Origin: Candidatus Latescibacterota bacterium
GTDB lineage: Bacteria; Latescibacterota; UBA2968; SICM01
Length of the DNA stretch: 64,000 nucleotides
Direction of reading: 5' to 3'
Assembly (NCBI GenBank): GCA_965217865.1
Contig: CBDCJO010000002.1
Span: forward strand, 512,001 to 576,000
The translations under genes were made by a program, and so were the position numbers. Each line of letters starts with the position of its first letter. The stretch's first letter is position 1. Below, one piece after another: positions 1-64,000 of the stretch. Under the pieces are notes generated by a model that did not search any database, was not told where the DNA came from, and saw nothing but the letters and a program-made list of their open reading frames with translations.

Positions 1-633
1 TTCGCTCTCGAAAGGAACGGTTTCGGTCCAAGCGATCGATGGCTGCGACCGCTGCATCCAGCACCGCGCATGCCCTCTCCGCATCGTTTGGCGCCGAAGC
101 GGCAGCCAGCATCGCAGCTTCGAGTGGCCCGACATACAGCGGCAACCAGGATGCCGGCGCGTTGCGCGATCTGGATACCCGCTGAAGTTGGTCCACAAGT
201 GACAGCAGTTGCCGAAACGCGGCCGCCCTCGCACGCGTTCGATCTGCTGGCACCGACTTCGCGATGCCAAACGTGCCCTCGAAGCGCGGCTCGAATGTGT
301 TGGCGCTCGTTGTTCGTCCGAGGACGAAGCGACGAAACTCGCTGATTCCCGCGTCAACGCCGCGGTCAACGATCGCGACCGCGAACCCACTCGGTGTGAG
401 CACTCCGCACCCTTGGATCTCGGCACGCCCGCGTGCAAAGAGCGCACGGACCTCGGGCGCTGTCATCGGACGAGTCCACAGAGGGGCCCAAACTTCAGCC
501 GAGTCCCGCCCTGCTTCGTCGCTCTTCTCGGGAGCTGCTTCACGCGTGACGAACGGAAATGCGCCTCTGGATCGCGCACGAGCCCCGAGTCGTCGGGAAG
601 CGCCGCCCGCGAAGAAGACGAGTCCCTCGCACG
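1..633 (-). pseudogene. csx17: Type I-G (I-U) CRISPR large subunit Cas8g1/Csx17, internal fragment; 5' part removed at the IS3 end, runs off the window edge
   Basis: Not in the ORF track. The stop-free minus frame reads CEGLVFFAGGASRRLGARARSRGAFPFV...AEVWAPLWTRPMTAPEVRALFARGRAEI...FAVAIVDRGVDAGISEFRRFVLGRT, matching the Csx17 blocks EG..FA..ASRR, AFPF, E.W.PLW.RP, LF..GRA and GV..GI..F.R. Confidence 0.8.
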
Positions 634-685
634 TGTATCTATTCTGAGATAACAAGAGAAAAGCAGATAAAGGTCCAAGCAAGAT

Positions 686-1711
686 TCAGGCAGCCTTGTG
701 GATGGTCTGGGATGTTCTTTGCCGATTGATTTCTATGCGGCGCTGCCGAGCCTCCTCCTTTCGACCTTGTCGGTGGTGAAGAATCTTTTGATGCTGGCCT
801 TTATGCCTCTGAAGAGGCGTGACATACTGTATTGCCCCGTGATAGCGTTCGGCGTTGTAGCTGTGAATGAAGGAATCAATCAGGCCTTCCAGTTGATGGA
901 ATGTGAAGATGTCCTGGAAGCGCAGCCAGTCGTATTTGAATGTCCGGAAAAAGGCTTCGATCCAGGCGTTGTCCGTGGGTGTTTGATATCGGGCAAACAG
1001 CTGCGAGATGCCCAGGTCCTTGAAGAATTGGGCCATCGATTTGGCCTTCATCTGAGATCCGTGATCTGAGAGGGCTGTCAAGCTTATGGGCCCAGTGTCC
1101 AGCAGTCCTTCGTTGGCAAGGGCTTGATCCCAGGCCTGTTTGACCTGCTCCACGGTCGCGTTGAAGGAGAGCTTCCATCCTACGATCTTCCTGGAATACA
1201 CGTCGAGAATGGCGGTAAAATACAGGAACAAACCGAAAAATGGGATGTAGGTCAGGTCCCAGCTCCAGACCTGATTAGGACCTTCAGGTTTGACCTGGGG
1301 CTTGCTCTGCTTGACCGGCGTCCTCACCTGTTTCCTGCGTGCCAGACGTTCTTTCCTGGCCTGTCGGTAGAAGCTGGAGGCCGAGGCCTGCACTACCCCC
1401 TTCTCTGAGGCTACCACCGCCAGCTGATGGGGAGGCAGATCGGCATAGGTCTCATCCCTTAAGAGGGCCGGGATTTGCTCTTTCTCCTCCCTCAGCAATC
1501 CGTGTGGGGCCTCATCAGGGGCGGGCCCGGGCTTCCCATCCAAAAGCGGGTCCGACACCCCATCCAGCTTCTCTTCTCGATCTCGCCGGCTCCAGGCACA
1601 ATACCGCTGGAGGGGAAGCTGTAGGATCTCGCAAGAACGGGTGAGTTTCACCCCTTTCTCCTTGGCCCGATGGACCATTAAGAGGATCTCGCGTTTGACC
1701 TCAGCTTGCAC
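686..1711 (-). CDS. IS3-family transposase OrfB (rve/DDE integrase core)
   Basis: PNQVWSWDLTY, ILDVYSRKIVGW, SDHGSQM, DNAWIEAFFRTFKY, YN.ERYH motifs. Confidence 0.93.
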   Translation of the reverse strand: MQAEVKREILLMVHRAKEKGVKLTRSCEILQLPLQRYCAWSRRDREEKLDGVSDPLLDGKPGPAPDEAPHGLLREEKEQIPALLRDETYADLPPHQLAVVASEKGVVQASASSFYRQARKERLARRKQVRTPVKQSKPQVKPEGPNQVWSWDLTYIPFFGLFLYFTAILDVYSRKIVGWKLSFNATVEQVKQAWDQALANEGLLDTGPISLTALSDHGSQMKAKSMAQFFKDLGISQLFARYQTPTDNAWIEAFFRTFKYDWLRFQDIFTFHQLEGLIDSFIHSYNAERYHGAIQYVTPLQRHKGQHQKILHHRQGRKEEARQRRIEINRQRTSQTIHKAA

Positions 1712-1734
1712 CCGGTGGCCCTTGATCGGGCCTG

Positions 1735-2070
1735 TCAGATCCCATTCACACTTTTTTTTAGCAGGGAAAGTTCCACAGATTGCTCAATGATCGTTTGCTC
1801 CAGGCGTGCCCGCTCTTTGCGCAGCTGCTCCACCTCCTCAGCCGATACCATCGGCTTGCGGCTCCGGCGACCCTTGAACTCCTTGAGGGCCCCGGACTTG
1901 ACCGACTCACGAATACGCTTTAGATCCGAGGAATGAATGCCCCATTTCCGCAGCACCTGTGCAATGGGAACATCTCCCCGGCTGGCTTCAAGGAAAATCT
2001 CATACTTCTGTTCCGGGGACAAGCTCCTGCGCTTCTTGACCGGGTCACTGTTTGAGGACAGTTGCTCCAT
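1735..2070 (-). CDS. IS3-family OrfA (HTH plus coiled coil)
   Basis: RRSLSPEQKYEIFLE...EEVEQLRKERARLEQ; RBS GGAGGAG upstream; lies directly before OrfB. Confidence 0.88.
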   Translation of the reverse strand: MEQLSSNSDPVKKRRSLSPEQKYEIFLEASRGDVPIAQVLRKWGIHSSDLKRIRESVKSGALKEFKGRRSRKPMVSAEEVEQLRKERARLEQTIIEQSVELSLLKKSVNGI

Positions 2071-2192
2071 CTTTACTCCTCCTGTGAGGTCAGGGATATC
2101 CCAAAATATGTATCCCTTCTCAACCCTACAGGCAACCAGGATCTTGCTTCGACCTTGCCCCCGTTTTTTCGGGCGATCTCAGACAAAAGATA

Positions 2193-2530
2193 GAACCCCT
2201 TCCACCGGTAGCCCTTTCCCCTTGCCGGTCCATCCCTTAAAGTCTCCGTTTGGATCCCGTATTTCTTCAAGAGCTTTCCCCGAGCCTGTTTCGCTTCTTC
2301 ATTGAAGGGGCCGCCTGACGCGCCCGCCAGCTCCAGTCGCCGCCCACCTGGTCTGCCACCTTCACCAGCTCGCGCCCAGTTGTCTTCCTCCTGGTCGTTG
2401 AGGAAGCGTAATTCTTCCGGATTGGCTTGCCGAAGCCGGGACAGATTCTCCCGGGCGAATCGTTCGGCTCGCTCCTTCCAGTCCTCCCCAACCGGATCGT
2501 TGGATGCCCGCCATCGTTCGGCCTTGACCG
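2193..2530 (-). pseudogene. DUF3631 (satellite/plasmid primase-associated) remnant with internal deletion
   Basis: LNDQEEDNW / ELVKVADQVGGDWSWRARQAA followed by [19 protein letters not shown]. Confidence 0.65.
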
Positions 2531-2777
2531 TCCTGGGTACGCTGCCCCCCCCGTTTGGTTTTCATAATTCTTTTATAAATAAAATGTTATATTAAATAAA
2601 TTCATCCCCCCCATTTTTACCTCCGCTTTTGCGTGGGTGGAGGCCTCATGGGTGATCAAGGTGGTACAGTTTTGTGCGAAATTTGCGACCGCCTCCGACC
2701 TTTCAGCGTCTTCTCCGGGAAACAGATCGCCGGATTTTGAGGGCGGAAGGTGCATAATGCCTTTTGGAGGCCGGACC

Positions 2778-3145
2778 TCACTCGTGATCGTGGTCGAGCA
2801 TCTCGCGAGCCCGAGCTTCGGCTTCCTCGCGAGTCATTCCACCCTCATGCTCCAGGATCCCCGCGCGTTCATCGAACGCCTCGCACGCCTCGATGTCATC
2901 CTCCAACACTTTACCCTTTTCCTTAAGGGGGGGTATCGTATCCGCCACAACGCAATCCTCTGTGGCGGATTGAAAAGCCTCCAAATTACTGTTTTTGTTG
3001 ATTTGTGACGTTGTGACGGATACGATACCCCCCCAGGAAGAATAGGACTTCCAAACCCGTTCCAGGTCCTTTCGCTTGTATCCCTTCCGAAGTCCCTTCG
3101 TCGGTGCGGATCGTGCCCGGGCCGCATCTTGAACGGATTGAGCAA
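2778..3145 (-). pseudogene. C-terminal fragment of a second DUF3631/primase-type protein
   Basis: LNPFKMRPGTIRTDEGTS/GYKRKDLERVWKSY across frameshifts, then EAFDERAGILEHEGGMTREEAE. Confidence 0.6.
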
Positions 3146-3330
3146 ACCGGCCAGGCCGCGCGGCGCGTCGGTGCGTTCCGCCGCCCAGTCGCGGAAGCTC
3201 GACCGGAACCCGCCGGAATGCCGAGTTCCCGCAGCAGCTTGGAAAGTGTTGCGTCTGACAGCGGTTTGCTATATTTTATACTTGAAAATATCAGACCGGT
3301 CTCCGGTGGTACCTGGAGCATCTTCGGCTA
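3146..3330 (-). pseudogene. P4-type tyrosine integrase fragment
   Basis: GLIFSSIKYSKPLSDATLSKLLRELGIPA, then FRSSFRDWAAERTDAPR in another frame; the HG of the catalytic HGFR box is deleted. Confidence 0.75.
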
Positions 3331-3509
3331 TGCTTCCCAGACTGGACACCGTCACGCAGCAGGCCGGCGGGCGGTAACCACGCAGACTGGAGCAGGCGTG
3401 CGGCGCAGCCGACGGTGGCCTGCCGACGCAGGTAATGATGATACGGGTGGATTCGACACGGTGGCCGGCGTGAACCGCGGGGCTGCCGCGGATTGCACGG
3501 AGAGACACG

Positions 3510-5519
3510 ATGAAGACGAGAACGAGCGCCTTAATGCCCGTGTTGGCTGCCCTCGCGTTGACAGCCGGTTGTCCGGACCTGCAAGACGATGCGATATTGG
3601 CGCAAGCCGCCGCAACCGAGACGGCGTACGTGAACGGTCGAATCTATACCCAGGATGAAGATCGGCCCTGGGCGGAGTCGCTGGTCACGAAGGGTGACAG
3701 AATCGTCTTCGTGGGGTCTGACGAGGAAGCTCTGGAGCACGCCGCCGAGGACGCCAGGCTCGTGGACCTGCAGAACCGGTTCGTGATGCCGGGAATGGTC
3801 GACGCACACACGCATCCCGGCCTGATTGCCACCGGGGCCAACTTGTCCGTGCTGGACGAGACCGATGAAGCGGACGAAGGGCCCGCCAACGCGGACAGGA
3901 TGCCGTCCCGGCCGAGAGAGGCGACGCTGGCCTGGCTGCAGCGGTACGCGGACGACCACCCGTTCACCCTCGTGATCCGACAGGGGGTGTGGGACGTCGC
4001 CACCTACCTGCCCCACGGGCCGCACAAGAGAGACCTGGATGATATTTCCAGACTCAGACCCATCATGCTGAACGACAATTCGGGGCACAGCGTCTGGGTG
4101 AATTCCGCATTCCTGCGGCTGTTCGGCATCGACGCCGACACGCCGGATCTCAGCCGTAACCTGTCTCACTTCGTGCGTGACGAGAATGGCGAGCCCACCG
4201 GCTGGGTCAAGGAGTTCTCCCTGCTGCCGTACTTCGGTGACAGGTTCGTGCCGGATGCCGACGATCTGAAGGAACGGCTGCTGAAATACCTGAACTACAT
4301 GTCAAGCAGGGGCATTACGACACTATGGGACGCCGGCAACTTCAACATGGACGATGCAGTGTACCAGGCCGCGCACGATATCGCGAGAGAAGGCAATTTG
4401 CCGTTGCGTTGGGAGGGGTCGCACCACATCTGGGCGCCGGAGCAGATCGAGACCGCGGTGGAATCGCTGGTCCGGCTGAGGGAGAAGTACGCCCACGGGA
4501 AGCTGCAGTTCAACAGTATCAAGATTCACTACGACGGCATGCAGGACATCCTTACCGCCGCCATGCTGGAGCCCTACGTCACCGACCCCGACAACTACGG
4601 CGGCGTGTTGTTCACCACTGAGCGATTGAGCGGTTTCATGCAGGAGTTGGACGCCCACCGCATCGACCTGCACATGCACGCGTCAGGCGATCGAGCGACC
4701 AGGAACATTCTCGACGCGGTCAAGGAGGCTCGGGACGCGCTGGGGCGGCCCTTGGGGATCGAGGTCACGATAAGTCATCTGTTCTCGGTGGCCGACAGCG
4801 ATGTCGCACGCTTTCAGGAGCTGGGCGTGCACGCCAACTTCACGCCGCACTGGTTCGGCGGCACCGCATATGGGGACGCCAGGGAGATCAACGTGGGGCC
4901 GGAGCGGGCCGGCCGGTCTCAGCTCGTCGGGCAGTTCATGCGGCAAGGGGTCAACGTGACGCTGTCCAGCGATGTCGTTTACAACGCGCTGCGGGTGAGC
5001 CCCTTCATCGGCGTCGAAATGAGCATGACCCGACGGGCACTGGGCAGGGCCGATGCGCCCACCATGCCGCCGCGGGACGCCAGGATTTCGCTGGAGCAGG
5101 CGCTGGCGGGCTATACGGTGAACGGCGCTGCGCAGCTCGGGCGGCAAGGACAGATCGGCGTCATCAGGGCGGGGTTGCTGGCGGACTTCATCGTCCTTCC
5201 GCAGGACCCGTTCGAAATGGACGTGGAGAGAATCCACACGATCGCGCCCAGCGCCACGGTCGTGGCCGGTGAGCTGCGAAGCGGTAGCCTGCTGTGGGAT
5301 ATGTCGCCGTGCAGCACACCTCAAGCCCCTAATTCCGACTTTGATGGCGATGGTACTGTTGACCTTGCCGACTTTTTCCGGTTTGCCGAACAGTTTGGAT
5401 CAAGTCAAGGCGATAAGGGATATGAAGCGCGGTATGATCTGGATGGGGATGACATAATTGGGCTTGGTGATTTTTTTATCTTTGCCAACGACTTCGGCAA
5501 GGAAGCGTCATCAAATTGA
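3510..5519 (+). CDS. Lipoprotein amidohydrolase (Amidohydro_3/YtcJ-like) with a C-terminal EF-hand/dockerin-like tail
   Basis: Lipobox LALTAGC; NGRIYT, VMPGMVDAHTHP, SGHSVWVNS, HMHASGD, LSSD, G.IRAGLLADFIVL; tail DFDGDGTVDLADFF...YDLDGDDIIGLGDFFIFA. Confidence 0.9.
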   Translation: MKTRTSALMPVLAALALTAGCPDLQDDAILAQAAATETAYVNGRIYTQDEDRPWAESLVTKGDRIVFVGSDEEALEHAAEDARLVDLQNRFVMPGMVDAHTHPGLIATGANLSVLDETDEADEGPANADRMPSRPREATLAWLQRYADDHPFTLVIRQGVWDVATYLPHGPHKRDLDDISRLRPIMLNDNSGHSVWVNSAFLRLFGIDADTPDLSRNLSHFVRDENGEPTGWVKEFSLLPYFGDRFVPDADDLKERLLKYLNYMSSRGITTLWDAGNFNMDDAVYQAAHDIAREGNLPLRWEGSHHIWAPEQIETAVESLVRLREKYAHGKLQFNSIKIHYDGMQDILTAAMLEPYVTDPDNYGGVLFTTERLSGFMQELDAHRIDLHMHASGDRATRNILDAVKEARDALGRPLGIEVTISHLFSVADSDVARFQELGVHANFTPHWFGGTAYGDAREINVGPERAGRSQLVGQFMRQGVNVTLSSDVVYNALRVSPFIGVEMSMTRRALGRADAPTMPPRDARISLEQALAGYTVNGAAQLGRQGQIGVIRAGLLADFIVLPQDPFEMDVERIHTIAPSATVVAGELRSGSLLWDMSPCSTPQAPNSDFDGDGTVDLADFFRFAEQFGSSQGDKGYEARYDLDGDDIIGLGDFFIFANDFGKEASSN

Positions 5520-5774
5520 CCTGTCTGTCCGTGCAGGCGGATGTCTTTCACTTGAGAAGAGCATAACCCGATGCAAAAAACCGTTCTTCGTCTCACCTCA
5601 CCAATCAGATTGAGTGCTTGCCTTTTCGCGTTGATCGGTCGTTGCGGCAAGAGAACATATCGCCACCCTGGGGCATGCGGGTGGGGTCCAGTTTGTATCG
5701 TTTTCAACCGATGGGCGATCCTCGCTTCGGGGTCACAGGATAACACACGGTCAATGCTCCGGCACGTCCCCCAG

Positions 5775-5910
5775 CCACTGATGGAAGGCGCGGTTGCGAG
5801 CCTCCAGCGTCGAACCTTCCGGGCGAGGCAGCCTGCGGAAGGCATCGTCCAACGCGACGGCGGGAAGGTCGGGGTTGAGCCGGGCTAGCGCATCACGCAA
5901 ACGTCGCGGC
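5775..5910 (-). pseudogene. Type I restriction HsdR N-terminal fragment
   Basis: [44 protein letters not shown]. Confidence 0.7.
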
Positions 5911-5924
5911 AGTGACCCCGACTT

Positions 5925-6141
5925 CGGTTTCGGAACTCGGAAACAGGAAGTCTGGGCGTTGATTATTCTCAGTTATGGCACCGCGGACATAGGCAATGTC
6001 ATGGGCACGAAACACCGCCTCCAGATGATGCTCCAGAGACTGCCCCATTCGTGACTTCCTTCGGTTCTGCACACTCAACGAGAAACGAATAAATCCGTCA
6101 ACATCGGTCGCCCCATTCTCATCGCGAAATCCGTCGTCCAA
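5925..6141 (-). pseudogene. EcoRII C-terminal-type type II restriction endonuclease fragment
   Basis: DVDGFIRFSLSVQNRRKSRMGQSLEHHLEAVF...[12 protein letters not shown]. Confidence 0.85.
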
Positions 6142-6147
6142 GCGTGT

Positions 6148-6373
6148 CGCGACAAAGCCCGGATCATCCGGGAGCGCGGCTTCAAAAACATCCGACTTGC
6201 CAGTGAACGTGTTGCCGGGGTTTCGTATCGTCCTGCTCGATGCAGGAAGACCTGTCGACTCGTGATCCTCGAAAAGAACCTGAGCGTCGAACGCGGCGAA
6301 AACGCCCTGTTCGATGACAAGCGCTATTTCTTCTACATTACCACCCGAAAAGATCTTACGGCCGCGGAAATCT
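6148..6373 (+). pseudogene. IS1380-family transposase internal fragment
   Basis: IIRERGFKNIRL...YRP..C....RLVILEKNLSVERGENALFDDKRYFFYIT; about 75 bp nearly identical (inverted) to 19635-19712. Confidence 0.8.
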
Positions 6374-6569
6374 GACGAACGGCCGGTCGGTGCGCTACGG
6401 TTTATGGGTGAAGTCTTCTTTCTACCTTCTGACTTACTATAAGCCTTTATCCATCACATGTACGGAGGAATTCCCTTATTTTTTTCGCTAAGAACCGCTC
6501 GCCTTAGGTACTAATTGACCGCTCCTCATTGAAGAGGAACGACGTTCAACCGTCTCAGCAAAGGAGTCA

Positions 6570-9179
6570 ATGATGTCGCATTTCCTGCACTCCATCGGTC
6601 GGCACGCTATCGCCACCTTGCTGCTGTCGCTGCTTACTGCGGGGTCGGCGACCGGCCAAACAGCGGGCGGGATCGAGGGCACGGTCACGAACGAGATCGG
6701 TGATCTGTTGCCCGGCGTCTCGGTGACGGTGACCGGATCCGGCGTGCGCGAGGGAAGCGTCACGGATGCCGACGGTGCCTACGAATTCACCGATCTGCCC
6801 GTCGGCGACTACCTGGTCACAGCCATTCTGGTGTTTTTCGCGCCCGGGGAGTTGCCGGTCTCTGTCACGGCAGGTGCGGTCGCAACAGTCCCGATCGTTC
6901 TACAGTTCTGGCGGCTCGATGCGCTCACCGTCGTTGCAGAGGAGCCCCGGGTCTTCTCGCGCAATTTCGTCACGGAGCCGATGATGAGGCAGCAGTCGAG
7001 CATCACCGGCGTGACGTCGGTGGTGGACAATCTCCCCGGAGTGTCCGTCCAGGAGGGGGACGCGTACTCCTTTGACGACTGGTCGAGCAACGTGACCATG
7101 CGCGGGTTCCAGGCGACGATCAACGATGTGCAAATCGGTACCACCATCGACGGCATTCCGAACGGCACGTCGGACTACTGGAGCGGCGCCAAGGCGAACC
7201 GGTTCATCGACCCGATGAATCTCGGCGGGGTGGAGGTGTCGCAGGGGACGGCCGACATAGCCTCGCGGTCGGTCGAGGCGCTGGGCGGCACGTTCAATTT
7301 CCTGACGGCCGCCCCGGCGGCGGAACAGAGCTACATGGCGTCCGCCACCATTGGCGAGAACGAGGGCCAACGGTTTGCCGCACGGGTCGAGACCGGATCG
7401 TTGTTCGGAGGTACGACGCGGGCCTGGGTCGCCGCGGTCCGGCAGGAGGCGACCGACTGGGTGCAGGGTTCCGCCAGGAACGAGCGGGAGCACATCGCCG
7501 CCAAGCTCGTGTCGTCACACGGGCGCCTCGATCTCACCAGCTACATCTCGGTCGACGAGATCCACGAGGATACCTACCAACGGCTCTACAGCGAGGCCGA
7601 CTTCAGGCAGAACCCGCGCTGGGACCGCCTGGTCGGCGAATGGCCCGGCGTGCCGTACCTGAACCAGTTCTACCGGCCCGGGTGGCAGACCCGGCGCACC
7701 AACACGCTCGCCTATGTCAGGGGCGACTGGTCGTTCAGCGAGCTCAGCTTCCTGAGCGCCGGCGCATACTACCATCGCAACCGGGGCCGTGGCGACTGGT
7801 TGCCCCCCTACATCGTCGACGTGGTCGACGATGGGGACGGACCGGAGTCGGAGCTGGCGGGCCTCCCGCCGGTGCGGGGCGGCGCCCAGCTCGGACTCAT
7901 CCGTTTCGTGGACCGCAATGGCGTTGCCGTCGGGCCGACGCCCGGGTGCACGTCTTCGTACATCTTCAACTACTATGGTGCGGGCGGCCCGGAGGTCGAC
8001 CCGGCGTGCCACCCGGGAGCCACGGCGGTGCAGTCCTACCGTCACAGCCACTACGGGAAGGACCGCGTCGGCCTAATGCTCGACGGGGAGTGGTCCGTTT
8101 TTTTCGGCAGGGGTGGCAGCGCGCTGCGCGCCGGCATCTGGTACGAGGCTTCGCGGCGCGACCTTGGCCGGGACTGGCACCGGATGCTGGATCCGAAGCT
8201 CAGCTTCAAGTGGGACGAGCGGGCCTACTGGCACCAGTATGAGTGGGACTTCCCGCAGCATGTGTTCAAGTGGTACGTGGAAGAGACGCTCTACGTCGGC
8301 CCGTTCGCCCTGACCGGTGGCGTCAAGCAGTTCCTGGTCGACGTGTCGCGCGAGGACAAGTTCAACGTCAATCCGGACCTTGGAGTCGATTCCGACTCGG
8401 ATCTGCTCTTCTCCGGCGGTGTCACGTACGAGACGCCGGTCGCGGGCCTCTCCCTGTTCGCCGGCTACGCCGAGAACTTCAGGGCAATCGGCAGCACGCT
8501 GCTCGAGGTGCCGGGCCGGAGTCTGGACCTCCTCGCGCCCGAGAGCGCCTCGAACATCGATGTAGGGCTGCAGTACGCTGGAGAGCGGGTTGCGCTGAGC
8601 GCCACCTGGTACACCATCAATTTCGACAACCGAATCTTTTACATCGGCCCGCAAACGCCCACCGGTCCCGACTACCTCGTCCCCGGAGGCGGTGCCTACT
8701 TCAACGCGGGCGGCATCGAGACGAGTGGCGTCGAGTTGTCCGCCACGCTGCGGATGCCGGGTCAGACATCGTTCTACACCGCCTTCACGTCCAACGCCTC
8801 GAAGTACATCGGGAGCGGTGAACCGCTCGTCGACGCGAGCCAGGACATCGTGCCGGGAACCGATGTTGCCGGCGCATCGCCCCGTCTGTGGGTCCTCTCG
8901 CTCGACCGCACCGGACCCTTCGGCGGTGGGCTGTCCACCAAGTACACGTCTTCGCGCCGCGTCAGTCTGGCCGCGGACTGGTACACCGACGCCTACTGGC
9001 TGGTGGACGCCTACATCAGTCTGAGGGGCGAATCGTTGAGCGACCGGCTCCGGTCGCTGGAGTTCTCGATCGTGGCGAACAACCTGTTCGACAAGCCTTA
9101 TCTGTCAGCGATCACCGAGAATGCAGCCTGGCTGGGCGCACCCCGGACGATTTCGACGACCGTGACCGTCTCGTTCTGA
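6570..9179 (+). CDS. TonB-dependent receptor with N-terminal carboxypeptidase-regulatory-like domain
   Basis: Signal peptide; IEGTVT...LPGVSVTV...TDADGAYEF; plug region (LPGVSVQ, MRGF, IDGIP, VEVSQG); NNLFDK.Y and C-terminal Phe; RBS AAGGAG. Confidence 0.93.
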   Translation: MMSHFLHSIGRHAIATLLLSLLTAGSATGQTAGGIEGTVTNEIGDLLPGVSVTVTGSGVREGSVTDADGAYEFTDLPVGDYLVTAILVFFAPGELPVSVTAGAVATVPIVLQFWRLDALTVVAEEPRVFSRNFVTEPMMRQQSSITGVTSVVDNLPGVSVQEGDAYSFDDWSSNVTMRGFQATINDVQIGTTIDGIPNGTSDYWSGAKANRFIDPMNLGGVEVSQGTADIASRSVEALGGTFNFLTAAPAAEQSYMASATIGENEGQRFAARVETGSLFGGTTRAWVAAVRQEATDWVQGSARNEREHIAAKLVSSHGRLDLTSYISVDEIHEDTYQRLYSEADFRQNPRWDRLVGEWPGVPYLNQFYRPGWQTRRTNTLAYVRGDWSFSELSFLSAGAYYHRNRGRGDWLPPYIVDVVDDGDGPESELAGLPPVRGGAQLGLIRFVDRNGVAVGPTPGCTSSYIFNYYGAGGPEVDPACHPGATAVQSYRHSHYGKDRVGLMLDGEWSVFFGRGGSALRAGIWYEASRRDLGRDWHRMLDPKLSFKWDERAYWHQYEWDFPQHVFKWYVEETLYVGPFALTGGVKQFLVDVSREDKFNVNPDLGVDSDSDLLFSGGVTYETPVAGLSLFAGYAENFRAIGSTLLEVPGRSLDLLAPESASNIDVGLQYAGERVALSATWYTINFDNRIFYIGPQTPTGPDYLVPGGGAYFNAGGIETSGVELSATLRMPGQTSFYTAFTSNASKYIGSGEPLVDASQDIVPGTDVAGASPRLWVLSLDRTGPFGGGLSTKYTSSRRVSLAADWYTDAYWLVDAYISLRGESLSDRLRSLEFSIVANNLFDKPYLSAITENAAWLGAPRTISTTVTVSF

Positions 9180-9349
9180 CGGGACCGTCTGACGTACGAC
9201 TCGGTGTCTTGCCGTCCTGCTTCGTGGTCGTATCGGTCGCGGGTGATGATGGCTGTCCTGGAGGCGGGCGTGCGGCGAAGTGCTCGCGCTGCTCGTAGAG
9301 GCCCGGTGACGCGGGCGGGAATCCAGGCCTGGATGGCCTCGGGGGTGGA

Positions 9350-9556
9350 GGCGGCGTCCTGCATCACGGTCGGCCTGCTTGATCCAGTTTTGGATCGTCC
9401 AGGCCACCGGTTCAAACTCCCACGACAACTCCTGCGGCGTGCACCAGTTCAAACGTCTGTTTCCGGAACGCCGACACATATGATGGTCTTGTTCTTGGCA
9501 TTTGTAAACGCCTCCTCTCCTGAAATTCAGTGTCCACTAAAGCTGGTGAACTCCAG
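9350..9556. pseudogene. IS3-family remnants (OrfA piece and an IS end)
   Basis: Minus frame TPQELSWEFEPVAWTIQNWIKQADRDAG; end motif TGTCCACTAAAGCTGGTGAACTCCA resembles the IS3 ends at 47713 and 48962. Confidence 0.7.
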
Positions 9557-9889
9557 TTTCATAAGGAACCGCAACCCCAAGGCACATGCTACATGGTTAG
9601 TAGGTTCGGCTGGAAGGACGTGAAAGGTCGCCTTAGCTTCCGACACACTATTAGCGACAGGTCGGACCGCTTCCGGGTGGATGCCGGTGCCAACCAGATA
9701 TTAGCCTCAATTCGCATTATTTTTCCCTTCGAATGGCCTGCAAACTCACGGCAGCAGACGATCTCCAACAGGTTCCGGGCCTGGAGGTTTTCGTTGGAGC
9801 CGAAAATGCGCATCAAGCTTTTGGGAGTTCGAAGAATGGATCAGTCAAGACGATACGCTCCCTGAACAACACTCATGCCATGCTATGGG

Positions 9890-10133
9890 TCACTTACTCT
9901 TTTTGTTTTGAGGAGATTGGCTTCTTTTGATTATTCTTGCCTCGGACTTTTCAGCCTCCGCTATGGTCGACTTTTGTTGAATTCGGACCTTCACACCGCC
10001 CCTCACGGGATCAGCGCTACCTGGCAGGCTCCTTCATCCGGGCCTCAACTCTCCCTCTCTGTGCGACACCGGTATACAAATTCTTCCCCTTGTCGTCCTC
10101 AATCTTATACACGACAGGCTTGTCCTTCGCGAG
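9890..10133 (-). pseudogene. Small GIY-YIG-like nuclease, 5'-truncated and frameshifted
   Basis: Manual translation LAKDKPVVYKIEDDKGKNLYTGVAQRGRVEARMKE / LPGSADPVRGG...IAEAEKSEARII (VY...YTG...R...E pattern). Confidence 0.6.
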
Positions 10134-10139
10134 GCCTTC

Positions 10140-10567
10140 GGGCGAGAATGGGGCTGGCATCGCCTCAAGGTGGTATCCGGAAACACTCGCGAGACGAATT
10201 AGGGATATCTCCCGACACCGAGACCGACTGACTTTCTGTTCTGGTGATGCTTTCGATCTGATTCCAAAGCATCTGCGGCAAAAACGAACGGCGTTCTTTG
10301 TCGATCCTCCCTCATACAGCCAGCACTAAACGAGCAGGGAAGCGGCTGTATGGTCACAACGACGTTGACCATGATAGATTGTTTGACTTGATGGCAAAGG
10401 CCCACGGCCGGGCGATGCTCACCTACGACGACGCACCAGAAGTCAGGGTGCTGGCTGACGGTCACGGATTCCATATTGACGAAGTGCCGATGAAGAACAC
10501 CCGCAACAGAAATATGTTCGAGTTGGCGATTACCAATTATGTGATGATCAGGGCTTACTTTGGATAG
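10140..10567 (+). pseudogene. Dam/D12-class adenine methyltransferase, C-terminal fragment
   Basis: GENGAGIASRWYPETLARRI...FFVDPP (frameshift in DPPY) then KRAGKRLY.H..VDH..LF...MLTYDD. Confidence 0.8.
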
Positions 10568-10956
10568 GTGATAGGATCAGAGGAACGGTTTTCAATTCGT
10601 CACCCAATGCAGTGTTTAAGGAGAAGGACCTCTATACAAAGTTTTCCCTAGATCATGTGCCGGACGACTACAAATATGAAGAATTCCTCAGGTCGTTCGA
10701 CAAAAACTTCGCGTACGAAACCGAAACGCTCGGCGGGATCGATGCTGCGGCCGCTCCTGTTATTATGAAAATCATTGAGCGGTCCCGACGCAATCAAGTG
10801 CCTCAGCTTACCATGCCGCGCTTAAGCCAGCGATAAAACGTCGTCTCGTTGATTCTCGCCACCCGGCAGGCGGCCTTCTCAACGACCGAAATATCATGTT
10901 CTCCGTTTCATATGATGGCCGAACCGGCTACAAAAACAAATGGCGAACCACGTGAA

Positions 10957-12513
10957 TCAGTGAGATTCACACGTTTCGCTTCGAAGTCCCATCCAGACGC
11001 AGACTGCCATTCCCAATATGACAATGGCGAATGGAAAGCCGGTTGCGAGCGAGGCAGCCTGCAACGAATTCAGCCCTCCGCCAAGTAGGAGTGCTATAGC
11101 GACTATCCCCTCAATAGTACACCAGAAAATACGGTGCGCTACTGGTGAGTCAACCTTGCCGCCGGTTGCGATGGTGTCAATAATCAGCGAGCCGGAGTCT
11201 GACGAGGTAACGAAAAATACGATTGTCAGAAGCATCGCAGCGGATGAAAGTAGTGTTGTCATCGGCAGTTTGTCAAACATTTTGAACAATGCAATTTCAA
11301 GATTCCAAGCCTCAACATTCTCGGTTACACCGGTATAGCCCTCAGCGATGTGCTGTTGGAGGGCAGTGCCGCCAAAGGTACCAAACCACAGTAAACAGAC
11401 AAGCGTCGGCAGAAAGAGCACGAAGATTATGAATTCGCGAATCGTGCGCCCCTTTGAAATGCGGGCGATGAACGTGCCGACGAACGGCGCCCAGGCAAAC
11501 CACCATGCCCAGTAGAACATGGTCCAGTTGTGCAAGAATTCGGTGTCCTCCCGCCCGATCCAGTTGCTGAGTGATACAATCTTCGCGAGATAGCTACCAA
11601 GCCCAGAGAACATACTGTGGAAAATGTAGAGCGTCGGACCGAGTATGATAACAGCCAACAGCAACAAAAACGCGAGAATTATGTTAAACTGGCTAAGACG
11701 CTTGATACCGACATTAATACCCGTCAGCACCGATGTCAGCGCGATGGACGTAATCCCCACAATTAGCACTACCATGGTGGTGTGAGTCTTGGGAACATCA
11801 AACAGATAGTTCAAACCGGAGGTTACCTGCTGAACCCCCAAGCCAAGCGAGGTCGCGAGCCCAAACAGCCCTGCGAATATGGCGAACGTATCAATGATAT
11901 GGCCAGGCCATCCCCAGACGCGATCCCCGAAAAGGGGATAGAACGCCGAACGGATGGTAAGGGGAAGTCCCTGGTTGTAGGCGAAGTACCCGAGAGCGAG
12001 TCCAACGACTCCGTAGATGGCCCAACCGTGCAGCCCCCAGTGGAAGACCGTTGCTGCGATGCCGATGGTAGCGGCCTCCGCCGTTCCGGGGGTAATGCCG
12101 AGCGGCGGCTTCTGAAAGTAGTAGACCGGCTCCGCCACTCCGAAAAACAGGAGACCGATGCCAATGCCTGCCGCAAAGAGCATGGCAAGCCAAGTTAAAT
12201 TGGAATACTCGGGTTTCGCATCTGTGCCCCCGAGACGCACTTTGCCGAGAGGCGAGAACGCCACATACAGACAAAAGAGCAAGGCAAGGTTAGCAGTAAG
12301 CATAAAAACCCAATCAAGATTTGTCGTGAGCCAGGCGCGGGTATTTTTGAAAACCTCCGTCGCGGCTTCCTGAAAAACGAGCGCCCCAATGACAAAGGCG
12401 ACGATGGTGATACTGGAAATCACGAACGTTGGAGTCAGGTGAATATCTAAACCGAATAACTTCCTGAACTCCTTGTCATCCGGAAGTTGTGGTTGCTTTC
12501 TTTCTCCACACAT
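10957..12513 (-). CDS. BCCT family (betaine/carnitine/choline) transporter
   Basis: PEYSNLTWLAMLFAAGIGIGLLFFGVAEP, HWGLHGWAIY, WTMFYWAWWFAWAPFVGTFIARISKGRTIREF, FFVTSSDSGS; RBS AAGGAG. Confidence 0.96.
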   Translation of the reverse strand: MCGERKQPQLPDDKEFRKLFGLDIHLTPTFVISSITIVAFVIGALVFQEAATEVFKNTRAWLTTNLDWVFMLTANLALLFCLYVAFSPLGKVRLGGTDAKPEYSNLTWLAMLFAAGIGIGLLFFGVAEPVYYFQKPPLGITPGTAEAATIGIAATVFHWGLHGWAIYGVVGLALGYFAYNQGLPLTIRSAFYPLFGDRVWGWPGHIIDTFAIFAGLFGLATSLGLGVQQVTSGLNYLFDVPKTHTTMVVLIVGITSIALTSVLTGINVGIKRLSQFNIILAFLLLLAVIILGPTLYIFHSMFSGLGSYLAKIVSLSNWIGREDTEFLHNWTMFYWAWWFAWAPFVGTFIARISKGRTIREFIIFVLFLPTLVCLLWFGTFGGTALQQHIAEGYTGVTENVEAWNLEIALFKMFDKLPMTTLLSSAAMLLTIVFFVTSSDSGSLIIDTIATGGKVDSPVAHRIFWCTIEGIVAIALLLGGGLNSLQAASLATGFPFAIVILGMAVCVWMGLRSETCESH

Positions 12514-12611
12514 TCAAAATTCTCCTTTTCTTTGGAATTAGGGGGTTCCAGTCCGGCTTCCGCCGCATTAAAACCGGCAAATACAAGCGTTGTCAGCGAT
12601 GTGACGTAAAG

Positions 12612-12811
12612 CTAGTGTCGTGTCCCGGAAATTCCTTCAATAATTTCTCGGATAGCGGTCTGTAAACCCTGAACGGAGCGAAGGATCTCTATGTCCCGAA
12701 CTATCAGACAGTTGGTGCGTTCTTCGCTCGCTCGCTCTCGATCAAAATGACAGCCACCGCTACGTTTTTGGAGGCTTTCTTTTGTAAGGAACTTCTGGGA
12801 CACGACACTAG
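12612..12811. mobile_element. ~200 bp MITE with IS630-type ends, copy 1
   Basis: Perfect terminal IR CTAGTGTCGTGTCCC / GGGACACGACACTAG; same end as the IS630 at 20462; second copy at 57492-57686. Confidence 0.88.
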
Positions 12812-13247
12812 ACATCTCTTCATGATTGATTTCTCCTTCAATCGGGCATTGTGTGTGATGCACGGAGATCTCGAGCTACGGTATAGGCTTGCATCACCCC
12901 ATCTGATGGTCGCTGACGGCAATATAGGGCATCTGGTCGGCTACAGATCAGGTCTGGCCACACACCTGCCAGCAGCCCAAAGCCCGTGCGCTACTCCTCA
13001 AAATACCCCATGCCAATACCTTCAAGGAAGCAGACAAGGGCTCCGCAGAAAGTTCGTCGCGCAGTATTGAAACGAGTTCCCCAAGGCCGCGGGTAACCTG
13101 CTACGTCCCGGACGGTCATGGGCCTGGGATCGATACGTCTGCCATGATGGATTCCTCTTTGCAGTCGACAAATATATCAAGGAATGACCGTTTAAACCAG
13201 TTCAAATTCAGGCAGGCCGGATACATGGCCCGTCGGGAGAGTCCTTG

Positions 13248-13785
13248 GGCTCCGGGCGCACGGCTGTTTCCGCTGTCCGGTGGGCTGCCGTAAGCTGGTG
13301 ACCGGACCCATTGGATCCGGCTTCCGGTGAATACTTGCCGGAGGACCTTCCGAAACGTCGAACCAGGCTGTCAAACAAGGCCGACGGGAAAAACAGAGAA
13401 TCGGAGAATCCGGAAGAGATATCTCTGCTCAAGCGGACGCAACCCCACGGTTGCGCTCGAACACCTGAGGGAGCGCTTCGAAACAGAGAACCGGCAGAGA
13501 GGGGAGAGGTGGCCCAAGTGTTTGTGAATACGGCAGAAACGACAAGACCCCGGAGGGTTTCCCCACGGGGTCTTGCGTTAACGGACGACCGCCGAAGTTG
13601 GCGGATGGGAATATGGCTCCCCATATGATCCTTTCCCCGGAACCATTCTCTGTTTGTCAGACGTAACATCCTGTATTGAATGGATATATCGTAATTTCGC
13701 CCGCACCGTCGAGGCGGAAACCATGTCAAGACGTCAAGATCGATTCCCGTTTTTCCAGTCATATCAGTCGTTTCTTCCACATTGA
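13248..13785. repeat. ~540 bp hairpin-rich non-coding repeat, copy A (candidate island att end or structured RNA)
   Basis: Colinear similarity with 41810-42345; partial copies at about 41175-41232 and 62611-62658 (inverted). Confidence 0.85.
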
Positions 13786-13820
13786 GACCGGCTCCCCAAC
13801 TGCACCCTTTTCCTGACCGC

Positions 13821-14087
13821 TCAGTTCCTTATGAAGTAGTGGCTGCCGCAGCCGGAATTGGCCCACACGGACCCACCCCTAGGACCGTCCAGAGAGACCG
13901 ACTTGCCATCGAAATGAACGTGCCAGCGGCTTGGGTGGAGAGACAGCACTGTCAGATCGCCGCAACCGCAGGGGCAGCGCAGGTTGACAGTCCGGTACTT
14001 GTGGCTAATCCAGAGCTCATCGGCTTTGATTGCGTCAAAATCGGGCAATACGTCTACGAAGGCGGGGCGGAGTTTCACGGGCGTCAT
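13821..14087 (-). CDS. DUF6527-like small Cys/His protein
   Basis: LWISHKYRTVNLRCPCGCG...W...FDG..VSL....GSVW...GCGSHYFIRN; possibly truncated at the 3' end. Confidence 0.7.
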   Translation of the reverse strand: MTPVKLRPAFVDVLPDFDAIKADELWISHKYRTVNLRCPCGCGDLTVLSLHPSRWHVHFDGKSVSLDGPRGGSVWANSGCGSHYFIRN

Positions 14088-14210
14088 TCCTGCGAGTCAA
14101 TCTGCTGTGACAATGCGCGGCGTCTCGAGCCGGAACTTGTGGAGGAACGAAGCCGACGTCTCTCAAACAAGGTGACTAAGTATGTTACGCGATTAGTTTC
14201 ATGGCATTGC

Positions 14211-14290
14211 ACATAACGTTTTACATCTCTGACGCCGCGAAGCGGTGTAGGGGAATGGGGATAGGGGTGCTCAGGGATGTGTTGTTATCG
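14211..14290 (-). other. Integron attC site
   Basis: Minus strand: CGATAAC, 5 bp, ATCCCTGA...TCAGAGAT, 7 bp, GTTATGT; imperfect palindrome just downstream of the HAD gene. Confidence 0.75.
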
Positions 14291-14373
14291 GCTGTCGCTT
14301 CGGGGCATCGCCATTTTCAGCCCTTGAGATCGGGGCGGCAATTCAGCGTGCGCCATAGATTTGTTGAATTTTT

Positions 14374-15093
14374 TTACTTCAATAGATGAGGCTTCAGATC
14401 AGACAACGATGGGATTTCTACATCAGGTTCGGGATCATGCTCTTCTCGTACTGACCCATATCGATTCAGCCATACCGAGGTAAGGCCAGCCGCGTTAGCT
14501 CCTGCAACATCAGCCGCTAAGCTATCGCCTACGTGCCAGACACTCTTACCGGATACACCAAGAGCTTCGAGCGCAGAGGTGAACGCAGCTTCGTCCGGTT
14601 TCGCAACGCCGGTCTCACCAGAGATAGCGAAGGCACTAAACCAGTTGGTGATGCCCATAGCATCTATTTTCTCACGTTGTGTGTCGGAAGCACCATTTGT
14701 CACCAAAGCGACAGGAACGCCTGATTGCCGCACTATACTTATGAGTTCTTCTACATCGGCGAAAGGCCGATAGGTATCCCGCGCGAGTTGAATTTGTGTG
14801 TCAGCGGCGACCTGAGCGAGTGACTTGTCTTCGCAGCCACAAGCCAGAAGCGCCCTTCGCCAGACTTCAAGACTGAGTTCGGCGCCGTTAAGTCTGCCAA
14901 GCGTCCAATCGTCCATGCTCTCTGGCCAGTAGCTCCTGAACACTTCGGAATCGGCCTCCCGAAGCTGCTTCGCATCTAGCTCAGGCCGAATCAAGGATAG
15001 CTTCTTGCAGGTTCGTTCGATCGACCGATGGAAGGTTTTCCCGTCGAGCAGGGTACTATCCAGATCCAGAAAGAGAGCGCGAATTCGGGCCAT
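14374..15093 (-). CDS. HAD-superfamily hydrolase (gene cassette)
   Basis: LFLDLDSTLLD, LVTNG, KPD..AF, HVGDSLAADVAGANAAG. Confidence 0.93.
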   Translation of the reverse strand: MARIRALFLDLDSTLLDGKTFHRSIERTCKKLSLIRPELDAKQLREADSEVFRSYWPESMDDWTLGRLNGAELSLEVWRRALLACGCEDKSLAQVAADTQIQLARDTYRPFADVEELISIVRQSGVPVALVTNGASDTQREKIDAMGITNWFSAFAISGETGVAKPDEAAFTSALEALGVSGKSVWHVGDSLAADVAGANAAGLTSVWLNRYGSVREEHDPEPDVEIPSLSDLKPHLLK

Positions 15094-15260
15094 CTACAGC
15101 CTCCACTGTTGGAGAAAACAACCGCGTACTCGAGGTTCGGGGCAATCAACGAGGACACGGCTGGATGGCGTGCACGGACCATCCTTCCACCTGAGGGTCT
15201 CGCAGGTCCGGATTGCTCTGGATGAAGGCCCGTGTCTCGTTAAAGAGCCTTGCTGTCTCG

Positions 15261-15605
15261 TCATTCGTTATTGCCCGGACTCTTTACTCTCGATCTCTCG
15301 ACGCGAATCCGCTCACCAAGGCCGAGATCATCCAATCCGTCGTCTTCAGTCTTGCGCACCACCACCTCTTCAGGGTAAGGCGACAACTTCGGGTGAATGA
15401 ACCAGCCGGGCGTCTGAGGTTCGTCAAGAGAACCAAGAGCGCCGTCGTGCTGTAAATGGACGACAAGGGCTCCAGCGGCTCTAGCAGCGGTCAACAGCTC
15501 AACCAGTCGATCTGTGATGGCAGCAGCCGCTGGAACTGCCTTTTCGCCTTCGAGTATCCCCTGCTGTGCGTCAACAATCATCAATGCTGTCGCTGGCTGC
15601 TGCAT
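15261..15605 (-). pseudogene. Isochorismatase/cysteine hydrolase cassette, C-terminal part lost
   Basis: TALMIVDAQQG...ARAAGALVVHLQHDG...TPGW.IHP...VVRKTEDDG, then loses similarity. Confidence 0.75.
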
Positions 15606-15687
15606 TCGGTGTCTTCAGGGCTCAGAAAATTGTCATGAGCGAACATCAACAATGGGTAACTACGGCGGTTTTGGTTCTGCCGCTGTC

Positions 15688-15766
15688 GGGTAACGTTCAG
15701 TGGCTCACGAACCCGCGATAGCGGGTTGGAGCGGAGCGAAGCGAAGCCGTGAGCCACATGTTAGCC
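15688..15766 (-). other. Integron attC site
   Basis: Minus strand: GGCTAAC ATGTG GCTCACG...CGTGAGC CACTGAAC GTTACCC; downstream of the GNAT gene. Confidence 0.85.
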
Positions 15767-15821
15767 GCCGAATCTCTGTTTTCTGGCCTTGACGACAGGG
15801 AACAGATCCTACTACCATCGC

Positions 15822-16424
15822 TCAGAGATGGTCTGGCTTGTTAATCCGGAACCCAAGTTGTGTGATCTTGCCATCCCCGAAGACGCTGTCTTCAATTTCA
15901 TCGAGTTCAGGTGATCGAAAGAAGCCGACTTTCGTAAAAAGATTAATGCTTGCCTGATTGTGTTCATATATCCCAGCGACAATGTAATTAAGGTCGAGTT
16001 CTCGGAAGATGAAGTCCACTGATAGTTGAACAGCTTCTGTTCCGTATCCCTTGAACCTAAAAAGTTCGTTGATCCAGATTCCCAGATCCGGTTCAAGATG
16101 GGCTGGAGCCAGACTGCTGCAACCAATTCGTGCTTGATCCTGCAATCGGACAATGGTGGCGTTGAACAGTTGCGGCGGTCTATCTGGGTTGGTGAACATC
16201 CCAAGGAAATCCTCGTAGGATTTCCAATCATGCTTGGCATTAAAGTTCCTCTGCGTATCGGGATCCTTCCAGGTTTGGTAGAACAGTCTATAGTCCTCTA
16301 GAAGAAACTCGGTAAGGCCAACAACCTTTCCTTTTGTGTAGAAGATTCGGCTCGAATCGTCTGAGGTCATGGATCCGTCCATTCCCAAGTTGGTCATAGT
16401 CAGCGCAGGATGATTCGGAGTCAT
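15822..16424 (-). CDS. GNAT/RimJ-RimL family N-acetyltransferase (gene cassette)
   Basis: DLGIWINELFRFKGYGTEAV...IYEHNQASINLFTKVGF; true start may be a downstream Met. Confidence 0.88.
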   Translation of the reverse strand: MTPNHPALTMTNLGMDGSMTSDDSSRIFYTKGKVVGLTEFLLEDYRLFYQTWKDPDTQRNFNAKHDWKSYEDFLGMFTNPDRPPQLFNATIVRLQDQARIGCSSLAPAHLEPDLGIWINELFRFKGYGTEAVQLSVDFIFRELDLNYIVAGIYEHNQASINLFTKVGFFRSPELDEIEDSVFGDGKITQLGFRINKPDHL

Positions 16425-16620
16425 CCTGTCATTGCAGTTTTGATTTGGCGGCTAACGTCCCACGGTTTGCGAACCCCCGAGGGGGTTGCCCGTAGGGCCA
16501 AGGCGCGCACGCGCCGCGGCGCAAGACGCTGTGATATTAATCTAAAGGCCCTCGTTGTCAGGAAAAGTTATTATTTGAGGTCCGGATATCTCAATAACCT
16601 TTCCACCACAGGAGGGCCTT

Positions 16621-17664
16621 ATGCGATACGCGAAGATCGACTCCGACTATTTCTGTGGCATCGATCTCCACGCCAGAACCATGTATGTTTGTGTAATGAG
16701 TAAGATGGGGGAGATTGTGTTCCAGCGCAATCTGAAAAACGACTTCAAACTCTTACTGCAGGTGCTGGAAGCTCACCTCGGTAGCATCGCCGTCGGGGTG
16801 GAGTCAACCTTCAACTGGTACTGGCTGGCTGACGGATGTCACAAGGCCGGAATTCCATTCTACCTGGGACACGCCCTGTATATGAAGGCGATCCACGGGG
16901 GCAAAAAGAAGAACGACCGTCTCGATTCCAGAATGCTGGCAGAGCTGATGCGCTGCAACCTGTTCCCGATGGCCTATGCCTATCCGCAAGAGATGCGGGC
17001 AACCCGGGACCTGCTCCGGCGAAGGCACCGGTTTGTGGCCTTACGGGCTGAGTGCTACACCCACATCCAGAACACCTTCTCTCAGCAGGCTATCCTGGAT
17101 CCTCTCAGCGACCAGGTCAAAAAGAAGACCAGCAGGAGAAAGCTGTGCGAACGTCTGGCCGACCCAGATCTGGGTATGTCTGTGGGCTGCGATCTGGACC
17201 TGGTTGACTCCCTGGACAAAATGATCTACAAAGTCGAGAAGCAAGTCCTTGCACAGGCCAAACATCACGATCGCAATGCCCTGTCTATCCTGATGACGGT
17301 TCCCGGACTTGGGGAGATGCTGGCCATGACCATCCTGTATGAAATCCACACGGTTGAACGGTTCAAATCCGCTTCAGCCTTCTCCTCCTACAGCCGGCTG
17401 ATCAAAGTCGAGAGAGAGTCCGCTGGGAAGAAGACAAAGGACGGGAATAACAAAATCGGAAACCCACACCTAAAGTGGGCCTTCTCGGAAATCATCCTCG
17501 TGGCTCAGAGATGGTCAGAACCGATCAATAGAAACTACGAGAAACTCAAGAGCAAACACGGTCCGGGAAAAGCCAAGAGCGTCATCGCTCATAAATTCGG
17601 CGTGGCCGCCTACCAAATGCTCAAAAGTGGCCAGGCATTCGACGAGAAACGGTTTGTAGCATAA
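16621..17664 (+). CDS. IS110/IS1111 DEDD recombinase (transposase)
   Basis: GIDLHARTMYVCV, VESTFNWYW, KKKNDRLDS, VPGLG, ESAGKK, GNPHLKWAF; intact, with RBS GGAGG. Confidence 0.95.
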   Translation: MRYAKIDSDYFCGIDLHARTMYVCVMSKMGEIVFQRNLKNDFKLLLQVLEAHLGSIAVGVESTFNWYWLADGCHKAGIPFYLGHALYMKAIHGGKKKNDRLDSRMLAELMRCNLFPMAYAYPQEMRATRDLLRRRHRFVALRAECYTHIQNTFSQQAILDPLSDQVKKKTSRRKLCERLADPDLGMSVGCDLDLVDSLDKMIYKVEKQVLAQAKHHDRNALSILMTVPGLGEMLAMTILYEIHTVERFKSASAFSSYSRLIKVERESAGKKTKDGNNKIGNPHLKWAFSEIILVAQRWSEPINRNYEKLKSKHGPGKAKSVIAHKFGVAAYQMLKSGQAFDEKRFVA

Positions 17665-17665
17665 T

Positions 17666-18140
17666 GGGTGGGGCGGTTAACCCGGCAGCTAACTGGCAGG
17701 GCAACGTCCGGACAATAGCCCAGCTCTCCCGCTGTGATTGGGAAGCCGCCTTCACCCCTTATATAGAACATAGATGAGCGGATCTGAGACAGTCAGTCCG
17801 TCTGCCCCCGCGATGAACCCGAACCTAACTGGCGTTCCCCCTCACAAAAAGGGGAGAACAGCCATCCTTCTTGATTGGGTCGCAAGGGGTACCGATTATT
17901 TTCTGGAGGGAGAGGAAAAGCCTCTCCCAGGGCGCTCCACAGAATACCGTGAGAGACGCTTGATTTCCAATACGTGTTTGGTGCAGATGGCTCACATCTA
18001 GCCCGGTATGTGAAAATCGAGCCAGACTGGCGACTGACAAAGATCCGAACATCGCTAAACCTCTTCGGATCGGCTCATTGCAAGTCCCGACCGTTAGGGT
18101 CGCAAAAAAACGGTGAAAATCGTGATGAAGGGGTCTTTTT
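17666..18140 (+). ncRNA. Candidate bridge/seek RNA with two tandem target-loop modules
   Basis: Hairpins 17666-17757 and 17805-17889 each contain CTAACTGGC...[7 nt]ATTGGG; CTAAC and CGCTGTG of module 1 match the two strands of the occupied attC target. Confidence 0.7.
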
Positions 18141-18192
18141 TTCTTGACCCGGGGCCTTTAATATGTGTTAGATGAAGTTGTCTACTACTCCT

Positions 18193-18970
18193 TCATTGTT
18201 TCGAATTGTAGGTCAGTTCCCAGTGCTTCTCCTCAGGCCGCTCTATGTACTCAATATTCTCAGCCAGACCTAATAAGGAAGGAATAAGCTCTTGTTTTAC
18301 CGGGAAATTCTTGACCATGTTGTAACTTCGCCCATCTGCGAGAACCCGCTGCTCAATAGTGTTCCCCTCCGAATTTTCTTGCCTTTGCACGGCCAATCCG
18401 GTCAAGCCGGAAACCTCGTATCTAAGTTGATCGACAAATAGCACCAAGGATCCAGGGACTAGTACTTAGTTGCGCAAGTTTATGCGTGCAAATCCGCCCT
18501 TAACATCCTGTTTTTGCTAGGAAATCATATTACGCGAATTTCCGCAGGTTGGTACTAGCTTGCGGTGAAGTGCCTTTAGAAACTCCGCCACCCGTGATTT
18601 GGGGATATGGGACCACCACCAGACCGCAAAAGCTGCTGTGAAGGTGCCGGTCAGCTGATCTAGAGAATACGCATCAGCGTGATGGAAGGTCACGTGTTGA
18701 AGTCGAGCACACCTTGCCGTAGCGCGGGAGATCATTTCGGGGTTAACGTCAGTTGCAACAACCGACCTCGCAGTTTCTGCTACTACCTCTGTCCAGTATC
18801 CAGTTCCACACGCAATCTCGAGTACGTCATGGCCCTGAAACAGTTGCTGATATCTTCTCTTCTTTGGAACGCGGAGCTGATCTGCCTGTTGATTCAGATA
18901 CCCGGCGCTAAGATCGTATTCGGAAGCGCGCGCAGCATAGTAACGGGTTGTCTCTTCGGAAATCGCATCA
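18193..18970 (-). pseudogene. Class I SAM-dependent methyltransferase cassette interrupted by a MITE
   Basis: [10 protein letters not shown]...[12 protein letters not shown]...ATDVNPEM...WWSHIP...HRKLV|PGSLVLFVD; the frame is continuous once the MITE at 18459-18558 is removed. Confidence 0.88.
18459..18558 (+). mobile_element. 100 bp CTAG-bounded MITE, copy 1
   Basis: CTAGTACTTAGTTGCGCAAGTT...AATTTCCGCAGGTTGGTACTAG; four near-identical copies; CTAG duplicated. Confidence 0.9.
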
Positions 18971-19070
18971 CTAGTACTTAGTTGCGCAAGTTTATGCGTG
19001 CAAATCCGCCCTTAACATCCTGTTTTTGCTAGGAAATCATATTGCGCGAATTTCCGCAGGTTGGTACTAG
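18971..19070 (+). mobile_element. 100 bp CTAG-bounded MITE, copy 2
   Basis: Same sequence as 18459-18558 with one substitution. Confidence 0.9.
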
Positions 19071-19071
19071 T

Positions 19072-19712
19072 CCTAAAATAAGCGAATAGGCTTGTTGAGC
19101 GGTGTGTTATACAAGATTTCGGAGCATTTCAGACTTGTGACTTGGTCGAGATGATGTCTGGGCTGTTTTTGTGATTGTTTCGGCATGCGATTGTCTAATT
19201 AACTGAGTTTGCGGACGTGTTTTAGCCGGGGTGGACGGACTTGTCCCTGTGATGTTACGACGACAGGTGCTGACATGGCAGTCAGGCCGGTTTGAGCCAT
19301 CTAATTCTGTTCCAGGCCGGGAAGAAGTCAGTCATCCACCGGTTGTAGCCCAAGACACGATAGATGATCTGTCTTCCCCGGGTCACGATCTGGCAGGGGA
19401 TCCAGATCAGATTCTGGAGGAAGGCGCGAAACTCCATTCTCAGAAGTTGATCGCGACGCTCACGCTTTCGGATCATCAACGCGAACCAGGCTTTGAGGTT
19501 CCACGCCAGGGTGGTCATGACCATGTAAGCCCAGTTGCTCATCAGGTTGTCGACGGGCATCCGCATGGCGTTGACCCCGTTCTTGAGTTGTTCAATCACG
19601 TTTTCCTGATCGCACCGTCGATTGGCCAGCCTCACGATTTCCGCGGCCGTAAGATCTTTTCGGGTGGTAATGTAGAAGAAACAGCGCTTGTCATCGAACA
19701 GGGCGTTTTCGC
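19072..19712 (-). pseudogene. IS1380-family 3' remnant (transposase C-terminus and right end)
   Basis: ANRRCDQENVIEQLKNGVNAMRMPVDNLMSNWAYMVMTTLAWNLKAW...MEFRAF. Confidence 0.85.
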
Positions 19713-19719
19713 GTCTCTC

Positions 19720-20274
19720 GCCACTGGCCCCATTGTGTCAACCGAGGTAGATTTGTGGGAGAAGATTGATGAAGCCCTTTCAAAAAATGAAGTCCCGGAC
19801 GCTGCGTTCAGACTCAGGAGGGGATCCGAACACTTCTTTGAACAGGTATGCAACAACCTGAGCGCACTTATTCGTTACAGGAGCGACTACAGATGGGATT
19901 TTTCACAATATATTGTGGCCGGGGTTGGAAGACTTAATGAATTGCTGAAGGTTGCGAAGAATGCCGCGCATTCCTGGGGGAACAACGAGTTGTTTCTGCA
20001 GATTCAGGAAAACCAAACCATCATAAGCCAGATTTGCCGCAGGGCGTCTGTAGAACAATGGATAATCAACCCAAATGTTCATTACTCTCCCAATTGGGAA
20101 GACTCCACAGTCGCCGATTTCCGACCCGTTGTGGATGCTTTCCGAGACCTTTATGAAGTATTTATGTGCCAGGATTGCGGACGGATCATACGGCTGGCTT
20201 ACATAGGTCCAGCACCTGCTACGCTAGGATGCGGTTGTGGAAAAGTGAATTATACCCTTGAGAAGAAAAAATAA
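19720..20274 (+). pseudogene. C-terminal fragment of a large protein, probably an SMC/AAA-type ATPase
   Basis: GPIV....DLWEKIDEAL...AAFRLRRGSEHF...WIINPNVHY...C..CG...C.CG; 5' part replaced by IS1380 sequence. Confidence 0.45.
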
Positions 20275-20365
20275 TTAACGCGGAGGATCACCAATTTGAA
20301 AAACAGGCGCTTTATTTCTATTCTAAATTTGGGTTCTTCACGTTTAAGAGTGGATCAATAATAAT

Positions 20366-20465
20366 CTAGTACTTAGTTGCGCAAGTTTATGCGTGCAAAT
20401 CCGCCCTTAACATCCTGTTTTTGCTAGGAAATCATATTACGCGAATTTCCGCAGGTTGGTACTAG
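20366..20465 (+). mobile_element. 100 bp CTAG-bounded MITE, copy 3
   Basis: Matches copy 1; shares its right CTAG with the end of the IS630. Confidence 0.9.
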
Positions 20466-21262
20466 TGTCGTGTCCCGCCAATAACTTCAAATAGTCGGTT
20501 AATCTTTTCGAGGATGGATTCTGCGGTGGCCGTCCACACAAAGGGCTTTGAATTTGAGTTGTAGTGATCGACGAATTTCTTGATGTTATTGATCAAATCT
20601 TTCACGCTACGAAAGGAACCCCGGCGGATTGCCTTTTGTGTAATGATGTTGAACCATATCTCGACTTGGTTTAGCCAGGACGCGTAAGTGGGTGTATAGT
20701 GGACCTGATATCTTGACCGGGCTGCAAGCCATTGTTTGACTTTAGGGTGCTTGTGCGTGCCATAGTTGTCCAAGACCAGGTGAGGATCGAGATCCTCCGG
20801 GACGTTTGCCTCGATGTGTTTTAGGAATTGAAGGAATTCCTGATGACGGTGTCTCGGTTTGCATTGTGTTAACACTTTTCCCGAGGCGATCTCTATAGCA
20901 GCAAACAGCGTCGTGGTCCCGTGCCTGATGTAGTTGTGAGTTATGCCTTCGACGTAACCCAAACCCAGTGGCAGAATCGGTTGCGTTCTATCTAATGCCT
21001 GGACCTGGCTTTTCTCGTCCACACAGAGCACCATAGCGTTGTCTGGTGGGTTGAGGTAGAGTCCGACAACGTCCCTGACCTTCTCTACAAAGAAGGGATC
21101 GTTTGAGAGTTTGAAATGTTTCTGTCGATGAGGTTGAAGTCCAAAGGCTCGTGAGTCCGATATCACTCATCAGCATGATCTTCGCACGGCGCACCAAAGA
21201 ATGGGGTAAGATCCGCGAACCAGATATCGCCTTCAATTCACTTCGGACTTCATCACTAAGGT
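20462..21262 (-). pseudogene. IS630-family transposase with internal deletion and missing left end
   Basis: FKLSNDPFFVEKVRDVVGLY, CVDEKSQVQALDR, YIRHGTTTLFAA, LDNYGTHK, SWLNQVE; N-terminal piece HSLVRRAKIML joined out of register; stop codon is the TAG of the terminal CTAG. Confidence 0.9.
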
Positions 21263-22093
21263 TCAATGCAGCAGAACCGGCACGGTGGCGTTGCCCTCAC
21301 GCAAGATCGCCTGCTTGCTTTCCCACCCCTCGTCCAGCCAGGAAGAATGGAACTTGATGTCGTCAACCACTTCCGGCATTTCGTCGAGAGTATTCTTGAG
21401 ATCGCGTTGGGAGAGAGTTCGACGTTTTTCGGCGAGTTTTTTGACGGAATCGTGGGCTGCTTTGAGGTCCGCGCGGCGGTACGGGCGTCCGTCCATGCCG
21501 TCGTAGTCATAGACCAAGCAATGGGAACCATCTCGATTTTCCAAACGGCGGTTCAACCGTCCCATCCGTTGCATCAGGGCCGGAAACGGCGGGAGGGCGG
21601 TCACCAGCAAGTCCGCGCTGATGTCCAGGGACATTTCGCATACCTGCGTCGTCACCGCCAAACATGGCGATTCGTCCTTTCCAAAGGCCGTCCGTATCTC
21701 GTTTTGACGGTCCACGCGGTGGTGATAGCAAAATCGGCTGTGAAACAGAGTACGTTTCACGTCGTCGCCTAACTTCTCCGCCTCGTCATAAATGCGGACG
21801 GCATCGGCAACGGTGTTGCACACCCACAACACCTTGTCGCCGTTGTCCAGCGCGCTCTTGACAGCTCTCCAGTATTCATCCGGAATCGAAGCGCTCTCTT
21901 TGTTTGTCGTTGCGGACTCCCGCTTATCAATCCATTCCAGGCGATACCGGCCTGCCTTTTCCGCTGCGTCATCGCCAGAAATCAGTTCGTAGTCCACGCC
22001 CGCCGACTTCAACGCTTCGCGACGAGACGGTTGCAACGATGCTGTCATCAGCAGTACGGGGACTTGTGGGAAAGTTCTCAGGAACCGCACCAA
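21263..22093 (-). pseudogene. cas3: CRISPR-associated helicase Cas3, helicase-C fragment
   Basis: [26 protein letters not shown]...DR, VTTQVCEMSLDISADLLVT, LMQRMGRLNRR; truncated at both ends. Confidence 0.88.
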
Positions 22094-22095
22094 AG

Positions 22096-22565
22096 AGCTC
22101 GGTGCTGAAGCCGTTGATCATCTTCCTGAGCCGGATCGTCTTGAGCTTCTGCGTCCCGAGGTTCTTGATCACAGGCAGCAGGAACTCGATACGGTCATCA
22201 TTGGTGGGCAGCCCCTCCTCGTCGAGGAAGTCGCGGAACTGCGCCATGTAGTTGGCATGGATGCCGAAGATGCCGAGTGTCTCGAGGACGCCGATGTGTT
22301 TGGGCCGGTCGACACTAGTTGGAAGATCCGTCTTGCCGCTGCGTTTGAGACTCAGATCGAAGCCTTTGAGCCGGACCCCTTGCCCGAAGAGCTGGATGAT
22401 CTGCGCTCCTTCCTCCTTGCCCACGTTCATCAGGCCCATCGTCGAGACGCGCCAACTGCTCCAGCCCTCGGTGAACTTCTTCGAGCCGATCAGCAGATGC
22501 ACCGTCGAATGCGGCTGGTTGATCTCGTGGAAGAGCGACCCCGAAAACTCGCGCTCGCCCGTGGC
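22096..22565 (-). pseudogene. Type III restriction Res-subunit-like helicase fragment
   Basis: [59 protein letters not shown]. Confidence 0.8.
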
Positions 22566-22584
22566 AAGGCCGTGCTCCCTGCAC

Positions 22585-22750
22585 AAAGCGTGACATCGTA
22601 CCATCCATGTCACGCTTTGAAGGGGGAGATATGTGCGCGTTCGGCTTGGAAACATCGTCCGAGTCGTCCTCCAGGTAGCTATCCCATGCAGAGAAGAACG
22701 CTTCCCACAGGTAGCCCTTTCCCCTTGCCGGCCCATCCAGACCACGCAGA
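22585..22750 (-). pseudogene. Third DUF3631 remnant
   Basis: [26 protein letters not shown]; DNA similar to 2200-2235. Confidence 0.65.
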
Positions 22751-23262
22751 TATTGATATGACCCAGGGAGTCCGAGAGCAATCCGCCGATGGCGGGACCG
22801 CAACGACGTTCCAGCCGAGATCCTCAAGACAGACTCCGTGCGTGCAGGATATGCGACCTTGCCTGGTCCGTGGCATCAACCCGGCTACCCGGAGGTCTCG
22901 TCATCATCATATTTCTTGAAGGTCTTGCGCGAGATCTGGGAGGAGCGTGGTTTCGAAGGCGTGAGCATTTTACTCCAGAAAAGTGAGATGATGGCAAGCC
23001 TCGTCGGCGGACTCATGACAGGAATTTTGACGGGGCGGTGCGAAGCGTCCGAGTTCGTTAAATCGTGCCTTCACGCAACGGATGCCGATAACGAATCCGC
23101 GTACAAGCCCTGCCTCACCGGATTTTTATGGAAGGCCGACTATCTTTTGTCTGAGATCGCCCGAAAAAACGGGGGCAAGGTCGAAGCAAGATCCTGGTTG
23201 CCTGTAGGGTTGAGAAGGGATACATATTTTGGGATATCCCTGACCTCACAGGAGGAGTAAAG

Positions 23263-23598
23263 ATGGAGCAACTGTCCTCAAACAGTGACCCGGTCAAGAA
23301 GCGCAGGAGCTTGTCCCCGGAACAGAAGTATGAGATTTTCCTTGAAGCCAGCTGGGGAGATGTTCCCATTGCACAGGTGCTGCGGAAATGGGGCATTCAT
23401 TCCTCGGATCTAAAGCGTATTCGTGAGTCGGTCAAGTCCGGGGCCCTCAAGGAGTTCAAGGGTCGCCGGAGCCGCAAGCCGATGGTATCGGCTGAGGAGG
23501 TGGAGCAGCTGCGCAAAGAGCGGGCACGCCTGGAGCAAACGATCATTGAGCAATCTGTGGAACTTTCCCTGCTAAAAAAAAGTGTGAATGGGATCTGA
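23263..23598 (+). CDS. IS3-family OrfA
   Basis: Identical to 1735-2070 except one R/W change. Confidence 0.88.
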   Translation: MEQLSSNSDPVKKRRSLSPEQKYEIFLEASWGDVPIAQVLRKWGIHSSDLKRIRESVKSGALKEFKGRRSRKPMVSAEEVEQLRKERARLEQTIIEQSVELSLLKKSVNGI

Positions 23599-23621
23599 CA
23601 GGCCCGATCAAGGGCCACCGG

Positions 23622-24653
23622 GTGCAAGCTGAGGTCAAACGCGAGATCCTCTTAATGGTCCATCGGGCCAAGGAGAAAGGGGTGAAACTCACCCGTTCTT
23701 GCGAGATCCTACAGCTTCCCCTCCAGCGGTATTGTGCCTGGAGCCGGCGAGATCGAGAAGAGAAGCTGGATGGGGTGTCGGACCCGCTTTTGGATGGGAA
23801 GCCCGGGCCCGCCCCTGATGAGGCCCCACACGGATTGCTGAGGGAGGAGAAAGAGCAAATCCCGGCCCTCTTAAGGGATGAGACCTATGCCGATCTGCCT
23901 CCCCATCAGCTGGCGGTGGTAGCCTCAGAGAAGGGGGTAGTGCAGGCCTCGGCCTCCAGCTTCTACCGACAGGCCAGGAAAGAACGTCTGGCACGCAGGA
24001 AACAGGTGAGGACGCCGGTCAAGCAGAGCAAGCCCCAGGTCAAACCTGAAGGTCCTAATCAGGTCTGGAGCTGGGACCTGACCTACATCCCATTTTTCGG
24101 TTTGTTCCTGTATTTTACCGCCATTCTCGACGTGTATTCCAGGAAGATCGTAGGATGGAAGCTCTCCTTCAACGCGACCGTGGAGCAGGTCAAACAGGCC
24201 TGGGATCAAGCCCTTGCCAACGAAGGACTGCTGGACCTGGACACTGGGCCCATAAGCTTGACAGCCCTCTCAGATCACGGATCTCAGATGAAGGCCAAAT
24301 CGATGGCCCAATTCTTCAAGGACCTGGGCATCTCGCAGCTGTTTGCCCGATATCAAACACCCACGGACAACGCCTGGATCGAAGCCTTTTTCCGGACATT
24401 CAAATACGACTGGCTGCGCTTCCAGGACATCTTCACATTCCATCAACTGGAAGGCCTGATTGATTCCTTCATTCACAGCTACAACGCCGAACGCTATCAC
24501 GGGGCAATACAGTATGTCACGCCTCTTCAGAGGCATAAAGGCCAGCATCAAAAGATTCTTCACCACCGACAAGGTCGAAAGGAGGAGGCTCGGCAGCGCC
24601 GCATAGAAATCAATCGGCAAAGAACATCCCAGACCATCCACAAGGCTGCCTGA
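23622..24653 (+). CDS. IS3-family transposase OrfB
   Basis: Identical to 686-1711 apart from an extra LD (6 bp CTGGAC repeat). Confidence 0.93.
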   Translation: MQAEVKREILLMVHRAKEKGVKLTRSCEILQLPLQRYCAWSRRDREEKLDGVSDPLLDGKPGPAPDEAPHGLLREEKEQIPALLRDETYADLPPHQLAVVASEKGVVQASASSFYRQARKERLARRKQVRTPVKQSKPQVKPEGPNQVWSWDLTYIPFFGLFLYFTAILDVYSRKIVGWKLSFNATVEQVKQAWDQALANEGLLDLDTGPISLTALSDHGSQMKAKSMAQFFKDLGISQLFARYQTPTDNAWIEAFFRTFKYDWLRFQDIFTFHQLEGLIDSFIHSYNAERYHGAIQYVTPLQRHKGQHQKILHHRQGRKEEARQRRIEINRQRTSQTIHKAA

Positions 24654-26255
24654 ATCTTGCTTGGACCTTTATCTGCTTTTCTCTTGTTATCTCAGAATAG
24701 ATACACGACCCCGACCTTGTCGCCGCGCTTATCGCTGACACCGAGCGCTCTTGCGAGCCCATCGCCTTGACCACGCTGTTTCTGTGCATGCCGTTCAGGG
24801 CTACGACCTGGCGCCGGCTCGACAACAAACCATCCGACTTTCGGGACACGTACTGGGAAAGGGTGGAACCTCGAACTTGGAGAGGCGAACATGGAAAAGA
24901 AGAAATCAACGAATCCATCCGGAGATTGCTTGCTGTGGACCGTGCCCCGGCCGCTTTTCGTGCGGCCCTCGTAGCGTGGGATCAGGTCGAGACATCGCTG
25001 CTGACACGGCTGCTCCATGCCTTGCCTGCCGCCGATTCGGATGATTTTTTGAATGATCCCATGATCGACGACTATAACATCTCGATGGCGTTCGATGCAC
25101 TCGACAAGCGGCCCGGCGTTACAGTCGAGGAAAAAGCCCGACTCGAGTACGCCCATTTTACGCTACTCGACCGAAGTGAACATGGCATTCCCAATATCGA
25201 GAAACACATCGCCGCGTCGCCCGAACTCTACTCGCTGGCGGTCGCATATGTATTCAAACGCGAGGATCGTGGAAAGGACCTGCCTGAATTAAGGTTTGGC
25301 GATCCCGAGCGGCATTTTGCCATCGCCAGTGCAGTTCATAGGCTTCTCGACCGAATTTGCCGCATCCCTGGCACCGACAGGAAGGGAAACATTAATGCCG
25401 AGGAATTGAAGGCTTGGCTCGGCCAAGTTCGCTCATGGTGTGCACGGCACGACCGCGCCAAAATCGGCGATGTAATGATTGGCCAGTTTTTGGCTCGCGC
25501 CACGGCAGGCGATGACGGTGTCTGGCCGTGCCGGCCAGTTTGCGAAGCACTGGAATGGATGGCCTCCGAGGAAGCCGCCCGCGGCTTCGTGGTCGGCGCG
25601 GGGAATCGTCGAGGCGTCCATTATAGAGACGAAGACGGCGATCAGGAACGCGATCTGGCGGCGCGCTACCGCAGCTGGGCCCATAAGCTTGCCTACGACT
25701 ACCCCTATGTCGCTGCCGTGCTGGAGCGTATCGCCGCCGTGTACGACCAAGAAGCAGGATGGCAAGACACCGAATCGGACGTCAGACAGCGATTGTCATT
25801 TCTGTAGGGCAGCAGACTTGGGGCTGCCGGTCGCCGGATTATCCGCTTGCTTCGGATGGGTGTCGCCCACCACCCCTCACGGGTGCTCCGCCCTTGATCG
25901 CCCGACGCGCTCAACTGAAAGACGGGAGCGGATTCGAGACAATCCTATTGACCGACTGGCTAGACCTTATGTATTGACGGGTATATGAAGGAACCTCCTC
26001 CGATCTCGGTTCTCGGGGGTTATCTTTGGAAAAACGCAGTTCAACCAAAGACCTATCCCCAGCGAGAAGGACGAACTGGAAAGCGCCGAGGCTGTATGGA
26101 ACGATGCCCTCCACGGGCGAAGCGTTGGCCAAGCTGGCCGACCCGTCGGCGTCGTTGCGGTTTTGCTACGAGGCCGGCGGGGGAACAGCATGTCAAACCT
26201 ATTGATTCTTGTGAAGATGTCTCTATTAGAGGTGTTGAGTTACTTTATATAAGTG

Positions 26256-26492
26256 ATGGTCCGCTTTCGTCACAAGGGTCTCCAGCTTCTCTATGAGAAG
26301 GGGGAGCCGCAACTGGCGCGTCGTATTCCGTTTCGAGGGCGTGCGTGTCTGCGACGTGGATTTGAATCGATTACCACCAGGAGGACCCTGATATGGCGAT
26401 GAAGAATCTACCCCATCCGGGCCTGTCCGTCCGTCACGACTGCCTGGAGCCGCTGGGACTCAGCGTGCACGGACGCCGCAAAGAAGCTCGGG
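26256..26492 (+). pseudogene. HigB-HigA toxin-antitoxin remnant
   Basis: MVRFRHKGLQLLYEKG, deletion, NWRVVFRFEG...DVD...DYH, then MAMKNLPHPGLSVRHDCLEPLGLSV. Confidence 0.8.
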
Positions 26493-26496
26493 AGGA

Positions 26497-27552
26497 ATGA
26501 GAATGAGAAAGTCTGTCTACGTGATACTGTCGGTTCTGATCGCCGGGATAGCATCGGCGAGGCCCAAGCCGATCGAGATACCGGAAGGTTACGAGCACGA
26601 CAAGTGGAACACCGCACCTGACGATGCTATTCGTAAATTCGGGGCATTCACGAGTTCGTTCGACACTGACGACGACGACACGGGCGATGGCGTAAAGGAT
26701 CTCTGGGGTATTCCCCAGTGGGTCGCCTACCACATGAAAGCGTTTCGAGGCTCGCCGGATACTGAGAACCGGCCGGCTTGGTTCACCGACAACGGACTAA
26801 AGAACCAGGGTTTCGCCCCAACGGACGATACCTATAAATACTCGAAGGCTTTTCGAAAAGCCCATCCCAACTGGTACGTCCGCGGCCACCTCTGCATGAA
26901 GCTGCACGCTGCAAGGATCAGCCCCGAGGCCGAATGGAACACCTATACGATGCTGAACGCTGTGCCCCAGCGCCAGGAGTTCAATGCCGGTATCTGGCTG
27001 GATCTCGAGCACAAGACGGCAGATTGGGCTGATCTGTACGGCGAAGTTTGGATCATCGCAGGGCCGGTCGTCGGCCTGGATGAGCCGCCTGCTCTTCTGG
27101 GGGAACCGGACAAAGACGAGATGCTCATCGCCATCCCTGACGCGCTGTTCAAGATTGTCGTGCGCAGTTCTTCAGATGATCACCGTCCGGACGTTCTGGC
27201 CTTCATCTACCCACAGCAGGACGATGGTTATGATGACGGCCCTTACGATCACACCAAATACCTGGTCGGCGTTGACGACATCGAGGCTGCGACGGGCCTC
27301 GATTTCTTCACCAGCCTGTCTGGGGCTGACCAGATAGCAATCGAACGAAAGTTGGCCACGGGTCTTTGGGAGAAGATCAACATCAACACGGCAACCGCCA
27401 ACCAGATCGAAACCATCGACGGAATCGGGGGAATCCTGGCCATGAGGATTATCGAAGGCAGGCCATACAAAACTATCGAAGAGTTTCTAAATGTGAGAGG
27501 CATCGGACCGGCAAAACTGAATGCCATCCGGCCGCACGTAACCACAGACTAG
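26497..27552 (+). CDS. Secreted DNA/RNA non-specific endonuclease with a C-terminal ComEA-like HhH domain
   Basis: Signal peptide; PQWVAY, YVRGHL, TYTMLNAVPQRQEFNAGIW..LE, IPDALFKIVV, VDDIEAATGLDFF; KININTAT...IDGIG...RPYKTIEE...VRGIGP. Confidence 0.9.
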   Translation: MRMRKSVYVILSVLIAGIASARPKPIEIPEGYEHDKWNTAPDDAIRKFGAFTSSFDTDDDDTGDGVKDLWGIPQWVAYHMKAFRGSPDTENRPAWFTDNGLKNQGFAPTDDTYKYSKAFRKAHPNWYVRGHLCMKLHAARISPEAEWNTYTMLNAVPQRQEFNAGIWLDLEHKTADWADLYGEVWIIAGPVVGLDEPPALLGEPDKDEMLIAIPDALFKIVVRSSSDDHRPDVLAFIYPQQDDGYDDGPYDHTKYLVGVDDIEAATGLDFFTSLSGADQIAIERKLATGLWEKININTATANQIETIDGIGGILAMRIIEGRPYKTIEEFLNVRGIGPAKLNAIRPHVTTD

Positions 27553-27648
27553 TACCAACCTGCGGAAATTCGCGTAATCTGATTTCCTAGCAAAAACAGG
27601 ATGTTAAGGGCGGATTTGCACGCATAAACTTGCGCAGCTAAGTACTAG
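27549..27648 (-). mobile_element. 100 bp CTAG-bounded MITE, copy 4 (inverted)
   Basis: Reverse complement of copies 1-3 with two substitutions; inserted at the TAG stop of the nuclease gene. Confidence 0.9.
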
Positions 27649-27718
27649 CACTTACTCTCTAAAGAGGGTGCGATCCATGGAGAGCTAATATCGAGTTGGT
27701 GGGCCGGGTGAGTTTCTT

Positions 27719-28010
27719 TCAGAGCACCTCTTTGCGGCCATCACGCATCGCGCCGATGACCACCAACAGGGCTGCTTTCTCCTTCTCCAGCCCCGCTTTG
27801 ACATAGATGCCATCGGCCCAGGCGTAGACAGGCTCCCGATCATCCAGCCTGCGGCTGCGCCAAGTCTGGTGTTCGATTTCCCACCTGGCTGTCAGACGGG
27901 AAATCGACGATGGTGAAAGGGGCGCCTCTTCTCCGAGCAGACCGCGCAAAGCCAACTCAAAGTCTCCCAGGGACAGACCGTGAAGATACAGCTCGGGAAG
28001 CAAGTCCCCG
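27719..28010 (-). pseudogene. IS256-family transposase internal fragment
   Basis: LPELYLHGLSLGDF...LSPSSISRL...YAWADGIY...ALLVVIGA..DGRKEVL. Confidence 0.85.
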
Positions 28011-28029
28011 ACCTGCTTGGTACGCCGGG

Positions 28030-28295
28030 CAAACAGCGGCAGTACCCGGCTTTCAAACGGCGCGGCACCACTTCACCCAGGCCGACCAAGTGAACCAGCT
28101 TGGCGGAAGCCGATCTCGGCTTCATGGCGCGGTTGCTGGCGCTGTACAGCCTGCCCCGCACCAACCCCGGCAACCGGCACCAGTACAAGCGGCAGAACGG
28201 CCCGTACAAGCTGGCCATGGTTGCGGGCACTGATAACAAACTCCCCTTTGGGAACATCTCCCGATTGCTGATGACTTGGCTCTCGACCGAAGCGG
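28030..28295 (+). pseudogene. Plasmid RepA (RepA_C-type) fragment
   Basis: DLGFMARLLALYSLPRTNPG...YKRQNGPY...KLPFGNISRLLMTWLSTEAV. Confidence 0.78.
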
Positions 28296-28680
28296 TGTAT
28301 CGAGCACCGAGCCGTAAACACGCCCTGACGACCTGTGATCGATTCTGCGAACTCTACCAGGTCAGATATCCGAAGGCCTGCGAGTGCCTGACCAAGGGCA
28401 GGGAAGTGCTTTTCATCTGCGCAGCACCAATCCGATTGAATCAACCTTCGCTACGGTGAGACACAGGACCCGTCAAACCAAAGGATGCAGATCGGTTAAT
28501 GCCACGATGGCAATGGTCTATAAGCTGGCTCTCGAAGCTGAGAAATCGTGGCTCGGATTGCGAGGATCAAACCTGATACAGCTGGTCTTGGATGGCGCCC
28601 TGTTCGAAGATGGCGACCTGAAAAGGGCTGCCTGATCCATCGGATACGCTCGCCCTCATCACAACATTTGACAATATCTC
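28296..28680 (+). pseudogene. IS256-family 3' remnant
   Basis: YPKACECLTK, HLRSTNPIESTFATVRHRT...MVYKL..EAEK.W..LRG; end-like ACAACATTTGACAATATCTC. Confidence 0.8.
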
Positions 28681-28704
28681 GCGGGACGGCAGCCGCCGGC
28701 AACG

Positions 28705-30090
28705 TTGACCGTTATACGGCATATGCAGCACCAACACAGTGGGAATGTGGAAATGCCATCCGAAGACAGAACAGGCAAGGTCATTCAAGAAACGATGCAG
28801 CGTTACAGCCTCGCTGAGAACCAAGCTTTGGAAAAGGACTTCGCAGGGCGTGACTTACTACCGACCAGAACCACTAAGAAATTGGCCTTTCTCGTTGCCG
28901 CTTACAAGCGCGAAGCCACTATAGATCAGCTGAAGGTAATTAGCGACCAACCTGCCGGCATAGTCCGAGCCCTTAGGCGAGATGGTTTCGAATTTCAAGA
29001 TGATGGTAGGCCGAATCCCAACTACCAGTACACGAATCCAAACGGAGAAACCTGCCGGAAGATTATCGGCTATAGCCCACCATCGCTGCCGCTCCAAAGA
29101 TGGACAAAGGAGCTTGTAGCAAAATCTATCGCTGCCGCGGTCTCTTCAATTGAGATATACAACAAGCCTGACTTCCACTATCGGGAAGAGACATTCTCCC
29201 TTCTTCTTGTCAACGCGTGGGAACTCTTGGCCAAGGCTCGGATATTGCAGAAGAGCGGTGGGAAGCTGAGATCTATTTGCGTCGAGGACGCCAAAGGACA
29301 ACTGAAGAAAGGCCGATCCGGAAATCCGCTAACCCTTGAACTCCTATCTGCTTCGAGAAAACTCGTCGCAGATGAAGACATGGATTTCAAGTGCAAAGCA
29401 AACCTGGACCTGCTGACTGAGATTCGAGACAACGCAGTCCACTTCATTAACAAGGGTCTTGACTTTGCTAAGAGGATCCAAGAGATAGGTGCAGCAGGCC
29501 TTAGAAACTACGTCTCTGCATCCTCAGAATGGTTCGGTATTGATCTTTCCAGGTACAATTTTTATCTAATGCCTATGACCTTCCATCCTCCTGCTGAACT
29601 GGTAAGCTCGGCTCCAAAGCTTAACCACCGTATGCAGAATCTAGTAAACCATCTTCTCGAGGTCGAGGCCAAGTGTCCTCCAGATGAGAACGCGCTGTAT
29701 TCCGTTGCTCTCTCGATCGAAACGAAGTTCACAAGGTCTTCGTCAGTCGCCGCCGTTGACGTTCGGTGGACTAACAAGGAAGACGCTCCCGCTGTTAGGA
29801 TGACAGAGGAAAACAGGATTCAACGGCTGTTTCCTCTGACCCATCGTGATGTTGTCAGCCGTTGCCGCTCGAAATACGGAAACTTTAAACAGAATCAGAG
29901 GTTCAACGACATAATGAAGTCTGTGGAAGATTCAGAGCAGCATGGCGAGAGGTACTGCACGCTCCGGTATCTTGATCCGTTCAACAAGAAGAGCGGTGTG
30001 AAAAAGTACTATAGTCCTGAGATATTCAAAGTATTGAACACGAAATACACGCCGCGCAGACAAGAACCACAGGAGGGGAGAAAGCGCTGA
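28705..30090 (+). CDS. DUF3644-domain protein with an N-terminal extension (putative defence)
   Basis: KSIAAAVSSIEIYNKPDFHYREETFSLLLVNAWELLAKA...IRDNAVHF...YNFYLMPM; true start probably the Met at about 28753. Confidence 0.8.
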   Translation: MTVIRHMQHQHSGNVEMPSEDRTGKVIQETMQRYSLAENQALEKDFAGRDLLPTRTTKKLAFLVAAYKREATIDQLKVISDQPAGIVRALRRDGFEFQDDGRPNPNYQYTNPNGETCRKIIGYSPPSLPLQRWTKELVAKSIAAAVSSIEIYNKPDFHYREETFSLLLVNAWELLAKARILQKSGGKLRSICVEDAKGQLKKGRSGNPLTLELLSASRKLVADEDMDFKCKANLDLLTEIRDNAVHFINKGLDFAKRIQEIGAAGLRNYVSASSEWFGIDLSRYNFYLMPMTFHPPAELVSSAPKLNHRMQNLVNHLLEVEAKCPPDENALYSVALSIETKFTRSSSVAAVDVRWTNKEDAPAVRMTEENRIQRLFPLTHRDVVSRCRSKYGNFKQNQRFNDIMKSVEDSEQHGERYCTLRYLDPFNKKSGVKKYYSPEIFKVLNTKYTPRRQEPQEGRKR

Positions 30091-30258
30091 TCCTTTTGGC
30101 GCCATTGCAAGCAAACCGCAGCCGCGTTGAATCTCATTATTTGAGATGGGTGGCGGGTCAAGTGCCGAAGTCCACCCGCCTTGACGACTTGATGAGCCTT
30201 TCGAAAGGACTATGTACATCCAAACGAAGGCTTCGCATAAACGAGACTCTGCTTTGAC

Positions 30259-31236
30259 ATGATTCACATCCACCGAAGATTCGTTCTACAGCTTGAAGGA
30301 TTTGTCATGGTTGCGGTAGGCCTGTCCGCCGCAGTGATGGCACCGCTTGAATTCTCTCTCTTCAAGGATATCACGAAGGACCTTGTCGGATTCGGCTACC
30401 TTGGCTTTGCGGCGCATTCAGGCCAGATTTTTGGCTTTTATCTGGTTGCCCTTGTGCTTATTCCACTTGGGTACGGTCATCTTCTTCTAAGATCCTGGAC
30501 ACACAAACTCAGCTTAACGGCCCTGTGGTCGTGGCTCATATTAGGTATTCCATGTATGGCATTGGTGATGTACATCTTTGTCGCCTACAAGGATCCCACA
30601 GATTTTGCCACGCTAGTTTTTGGTGCATTTACTCTATTCATTTATCCGGTTCTGCCTTTTGCACTCGTTCTGTTCTATCGTAGTTCAGAGACGCAAGCAC
30701 AGTTTCATAAGCCCACAAACCATCTCACTTGGATTGAGACAGCGCCACAGCCGGTGCTAATCCTTGGCTCAGTCGTGACCTTTTATGTCTTTGCCTTTCA
30801 CTCACCCCTTTTTCTGAACGGGGTTGTTCCGTTTGGATGTGGCTTTCTATCGGGCCTCGGAGGCTACGCCCTCGCAGCTACAGCGATTCTGGGATTGTCA
30901 TTCGTTGCGTTGGGATTGTTCAATCAACGCCGTTGGGCATGGTTCGGTGGGGTTGCATGTTTTACTACGATGGCAGTGGACTTCCCCCTCGCGTTCTTGT
31001 GTTCTAGTTCGACAGGGTTCCTCCGACAGCTTGGCGTGTCGGATTTGGACGAGTCCTTGGTCGAGCTACAATTTCCAAGTGAACAGATCGCACTACTTCT
31101 AGCACTTCCAACAGTGAGCGCTCTGTTTACATTGTTGTTTAACCGTCGATATTTTGATCGGGTTGCGACAAAGGCGGAGCTTTGGATGGGTCTGCTGACC
31201 TTGGTGATTCTTGTTCGCCTTTGGTCTAAAGTCTGA
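30259..31236 (+). CDS. Multi-pass membrane protein of unknown function
   Basis: 325 aa ORF with about 9 hydrophobic segments. Confidence 0.75.
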   Translation: MIHIHRRFVLQLEGFVMVAVGLSAAVMAPLEFSLFKDITKDLVGFGYLGFAAHSGQIFGFYLVALVLIPLGYGHLLLRSWTHKLSLTALWSWLILGIPCMALVMYIFVAYKDPTDFATLVFGAFTLFIYPVLPFALVLFYRSSETQAQFHKPTNHLTWIETAPQPVLILGSVVTFYVFAFHSPLFLNGVVPFGCGFLSGLGGYALAATAILGLSFVALGLFNQRRWAWFGGVACFTTMAVDFPLAFLCSSSTGFLRQLGVSDLDESLVELQFPSEQIALLLALPTVSALFTLLFNRRYFDRVATKAELWMGLLTLVILVRLWSKV

Positions 31237-31434
31237 CTTTAGGGACACTGTATATGCACCAGCGCATAACACCGAGTGCCCGCCTCCGCTTCGCTCCGAA
31301 AAGGACCAATCCGCAAGGCATCATCTATCACGCTTTAGAGGTCCTATGAAAATCGATCAACAACCGAATAAAACCCTGAATTATCCCGAAACCCCTCGCA
31401 AAGATGATGGAGACACTTTGCACGAGGTATACGT

Positions 31435-31620
31435 TGGAGTTACCCCGTTTTGGTGGACGGTTTAGGATTTGGGGTTCAAAGCCCTTCTTTCGTAGTGATC
31501 GGTGAGAGATAATCTATCGCAGAGTGTCGACGATGGGGGTTATAACACCCCTCGATATACGTGAAGATCTCCAGTTTGGCTTCTTTGTGTGTGCCGAAGG
31601 AACGTCTGTCGAGGAGCTCA
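31435..31620 (-). pseudogene. IS3-family right-end remnant
   Basis: ELLDRRSF.T..EAKLEIFTYIEG.YNPHRRHSAIDYLSP; end CCGTCCACCAAAACGGGGTAACTCCA like 48937-48962. Confidence 0.8.
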
Positions 31621-31893
31621 CATTCGAGATTGGCAAAATAGATTCACATATTGCGTTGTCATAACAGGCTCCAGCAGACCCGACCACCCGACCGAAGGGC
31701 CGGCCCCATCGGCCTGCCGCTGACCCGCCGCCGGGTTGGCGAGATCAGTGACAGCGTGATGAAGGCGCGAGCAGAGGAGGTTGCAGGCAGCGCTGATGCA
31801 GCCAGGGATCGATGAAGGGGCGCTCTCGCGGTTTGCCGAGATGGTTTTGGGCCGGGCGGAACGGTGCGCGCTGACGGTTCGGAGGTGATTCGC

Positions 31894-32140
31894 ATGGAAC
31901 CGGACATCGATGATCGTGTCATCTTCCTTAGCGACGGGCTGCCGGCGATTCCCGAGCGCTTGTTGCTGGCGCATGCGCGTGGCGAAGTGCTGTTCATCTG
32001 TGGCGCCGGAATTTCGATGCCGGCAGGTCTGCCGGATTTTCGTGAACTCGTGCTCGGTGTTTATCAAGAGCTCGATAAGGCAGTTCATAGGGTGATCGTG
32101 GGCCTGCCGCATGACGTCTGCAACCAATGGGAAGACAGCT
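31894..32140 (+). pseudogene. SIR2-domain (Dsr1-like) defence protein, N-terminal fragment
   Basis: GLPAIPERLLLAHARGEVLFICGAGISMPAGLPDFRELV. Confidence 0.8.
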
Positions 32141-32360
32141 GCTCAGGTGAGACGCAGCTGCGGTTCTGCTACGAAGCGGGTCCGTGCAGCTACGGTGTCT
32201 ACCGTCAGCTGAAGGCCCTGGGGCATGACTGCACGGTGGTGGCGCCCTCGCTGATCCCCCGCAAGCCGGGCGACCGCATCAAGACCGATCGGCGGGATGC
32301 GCTGGCGCTGGCGCGGCTTTTCCAAAACGGCGAACTGACCCCGGTCTGGGTGCCCGGCAG
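32141..32360 (+). pseudogene. IS110-family transposase fragment
   Basis: LRFCYEAGPCSYG...VVAPSLIPRKPGDRIKTDRRDA; a related scrap (LRFCYEAG) lies near 26120-26180. Confidence 0.85.
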
Positions 32361-32455
32361 GCGGCGTAGAACTCGCCTTATCCACAGATGCCGGTGATTC
32401 GGTAGAGTTATCCTCGCATATACGGGTAACACGTTTTCAGCCCATGACGCCCTAG

Positions 32456-33983
32456 CAGCCTGTTGAAAAAGTGCGTTTATGCCAAGATGACTGTTGTCTT
32501 TCCTTGTGGTTTGGTCCTATGATATATCAGGTTCAAACTGAGAAGGGAGGACGAGCAAATGGCAATGGGAAAACGAGGACGACAGAGACAGGAAAACCTG
32601 TTCATCGCATCGAACACTTTGGTGAAATCTCCGGGTCATCCGTTCTACGAGAAGCTGAATCAGGTATTGGGGGCGAACGGCTTCGACGAGTTCGTCGAAG
32701 GGGCTTTGCCAGCGGTATTACGCTCCTCATATGGGTCGCAAGGGCATTCCGCCCGGGGTTTATTTTCGGATGCTTTTGATTGGGTATTTCGAGGGACTTG
32801 ATTCGGAACGTGGGATCGAATGGCGTGTATCTGACTCGCTGACGTTGCGCCGGTTTTTGGGGTATGCCCTTGACGAACAGACCCCGGATCATTCCAGCCT
32901 GTCTCGCATCCGGCATCGGCTTCCCTTGGAAGTTCACGAAGCGGTTTTCAAGTGGATCCTGAGGGTCTTGTGCAAAGCGGGTCTGGTGAAGGGGAAGACG
33001 TTGGGCGTGGATGCTACGACACTGGAGGCCAACGCCGCGATGCGCAGCATTGTACGCCGTGACACGGGTGAAGGCTACCAGGCATTCCTTGAGAATCTGG
33101 CCAAGGCCTCGGGCATTGAAACGCCTACCCGCGAGGACTTGTCCAAGATCGATAAGAAGCGACCGAAGAAGGGATCGAACCAGGACTGGGAGCACCCGCA
33201 CGACCCGGATGCCAAGATCGCTAAGATGAAGGACGGTCGCACGCACATGGCGCACAAGGTGGAGCACGCGGTGGATCTGGACACCAATGCCATTGTGGCA
33301 GTGGCGTTGTCGGGAGCAGATGAAGGAGATACCGAGTCGTTGTCCTGGACGCTGCTCGAGGCGCAGCTCAATCTCAAGCAGGTCGCGAAGGACGAAAAAG
33401 CTGCCAAACGTTTGCACAGACAGCGTATACGGGAGGTGGTTGCGGACAAAGGATATCATAGCAACGATGTATTGACCAGTCTGAAGCAAGGCGGCATCCG
33501 GAGTTACATTTCAGAACCGGATCGGGGACGCCGCAAGTGGAACGGCCGACGAGATGAGCAGGCCGCGGTATATGCGAATCGACGCCGGATCAAGGGAGAT
33601 CGCGGCAAGGCCTTGCGCCGAAGTCGTGCAGAACGGGTGGAAAGAACCATCGCTCACACATATGATACCGGTGGCATGCGCAGGTTGCACTTGAGAGACC
33701 GCGGCAATATCCTCAAGCGTTTGCTGATCCACATCGGGGGCTGCAACCTGGCTCTGCTCATGCGCAAAGTGATGGGCGTAGGTACTCCGAAGGCCCTCCA
33801 GGACCTGGCCAAGGCCTTGCAGCGTCTACTGCTCGTCCTACAATCACGCTTTGCTGCCCTCGGTCACCTTTTTAACCTCTTATCAGCGTCTCCTGCTCAA
33901 TCTCCTTACCTTGATTTATCCGACCCGCACTCCAGGCGTCTTTTCCGTTTATGTGTGTTGAAAGGTAGTTCTTCAACGGGCTG
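32456..33983 (+). mobile_element. IS1182/IS5-like element, copy 1 (transposase frameshifted near 32700)
   Basis: TIR CAGCCTGTTGAA / TTCAACGGGCTG; CTAG target duplication; GRKGIPP...RMLLIGYFEG..SERG, PDHSSLSR, VDAT..EANA, ADKGY. Confidence 0.9.
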
Positions 33984-35136
33984 CTAGACTGTTTTCTAAA
34001 CCCGATACGATGATGCTGGGAACTCCAGGAGGCTTACTTAGTTGCACTCCTATGTTTGAAATTGCCAAGTAACTGGTTTGTTCCTTTAAGATCTTTCGAC
34101 TAAGTTCCTTGGTCGTCCTGTATTCGGCAACTTTATCGTTGTAGTTGCGCATGCCTGTGTACAGGCTCAAGACGGTGATGGCCTGACGAACCTGCTGGAT
34201 CGATGTAAAGCTGGCGTTTCGGAGCGCTCTCTTCCATAGGATGCTGAACCAGATCTCGACTTCGTTGAGCCAAGAAGCGTGGGTGGGCGTGTAGTAGAGA
34301 TGGACGTTTGGGTGTTTCGGCAACCAGCGGTCGATCTTGGGCTTGTGGGTGTTCAGGTTGTCCAGGATGACGTGAATTTCCTGATCCGGGTAGTCCACTA
34401 CGAGTTCGTTCATAAACCTCAGAAACTGCCGTCGTCTGCGCCGCTTGAAGTGACCGGTTTTGACCAGCCCGGTCGCCACGTTCAGGGCGGCGAACAAGGT
34501 GGTCGTACCGTTGCGTTTATACTCGTGGTTGAAGCCCGTCAGGGCTTTGCCATTGGGCAGTTTGAGCCATCCCTGGGCGCGTTCCAGCGCCTGGATTGCA
34601 GGCTTCTCGTCTACGCAAAGAACTACGGCGTTCTCGGGCGGATCCAGGTACATGCCCACGATGGCGGCGGCCTTTGGGACAAACTCGGGGTCCGTGCTGA
34701 TACACCAGCTCCGGCGTCTGGCCAGAGAGATCTGGTGCTTGCGCAAGATACGCCAGACGTAGTGCTCGGAGATGCCCAGCTTTTCGGCAAGCAACGGACC
34801 CGTCCAGGTGGCGTATCCCTTAGGCGGCGACTTATCCAGGGCCGCCAGGATGCTCTTTTCGGTGGACGGGGTGTATTTAGAAGGTTTGCCGGGACGTGGC
34901 TTGTCCTGTAGTCCCTTCAGTCCAGCCTGGTGGAAGCGGCTCCGCCATTTGCTGACCGTCGCTTCGCGTGTGCCGAGTTCACGCGCGATGTCACGGTTTT
35001 GACCGCCGCGCGCAGCAGACAGAACAATACGTGCTCGCAAAACCAGTCGTTGCTCGGCCTTGCCCGAGCGGGTCCACGTTGAAAGCGTTTCGCGATCCTT
35101 GTCGCTGAGTTCTATAACCGGTGCGATCCTGCCCAT
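33973..35136 (-). CDS. IS630-family transposase; the last ~65 aa are unrelated sequence (right end lost)
   Basis: VLRARIVL, KWRSRF...GLQDKPRPG, CVDEKPAIQALER, YKRNGTTTLFAA, LDNLNTHK, SWLNEVE. Confidence 0.88.
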   Translation of the reverse strand: MGRIAPVIELSDKDRETLSTWTRSGKAEQRLVLRARIVLSAARGGQNRDIARELGTREATVSKWRSRFHQAGLKGLQDKPRPGKPSKYTPSTEKSILAALDKSPPKGYATWTGPLLAEKLGISEHYVWRILRKHQISLARRRSWCISTDPEFVPKAAAIVGMYLDPPENAVVLCVDEKPAIQALERAQGWLKLPNGKALTGFNHEYKRNGTTTLFAALNVATGLVKTGHFKRRRRRQFLRFMNELVVDYPDQEIHVILDNLNTHKPKIDRWLPKHPNVHLYYTPTHASWLNEVEIWFSILWKRALRNASFTSIQQVRQAITVLSLYTGMRNYNDKVAEYRTTKELSRKILKEQTSYLAISNIGVQLSKPPGVPSIIVSGLENSLAAR

Positions 35137-35333
35137 AGCGGTGGTCTCCTCAGAGGGTGTGATCCAAGGGGAGCCAATCTATGGTCAGGAATATAATTAA
35201 TTACGCCTTATTGTGGTGTAGTGCTTTGATTGCTTTCGCATGCATCCTGTCCGTCAGATTAACGGCGGAACGCTTGTCTCCTGTTCCATCTGAGGCGGGA
35301 CAATGCGGTCAGGCTGCTTTATACATTGTCTCA

Positions 35334-37382
35334 CTACTCGACCCCCAGACTCTTGAACGCCGCATCTCGGGGATCGGAGTAGAAGCTGGTCTGAAACTTC
35401 GCGAACAACTCTCCGGGAATGGTCGGGATGTCCCCTACACTGGCCATGGGAAGCAGGATCTTCTTCGCGCCGGCGTCAAACGCTACTTGAAGTGACTCGG
35501 CCAGATTTTCAACTGGAATGATGCTGCCGCCGAGGCTCATGCTCCCCAGCACGACCATTTGTGATTGAACCGGTTTACCGAGGATGCCGGAACAAAGAGC
35601 CACAAATGCTGCAAGCGTCATTGTCGTAGTCGAGCCCGTGTTCTGGAGTTCAACCACATGCAAGTGCAAGTTGTGATCACCGGGTTTTGCCGAGGCACTG
35701 ACCGAAGAGGCGTTGGCTTTGAAATAGTCGAAGCCGACCTTGATACTTTCCTTTGCTGTGGTACTAGACCCCACGCCCGACAGTGTGAACTTGCCGTTTC
35801 CAGCTGTGACCTGTGTCTCGATCCGGTAGACCCCGAGGTGTCCACTGCTAGCGGTTGCGATGGTGTGAAGTACGCCAGGGTTGAGCGGGCCGTCAGGTAT
35901 GAGGGCGCCTCCACCCTGCTCAGGAACGCTGATAAACCGTTCCTCCAGCGTTTCCGGGTCGATGTAGGAAAAGTGGACATCGTAGAATTCCATCCCACCA
36001 ATCTTCTTCAACTGCTCTTTGACCCTTCGCCGCGTCTCAAGGGCGTATTCCAGGCAGCGCCGCACGGCTTCCCTGTCGTACTCTTCGTTGGGGTAGAGAA
36101 GCTTAAGCAGGCCAGAGACGGTGTGCCTGACCGCGATGGTATCCCGTTGATTCAGATCCCGTCCTGGCTTGAAGTATTTGTTGATCGCATCGCCGAAGTT
36201 CCTCTTGCGCATCTCACGGAGGAACGCAGCCAGATAGTCGACTATCAGCCCATACTGGTTAGTGAAAAACTCCGGCCGCATCTTCGGGATCTCCCAGCCT
36301 GGAATATAGGCGTGGAAGCGATCGAAAAATGCGGCGTCGATCATGGCCTCGGGAAACGGCGCAAAGAGATGACTCGTCTTGACCAGCGTGTCTACAGGCT
36401 GATTGATGTTTCCGACGAAGACCATCGACGCATCGGCGTTCACCTGATCACGACCCCGGGCGAATGATCCAGACGCCATATAGTCCTTCATGATCTGGAC
36501 GCCCGCATTGTCCTTGAAGCTGATTCCGGCGACCTCGTCGAAGGCCACTACATCCCACAGCCCGACCAGCCCTACGGTTCGGCTGGCCAAGTTGTAAAAC
36601 AGGTTCGCAACGGTGGTCTGCCCCCCGGAGACAAGGATGCTGTTCGGACTGATTTCCTTGTAGATATGGCTCTTTCCGGTTCCCCTCGGACCCAACTCGC
36701 AGACGTTGTAGTTGTTTTCCACCAGCGGTACAAGACGGCACAGCAGGTGCCACTTCGTACGCTCATCGAACTGCGTCGGCTCATATCCGCAGGAACGCAA
36801 CAACACATCAATCCATTGCGTCTCGGTAAACTGACGCCGCCCGGCGAACAGTTCGTCCATATCCATGTTCGGCATCTGGATTGGATTGAGCACATCGATA
36901 ATGAAAGGCGACCCTTTTTGCCCCTCCTCAAAAAAATAGTGCATCGTAATGATCGACCAGATCCCGCCAGCCAGTAACTTCTCGTATTTTCGGACCGTCT
37001 CCGTACCGATTTCGACGCCCTTCGTTCCCAGGTTCGACAAAAGCGCCTCGTAGACATCCCGTTTTTCATTCAGCTTGACCGTCACCTTATCGATAACCTT
37101 CAAACTACCCCGTTCGCGGATGGTGGATTTTACCTTTTCAGCCTCGTCGGCCCGCACGTAGTTTTCAGTGAGGATCCGCTTCACTGTAGCCAAGCCGTCC
37201 TCGATCACTACCGGGTCATTGGAGGCGCAGTAGTTACCCAGCAGATACTCGAGGACATAGACGGGAACATTCGCGCCTTCCTTGACCAGTTTGGTCAGGT
37301 CCTTGCGCACGACGCGGCCAGCGAATTGCGTATTGAGCAGATCGTCGAGATTGGGATCGGTTGCGGCAGTATCAAAAGTCAT
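35334..37382 (-). CDS. brxL: BREX Lon-like protease BrxL
   Basis: FAGRVVRKDLTK, ANVPVYVLEYLLG, ELGPRGTGKSH, FDEVAGI, KFQTSFYSDP; follows pglZ. Confidence 0.95.
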   Translation of the reverse strand: MTFDTAATDPNLDDLLNTQFAGRVVRKDLTKLVKEGANVPVYVLEYLLGNYCASNDPVVIEDGLATVKRILTENYVRADEAEKVKSTIRERGSLKVIDKVTVKLNEKRDVYEALLSNLGTKGVEIGTETVRKYEKLLAGGIWSIITMHYFFEEGQKGSPFIIDVLNPIQMPNMDMDELFAGRRQFTETQWIDVLLRSCGYEPTQFDERTKWHLLCRLVPLVENNYNVCELGPRGTGKSHIYKEISPNSILVSGGQTTVANLFYNLASRTVGLVGLWDVVAFDEVAGISFKDNAGVQIMKDYMASGSFARGRDQVNADASMVFVGNINQPVDTLVKTSHLFAPFPEAMIDAAFFDRFHAYIPGWEIPKMRPEFFTNQYGLIVDYLAAFLREMRKRNFGDAINKYFKPGRDLNQRDTIAVRHTVSGLLKLLYPNEEYDREAVRRCLEYALETRRRVKEQLKKIGGMEFYDVHFSYIDPETLEERFISVPEQGGGALIPDGPLNPGVLHTIATASSGHLGVYRIETQVTAGNGKFTLSGVGSSTTAKESIKVGFDYFKANASSVSASAKPGDHNLHLHVVELQNTGSTTTMTLAAFVALCSGILGKPVQSQMVVLGSMSLGGSIIPVENLAESLQVAFDAGAKKILLPMASVGDIPTIPGELFAKFQTSFYSDPRDAAFKSLGVE

Positions 37383-39983
37383 CAGTAATGGCTCTGTCGA
37401 TAATTACGTCCAGGCTCTCCTGCTCGATGCCCGTGTCGGCACCCCGGAGAACCAGCCGGTATGGCGTACGTTTATCGTACGGTCTGTCTCGCAGGGTCAG
37501 GATCACAGATTTCTGCCGCTCATCGAGGTTTGAGGACGTACTGTCAAATGTCATCGACCCGATGGTGGTTACGGGCTCATCGCCCTCGTACACGGCGATC
37601 TTGATTGTCACGGCCTTGACCCGCTCGCTCACCGGCTCCATCTGCAACACGTTGAAGCGGTGCTTGGGTGCCGTGATCTTGTGTGTCCTTCCGAGCACTT
37701 GCACCGCGACATGCTTGGACTGGGTTTTCTCGCGGTGGCCCTTGTCCTTGAGATGCTTCACCTTGATGACAGGCACCACAATTTCATGAAGCATCGCGCC
37801 GCCATGAACGAAACGCGCGCCACCGGTGAAATGAAAGCGGTTATTGCCCTTGGGAACCCAGAATTGCATCCCGCCCCCAGCCTCAGCGGTCACGGTCGTA
37901 TTACCCCGCCATGCCTGCTCGTGACGCGGCAGATCGTAGCCCAGGAGGTATCGTTTCTTCGCGATGACCGTGCCGTCTGGCTTGTCCTCCAGCCTGCTCT
38001 TGTCTGGGGCGCCCGGCGCCGTTTCGGTGAACAGAAAACCATGGTCCGCTGTGATCACTACATAATTGCCGTTGAGATTATTGACGACATAGCGGACGAG
38101 ATCGGCCAGTTCCCGGATCGTCTTTCTGACGGCCTCAAACGTATCCCCCCTCGGTGGCGGCTTTGTCGCCGCGTGCGTCAATCTCGTCATGGTAGATGTA
38201 GACGAGACGCTTGCCGGCAATGAACTCCCTGCCTTCTTCCTTCTTCATCGCGAGTAGCTGGTCGGCTTTCACGGCCATGCCGCCCCGAGTGCTCAGGATC
38301 CCGTTGCGTTGTTCGAGAGATGCCGTCGGCTTCCCGTCGGCCAGGACATCACCCTTCTCCGCATATTCGAGTTTCGAGTGCGGCAGGAGGCTCGCCATGC
38401 CCAGGGCGGTATAGGAAGGTAAAACACCCAACTGGGACGACAACTTGGCCTGGACCCGGTAGGTGCCATTCAGATAACCCGTCAGCTCTTCCGCGACTTC
38501 ATACCGCATGGCATCGCTGATAATAACGAAGGCCCGTCGGTTATCGGCTTCGGTCAGCCACGGGCCAACGTGTCGGTCAAAGAAGTGGTATTGGTTCTGC
38601 ACTCCATCGACCGCCCACCTCTCGGGTAGTTCCGCATCCACGAACTTGCCCCAGGCGAGCGCAATGGGGGTGAGGTACCCATTGCAGTAGCAGGCCTCGA
38701 TCTCCTCTCGAAGCGGCTTCAGCATATCCCAGCCCTGTCCGGCGGCCACATCGGCGTTCTCGCAGAAATGACGGTATAGCTGGTCAAAGCGAAACAGCTT
38801 GGATTCGTAATCCTTATACATCGCTGCCATATCAGGGGAGTCGAAGCCCGCCTCATGCGTGTTGCGCAGATGCAGGAGCTGCGCGGCGACCGCTAACGCT
38901 TTGTATACGGCGCGGCGGGCGTTCCGTTGGACCTCGGGCACCGAGCCCGAAGATAGCCAGTGTCCGGCCTGTCTGCGGTCGACGATGCTGCTGACAGCCT
39001 CGAGATCAATCGCATCGGTCGTTGAAGTCACACGGTCCAGCAACCCCTGCACGATACTTTTCTCCACATCAAGAAAAGTCGGCACATCAAGAAGAGCCTC
39101 GACTTCACAACCGTGCAGATGATCCGGTATATGCAGGCGCGCCCCGACCTCATCCGCCAACACGTTGTAGCTGCCACTCTTGCTGCTGCTGTCTCTCCAT
39201 TGGGCCAGGCAGACCACGGCATTCGCAGTGCCGGAACGTGGCAATTGGAGGTGCTGCAGCGCACCGGGCAGTTCCTTCGGAAGATGGTGAGCGTAATCCG
39301 ACACGAGCAGCCGGATAAGTAAATTCTTGCAGGGTTGGGCTATCCTCGCCGTACCCGAAGACGGCCTTGACCATCGCCCAGAAAGGCTCGTCGAGTTCGA
39401 ATCTCTCGATCTGGGCCCAGGCCAGGGGACCGGCTTCGAGATCGGGTGCATCACCCTCGGTCATAGAGTGGAACAAGGTTCGAACGATGTTGAATAACTC
39501 GGGCTGGTCGGCTTTCGCGACGACCGCCAGCATCTTGCGGTCGAGATCGAGTTCCGAGTCTTCGGGAGAGACGAGGCTCGTCAGCTTTTGCAGCCGCTCT
39601 TTGTTATCAAAAAACTTCCGGCGCTTTGCAAGATGCTGGCGAAGATACTGGTGAACCAGGCCGAGTTCCTGCAGGATGATGGAGGAGCGGTCTGCCCGGA
39701 AACTACGACCGTACAACCGCATGTCCAGCAGCCAGTCGTTTTCGTAGTCCGGCTCCTCAGCAGGTGAGTACAGCAGATATCGCCCAGCAGGATCGTCCTG
39801 TTCAATGCGAACCTTTGCTTCGAATGCTCCAACCTCGTCGAGCTTGAGGACCGCTACGCCTTCGAGAGCGATGTCCGGTAGCGATCCGGCGAACTCGCCA
39901 TCCGGGTCGTTCCAGAAGACGATACGAACGTGCTCATCGTCGAACAACTGGCGTAGGGCGGCGGTGATCTGTGCTACATCCAT
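37372..39983 (-). pseudogene. pglZ: BREX-1 PglZ phosphatase-domain gene with two frameshifts
   Basis: RIVFWNDPDGEF, DWLLDMRLY, VIISDAMRYEVA, LPSYTALGMASLLP, YIYHDEIDARGD, TADHGFLF, FVHGG spread over three overlapping ORFs. Confidence 0.92.
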
Positions 39984-40960
39984 CAGTTTGCCTTGGCTCC
40001 TGTAACCGCCTTCACTTCGGCCAATAAATCGCCGAACTTGCCGTAATTGACCTTCACTCCATCGTCGAGGTCGAGGCTGATGCGTTGGTCCGCATAATGG
40101 CGCAGCTTTTCGTCAAACTCCCGAAGCTCCGATTGTTGCTTGACCAGTGTCGCCCGCTCTTTCTCCAGCCGATTGCGGTGAGCCGTCGAGGCCGCGGCGG
40201 CAATATCCCTCTCCAACTGGCGCACACGCGAAGCCATCATGCCCTGCAGCGGGATCACGTACTCGGTACGCATCCGGGCCAGCGTGCCTTCGTTGTAGCG
40301 GTGCAGGTAGACGAGACACTGGAAGGCCTTCTGCTTGCCGCTTGAGAAGAGCCAGTAGATGGGGCGCTTCTTGTAGGTTTGCAGATGATCCTTGAAGAAG
40401 CTGTCGCACAGGTAGCGGCGCAGCGTCTCACGGCTGGACTCGTTCTTCCCACGCTGCACGTTATCGGTCAGGAAGGTGAGGTTGTCTTCGAGATGGCCCT
40501 TGTCCCAAGCCGCCGAGATGAACTCGGTGCATCGGTGGGCGGCATCGTCGTCGAACCACTCGGTGTCGGTGAGTGGGACGATGCCGTCTGGGTCGGCAGG
40601 GAACCTGGTGTAGCGGCTGGGGTCGAAGTCTACGTTGCCGCTGTGGGCGTAGATCAGGCCAGGTACGTCCAGACTGTAGCGGCCCATCATGCAGCCGATG
40701 GCGTAAGAGATCAACTCCTTCATGGTGTCCGGCCGGAAGCGATCCCACTGTTCCTCTTCGGTGAGATTACCGCCATAGCGATAGGCGGGGTTCACCGTGA
40801 GGGTGATCTGCTCGATGGGAACGCCGGGGGTAAGTTCGTCTTGCAGGCCATAGGAGTCGATGAACAGGCGATTGTTCTCCTCTTCGAGACGCTTCGTCTC
40901 GGCGATGATATCGCGGTTCTGGGTGATCCATGCGGTGTAGCTGGATTTGAGGGTGGGTGC
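39983..40960 (-). pseudogene. pglX: BREX-1 methyltransferase PglX, C-terminal fragment
   Basis: LEEENNRLFID.YGL, ELISYAIGCMMGRYSLD, YKKRPIYWLFSSG, LDLDDGVKVNYGKF; N-terminal catalytic part absent. Confidence 0.9.
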
Positions 40961-41232
40961 GGGATCGGAGGATGCCGTCAGGATGGGCCCGCTGAGGCAC
41001 GGAATCCGGCCCGTGTGCGACTTTAATTCGGAATCCGGGCAACGGTATGCGACCTCCACAAAAAAAGCGACCGTGGGGGGGTATGACTTACGGCCCGGCA
41101 CAGCGCCGGGTTTCGTTGATACCCTGGGGGCCACGGAGTCGAACGCGAGGATCGTGGTCGAATTCGGGGGAACTGGTCCGGCTCCAGTGAATACATACCG
41201 GGGGACGTTCCCAAACGTCGAACCAGGCTGTT

Positions 41233-41587
41233 AGCTGTCCGGGAGGATGTCGCCTCCAGTTGCGCGGGTCGGGTCGCAGGTCTCCGGCTCGGACCCGCCG
41301 CAGCTCTACTACGCGATCACGTGCCATGGGCATCCCCTTCCGCTCGGCCGGGGGGACCGCCGAAATGCACGGTGATCTCCGGCGGCTTGCGATCTTGCAG
41401 TTCCACCTGCTGCTGCGCGGCCGCGTACTGGTCCTTTCGCAGCCGGTCGCACACACGCCCGATGTCGCGGAAGACCTGCGTCGGGGACACCCCGACCCGT
41501 GTCGCGATCTCGCGATAGCTCCAGCCCCGCGATGCGCAGGCGCAACGTCAGCAGACACCACTCCTCCAGCGTTGGGTTCTGCGGCAT
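41233..41587 (-). pseudogene. Phage/satellite-like small HTH gene followed by a ParB-like N-terminal scrap
   Basis: MPQNPTLEE...HRACV; MARDRVVELRRVRAGDLRPDPRNWRRHP. Confidence 0.45.
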
Positions 41588-41809
41588 GGTGTTCCCCTCC
41601 TATCGTTTCCCCGGCCGCTCGTCCCTGAACATGATCGCCAGGTGTGGATTCCATGCTGGAGAGCCCTCGTAGAGGCGGCCACGAACCGGGCCTTCCGGAT
41701 CTCCCCGCACGCCTTGGGGGAACCGTGCGCGCCTTTGATAAGCCTTGCTAAAATCGCCGGAGAAGGCGTCGCTCGGGCTGGGACTGGGGGCTGCGCCGGC
41801 TACGGTTTC

Positions 41810-42345
41810 GGACTCCGGGCGCACGGCCGCTTCCGCTGTCCGGTGATCTGCCGTAAGACCGGACCCATCGGGTCCGGCTTCCTGTGAATACTTGCCGGAG
41901 GACCTTCCGAAACGTCGAAAGGACGCAACCGGGCTGTTAAACAAGGCCGACGCGGAAAACAGAGAATCAGAGAATCCGGAGGAGATATCTCTGCTCAGCG
42001 GACGCAACCCCCACGGTTGCGCTTGCAATCCCGATGGGAGCGCTTCGAAACAGAGAACCGGCAGAGAAGGGGGGAGGTGGCACAAGCGTTTGTGAATACG
42101 GCAGAAACGACAAGACCCCGAAGGGGTTGCCCTACGGGGTTTTGCGTTAACGGACGACCGCCGAAGTTGGCGGATGGGAATATGGCTCCCCATATGATCC
42201 TCTCCCCGGAACCATTCTCTGTTCGTCAGTCGTAACCTGCTGTGTTGAAAGGAGATATCGTGATTACGCCCGCGCCGCAGACGCGGAAGACAGCGTCAAG
42301 ACGACTTCCGCCCTTCAGGTCAAAACAGCCACTTCTCCGACATGG
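41810..42345. repeat. ~540 bp hairpin-rich non-coding repeat, copy B
   Basis: Colinear with 13248-13785, same orientation; stems conserved and loops variable. Confidence 0.85.
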
Positions 42346-42380
42346 GATCAGGATATCCGGGTCGTCGTTACCCACGCTGT

Positions 42381-42690
42381 TCACCTTGGTGCTGACGGCG
42401 CGCCTTTCGTAGGGGCCAACATGAACTCAGTTCCAAACATATCGACATAATTAAACAAGCTTTTCTGCATCGTGCAATGGTCAAATGACACATCTGAAGC
42501 TGGGACTCCACTTGCTCCCCCCGTATTTTTAAACCTAGCGCCGTTGATATTCACAAACTCAAAATCTCCTCCTGAAAAATCCACATTTCGGAACACAGAG
42601 TCGTTCAGATTTACATAGCTGATTTGAGATCCTTTCATATTGACGTATTCCATCATCGTTTCTTGGATATCTTTCTTTCCGATCTTCACC
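42381..42690 (-). pseudogene. Pentapeptide-repeat-like protein, 3'-truncated
   Basis: YVNMKGSQISYVNLNDSVFRNVDFSGGDFEFVNINGARF. Confidence 0.6.
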
Positions 42691-43343
42691 AGAGCCTCCT
42701 CAAGATTAGTGCCGATAAATGCACGCTGTGCTGATAAACGCACATGATTTGGTTTGCCCCATGTAGAAGTAGAACATTTTGCGAGTATTATAATGTCTAA
42801 CAATAAGATTACAGAATAATCCCTCTTAATGGCTCCTATAGATGTTTTTATAGCTATATCTATTCATCATATTGTGTCACTGCTGTCCAAGATAAATCAG
42901 AATTGGCCTTTTTTGGACAAGTAAGTGACTGTTTTTACACAATGCCCTCTGGCAGCTGAAATCCAGGTTGCACTGGCCAAAGATGCTGTCCAAAAGCCGG
43001 ATGGTCCGAAAGATCGGGCCTTTCATTGCACAACACATCCCGAAAAGCTGGGATTCAGGCGATTCGAAGAGGACCTAGCGGTTCGGGCAGTCTTTGATCG
43101 CCTATCTGATCCAAATGCTGTCCAAAGAAAAAACCGATTTTGGACAGGTATGATATCGCCCACAAACTGAACAACCCATTCGGATATGAGGACCCTTCGG
43201 ATATAGCCGTGGTTTCATCCTTTCTTTGCAGTGTGGGAAAATCTCAAGTTAAACTGTAACGGGGATACAATTCAAGGGAACAATATCAGAGGGGCGGTCC
43301 TTGAGATCGCCCCTCTGAATCGTTGCCTATGGCCGGTCTGCGT

Positions 43344-44969
43344 TTATTTTGATGCCTGATCTTCCCCGCCCCTTAAGGACCGCATCCACCGCTCCATTTC
43401 ACGGGTCGCAATTTCGCGGCTACCCAGGCCAAAAGCGATGGCCACGGCCACGGCCACCGCACCCAGCAGCAGGCCGAAGGCCAGGTTGATGATGTCGCTG
43501 GCCAGGCCCATCTGCTCGAGGGCCATGCCCGCCGCCAGGATGAGGATAGCAGTTCGAACGATTACGCTGAGTAGGCCCCCCTGCTGGCCGCCGCGCTCCC
43601 GGAGCACGCGGGCGGCCAGATCGCCCAGGAAGAGCCCGGTTCCGAAGATGATAATGCCCAGGACCACGTGCCCGACGAAGGTCGTAAGCTGCGTCAAAAG
43701 CCCGGCCAGGCCCTCAAAGCCCAGCAGGCCGGCGGCTTCGATAGCGGCGAAGAGGAGCACGGCCACCAGGAGCAGGTAGCCGACCCATTCTGCAGGCGTG
43801 CGCTGGCCTTGGGCAGGTTCTGGGCCGATGCCCATGCGGGATAGGACCGCATTAAACCCAATGCCGGTGAGGAGGTCGGCGACCAGGCCGGCCACAAAGC
43901 GCCCGATCAGGTAGGCGACGAGCAGGACCAGGGCGGAGGTGAAGATCGCCGGGACGGCGTACAGAATGGTGGTGAGCATCGCGCTGGCCGGGCCGGAGAT
44001 GGCCTCGAATCTCAGCGCGTCCAAAGCGGCGACAGCGGCCACGATGAGGATCAGGGTGTAGACAACCAGCCCGGACAGGCCGGACAGATTCCGCCCGCCC
44101 AGGGCGGTGCCCAGGCCGGCGCGTTCACCTGCCTGATCGATCCCTGTGGAGGACAGGAGGTTGGTGGTGGCGCGCTGCACGATGCGCGCGGCGAACCAGC
44201 CGATGAACAGGATGAGGGCGGCGGAGAAGAGATTGGGCAGAAATCCCATGATTTTACCAATCATTTCCCGGACGGGGGCCAACAGCCCTTCCAGCCTCAG
44301 GGCGCCGAGCACGGCGGGCAAGAAGATCATGAAAATCAGCCAGTAGAGGGCGTTCCCGATGTTCTGAGCGACCGAGAGTCCCTCCTCCCCTTCGATGCCA
44401 GAGGATTCGCCGAGGCGTTCGTCCACCCGTGCCGCCTTGAGCAGCCGGGTGACCAGCAGGCGGACCAGGCTGGCCAGCACCCAGGCCAGGAGCAGAAGCA
44501 GAACGGCGCTGAGGATTTGCGGAGCAAAGTTAAAGACTTTGACCAGCATTTGATTAAGCGGTTCGGTGACGATGGAGAACCCCAGCGCCTGGAAGGTGGC
44601 GACGAGGACAAAGAGCATGATCAAATAGTATATGCCCCTGGCTGTCCACTTTTCGACTTCGATCCGGGTATCGGCCTCTTCGCCGACGACCCAGCGGACC
44701 ATCCGGTTATCCAGGTCGGTCCGCCTGAGGATGCGCCGGACGAGCGCAGCGACGAAAAGGGCGATAAGCCAGCCGATGACCAGGACGGCCAGCGCCATCA
44801 GCACCGGCGGAAGCCAGTCGAACTGAGCGATGGAGGTCTTGACCGCCTGGACCAGTGTGTTCCACGAGCCTGTCATAGTACTGCCCTCCCTAATTGGAAT
44901 GAAGAATGCCTGCGCGGGTGTGCGGAATTCCGCTTCACGCTGTATTCGTCCCCCCCGATCCGGAACCAC
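43344..44969 (-). CDS. TM-helix-repeat / mechanosensitive-channel-like (CmpX-type) membrane protein
   Basis: Four repeats of P.l..A...L.IGW..A..V; C-terminal INLAFGLLLGAVAVAVAIAFGLGSRE; likely start at MTGSW (~44876) after GGGAGG; followed by hairpin AGAGGGGCG...CGCCCCTCT near 43290-43316. Confidence 0.88.
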   Translation of the reverse strand: MVPDRGGRIQREAEFRTPAQAFFIPIREGSTMTGSWNTLVQAVKTSIAQFDWLPPVLMALAVLVIGWLIALFVAALVRRILRRTDLDNRMVRWVVGEEADTRIEVEKWTARGIYYLIMLFVLVATFQALGFSIVTEPLNQMLVKVFNFAPQILSAVLLLLLAWVLASLVRLLVTRLLKAARVDERLGESSGIEGEEGLSVAQNIGNALYWLIFMIFLPAVLGALRLEGLLAPVREMIGKIMGFLPNLFSAALILFIGWFAARIVQRATTNLLSSTGIDQAGERAGLGTALGGRNLSGLSGLVVYTLILIVAAVAALDALRFEAISGPASAMLTTILYAVPAIFTSALVLLVAYLIGRFVAGLVADLLTGIGFNAVLSRMGIGPEPAQGQRTPAEWVGYLLLVAVLLFAAIEAAGLLGFEGLAGLLTQLTTFVGHVVLGIIIFGTGLFLGDLAARVLRERGGQQGGLLSVIVRTAILILAAGMALEQMGLASDIINLAFGLLLGAVAVAVAIAFGLGSREIATREMERWMRSLRGGEDQASK

Positions 44970-45249
44970 CGTACCTTTTTCCCGACTACAAGAAATGAAT
45001 TCCCGGCCATAGGCTATCTCCTTTGTGACAGATATTCGCTCAGGCGCCGTCCGTTTGGACAGCCGTTCTCAGTGGACCCGACGAGGTGTTTTTGATTGAC
45101 CGTCGTGGCCACTTCCGCGGAGATCAGACAAAAAATCCCGATCCGGCACCTCTCCCACTTATTTTGACGGAGTGTTATTTCCTATCTACTCTTTCTCCGA
45201 ATTTTCCGACGCCATATGCAGAATCTACTCCCCGATCTGTAGTCCCCGT

Positions 45250-46038
45250 ACAGTGACCACCGTCAAAAAGCGACTGCACGACTCCAGAAAGAGATTAAAA
45301 GAAAGGATGATCGAAATGGTCAGCGAATCCCTGAAGGATCATTCACCTGATGAACGTTTCAGCGAGAAAGTGGTGGGGGAGCTGCTCAATAGGCCAAAAC
45401 CGATGGAGATCGAAGGGCATCCGGTCAGAACGATCTGGGAACAGATCCGGACCGCCCTGTCCTCGTATGAAATCATCGGCGGTGAGGAAATCGTAGATAG
45501 ATCGGTGGAGGAGGATATGGGAGTCACCGAAATGGCTTATCACGTAAGCGATAATGAAATCCTCCGGACCCATACGACCCACACGACATTTCAGGCGATA
45601 AAGGGACGGAAACCACCCGTGCGTTTGCTCGCGGCCGGAAGAGTTTTTCGATCGGACAGTGAAGATCGACGTCATTCCAAAGTCTTCCATCAAGTCGATG
45701 GGATTTGCATCGACCAAACCGCTGATCTTCAGACCCTGAAATCAACGGTCCGGCAAACGCTCATTGCGGTGTTCGGAGAAGTCGAGATCCGTTGGCGCAA
45801 TCATGATTTCAAGTTTGTCGAAGCTGGTATTGAATTCGATATCAGATGGAACGAAAAATGGTTTGGAATGGGCGGCTGCGGGCTTCTGAAAGAAGATATG
45901 TTACGCCAGGCGGGTTTCAATGTCAAGAGGGTAAGCGGATTTGCTTTTGGGCTGGGAATAGAGCGGATTGCCATGATCAAGCAGGAAATCGATGATATTC
46001 GTCAATTATGGAAATCGCCATATGTGCCGGAGAGCTGA
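45250..46038 (+). pseudogene. 5'-truncated ECF sigma factor (end of region 4) fused to a PheRS-alpha catalytic-like domain
   Basis: TVTTVKKRLHDSRKRLKERMIEMV, then LRTHTT, GRVFRSDSED..HS..FHQVDG, GGCGL, GFAFGLGIERIAM.K..IDDIR. Confidence 0.75.
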
Positions 46039-46262
46039 AGGAGAATGGTCATATCCCAAGCCTTTTCGCAATGGCCTTTCCTCCTCGACTATTAAGTGAT
46101 AGATGTTGCCCACGGGATTCAGATGACCTGTACACAATGATATGTCTTCCATTCGGAACACCCCAGTCCCGCGCCCTGCGAGCAACAATTATCGTTATTT
46201 CTCCACTTTTCGCTCTCGGGACAAGAACCTCACGGACATAAGATATAGCGGCCTCCCGAGAA

Positions 46263-47687
46263 GGTCAAGTCTTAAGCGTCCTGCAAAATGCAAGCCTTCA
46301 ACTGGAGGTCCAGTGAGGTTCAGGCAACGGCTACCATTTCAGCCGGTGGTGCGATCTGTCGTTCCTCATAGAGCAGCTGGAGCTGGAGCAGTTCGGTGGA
46401 CGTGATGTTGATATTCTGCCACCTGGCAGCGGCACGGATGAGAACAGCATAGACGAGCTTCAGGCAACTCTTTTCGGAGAAGAATCGCGGCAATGTTTTG
46501 GTTCGGCGGCGTTCCTCGACAAAGCTGCGTTCGATCAGGTTGGTGGTGCGGGCGAACTTCCGGAGTCGCCAGGGAAGCTGGAGGTGTGCGAGGAGAGCTT
46601 CGAGGTCCTCCGTGAGACACTTGCACAGACCGGGGAACTCCTTGCTGAACTTCTCCAGAAACTCTCGCACCGCACTTTGGCCGGCCTGAAGATCCGGGGC
46701 GTCACGAATCATCACCAGATACGGCTTGATCTCATGCCAGCGCGCATCGGGCACCTTGGCTGCAAAGTTGCGCATCCGATGCGCCCAGCAGCGTCCGCGC
46801 AGACTCTTCGGCCACATCTGGTCGATGGTCTGGATAAGCCCACCGGCTCCGTCGGTCGTGACGAACAGGGGTGCCGGTAAACCACGCCGGTCGAGATCCC
46901 GGACGAACTCAAGCCATGCCTCGCCGCTTTCTTTGCTGCCCAGACCCAGGGAGATCAGAACTTTCCGGCCGTCCAGTGTGATGCCCCAGGCGCACAGCAC
47001 GGCCTCCCGGGTGATGCCGTGGGTACGAAGCGGCTCGTACAGGCCGTCCAGGAACAGGCACAGGAGAGGAAAGTCGCTGAGATCGCGTTCCTGGAAGGCC
47101 TGGTATTGTTCCCAAAGGACTTCGGTGACTTCGCTGACCTTGCTGCGGCTAAGCAGGCAACGCCCCTGCTCATCAGTGAAGGCGTCCTCGATGTCCCGGG
47201 TAGACAGTCCACGCGCGTACATCTCGGTTGCCAGGCGCTGCACCATCCCTGAGTCGCCGCGCAGAAGATCGTAAAGGCTGCACCGGTAGGGCTCCTCTGG
47301 ATCCCTGACCTGAGGAATCGCGACCTCGAGGCGGCCTTCGGCAGTATCCAGATAGCCCGGCTCATAGCCGCTACGGTAGCCTCGACGACCTTCACCGCGT
47401 TTATACCGATCGACACCCAGGTGGTCCCGCTGATGCGCCTCAAAACCCTCCTGGCAGATCAGCCGGGTGGACAACTGAACTAGCTGAGTCAACGCCTCTT
47501 GGGCGCTCTCGACATCCTGGAGTCCTTCGATGAACTCCTTCAATTCCTTGCGCAATCTATCACTCGGAGCTATCTTCTTCATACGGCGTGACTCCTTCCT
47601 TTTGCCCACTCGGGGCGTCGAGGTTTTTGGGGACCTCTGGAAGATAGCTCACGCCGCTTCTTTTTGCAGGAAATCTAAGACATTACC
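46263..47687 (-). mobile_element. IS256-family element, complete
   Basis: TIR GGTCAAGTCTTA...CCTGCAAAA / TTTTGCAGG...TAAGACATTACC; 9 bp target duplication TCCCGAGAA. Confidence 0.95.
46320..47609 (-). CDS. IS256-family transposase
   Basis: MYARGLSTRDI, LFLDGL, TTDGAGGL, RCWAHRMRN, RTTNLIERSFVEERRRTK. Confidence 0.94.
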   Translation of the reverse strand: MGKRKESRRMKKIAPSDRLRKELKEFIEGLQDVESAQEALTQLVQLSTRLICQEGFEAHQRDHLGVDRYKRGEGRRGYRSGYEPGYLDTAEGRLEVAIPQVRDPEEPYRCSLYDLLRGDSGMVQRLATEMYARGLSTRDIEDAFTDEQGRCLLSRSKVSEVTEVLWEQYQAFQERDLSDFPLLCLFLDGLYEPLRTHGITREAVLCAWGITLDGRKVLISLGLGSKESGEAWLEFVRDLDRRGLPAPLFVTTDGAGGLIQTIDQMWPKSLRGRCWAHRMRNFAAKVPDARWHEIKPYLVMIRDAPDLQAGQSAVREFLEKFSKEFPGLCKCLTEDLEALLAHLQLPWRLRKFARTTNLIERSFVEERRRTKTLPRFFSEKSCLKLVYAVLIRAAARWQNINITSTELLQLQLLYEERQIAPPAEMVAVA

Positions 47688-47712
47688 TCCCGAGAATCCA
47701 ACGCGTTGAGCG

Positions 47713-48962
47713 TGGACTTGACCCGGTTTCGTGGATACCTTATTACTTGGCAGAAAGGAGGATGCTACGATGCCGAGGTCACATTCGCCGTATCCACCGG
47801 AGTTCAAGCGGCAGATTGTAGAACTGGTGCGAGCGGGTCGCACGCCCCATGAGTTGTCCCGTGAGTTCGAGCCGTCGGCCCAGGCGATCCGGATCTGGAT
47901 GAGGGCCTCCGCAGTGACGGTCTGATCACCGAGGAGCGGGAGGAGATCAGACGACTGCGCCGCGAGAATAGGCAGTTGCGACAGGAGCGGGAGATCCTTG
48001 CAAAAGCCGCGGCCTGGTTCGCTCGGGAGACCAACTCGGTGCCAGGGGAGTCTACGAGTTCGTGAAAGCCAATCAGGCCTTCTATAAAGTAGCCACGATG
48101 TGCCGGGTCCTGGAAGTCTCCACCAGTGGGTACTACGCGTGGCTCAAGCGGCCGCTGTCGGCACGAGCGCAGGCCGATGTGGCTCTGACGGAACGGATCG
48201 TGAAGATTCACAAGTGTTCTGATGGCACCTACGGTGTCCCGCGCATATACGAGGAGCTTGTAGCCGAGGGGGAGCGGATCGGTCGCAAGCGCGTTGCGCG
48301 GTTGATGCGTGCTGCAGGCCTGGAGGGCGTAAGTCGTCGCAAACGGCATCGAACCACCTACCGTGATCGCGATGGGCGCGTCGCTGCTGACCTGGTCAAT
48401 CGAGATTTCACGGCTAACGGGCCAGACCAGCTCTGGGTAGCCGACATCACTTACATCAGTACGTGGGCCGGCTTCCTGTATCTCGCGGTCGTTGTGGACG
48501 CCTGGAGCCGCCGCGTCGTTGGCTGGGCGATGGCGACCCATCTGCGCGCCGAGCTGGTGCTCGAGGCGTTGAATATGGCGCTCTGGCAACGACAGCCGGA
48601 AGCCGTCATCCATCACTCCGACCAGGATGTCAGTACACCTCCATTGCCTTCGGTCTACGGTGCCGCAAGGCCGGTGTCCGGCCCTCTATGGGCTCCACCG
48701 GTGACTGCTACGACAACGCGTTATGCGAGAGCTTCTTCGCCACGCTCGAATGCGAACGCCTGGATCGCCGAAACTACCGCACACAGGCCGAAGCCCGGAT
48801 GTCCGTATTTCAATACATCGAGGGCTGGTACAACTCCCATCGGCGACACTCAGCACTCGGATATCTCTCTCCCATGAACTTTGAGCAGACCTCCAGCGCT
48901 GTTGCCCATGAAGCCGAATGAATCGCAACTGATAAACCGTCCGCTAAACCGGGGTAACTCCA
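47713..48962 (+). mobile_element. IS3-family element, degenerate (OrfA deletion, OrfB frameshift near 48630)
   Basis: TG...CA ends TGGACTTGACCCGGTTTCGTGGA / TCCGCTAAACCGGGGTAACTCCA; YPPEFKRQIVELV, WVADITY, HHSD, DCYDNALCESFF. Confidence 0.9.
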
Positions 48963-49191
48963 GTCCGGAGGAGACTGCTCTGTACATTCCTCATTCCGGG
49001 GGCATCCTGGCCGTCGCGGACGCAATCGTCCGGTACGACGGAGATCTCGGATTTGTACCGGACTACCTGCTGGGAGGTGAGAACCCGGAGGCCATAAAGC
49101 GGGACCTTCGAGATGTGTTCCTCGAGCATTTGGATCGGGACTTCGACCACATGCTCTTCGCCCACGGCGATCCGTGGGTCGGAGGGGCTAA

Positions 49192-50717
49192 CAGCCCGTT
49201 GAAGAACTACCTTTCAACGCACATAAACGGAAAAGACGCCTGGAGTGCGGGTCAGATAAATCAAGGTAAGGAGATTGAGCAGGAGACGCTGATAAGAGGT
49301 TAAAAAGGTAACCGAGGGCAGCAAACGTGATTGTAGGACGAGCAGTAGACGCTGCAAGGCCTTGGCCAGGTCCTGGAGGGCCTTCGGAGTACCTACGCCC
49401 ATCACTTTGCGCATGAGCAGAGCCAGGTTGCAGCCCCCGATGTGGATCAGCAAACGCTTGAGGATATTGCCGCGGTCTCTCAAGTGCAACCTGCGCATGC
49501 CACCGGTATCATATGTGTGAGCGATGGTTCTTTCCACCCGTTCTGCACGACTTCGGCGCAAGGCCTTGCCGCGATCTCCCTTGATCCGGCGTCGATTCGC
49601 ATATACCGCGGCCTGCTCATCTCGTCGGCCGTTCCACTTGCGGCGTCCCCGATCCGGTTCTGAAATGTAACTCCGGATGCCGCCTTGCTTCAGACTGGTC
49701 AATACATCGTTGCTATGATATCCTTTGTCCGCAACCACCTCCCGTATACGCTGTCTGTGCAAACGTTTGGCAGCTTTTTCGTCCTTCGCGACCTGCTTGA
49801 GATTGAGCTGCGCCTCGAGCAGCGTCCAGGGCAACGACTCGGTATCTCCTTCATCTGCTCCCGACAACGCCACTGCCACAATGGCATTGGTGTCCAGATC
49901 CACCGCGTGCTCCACCTTGTGCGCCATGTGCGTGCGACCGTCCTTCATCTTAGCGATCTTGGCATCCGGGTCGTGCGGGTGCTCCCAGTCCTGGTTCGAT
50001 CCCTTCTTCGGTCGCTTCTTATCGATCTTGGACAAGTCCTCGCGGGTAGGCGTTTCAATGCCCGAGGCCTTGGCCAGATTCTCAAGGAATGCCTGGTAGC
50101 CTTCACCCGTGTCACGGCGTACAATGCTGCGCATCGCGGCGTTGGCCTCCAGTGTCGTAGCATCCACGCCCAACGTCTTCCCCTTCACCAGACCCGCTTT
50201 GCACAAGACCCTCAGGATCCACTTGAAAACCGCTTCGTGAACTTCCAAGGGAAGCCGATGCCGGATGCGAGACAGGCTGGAATGATCCGGGGTCTGTTCG
50301 TCAAGGGCATACCCCAAAAACCGACGCAACGTCAGCGAGTCAGATACACGCCATTCGATCCCACGTTCCGAATCAAATCCCTCGAAATACCCAATCAAAA
50401 GCATCCGAAAATAAACCCCGGGCGGAATGCCCTTGCGACCCATATGAGGAGCGTAATACCGCTGGCAAAGCCCCTCGACGAACTCGTCGAAGCCGTTCGC
50501 CCCCAATACCTGATTCAGCTTCTCGTAGAACGGATGACCCGGAGATTTCACCAAAGTGTTCGATGCGATGAACAGGTTTTCCTGTCTCTGTCGTCCTCGT
50601 TTTCCCATTGCCATTTGCTCGTCCTCCCTTCTCAGTTTGAACCTGATATATCATAGGACCAAACCACAAGGAAAGACAACAGTCATCTTGGCATAAACGC
50701 ACTTTTTCAACAGGCTG
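49192..50717 (-). mobile_element. IS1182/IS5-like element, copy 2
   Basis: Near-identical to 32456-33983; CTAA target duplication. Confidence 0.92.
49214..50614 (-). CDS. IS1182/IS5-like DDE transposase
   Basis: Open 466 aa frame with a DUF772-like N-terminus and DDE motifs (VDAT, ADKGY, VER). Confidence 0.9.
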   Translation of the reverse strand: MAMGKRGRQRQENLFIASNTLVKSPGHPFYEKLNQVLGANGFDEFVEGLCQRYYAPHMGRKGIPPGVYFRMLLIGYFEGFDSERGIEWRVSDSLTLRRFLGYALDEQTPDHSSLSRIRHRLPLEVHEAVFKWILRVLCKAGLVKGKTLGVDATTLEANAAMRSIVRRDTGEGYQAFLENLAKASGIETPTREDLSKIDKKRPKKGSNQDWEHPHDPDAKIAKMKDGRTHMAHKVEHAVDLDTNAIVAVALSGADEGDTESLPWTLLEAQLNLKQVAKDEKAAKRLHRQRIREVVADKGYHSNDVLTSLKQGGIRSYISEPDRGRRKWNGRRDEQAAVYANRRRIKGDRGKALRRSRAERVERTIAHTYDTGGMRRLHLRDRGNILKRLLIHIGGCNLALLMRKVMGVGTPKALQDLAKALQRLLLVLQSRLLPSVTFLTSYQRLLLNLLTLIYLTRTPGVFSVYVR

Positions 50718-50943
50718 CTAAGGCGGGATTGCGCAATTTTCTAGATGGGTTACGGTTCTAAAACGAAATCCGTGGGAATAAGCGAAAGCCTGCTTTCCGC
50801 ATTGAAGATAGGTCGGATAGATTCACCGTTTCTTTAAGTGAGGCAAGGACATGGACAGACCCGGCGGGGTCGTCCGCTTCGAATGGATCAGCCGAATCTG
50901 AGGCTCTACGAGATCGATGCACTAAAGTAAAAAGAGGTTCGCT

Positions 50944-52342
50944 ATGGCTCCCGGTAGGAATGATCCTTGTCCCTGCGGCAGCGGAAAGAAATACAAGAGG
51001 TGCTGTTTTATCAAAGAAAAGGTCTCATTAACAACCATTACTCCTCATCTATTGCGAAAGACCAGCGATGAGGTTGTGAGCATGCTTTTGGAATATGCGG
51101 AGAAGACCTATGGCAACGAAAGCTTGCTGGAAGCCTGGGATGTTCATTGGTCTGATGTGGCCGGAGAGACGTTTGACTCTGACAACCCTTACCTTCAGGT
51201 TTTTATCCCGTGGTATATCTTCCAATGGTATCCGGAGGAATATCATTCCAATCTCAGATTTCCTTCGAAGCATACGGCCGTTGCCCGTTTTCTCAAAGAG
51301 AACGGCCGGAAGTTGGGTAATTTTACACGGCGGTTTCTGGAATCTGCGCAAAGGGAACCTTTGAGTTTCTGGCAGGTTGAGGCTATTGAATACGGTAAAG
51401 GAATGTTAATCAAGGACTTTGTCCTAGGGCGCGAGTGTTTCGTATACGAGGATTCCGGGACAAAGACCATTAAAAAGTGGGATATTTTGTTCGGGCAGGT
51501 CGTCGGCCTGGATGAGGAGTACATTCTGGCCGCAACGGGGCCTTATCCGTTGCAGCCTTCGATGTTTCGAGAATACATCAAGGTTTTTACGGACCGAATC
51601 AAGGAATCAAATTCTCATTGCGTTAATCCTGTTGATTTTCTGGAATTCGACGGTGATTTTGTTGCGTGTTATAAACAATGTGTCGAAGATCTGTTATCCG
51701 CCAATTCCGAAACTCCATAACACAGACGGGCAGAAACTGGTTTTCACAATAACCAGATATGCTTTCCCCCGGGAAAAAAGAGAAGAGATCCTCCAAAAGC
51801 TGAATTCCATGCGGAACATCGAGTGTGTTGGAGACGATGGCGAAGAATCGGAATTTTTATGGACTGTCGAGAGTCGACAGAAACGCCTTGAGCGTACCAC
51901 CAAGGGAAACATCAGGATCGGGGAGGGCTACATTCAAATTGAATGCAACAGCAGGTCACGAGATAGGCAGGCCAGGACACGGTTTGAAAAAAAATTTGGA
52001 CGCCTGATCGAATATGAGGGAACAGACTATAAACCGTTCGAACTAGATGAACTTAAAGAGACAACTGAGGATCCCGAACACGAAGACCTGGATAACCCCC
52101 CGGAGGAAGTGAGCCAGGAGTTTGTCGAGATGGTGGAAGGCCTGTATATGAGGTGGGCGGATGATAAGGTTCCCGCACTGGAAAACCAGACTCCAAAGGA
52201 AGCCGTGAAGGATCCAGGGGGAAGGGATAAGGTCGTTGCCATGATTAATGATTGGGAAAATATGGACTTCAGAGATCCTGAACGGCCGTTCCGGTTTGAT
52301 TTTAACAAGCTGAGAAATGTATTAGGGTTGGAAGTGGAGTAA
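50944..52342 (+). pseudogene. SEC-C motif protein, frameshifted near 51695
   Basis: [18 protein letters not shown]; second half PKLHNTDG...WADDKVPALENQTPKEAV in an overlapping frame. Confidence 0.8.
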
Positions 52343-52442
52343 CGGTCAAATGAAAGAACTTTGCGTCTTTTTTTATTCCCTTCCGTCTATGTGAGTGAGA
52401 GACGTCCTGAGTGTCAAGAAACTCACAAAGAGGAGGCAGGTG

Positions 52443-52600
52443 ATGAAGACTTTGAGAAATGAAGAGATTCGGCAGGTCGTTCGGGATACCTATGGAGGGA
52501 TCGCAAAAGGGGAGTCCGCGGGTTGTGGATGCGGCTGCGTATCGGAAAATCATTCGGGACCGGAGGATACATCCCTGAACGTCGGTTACTCCGGGGATGT
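52443..52600 (+). pseudogene. Arsenite-methyltransferase-like N-terminal fragment
   Basis: EEIRQVVRDTYGGIAK....GCGCGC...LNVGYS; RBS GAGGAGG; truncated. Confidence 0.6.
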
Positions 52601-52839
52601 GTCCTCCGGTGAATATAGATAATTCTTTTATAAATAAAAATTTGTGTTAAAAAGAAAAATTCATTCCCCTCACTGTTTCCTCCACTTTTTCTTGGAAGGA
52701 CGCCCCATGTGGTTTCCGCCGGAGAAGCGGAATCCTGGGTGATTGTGCACTTGACAAAATAGGGCTTGGCAGTTCTTGTGTGTTTCGTTATGCTTTGTGG
52801 TTTTGACCTCCACTTGGATTTGTTCTCCCGCTTAACCCC

Positions 52840-53010
52840 CCCCGATGCAAGTCAGCCGAAGGCGAAGGGAGGTATGAAATGCGATGAAACAGCTTGCCCA
52901 CATACGCTCGAAGGTCACCTCGCAGAATCCATTTCCGGTACTTCGGTGCCCATACCAGAGGATACTGGCTATCATAGACTGCGTGACTGGTCCGTCGGAG
53001 TCCCATCGTA
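52840..53010 (-). pseudogene. IS200/IS605 TnpA N-terminal remnant
   Basis: RRTSHAVYDSQY.LVWAPKYRKWILRG. Confidence 0.78.
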
Positions 53011-53171
53011 TGCCTCCTGAGTCGATTTGTGTCTCAGTGGTCTGAACACGATAAGACACCCTTTTACTTTCATGAACTATTTAGCAGCGGCGTTGTTGCA
53101 TGAACACAGGCTGCGGTGGCTGCGGGTGGAGCGGCGTAGGCTACTGAACAGGCAGGATTGAAGGAGAGGTC

Positions 53172-54656
53172 ATGATCACCGGCGCACTCAAATCCAAGGT
53201 GGACAGCATCTGGAACACGATGTGGTCTGGCGGCATCTCGAATCCGCTCTCGGTCATCGAGCAGCTCACCTACCTGCTCTTCATCAAGCGGCTCGACGAA
53301 CTACACACCCTGAAGGAGCGCAAGGCCGCCCGCACCGGCAAGCCTATCGAGGATCCGATCTTCACCGCCAAGCAGGACAAGCTCCGCTGGTCACGCTTTA
53401 GAGAGGCCGCGCCGGAGCAGATGTTTGAGACGATCCGCGACGGAGTGTTCTCCTTCATCAAGACGCTCGGGCAGAAGGGGGAGGCGGACGGCGAGGGGGG
53501 CTCGACGTACAGCCACCATATGAAGGATGCCCTCTTCATGATGCCCACGGCCCGTGTGCTGGCCAACGTCGTCGACCAACTCGACGGCATTGATATGGCC
53601 GACAGCGACACCAAGGGCGACCTCTACGAGTACATGCTCGGCAAGATTGCCACCGCCGGACAGAACGGGCAGTTCCGCACGCCGCGTCACATCATCCGTC
53701 TGATGGTGGACATGACTGCCCCCACGTCCAAGGACGTGATCTGCGACCCGGCCTGCGGCACGGCGGGCTTCCTCGTGGCCGCGTCTGAGCACCTGGTGGA
53801 GTACCACAGCGACACCATCTACAAGAACGCTGCGGCGCGCCGCCACTTCAACGAGGACACGTTCCACGGCTACGACTTCGACAACACCATGCTGCGCATC
53901 GGCAGTATGAACATGCTGCTGCACGGCGTGGAGAACCCAGACATCCGCTACAAGGACTCGCTGGCCCAGACCGACGATGATGACGCGGAGAAGTACTCCC
54001 TGGTCCTCGCCAATCCGCCGTTTGCGGGAAGCCTCGACTACGAGTCCACCGCCAAGGATCTGCAGCAGGTCGTCAAGACCAAGAAGACCGAGCTGCTGTT
54101 CCTTGCCCTGTTCCTGCGCCTGCTCCAGACCGGCGGCCGGGCCGCCGTCATCGTGCCCGACGGCGTGCTTTTCGGGTCGAGCAACGCCCACCGGACCCTG
54201 CGCAAGATTCTGGTCGAGGAGCAGAAGCTCGACGCCATCGTCTCCATGCCCTCGGGCGTCTTCAGACCCTACGCCGGGGTCTCCACCGCCATCCTGTTCT
54301 TCACCAAGACCAACTCCGGCGGCACGGACGACGTCTGGTTCTACGACATGCAGGCGGACGGCTATTCGCTGGACGACAAGCGCACACCGCAGCCGGAGAA
54401 GAGCGATCTTGCCGACATTCTCGCCCGGTGGCAGAACCGCGAGGCAGAGCACAAGCGGGCGCGGACGGACAAGAGTTTCCTCGTGCCCAAGGCCGAGATC
54501 GCGGGCAACGACTACGACCTCTCCATCAACCGCTACAAGGAGGCGGCATACGAGGCAGTGGAGTACGACCCGCCGAGGGTGATCATGGCTCGGCTCGCTG
54601 AGCTCGAAACTGAGATTGCGACGGGGCGGGCGGAACTGGAGGCGTTGTTGGGATGA
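53172..54656 (+). CDS. hsdM: Type I RM methyltransferase subunit
   Basis: NGQFRTPRHII, DPACGTAGFL, ANPPF, VIVPDGVLFG. Confidence 0.96.
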   Translation: MITGALKSKVDSIWNTMWSGGISNPLSVIEQLTYLLFIKRLDELHTLKERKAARTGKPIEDPIFTAKQDKLRWSRFREAAPEQMFETIRDGVFSFIKTLGQKGEADGEGGSTYSHHMKDALFMMPTARVLANVVDQLDGIDMADSDTKGDLYEYMLGKIATAGQNGQFRTPRHIIRLMVDMTAPTSKDVICDPACGTAGFLVAASEHLVEYHSDTIYKNAAARRHFNEDTFHGYDFDNTMLRIGSMNMLLHGVENPDIRYKDSLAQTDDDDAEKYSLVLANPPFAGSLDYESTAKDLQQVVKTKKTELLFLALFLRLLQTGGRAAVIVPDGVLFGSSNAHRTLRKILVEEQKLDAIVSMPSGVFRPYAGVSTAILFFTKTNSGGTDDVWFYDMQADGYSLDDKRTPQPEKSDLADILARWQNREAEHKRARTDKSFLVPKAEIAGNDYDLSINRYKEAAYEAVEYDPPRVIMARLAELETEIATGRAELEALLG

Positions 54657-55774
54657 AGGTCGCAGCCGTCCGCGACATCAGCGAGCAGATTCGTGGCGTG
54701 ACCTACGCCAAGAGTGACGCCAGCGCAGTCCCAAGAAGTGGCTACTCGCCCATGTTGCGGGCCAACAATATTGGAGAACACGGGCTGCTTCTTGAAGACT
54801 TGATATTCGTGCCGAACACCAAGATCTCTCCGAAGCAACGAATTGTCCCGAATGACATCGTTGTAGCAGCATCAAGTGGAAGTATCTCCGTCGTAGGAAA
54901 GACGGCGCAAGCGCGGATAGGATTCGATGGCGGGTTTGGCGCTTTCTGCAAAGTGCTGCGCCCGGGGCCTGATGTTGATCCCCACTACTTCGGCCACTAC
55001 TTCAAGACGTCCTCCTACCGGCGCGTCGTTTCGCAGTTGGCTTCTGGAGCGAATATCAACAATCTAAAGAAGGAGCATCTGGACAACCTATTAATCCCCC
55101 TCCCGCCCCTCGACCAGCAGAAGCGGATTGCGGGGATTCTGGATGCGGCGGACGCCTTGCGGGCCAAGCGCCGCGAAGCCCTCGCCCAGCTCGACACCCT
55201 CCTCCAATCCACCTTCCTCGACATGTTCGGCGACCCAGTCACCAATCCCATGGGGCTCCCCAGAGAAACACTCAAGTCTGCCTTTGAGTTCACTACGGGC
55301 AAATTGGATTCCAACGCGGCGGTTGAAGGAGGCAAGTATCCGTTCTTCACGTGCGCTCGTGAGACCTCCGCGATTGATGACTACGCGTTCGATTGCGAGG
55401 CACTCCTACTCGCGGGCAACAACGCGAATGCCGACTATTCCGTTAAGCACTACAAAGGCCGATTCAACGCGTACCAGCGCACTTACGTCATCACCATCAA
55501 TGAGAGTGCACTTATCTATGCGTATGCACTATTGGCACTTGAGTACCTGCTCGGCGACTTGAAACGCTTTTCGAAGGGAACGAACACGAAGTACCTAACA
55601 ATGGTCATTCTGAACCGAATGCCGATTCTTGTTCCCCCGCTTGACCTTCAGCGTCGCTTCGCCGCCGTTGTCGAATCTATTGAACACCAGAAAGCCCGCC
55701 AGCGAGCCCACCTCGCCAAACTCGACACCCTCTTCACCTCCCTGCAATCCCGCGCCTTCCGAGGAGACCTCTGA
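54653..55774 (+). CDS. hsdS: Type I RM specificity subunit
   Basis: Two TRDs; IPLPPLDQQKRIA and VPPLDLQRRFA repeats; ATGA overlap with hsdM. Confidence 0.94.
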   Translation: MKVAAVRDISEQIRGVTYAKSDASAVPRSGYSPMLRANNIGEHGLLLEDLIFVPNTKISPKQRIVPNDIVVAASSGSISVVGKTAQARIGFDGGFGAFCKVLRPGPDVDPHYFGHYFKTSSYRRVVSQLASGANINNLKKEHLDNLLIPLPPLDQQKRIAGILDAADALRAKRREALAQLDTLLQSTFLDMFGDPVTNPMGLPRETLKSAFEFTTGKLDSNAAVEGGKYPFFTCARETSAIDDYAFDCEALLLAGNNANADYSVKHYKGRFNAYQRTYVITINESALIYAYALLALEYLLGDLKRFSKGTNTKYLTMVILNRMPILVPPLDLQRRFAAVVESIEHQKARQRAHLAKLDTLFTSLQSRAFRGDL

Positions 55775-55780
55775 ACCGCT

Positions 55781-56600
55781 ATGGAAATCTCCGAGAACTT
55801 CGCGTTCCTGAAACAGGAATTCCCGCACGCGGCGGAGAGTGCGAGTTTTGCGGAGCGGCATGTCTTCGGCGACCCACGGGCGTCCTGCTTCCATGCCCGG
55901 CACGCACTGGAGCGTCTGCTCAAGCGTGTCTACAAGGTCGAGAAGGCGCTGAAGCCGCCGAAGGTCACGAACCTGGACGGCTACATCAGCGACCTTGCCT
56001 TCCGCGAACTCGTGCCCGAGGTCATCTGGCAGAAAGCCGAGGTCGTCCACCAGGCGGGCAACGTCGCGGTTCACGGTACCAAGACGCCCGCGCCCGAGAA
56101 GGCGCTCGACGTCCTGCGAGAGTTGTATCACGTCCTCTACTGGACCGGCCGCACCTACCTCCGGAAGGGCGCAGAGAGTCTGCAGGGCAAGACCTTCGAC
56201 GAATCCATCGTCCCGAACGTGGAACCGGCAATTACCCCAGCCAGCGTCCAGGAGCTGGAGGCTCTGAAGGCCCAGCGGGATGCGGCGGCGGAGGCCCGCA
56301 AGGAGATCGAGAGCGAACTTGAAGCGGTGCGTGGACGCCTCGCGGCCATCAAGGCGGAGAACGAAGGTTTCCCCGAGACCCACGACTGGAACGAGGACAA
56401 GACCCGCACGCTCATCATCGATCTCGATCTGGAACGCGCCGGATGGCATCTGGACCGGGAACAGGACCGTGAATACGAAGTGACGGGCATGCCGAACGAG
56501 TCGGGCATCGGCTATGCCGACTACGTTCTCTGGGGAGACGACGGCAAGCCCCTGGCGGTGGTGGAGGCGAAGAAGACCACCGTCGACCCGGCGGTGGGCC
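55781..56600 (+). pseudogene. hsdR: Type I RM restriction subunit, N-terminal third only
   Basis: DUF4145-like start, E..TR...ID..L..AGW, REYEV.GMP, GYADYVLWGDDGKPLAVVEAKKT; helicase part missing. Confidence 0.9.
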
Positions 56601-56998
56601 GGCACCATCGTCGCAGGTTGCGGGATAGCTCGGCCGAACCGTCCTTGATCCGGGCACAGATCAGCGCCTGCCCAGCGACAGGGCTCAATCAATAGAGTTG
56701 AACCACGAGCTTGGGCCGATTGACGTTTCGGCGGGAGCCGAGGGTGCAATTTGGAGTTATTGTCAAGTCATATATGTAGGCCCCATAAATTTCAACGGAG
56801 CCCAGTCCTCGCGGCCTGCGATCGACTCATCAAATGGGCCAAAACCCGCTGGTCGCCGACGGAAAACCTCGCGCGGAGTTACGCTCGTCGTTGGTCAGGA
56901 ATGTCCCCGTGTCGTCGAGCACGGTCTCGATTACAGCCCAGAGGTCGTCCGTATAAAAGTGCACGACCGGGCGCGATGTTCTGCGACATGGGCTGCAT

Positions 56999-57475
56999 CT
57001 ATTTTACGCTCAGCTTGCCCAAGACCGGAGATGCTCCTTTGCCGAAGTCGTTGGCAAAGATAAAAAAATCACCAAGCCCAATTGTGTCATCCCCATCCAG
57101 ATCATACCGCGCTTCATATCCTTTATCGCCTTGACTTGATCCAAACTGTTCGGCAAACCGGAAAAAGTCGGCAAGGTCAACAGTACCATCGCCATCAAAG
57201 TCGGGATTAGGGGCTTGAGGTGTGCTGTACGGCGACATATCCCACAGCAGAATCGTGCCATCACTTGACCCGGAAACGAGCATTGTCCCATCGGGGGAAA
57301 ACGACACGGAATGGACCCCAGACGTATGCCCCTTAAGGGTGGCGATATTTTCTCTTGTCGCCACGCCCCATAGCTTGACAACGCCATCATCTGCCCCGGA
57401 AGCGAGCATCGTCCCATCGGGCGAAAACGACACCGATTGGACTAACCCACCATGCCTGAGAGTGGCGATATTTCT
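56999..57475 (-). pseudogene. WD40-repeat protein C-terminal fragment with an EF-hand/dockerin-like tail
   Basis: SVSFSPDGTMLASG..DG.VKLW, LKGHTSGVHSVSFSPDG; tail DNA near-identical to 5289-5500. Confidence 0.85.
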
Positions 57476-57491
57476 CTAACTTGACGGCTCA

Positions 57492-57686
57492 CTAGTGTCG
57501 TGTCCCAAAGATTCCTTCAATAATTTCTTGGGTAGCGGTCTGTCGTCCTGAGCGGAGCGAAGGATCTCTATGTCCCGAACTATCAGACAGTTGGTGCGTT
57601 CTTCGCTCGCTCTCGATCAAAATGACAGCCACCGCTACGTTTTTGGAGACTTTCTTTTGTAAGGAACTTCTGGGACACGACACTAG
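57492..57686. mobile_element. ~200 bp MITE with IS630-type ends, copy 2
   Basis: Same terminal IR and interior as 12612-12811. Confidence 0.88.
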
Positions 57687-57933
57687 TGGTCGATTCCAGA
57701 AATTCGTATAATGTTGCCTACATCAAGGCGCATGTTTACCATCAGGTTGTCTCCCCGACCGCGTTGGGAGGTAACCGACGCCTGGACCGAGGCCGAAGTA
57801 TCAGCCCCAGTTTGAGGCAGAGAAAATCGCGGAAGCTCGTGGGATCGCACAACAACGAACTGCACCCAGTTCCCAAGCCCAGAGGGCCAAGATGGTGTTG
57901 ATCTTGTCGGAGCATTTTGTGGCTCCGCTTCTC

Positions 57934-58677
57934 CTATTTTACTCCGCTTTGCAAATATACAGATAGACCGCCTAACATGCATTGTAGAACATATAGTATG
58001 ATTATCAGTTTCGGACCCCAGTCTATATTTCTCTTATCTGTCATTCTAATTTCTGCCGTTTTTCCTTGAATTCCTCTGCCATAAATAATCCATCCGATGC
58101 AACAGACGTATAATGTAAATAACGCGATTATCCCTATCTTTTGCTCATTTGGCACTTCATTTTCTGCCGTCAAACTACCCGCAATCATTCCCGCAATAAA
58201 CATTGCGGGAATAGCTACAAAATGGCTATATACCCAATTCAATTTAACTTTATATCTACCGAATTCAGTTGATGCTGTTGCTATAATGTCTGCACACCAT
58301 CCTTCATTTCCTGAGAATGCTGTAATACTTGATTTCAATTGAAGAGGATTGTCTGAAAAAGCAGGAATTATTTTAACCTTCTGTAGTCCATTCTTACTTT
58401 GACGACTTTCGAGTTCTACTGAATATTTCTGAATGTCATACTTTATGTTGCTCTTATTTCTGATCATATCTTCCACGTTCACGAATCCGAACGCTCCATT
58501 TTTTGTTATCAATGTTATTGCACATTCAGTTTCTTCTTCATTGCCAAACCGTTCAATAAGCGTTTTACATATTCCACCGAGTTCATCGATAGTTATGCTA
58601 TGCGCAGGAAAGACTTGCGCCTGCATTACTCTCCTTATCATTGTTGTTTCTCCTTCTGTTTCGTTATTCCGATTCAC
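57934..58677 (-). CDS. AT-rich hypothetical protein with three C-terminal TM helices
   Basis: Long ORF in an AT-rich patch; RBS AAGGAGA before MIRRV (~58641). Confidence 0.65.
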   Translation of the reverse strand: MNRNNETEGETTMIRRVMQAQVFPAHSITIDELGGICKTLIERFGNEEETECAITLITKNGAFGFVNVEDMIRNKSNIKYDIQKYSVELESRQSKNGLQKVKIIPAFSDNPLQLKSSITAFSGNEGWCADIIATASTEFGRYKVKLNWVYSHFVAIPAMFIAGMIAGSLTAENEVPNEQKIGIIALFTLYVCCIGWIIYGRGIQGKTAEIRMTDKRNIDWGPKLIIILYVLQCMLGGLSVYLQSGVK

Positions 58678-58789
58678 TGTTCAATACGCGTTTGGCGGCG
58701 GCTGAAGTTCTCCAGAGATTACAAGGCCCGGGCTGGACGGGGAGGAGGATCAACGGAGCGAAGCGCTCGATTTCCGAGGCCTCGCTGAC

Positions 58790-58910
58790 CGAGGCGTGGC
58801 ACTCCTGCTGGCCGATCTGGGGCTGACCAAATGTACTCACGACCGCACGTGTCGAACGACAACCCTTACTCCGAGGCGCAGTTCAAGACCTTGAAGTATC
58901 GCCCGGACTT
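58790..58910 (+). pseudogene. IS3-family OrfB scrap
   Basis: VALLLADLGLTK...SRPHVSNDNPYSEAQFKTLKYRPD. Confidence 0.75.
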
Positions 58911-59189
58911 GGGAAATGGACACGAAAATCGCCCAAATCGCTCGATGTAAGTAGTTGTTTTTTCGTCAGGCGAAGTTGACGATTTCCGCGATTCTTAGGC
59001 GGAAATGACTTTTCGGAGTAGACTCATGCATCGAAATAGTTCGTACCGCTTTCCGAAACGTAGTGGACAACCCTGCCACAAAGCCGTCTGCCACTATCCT
59101 GTATTTGGCGGGTCCGATTTAGGTCAACCATGTTTTTGTCCCACTGTTGACCTCCCGGACGCGCTCGTCGTGCTCGACGAGGCTACCGG

Positions 59190-59642
59190 CTGTGCGTCAT
59201 CAAACACGGTGGTCGGGCGACGGTCAGTGTACGAAACAATACCACGTTGGAACTGCAGGTGCCCCCAGACGCCAACAAGGAGAAACGGCAGGCTGTGCTT
59301 CATCGCTGGTATCGTCATCGGTTGCGAGAAAAAATCACAGAAATGATCGCCAAGTGGGAGGCAGTTATAGGGGTGGATGTCGCCGACTGGGGTATTAAGA
59401 AGATGAAGACACGCTGGGGGACTTGCAATATAACCGCCCGGCGAATCTGGCTCAACCTCGAACTGGCCAAGAAACCCTCATCTTGCCTTGAGTATATCCT
59501 TGTGCACGAGATGGTCCACTTTTTGGAGCGACATCATAATAATCGATTCAGGAAATTTATGGATCGATTTATGCCACAGTGGCGACTCTATCGGGACGAG
59601 CTTAATCGATCGCCGTTAGCGCATGAAGACTGGGATTACTGA
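59190..59642 (+). pseudogene. YgjP/DUF45 (M48-like) metallopeptidase, 5'-truncated
   Basis: IKKMKTRWGTCN...IWLNLEL...LEYILVHEMVHFLERHH. Confidence 0.85.
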
Positions 59643-59699
59643 CTGGCAAGTATTGGGTATGGATCCTTAGGAGCAAAAATAACAATAGGTCGGAGACTA

Positions 59700-59890
59700 A
59701 AGATAGGACGTGGAACTTTGAAGAGGCGGCTGAATACCTGGGTTGCACGCCGGGAGCTCTACGAGCTTGGACTTCAAATGGAAAAATTCCAAATTTGAAG
59801 GTTCGACGGTTAACAAGATTTAGAAAAGAAGGATCTGGACCAGTATCTGGATAAGCATTTGACCAAGCCGTTAAACATCAGACCTAGATG
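59700..59890 (+). pseudogene. Excisionase-type HTH remnant
   Basis: TWNFEEAAEYLGCTPGALRAWTSNGKIPNLKVRRLTRFRK. Confidence 0.7.
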
Positions 59891-59916
59891 ACCCCACCTA
59901 TTACCAACCTCCTGTA

Positions 59917-62610
59917 GTGGACGAGAAAAACCGCCCCGCTCATGAACGTCGTCCTGCCAGCCCGAATCAAAAACGAACAAGCGAAAGAGAACTGATGAAC
60001 CAACCTCGTCCTTCTATATACCGCAACGCCCTCCAAGTGTCTCCTGAGCGCATTGCAACGATGAGCGACGAAGACCTGAACGTGCTTATAAGGGAACTGC
60101 TCCGAGCCCAAGCGTACAAGTGTGGCTCCCCGCTCAGCGAGATCCGGGTCAACACCGAAGGCAAAGCCAAGGACGATGGGAGCGACGGTTGGTCTGCCAA
60201 GCCGGAGACACCAGATGACTGGTTCGGTTCGGCCGACACGTGCTGGCAGTTCAAGGCGGGGTTGGCTGGAGAGCCCGCGAGACTTCTAGGCGAGATCACC
60301 AAGCCCATTCCCAAGGAAACGGTTGCCGATGGCGGTCGCTTTGTCGTGGTTGCCTCTGGTTCGACGAATGGTAAGAAGGGGGAAGATAACCGTCGTGCGA
60401 TTCTGATCGATGATGCACAGAAAATGAACATTCCTTTCGATAAAATCGATGTCATCGGCAGTGAACGGCTCGCAAACTGGTGCAATCAGCATCCTGCAGT
60501 CGCAGCACGCTGGGCGGGACGGCCAGATGGCCTTTGGACCCTCGACGACTGGTCGAACTCCGAGGAGCATCAGGTTCCATATCAGTCATCCGCAACGGTG
60601 CAGTTGGAAATTGACGCTCGACGAACCGATCTGGATTTCGCAACGGGTAACGTCAGGCACATCCATATCCAAGGCCCCCCTGGGGTGGGTAAAACCCGAT
60701 TCGCGCTCGAACTCTGTCGTGAAGCACCTTGGCGCTACGCCGTTATCTACATCCGCCAGGCTGCGGATTTTCGCTTGGTAGAGCTGATCGACGGTGCGGC
60801 TACAGATCCGGGCGTCCAGCTCATTGTAGCCGCCGATGAGGTTCAACCTGATCAGCTCCGACCATTGCAGGATTCGGTGGAGCGGGGCAGTGGTCGCGTT
60901 CGCCTCATCACCGTGGGACACAACTCAAGTCCGGATCCCAGCCGCATACATGCGCTGTTAGTAGAGCCGCTCGATGATCAAGCTATGCAAAAGGTAATCA
61001 ACGGCTGGTACCCAGCAATGCCACCCGAGCACGTTGACTTCGTGGTGAGCTTCGCGGATGGATACGTCCGGCTTGCCCACCTGGCGTCAGATGCTGTTGT
61101 CCAAAACCCCGACATGAATGTGAGGGGATTGCTCAGCCGCGACGAGATTCGTGGATTCCTCGATGGAATGCTTGGCACGGGTGACCGGCGTTTCCTATAT
61201 GTTGTGGCGGTCCTGACCAGTGTGGGCTGGACTGATGACAAGCAAGAAGAGGGGAAGGCGGTTGCTAAGCACTTCGGCCTTGACTGGAACCAGGTGCGTG
61301 CGACTGTCGATGACTTCCATCGTCGGTTGGGGATTGCACCACGCAGTGGACGTTATCGGTACATCTCACCTGTTCCGCTGGGGACCCATCTCGCGGTTGA
61401 AGCGTGGACCACTTACCCCGACCTTTTGAAGTTGCTTCCCAGCGAGTTGCCATCGGATGGGGCCAGAGATGCGTACTATGAGCGTCTACAATCGATGACG
61501 AGTCAACCGCAGGCTCGAGAATATGCCCGTGAGGAACTGGCCTCTTTTTTGTGCGTCGATAACTTCATAGACGATCGCGGAGTCCGCCGTTGGTCGGCAC
61601 TGTCCTCCGCAGATCCTGACGAAGCCGCGCGCAAAATCCTGAGAGCACTCAGCGGTGCGAGCCTCGAAGATCGCAGGCGAGTCAAAGATCGCGCTAGACA
61701 GGAGTTAGTCGGGACGCTCGTGCGCCTCGCGTGGAGGTCGTCATCATTTCATGACGCGGCCAAAGCCCTCGCTCTGCTTGCCGAAGCTGAAAACGAAACG
61801 TGGGCGAACAACGCGTCCGCAGAATTCGCAGGCCGGTTTCAGATCTTCCTAGGTGGAACGTCTGTTCCTTACCTCGACCGCTTGTCTGTGCTCGATGAGC
61901 TTCTGGCGGAGGAACGGCCATCCTTAGCTAGTTTGACAGTGAAGGCCCTCGCGCAGGTGAGCAACTGGCAAGCCTTCCGTATGGGAAGCAGTCCGGCGTC
62001 TGACGAGTTGCCGGAGATGGAGTGGCAGCCGAAAACGGAGAGGGAGCATTTCGAGTGCGTTGAGACCGCGATTGTCCGCCTGAGCGATATCGCGAAGCTT
62101 GGGATAGCCGATATCCAGACAGACCTTGTTGCTGCAGCAAAAGGCTTCTCCATGATGCTGCGTGAATCCCCGGGGGGGAAAACTCGTTGCCAGCTTCTTT
62201 GATGCTGTGCGTGGGGCCTACCCGGAAGCCCGTGAGCCGCTGAGGAGAGCAATCGCTGAAATCATCCACAGCGAAAGGAATCATTGGAAAGATCTGTCCG
62301 CTAAGGAGCTAGGAGAACTACAGAAGCTGCATGCCCGCTTCGAGGCCCCCTCTTTGGGAGCTCGACTTCAGCAGCATGTAGGACAGACATCATGGTATCG
62401 GGAAGAACAGCCGGACCTGAGGCCGCTTGCAAAAGAGCTTCTATCCGCTCCAAAGGTTCTCATGGAGCAATGGCCATGGTTGACCTCCGGTGACGCATCT
62501 GATGCTTGGCGGTTGGGGGAGGCTTTTGCTGCAGTAGATTCAGAAGGAGATCTCGCTGAGACATTGCCATCGCTTCCTGGCGGTGGAAGCGACCTCCGGT
62601 TGCTTTGTGG
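59917..62610 (+). pseudogene. Restriction-endonuclease-like plus P-loop (STAND-type) plus helical-repeat protein, putative Avs-like defence; frameshift near 62175 and 3'-truncated
   Basis: DDGSDG...WQFKAG nuclease motif; IQGPPGVGKTRFA Walker A; LIVAADE Walker B; L.LLAEAENETWANNAS..F...F. Confidence 0.75.
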
Positions 62611-62728
62611 TCTGACGAACAGAGAATGGTTCCGGGGAAAGGATCATATGGGGAGCCAAAAGAAGAGCAGGGGCTCGGAGACATCCGATCCCCTTTCCAC
62701 TGAACAGGTAAAGCGAGATGCCCTCCGT

Positions 62729-62790
62729 AGCCTGCAAGGGCGGAGGAGGGCCGCCGGAGCCTGCAAGGGCGGAGGAGGGCCGCCGGAGCC
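62729..62790. repeat. 29 bp tandem duplication in a REP-like cluster
   Basis: AGCCTGCAAGGGCGGAGGAGGGCCGCCGG twice; TGCCCTCCGTAGC and GGCCGCCGGAGCCA recur near 62858 and 62915. Confidence 0.85.
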
Positions 62791-63232
62791 AAGGCAAGTA
62801 GACAAGGGGCCAGACGGAAGTCTGAGCCCCATTTTCGCTTGGAAGAAAGCGCGGGACTGCCCTCCGTAGCTGCCTGACATCCCGCAGCCTTGGCGTAGGA
62901 TGTAAGCGGAGGACGGCCGCCGGAGCCAGACTGTTGCTCTCACTGAAACTCTGGCCAGAGTCGGGGGTTTCAGTTGAGGTTTCATACAGAGCCAGCTTTA
63001 CCTCAGTAGGCCCCAGATAATTTCGTTGATATGCAGTTTCATCAATTCTTTTCGTTCCTCTGGCCTGGCTGGTGAGTAAAGCTTCGGAAAAAGTCGATGC
63101 AGGGGAAGCTTGTTGTAGATGTGGATGTGAGGGTTAATTTGAAGGAGGGTAGTGGGGCATGAAAGTGTTGGTGCAATTGTTGATGCTCCAGAGCTTCGAC
63201 TGTTGGTGCTCAAAGGGAACGAATAACCACCA

Positions 63233-64000
63233 TTAGGCGTTCTCTGAATAATATTGTAATAAAGAGTTGTTTGTCTTGGAAACATCTAATGGGTTTGGTC
63301 GCGTCAAGTCCGAAACAAACCGCACATCACTTACCCCATCAGGCAAGTCACGAGAGACTTTGGGGATGTCTCGAATGTCATAGAAAGCAAGAGAATTTCT
63401 TGCTAGACTATCATCAAAAGACCGTTCCCGTGCACGCTCCCAATCTGATCCAAGCACTTCCATGCAGATTTGATCTACTTTCAGTCTAAGATCTGCGTCG
63501 GCCACGGCAAATGACTTCCCTTTATCCCACAGATCGCCAAGAGAAATAGCCCCCACACACTCTTCGACAAAAAGAGATGCTACATAGACAGAAAGCTCAT
63601 CAGGTGGATACGCTTGATGATAGGTGAAATGGTGGGTTCTGGTTCTGCTCCCGGAACTCTTCACCTCAAACCGGTCAATACCTGAACTGAAGTCAAACCG
63701 CTCGCCCGGCTCGGCATGCCAGGCCCTGAGTAACGGCATAGGCTCACTTGAGGTCACAATTAAAAATAATTCTGCCCACAGCCCTTGAATTGGCCTCGAC
63801 TGCGGCCGCCTTAAAGCTAAGAATAACGTGGCTAGTCGATCAATAACTGTTGAGACGTCATCAGCGTTTGCTGGTGAAGGAATCAATTGAACTGCCGACT
63901 CCATTATTCTAAGGAAATATTTCCTTAGAGAGGCTTGAGAAGAAGAGCACTGGACAATAGAAAATGTTCCTTCAGATAGTGTCCCACCAGGATCTGCAAT
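63233..64000 (-). CDS. DUF4420-like PD-(D/E)XK protein, starts beyond the window
   Basis: IQGLWAELFLI...AWH...FDF...RFEVKSS..R.R.HHF. Confidence 0.8.
   Translation of the reverse strand: MADPGGTLSEGTFSIVQCSSSQASLRKYFLRIMESAVQLIPSPANADDVSTVIDRLATLFLALRRPQSRPIQGLWAELFLIVTSSEPMPLLRAWHAEPGERFDFSSGIDRFEVKSSGSRTRTHHFTYHQAYPPDELSVYVASLFVEECVGAISLGDLWDKGKSFAVADADLRLKVDQICMEVLGSDWERARERSFDDSLARNSLAFYDIRDIPKVSRDLPDGVSDVRFVSDLTRPNPLDVSKTNNSLLQYYSENA

Follow-up and report, generated by a model that had tools for sequence, protein, structure and literature searches.

A predicted three-loop guide RNA gene in an IS110-family insertion sequence that interrupts an attC-like site of a Latescibacterota bacterium

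We analyzed a 64,000-nt stretch of a Candidatus Latescibacterota genome (the window), in which an intact IS110-family insertion sequence splits an attC-like site. The features at the locus, in window coordinates, are as follows.

15822..16424, minus strand: GNAT acetyltransferase gene, probably the following cassette, whose own attC-like site ends near 15765
16450..16533, minus strand: larger portion of the attC-like site that the element splits (spacer, L boxes and R' box GTTAGCC), from the sequence and the rebuilt empty site
16527–16531, read on the plus strand: left target CGCTG, followed by the core TG at 16532–16533
16534..18167, plus strand: the IS110-family insertion sequence, intact, its right end taking in one copy of the TG core
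16543..16551, plus strand: subterminal inverted repeat TAAAGGCCC, with its partner GGGCCTTTA at 18152–18160
16621..17664, plus strand: IS110 recombinase/transposase gene, 347 aa (PF01548 and PF02371; NF033542 at 185 bits, cut-off 140)
17666..17757, plus strand: module 1, a free-standing, seekRNA-like target-binding loop, from its fold and its covariation with the flanks; 5' guide CTAAC at 17689–17693, 3' guide CGCTG-TG at 17730–17736
17799..17990, plus strand: donor domain, whose outer stem (17799–17805 with 17983–17990) encloses module 2 and both donor guides, from the MFE structure and duplex energies
17805..17889, plus strand: module 2, a second target-type loop and arm of the donor domain, from its fold and the comparison of relatives; 5' guide CTAAC at 17825–17829, 3' segment CTTCT-TG at 17867–17873
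17894..17903, plus strand: right-donor guide GATTATTTTC, with the left end of the element as its predicted pairing partner, from covariation in group I (defined below)
17969..17976, plus strand: left-donor guide AATACG-TG, one mismatch to the right end AATATG-TG, from covariation in group I
18007..18013, plus strand: TATGTGA, a chance likeness to the circle junction and no guide
18144..18149, plus strand: predicted −35 box TTGACC of a putative circle-junction promoter (junction joined in silico, 17-nt spacer to GATATT)
18168..18173, minus strand: R'' end of the interrupted attC, with the right target TTAG at 18168–18171 on the plus strand, from the rebuilt site and the empty site in sequencing run X6
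18193..18447, minus strand: 84-aa ORF without a Pfam match, likely the cassette gene ahead of the interrupted attC

The surrounding DNA is rich in repeats. A long repeat, about 90% identical between its dispersed copies, lies at 13247–13719 and 41810–42288 (also 62610–62658), and short CTAG-bounded repeats with terminal inverted repeats were found at 12612–12811, 57490–57688, 18458–18573, 18970–19072, 20365–20466 and 27534–27648. The short repeats look like miniature transposable elements in their sequence, and one of their ends is similar to the end of a DDE_3 transposase at 20462. An isolated Cas3-like C-terminal helicase fragment sits amid transposase remnants at 21263–22093 (minus strand).

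By joining the flanks of the element, we reconstructed the target CTAACACAGCG; it forms the R'' end of a minus-strand attC-like hairpin. The corresponding empty site was present in DNA sequencing run X6, with position 16529 joined to 18164. The host genome (G000) contains two full copies of the window's variant (variant A) and seven identical full copies of a second one (variant B, 94.6% identity to variant A), plus partial copies. All of them start with ATATTAA after TG and, where the right end is present, finish with AATATG-TG, which places the element at 16534–18167, with TG as the crossover core (16532–16533 and 18166–18167). Insertion was conservative around this short shared core, without target duplication, as indicated by TG at both junctions of the nine full copies and by the empty site in run X6. 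The window copy and most of the other copies in the host genome lie at TG-TTAN in attC-like hairpins; for copies B2, B4 and B6, no clear R' partner was present within the displayed flank. Copy A1 (G000:C2:370700-372332) showed a 2-nt slipped insertion within the TGTG common to donor and target (left CGC-TG, right TG-TG-TTAT), and an RNA contig from run X11 carried additional TG repeats at the right junction (window 18168). We also observed two internally deleted mini-elements in attC-like sites, one in the host genome (G000:C2:1604235-1604717) and one in that of a relative (L324), which kept both ends without the guide RNA and hence either moved in trans or were shortened in place.

The recombinase has the DEDD RuvC-like and Transposase_20 domains of the IS110 family, and its distant structure matches included IS621 and ISCro4. 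The layout of the element, with a long non-coding region 3' of the transposase and the top-strand guide 5' of the bottom-strand guide, is that of the IS1111 elements whose seekRNAs have been described (ISKpn4, ISPst6, ISPa25; ISEc11/ISPa11; Siddiquee et al. 2024, PMC11187229), where a target hairpin of 80–95 nt likewise follows directly after the stop codon. ISKpn4 also shares the insertion at TG-TTAG in an attC end (target as tabulated in PMC13604230). However, the subterminal inverted repeats given for IS1111 are 11–13 bp long with 7-bp left and 3-bp right extensions (PMC11187229), whereas the element in the window has a perfect 9-bp repeat, set back from the left end by 9 nt and from the right end by 7 nt with the core counted. 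Despite the IS1111 layout, we therefore did not file it in IS1111 proper. Their long RNAs measure 148–172 nt in the same paper, in contrast to the non-coding end of ∼500 nt with a second target-type loop found here. Among 35 plasmid records at E ≤ 1e-30, none was labelled ISKpn4, ISPst6 or ISPa25, and the sole named relatives belonged to the ISGsu4 family. The ISGsu4 cluster thus provides the closest named relatives found by sequence comparison: its transposases (ISGsu4/ISGsu5/ISShfr7/ISShwo5; PMC11208160 supplement) have the same N-terminal signature, CGIDLH...MYVC, although identity between the window protein and the plasmid copies carrying these labels is only 35%.

The 500-nt right end of the element is predicted to be a three-loop guide RNA gene, with all three loops built by one grammar. 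A first, sequence-only reading had proposed an IS110-family guide RNA gene at this position, and the recombinase profiles as well as the covariation of donor and target guides described below support it. Its motifs were all located where it had placed them: CTAACTGGC at 17689–17697 and 17825–17833, CGCTGTG and CTTCTTG at the 3' ends of the two modules (17730–17736 and 17867–17873), ATTGGG after both, and TATGTGA further downstream. The claim that module 1 reads the real attC target was likewise borne out. When the non-coding end was shuffled 2000 times with its dinucleotide composition kept, the CTAAC...CGCTGTG pair never reappeared, and the repeated two-module layout arose in 10 of 2000 shuffles. 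Other claims were correct in part. Both hairpins do fold into an outer stem, an internal loop and an inner hairpin, but they are unequal, with module 1 standing free and module 2 lying inside the donor domain. The proposed 7-nt 3' guides are present as segments, but with TG serving as the crossover core, only 5 nt of each are variable (CGCTG versus CTTCT). The nesting is supported by the outer stem of the donor domain, whose own-partner duplexes averaged −12.4 kcal/mol versus −8.6 for shuffled partners (43 elements, 0 of 500 shuffles as low). We found no Rfam match in the window. RNA contigs from four runs of one study (X11, X12, X14 and X15) covered coding, non-coding and flanking sequence alike at a depth of 2–5 and, given this even coverage, provide no evidence of a small RNA.

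For the family-wide comparison, wide genome searches yielded few relatives (2/201, 7/401, 2/401, 23/401 and 2/46). The data set comprised 224 loci, of which 203 were usable and collapsed into 136 element clusters. A donor-loop anchor was found in 104 clusters and module 2, nested in the donor domain, could be parsed in 98. After dropping 12 clusters as ambiguous or three-looped, 86 rows remained, 68 of them with a left flank (55 distinct guide pairs, 95 sites). Module 2 was positioned manually in three cases, and copy A1 was scored in a register shifted by 2 nt. We distinguish group I, with window-like loops and mostly attC-targeting, from group II, which has non-attC targets. In addition, 30 independent sister pairs were drawn from a quick tree.

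Two guides within the donor domain covaried with both element ends, as in the donor loop of a bridge RNA. In 27 rows of group I, where some of the automatic donor guide calls were visibly wrong, the right-donor guide matched the left end at 3.89 of 6 positions (null 2.94) and the left-donor guide matched the right end at 3.81 of 5 (null 2.27). TATGTGA, which the earlier reading had considered as a donor guide on account of its likeness to the circle junction, is ruled out in this role: it changes to TTTGTGA in the seven variant B copies, whose right end is unchanged, and it is not conserved, with an end-matching word at this place in 5 of 37 relatives. Judged by sequence, the arm that module 2 forms in the donor domain is ancient and shared throughout the family, being recognizable down to about 32% transposase identity. 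Its family-wide presence and its nesting exclude a recent tandem duplication, and the proposed duplicated and reprogrammed loop finds no support in variants A and B, in which module 2 is identical while module 1 differs (CGCTG to CGGCT).

Across the family, insertion sites followed module 1. Its 3' guide matched the left target at 3.95 of 5 positions (null 1.87; 55 guide pairs), although module 1 had been chosen by hand among motif candidates in 31 rows with the targets visible on the same printout, compared to 2.57 of 5 for module 2 (null 1.67). Site by site (n = 95), module 1 fitted better in 65 cases and module 2 in five, with 25 ties. At positions where the two guides differ, the target agreed with module 1 in 161 cases, with module 2 in 24 and with neither in 22. 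In the sister pairs (n = 30), module 1 tracked target changes 19 versus 4. The right target gave the same ranking, as the 5' guide of module 1 scored 3.52 of 4 (null 1.89) and that of module 2 scored 2.87 of 4 (null 1.80; 34 rows), with some automatic 5' guide calls visibly wrong. Module 1 thus has two guides that covary with both target halves, like the target loop of a bridge RNA.

The behaviour of module 2 differed between the groups. Within group I, sister pairs supported guide 1 by 10 versus 3 and guide 2 by 3 versus 4, whereas in group II the 3' guide of module 2 followed the target 7 versus 0. The covariation of the module 2 segment with flanking targets anticipated by the earlier reading is therefore absent from the window's own group and present in non-attC relatives. 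When the guides of 22 group I elements were slid along the flanks, guide 1 produced a single spike at the left target (z 8.0); guide 2 produced none from −60 to +40 around the left junction and −60 to +30 around the right, with a best z of 3.2 in about 380 tests. In group I alone, the 5' guide of module 2 scored 2.73 versus 2.45 (p 0.035). We also considered the spacer of the other (R') half of attC as the object of module 2, and found no support for it (2.75 versus 2.60, p 0.27, 12 sites). On the other hand, targets that depart from guide 1 equalled guide 2 more often than in permutations, at 0.63 versus 0.33 (0.55 versus 0.33 without wobble cases), with a null that ignores kinship. In a gammaproteobacterial set (7 guide pairs, 12 sites), neither guide rose above its null, suggesting that targeting is loose and that every count given here may be blurred by guides acting in trans. 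Two gammaproteobacterial elements (L250 and L251) carried ∼30 extra bases between the module 1 3' guide and the closing motif, possibly a trace of guide rewriting or an inactivating insertion.

The earlier reading had also predicted that module 2 directs this element to a second target. We scored 15 left junctions for it (13 distinct ones from the host genome and two from sequencing runs; the remaining loose ends were either mixed or repeats of a 5-mer). None fitted CTTCT, the best reaching 3 of 5, and none had T at −4 or −3. Module 1 was itself loose in this genome: on its eight sites, variant B matched its own module 1 at 2.62 of 5 positions, compared to 1.85 for 26 unoccupied attC-like sites picked by eye out of 122 matches in the host genome. 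The corresponding values for module 2 were 1.50 and 1.38. Of the 26 unoccupied sites, none exceeded 3 of 5 for the module 2 spacer, and the single genomic CTAACAAGAAG is unoccupied and falls outside the attC-like matches. The host therefore offers no test target for module 2, which weakens the negative result and also means that module 2 is not tuned to the attC set of this host. Overall, a second programmed target for this element is not supported. On the same host contig (C2), the unoccupied attC-like sites, about 26 in number, occur in small scattered groups, several with identical spacers, and the genome has 18 tyrosine-recombinase matches.

The element is thus an IS110-family member working like a bridge/seek RNA system, and the remaining question is what its additional loop does. 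We tentatively favor, while stopping short of calling it probable, a division of labor in which module 1 matches insertion sites and module 2 holds on to the right junction of the occupied site while the element is copied out or its second end is transferred, rather than choosing a second target; a role of module 2 in excision is suggested by analogy with other elements. Transcription would start at the promoter formed by the circle junction. Module 1 would then be released as a short seekRNA-like species that picks new sites, by analogy with IS1111 seekRNAs (PMC11187229), and module 2 together with the donor loop would act on resident junctions as one linked bridge unit. Such a unit would depend above all on the core and the shared CUAAC arm, with the left target carrying little weight, which would explain why the 3' segment of module 2 is weakly constrained and lags behind the target. 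According to the text of the respective reports, short target-loop RNAs predominate with IS1111 transposases (PMC11187229), a target-loop-only RNA cooperates with the full bridge RNA, the latter being needed for LD-RT transfer (10.1101/2025.10.25.684509), and IS621 excision is independent of target complementarity (10.64898/2026.08.31.748434). The lean of departing targets toward guide 2 fits a lagging loop that holds junctions, but it also fits an auxiliary guide. Also counting against the junction-holding reading are the looseness of module 1 itself (2.6 of 5 for variant B), the tracking of targets by the module 2 3' guide in group II and the gammaproteobacterial set, with neither guide above its null.

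Alternatively, module 2 could be an ancestral target loop that is kept as a recombinase-binding or folding arm, with its guides unread in this clade. We regard this as a serious but rather unlikely explanation. It would account for the pyrimidine-rich 3' segment of group I (112 of 145 positions), which tracks nothing tested, and for two elements (L046 and L011) in which module 1 matches the right target but the module 2 5' guide has drifted away from it. However, such an arm would not be expected to follow the right target family-wide with its 5' guide and the left target in group II with its 3' guide; tracking of this kind could hardly persist unless the arm paired with DNA or were copied from module 1 again and again.

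The role of a real second insertion guide, less used and broadening the range of attC spacers, is in our view distinctly unlikely for module 2. The loop shares the grammar of module 1 and has an intact 5' guide, and the lack of a suitable spacer in this genome makes its silence here weak evidence. The five sites that fit module 2 better (for example L013, TTTTT versus CCTTT, and L153, TTGGC versus ATGGC), a further site outside that set (L235, TAACT versus TGACT) and the guide-2 lean of departing targets point in the same direction. Yet none of the five sites matches module 2 perfectly, the 15 junctions and the lone empty genomic match speak against it, as do the group I sister pairs, and the loop sits within the donor domain. 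The earlier notion of a natural multiplexed guide RNA with a site class for each loop is accordingly not borne out for this element; family-wide, there is a weak positive signal. Module 2 may still have an occasional guiding role, given the better fit at 5 of 95 sites and the targets followed in non-attC relatives. Finally, that module 2 is the donor-binding loop is hardly credible despite its position inside the donor domain, because its 3' guide matches the circle junction no better than chance (0.70 of 5, null 0.70) and separate donor guides covary with both ends; as first proposed, it is built as a target loop.

Better multiplex candidates than the element in the window are two elements from Chitinispirillaceae (L002:1134-1690 and L003:1051-1296), which have two free hairpins of the module 1 type with different guides ahead of the nested loop, amounting to four loops in all. 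In both, the transposase frame continues through the first hairpin region. The genome with L002 contains the shortened copy L324 at ATGGCC, a 6/6 match to the second free loop, and the flanks of L002 itself (CC / TTGT) agree. In the genome with L003, a left end (L329) at GGGCG matches the first free loop at 4 of 5 positions and the second at 2 of 5; read by eye, L329 overlaps the start of L003 at 49 of 50 bases. One copy fitting the second loop and another fitting the first is what one would expect if a small array of guides served a single recombinase, with evidence amounting to two or three sites. An IS110 subfamily with natively multiplexed guide RNAs, in which the nested loop serves as a functional second address and further free target loops occur in some members, is nevertheless an unlikely generalization at present.

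Compared to the bridge RNAs of IS621 and ISCro4 (Durrant et al. 2024, PMC11208160; Hiraizumi 2026, PMC13626964; Perry 2025, 10.1101/2025.05.14.653916), the predicted RNA shares target and donor loops with two guides each at a dinucleotide core as well as conservative insertion, but it has three guide loops instead of two, is located at the right end, downstream rather than upstream of the recombinase gene, and has a reversed guide order and the core TG. In many IS1111 orthologues, the donor nucleotides are described as lying in a multi-loop (PMC11208160). CazIS110-1, a two-pathway system with a target-loop-only RNA beside the full bridge RNA (10.1101/2025.10.25.684509), offers a precedent for a division of labor; there, however, both RNAs derive from one target loop, whereas the element in the window would use two separately encoded loops with different 3' segments. 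A second target loop was not described in the text searched of the bridge and seek RNA literature (including PMC11208160, PMC11187229, PMC13626964, PMC13604230, 10.1101/2025.05.14.653916, 10.64898/2026.10.21.760802 and 10.64898/2026.08.14.744561), whose figures and supplements may show it as an unnamed arm. This three-loop variant of a known RNA-guided system is thus real and apparently undescribed.

The bridge and seek RNAs described in that text have one target loop and one donor loop each. A widespread subfamily with a third, target-type loop in the donor domain provides a clean test of site choice versus site exit. With a free seeker and a complete bridge encoded together, such a gene may also bring the seekRNA and bridge RNA models into agreement. 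Should the extra loops indeed guide insertion, they would constitute a natural scaffold for multiplexed, programmable recombination.
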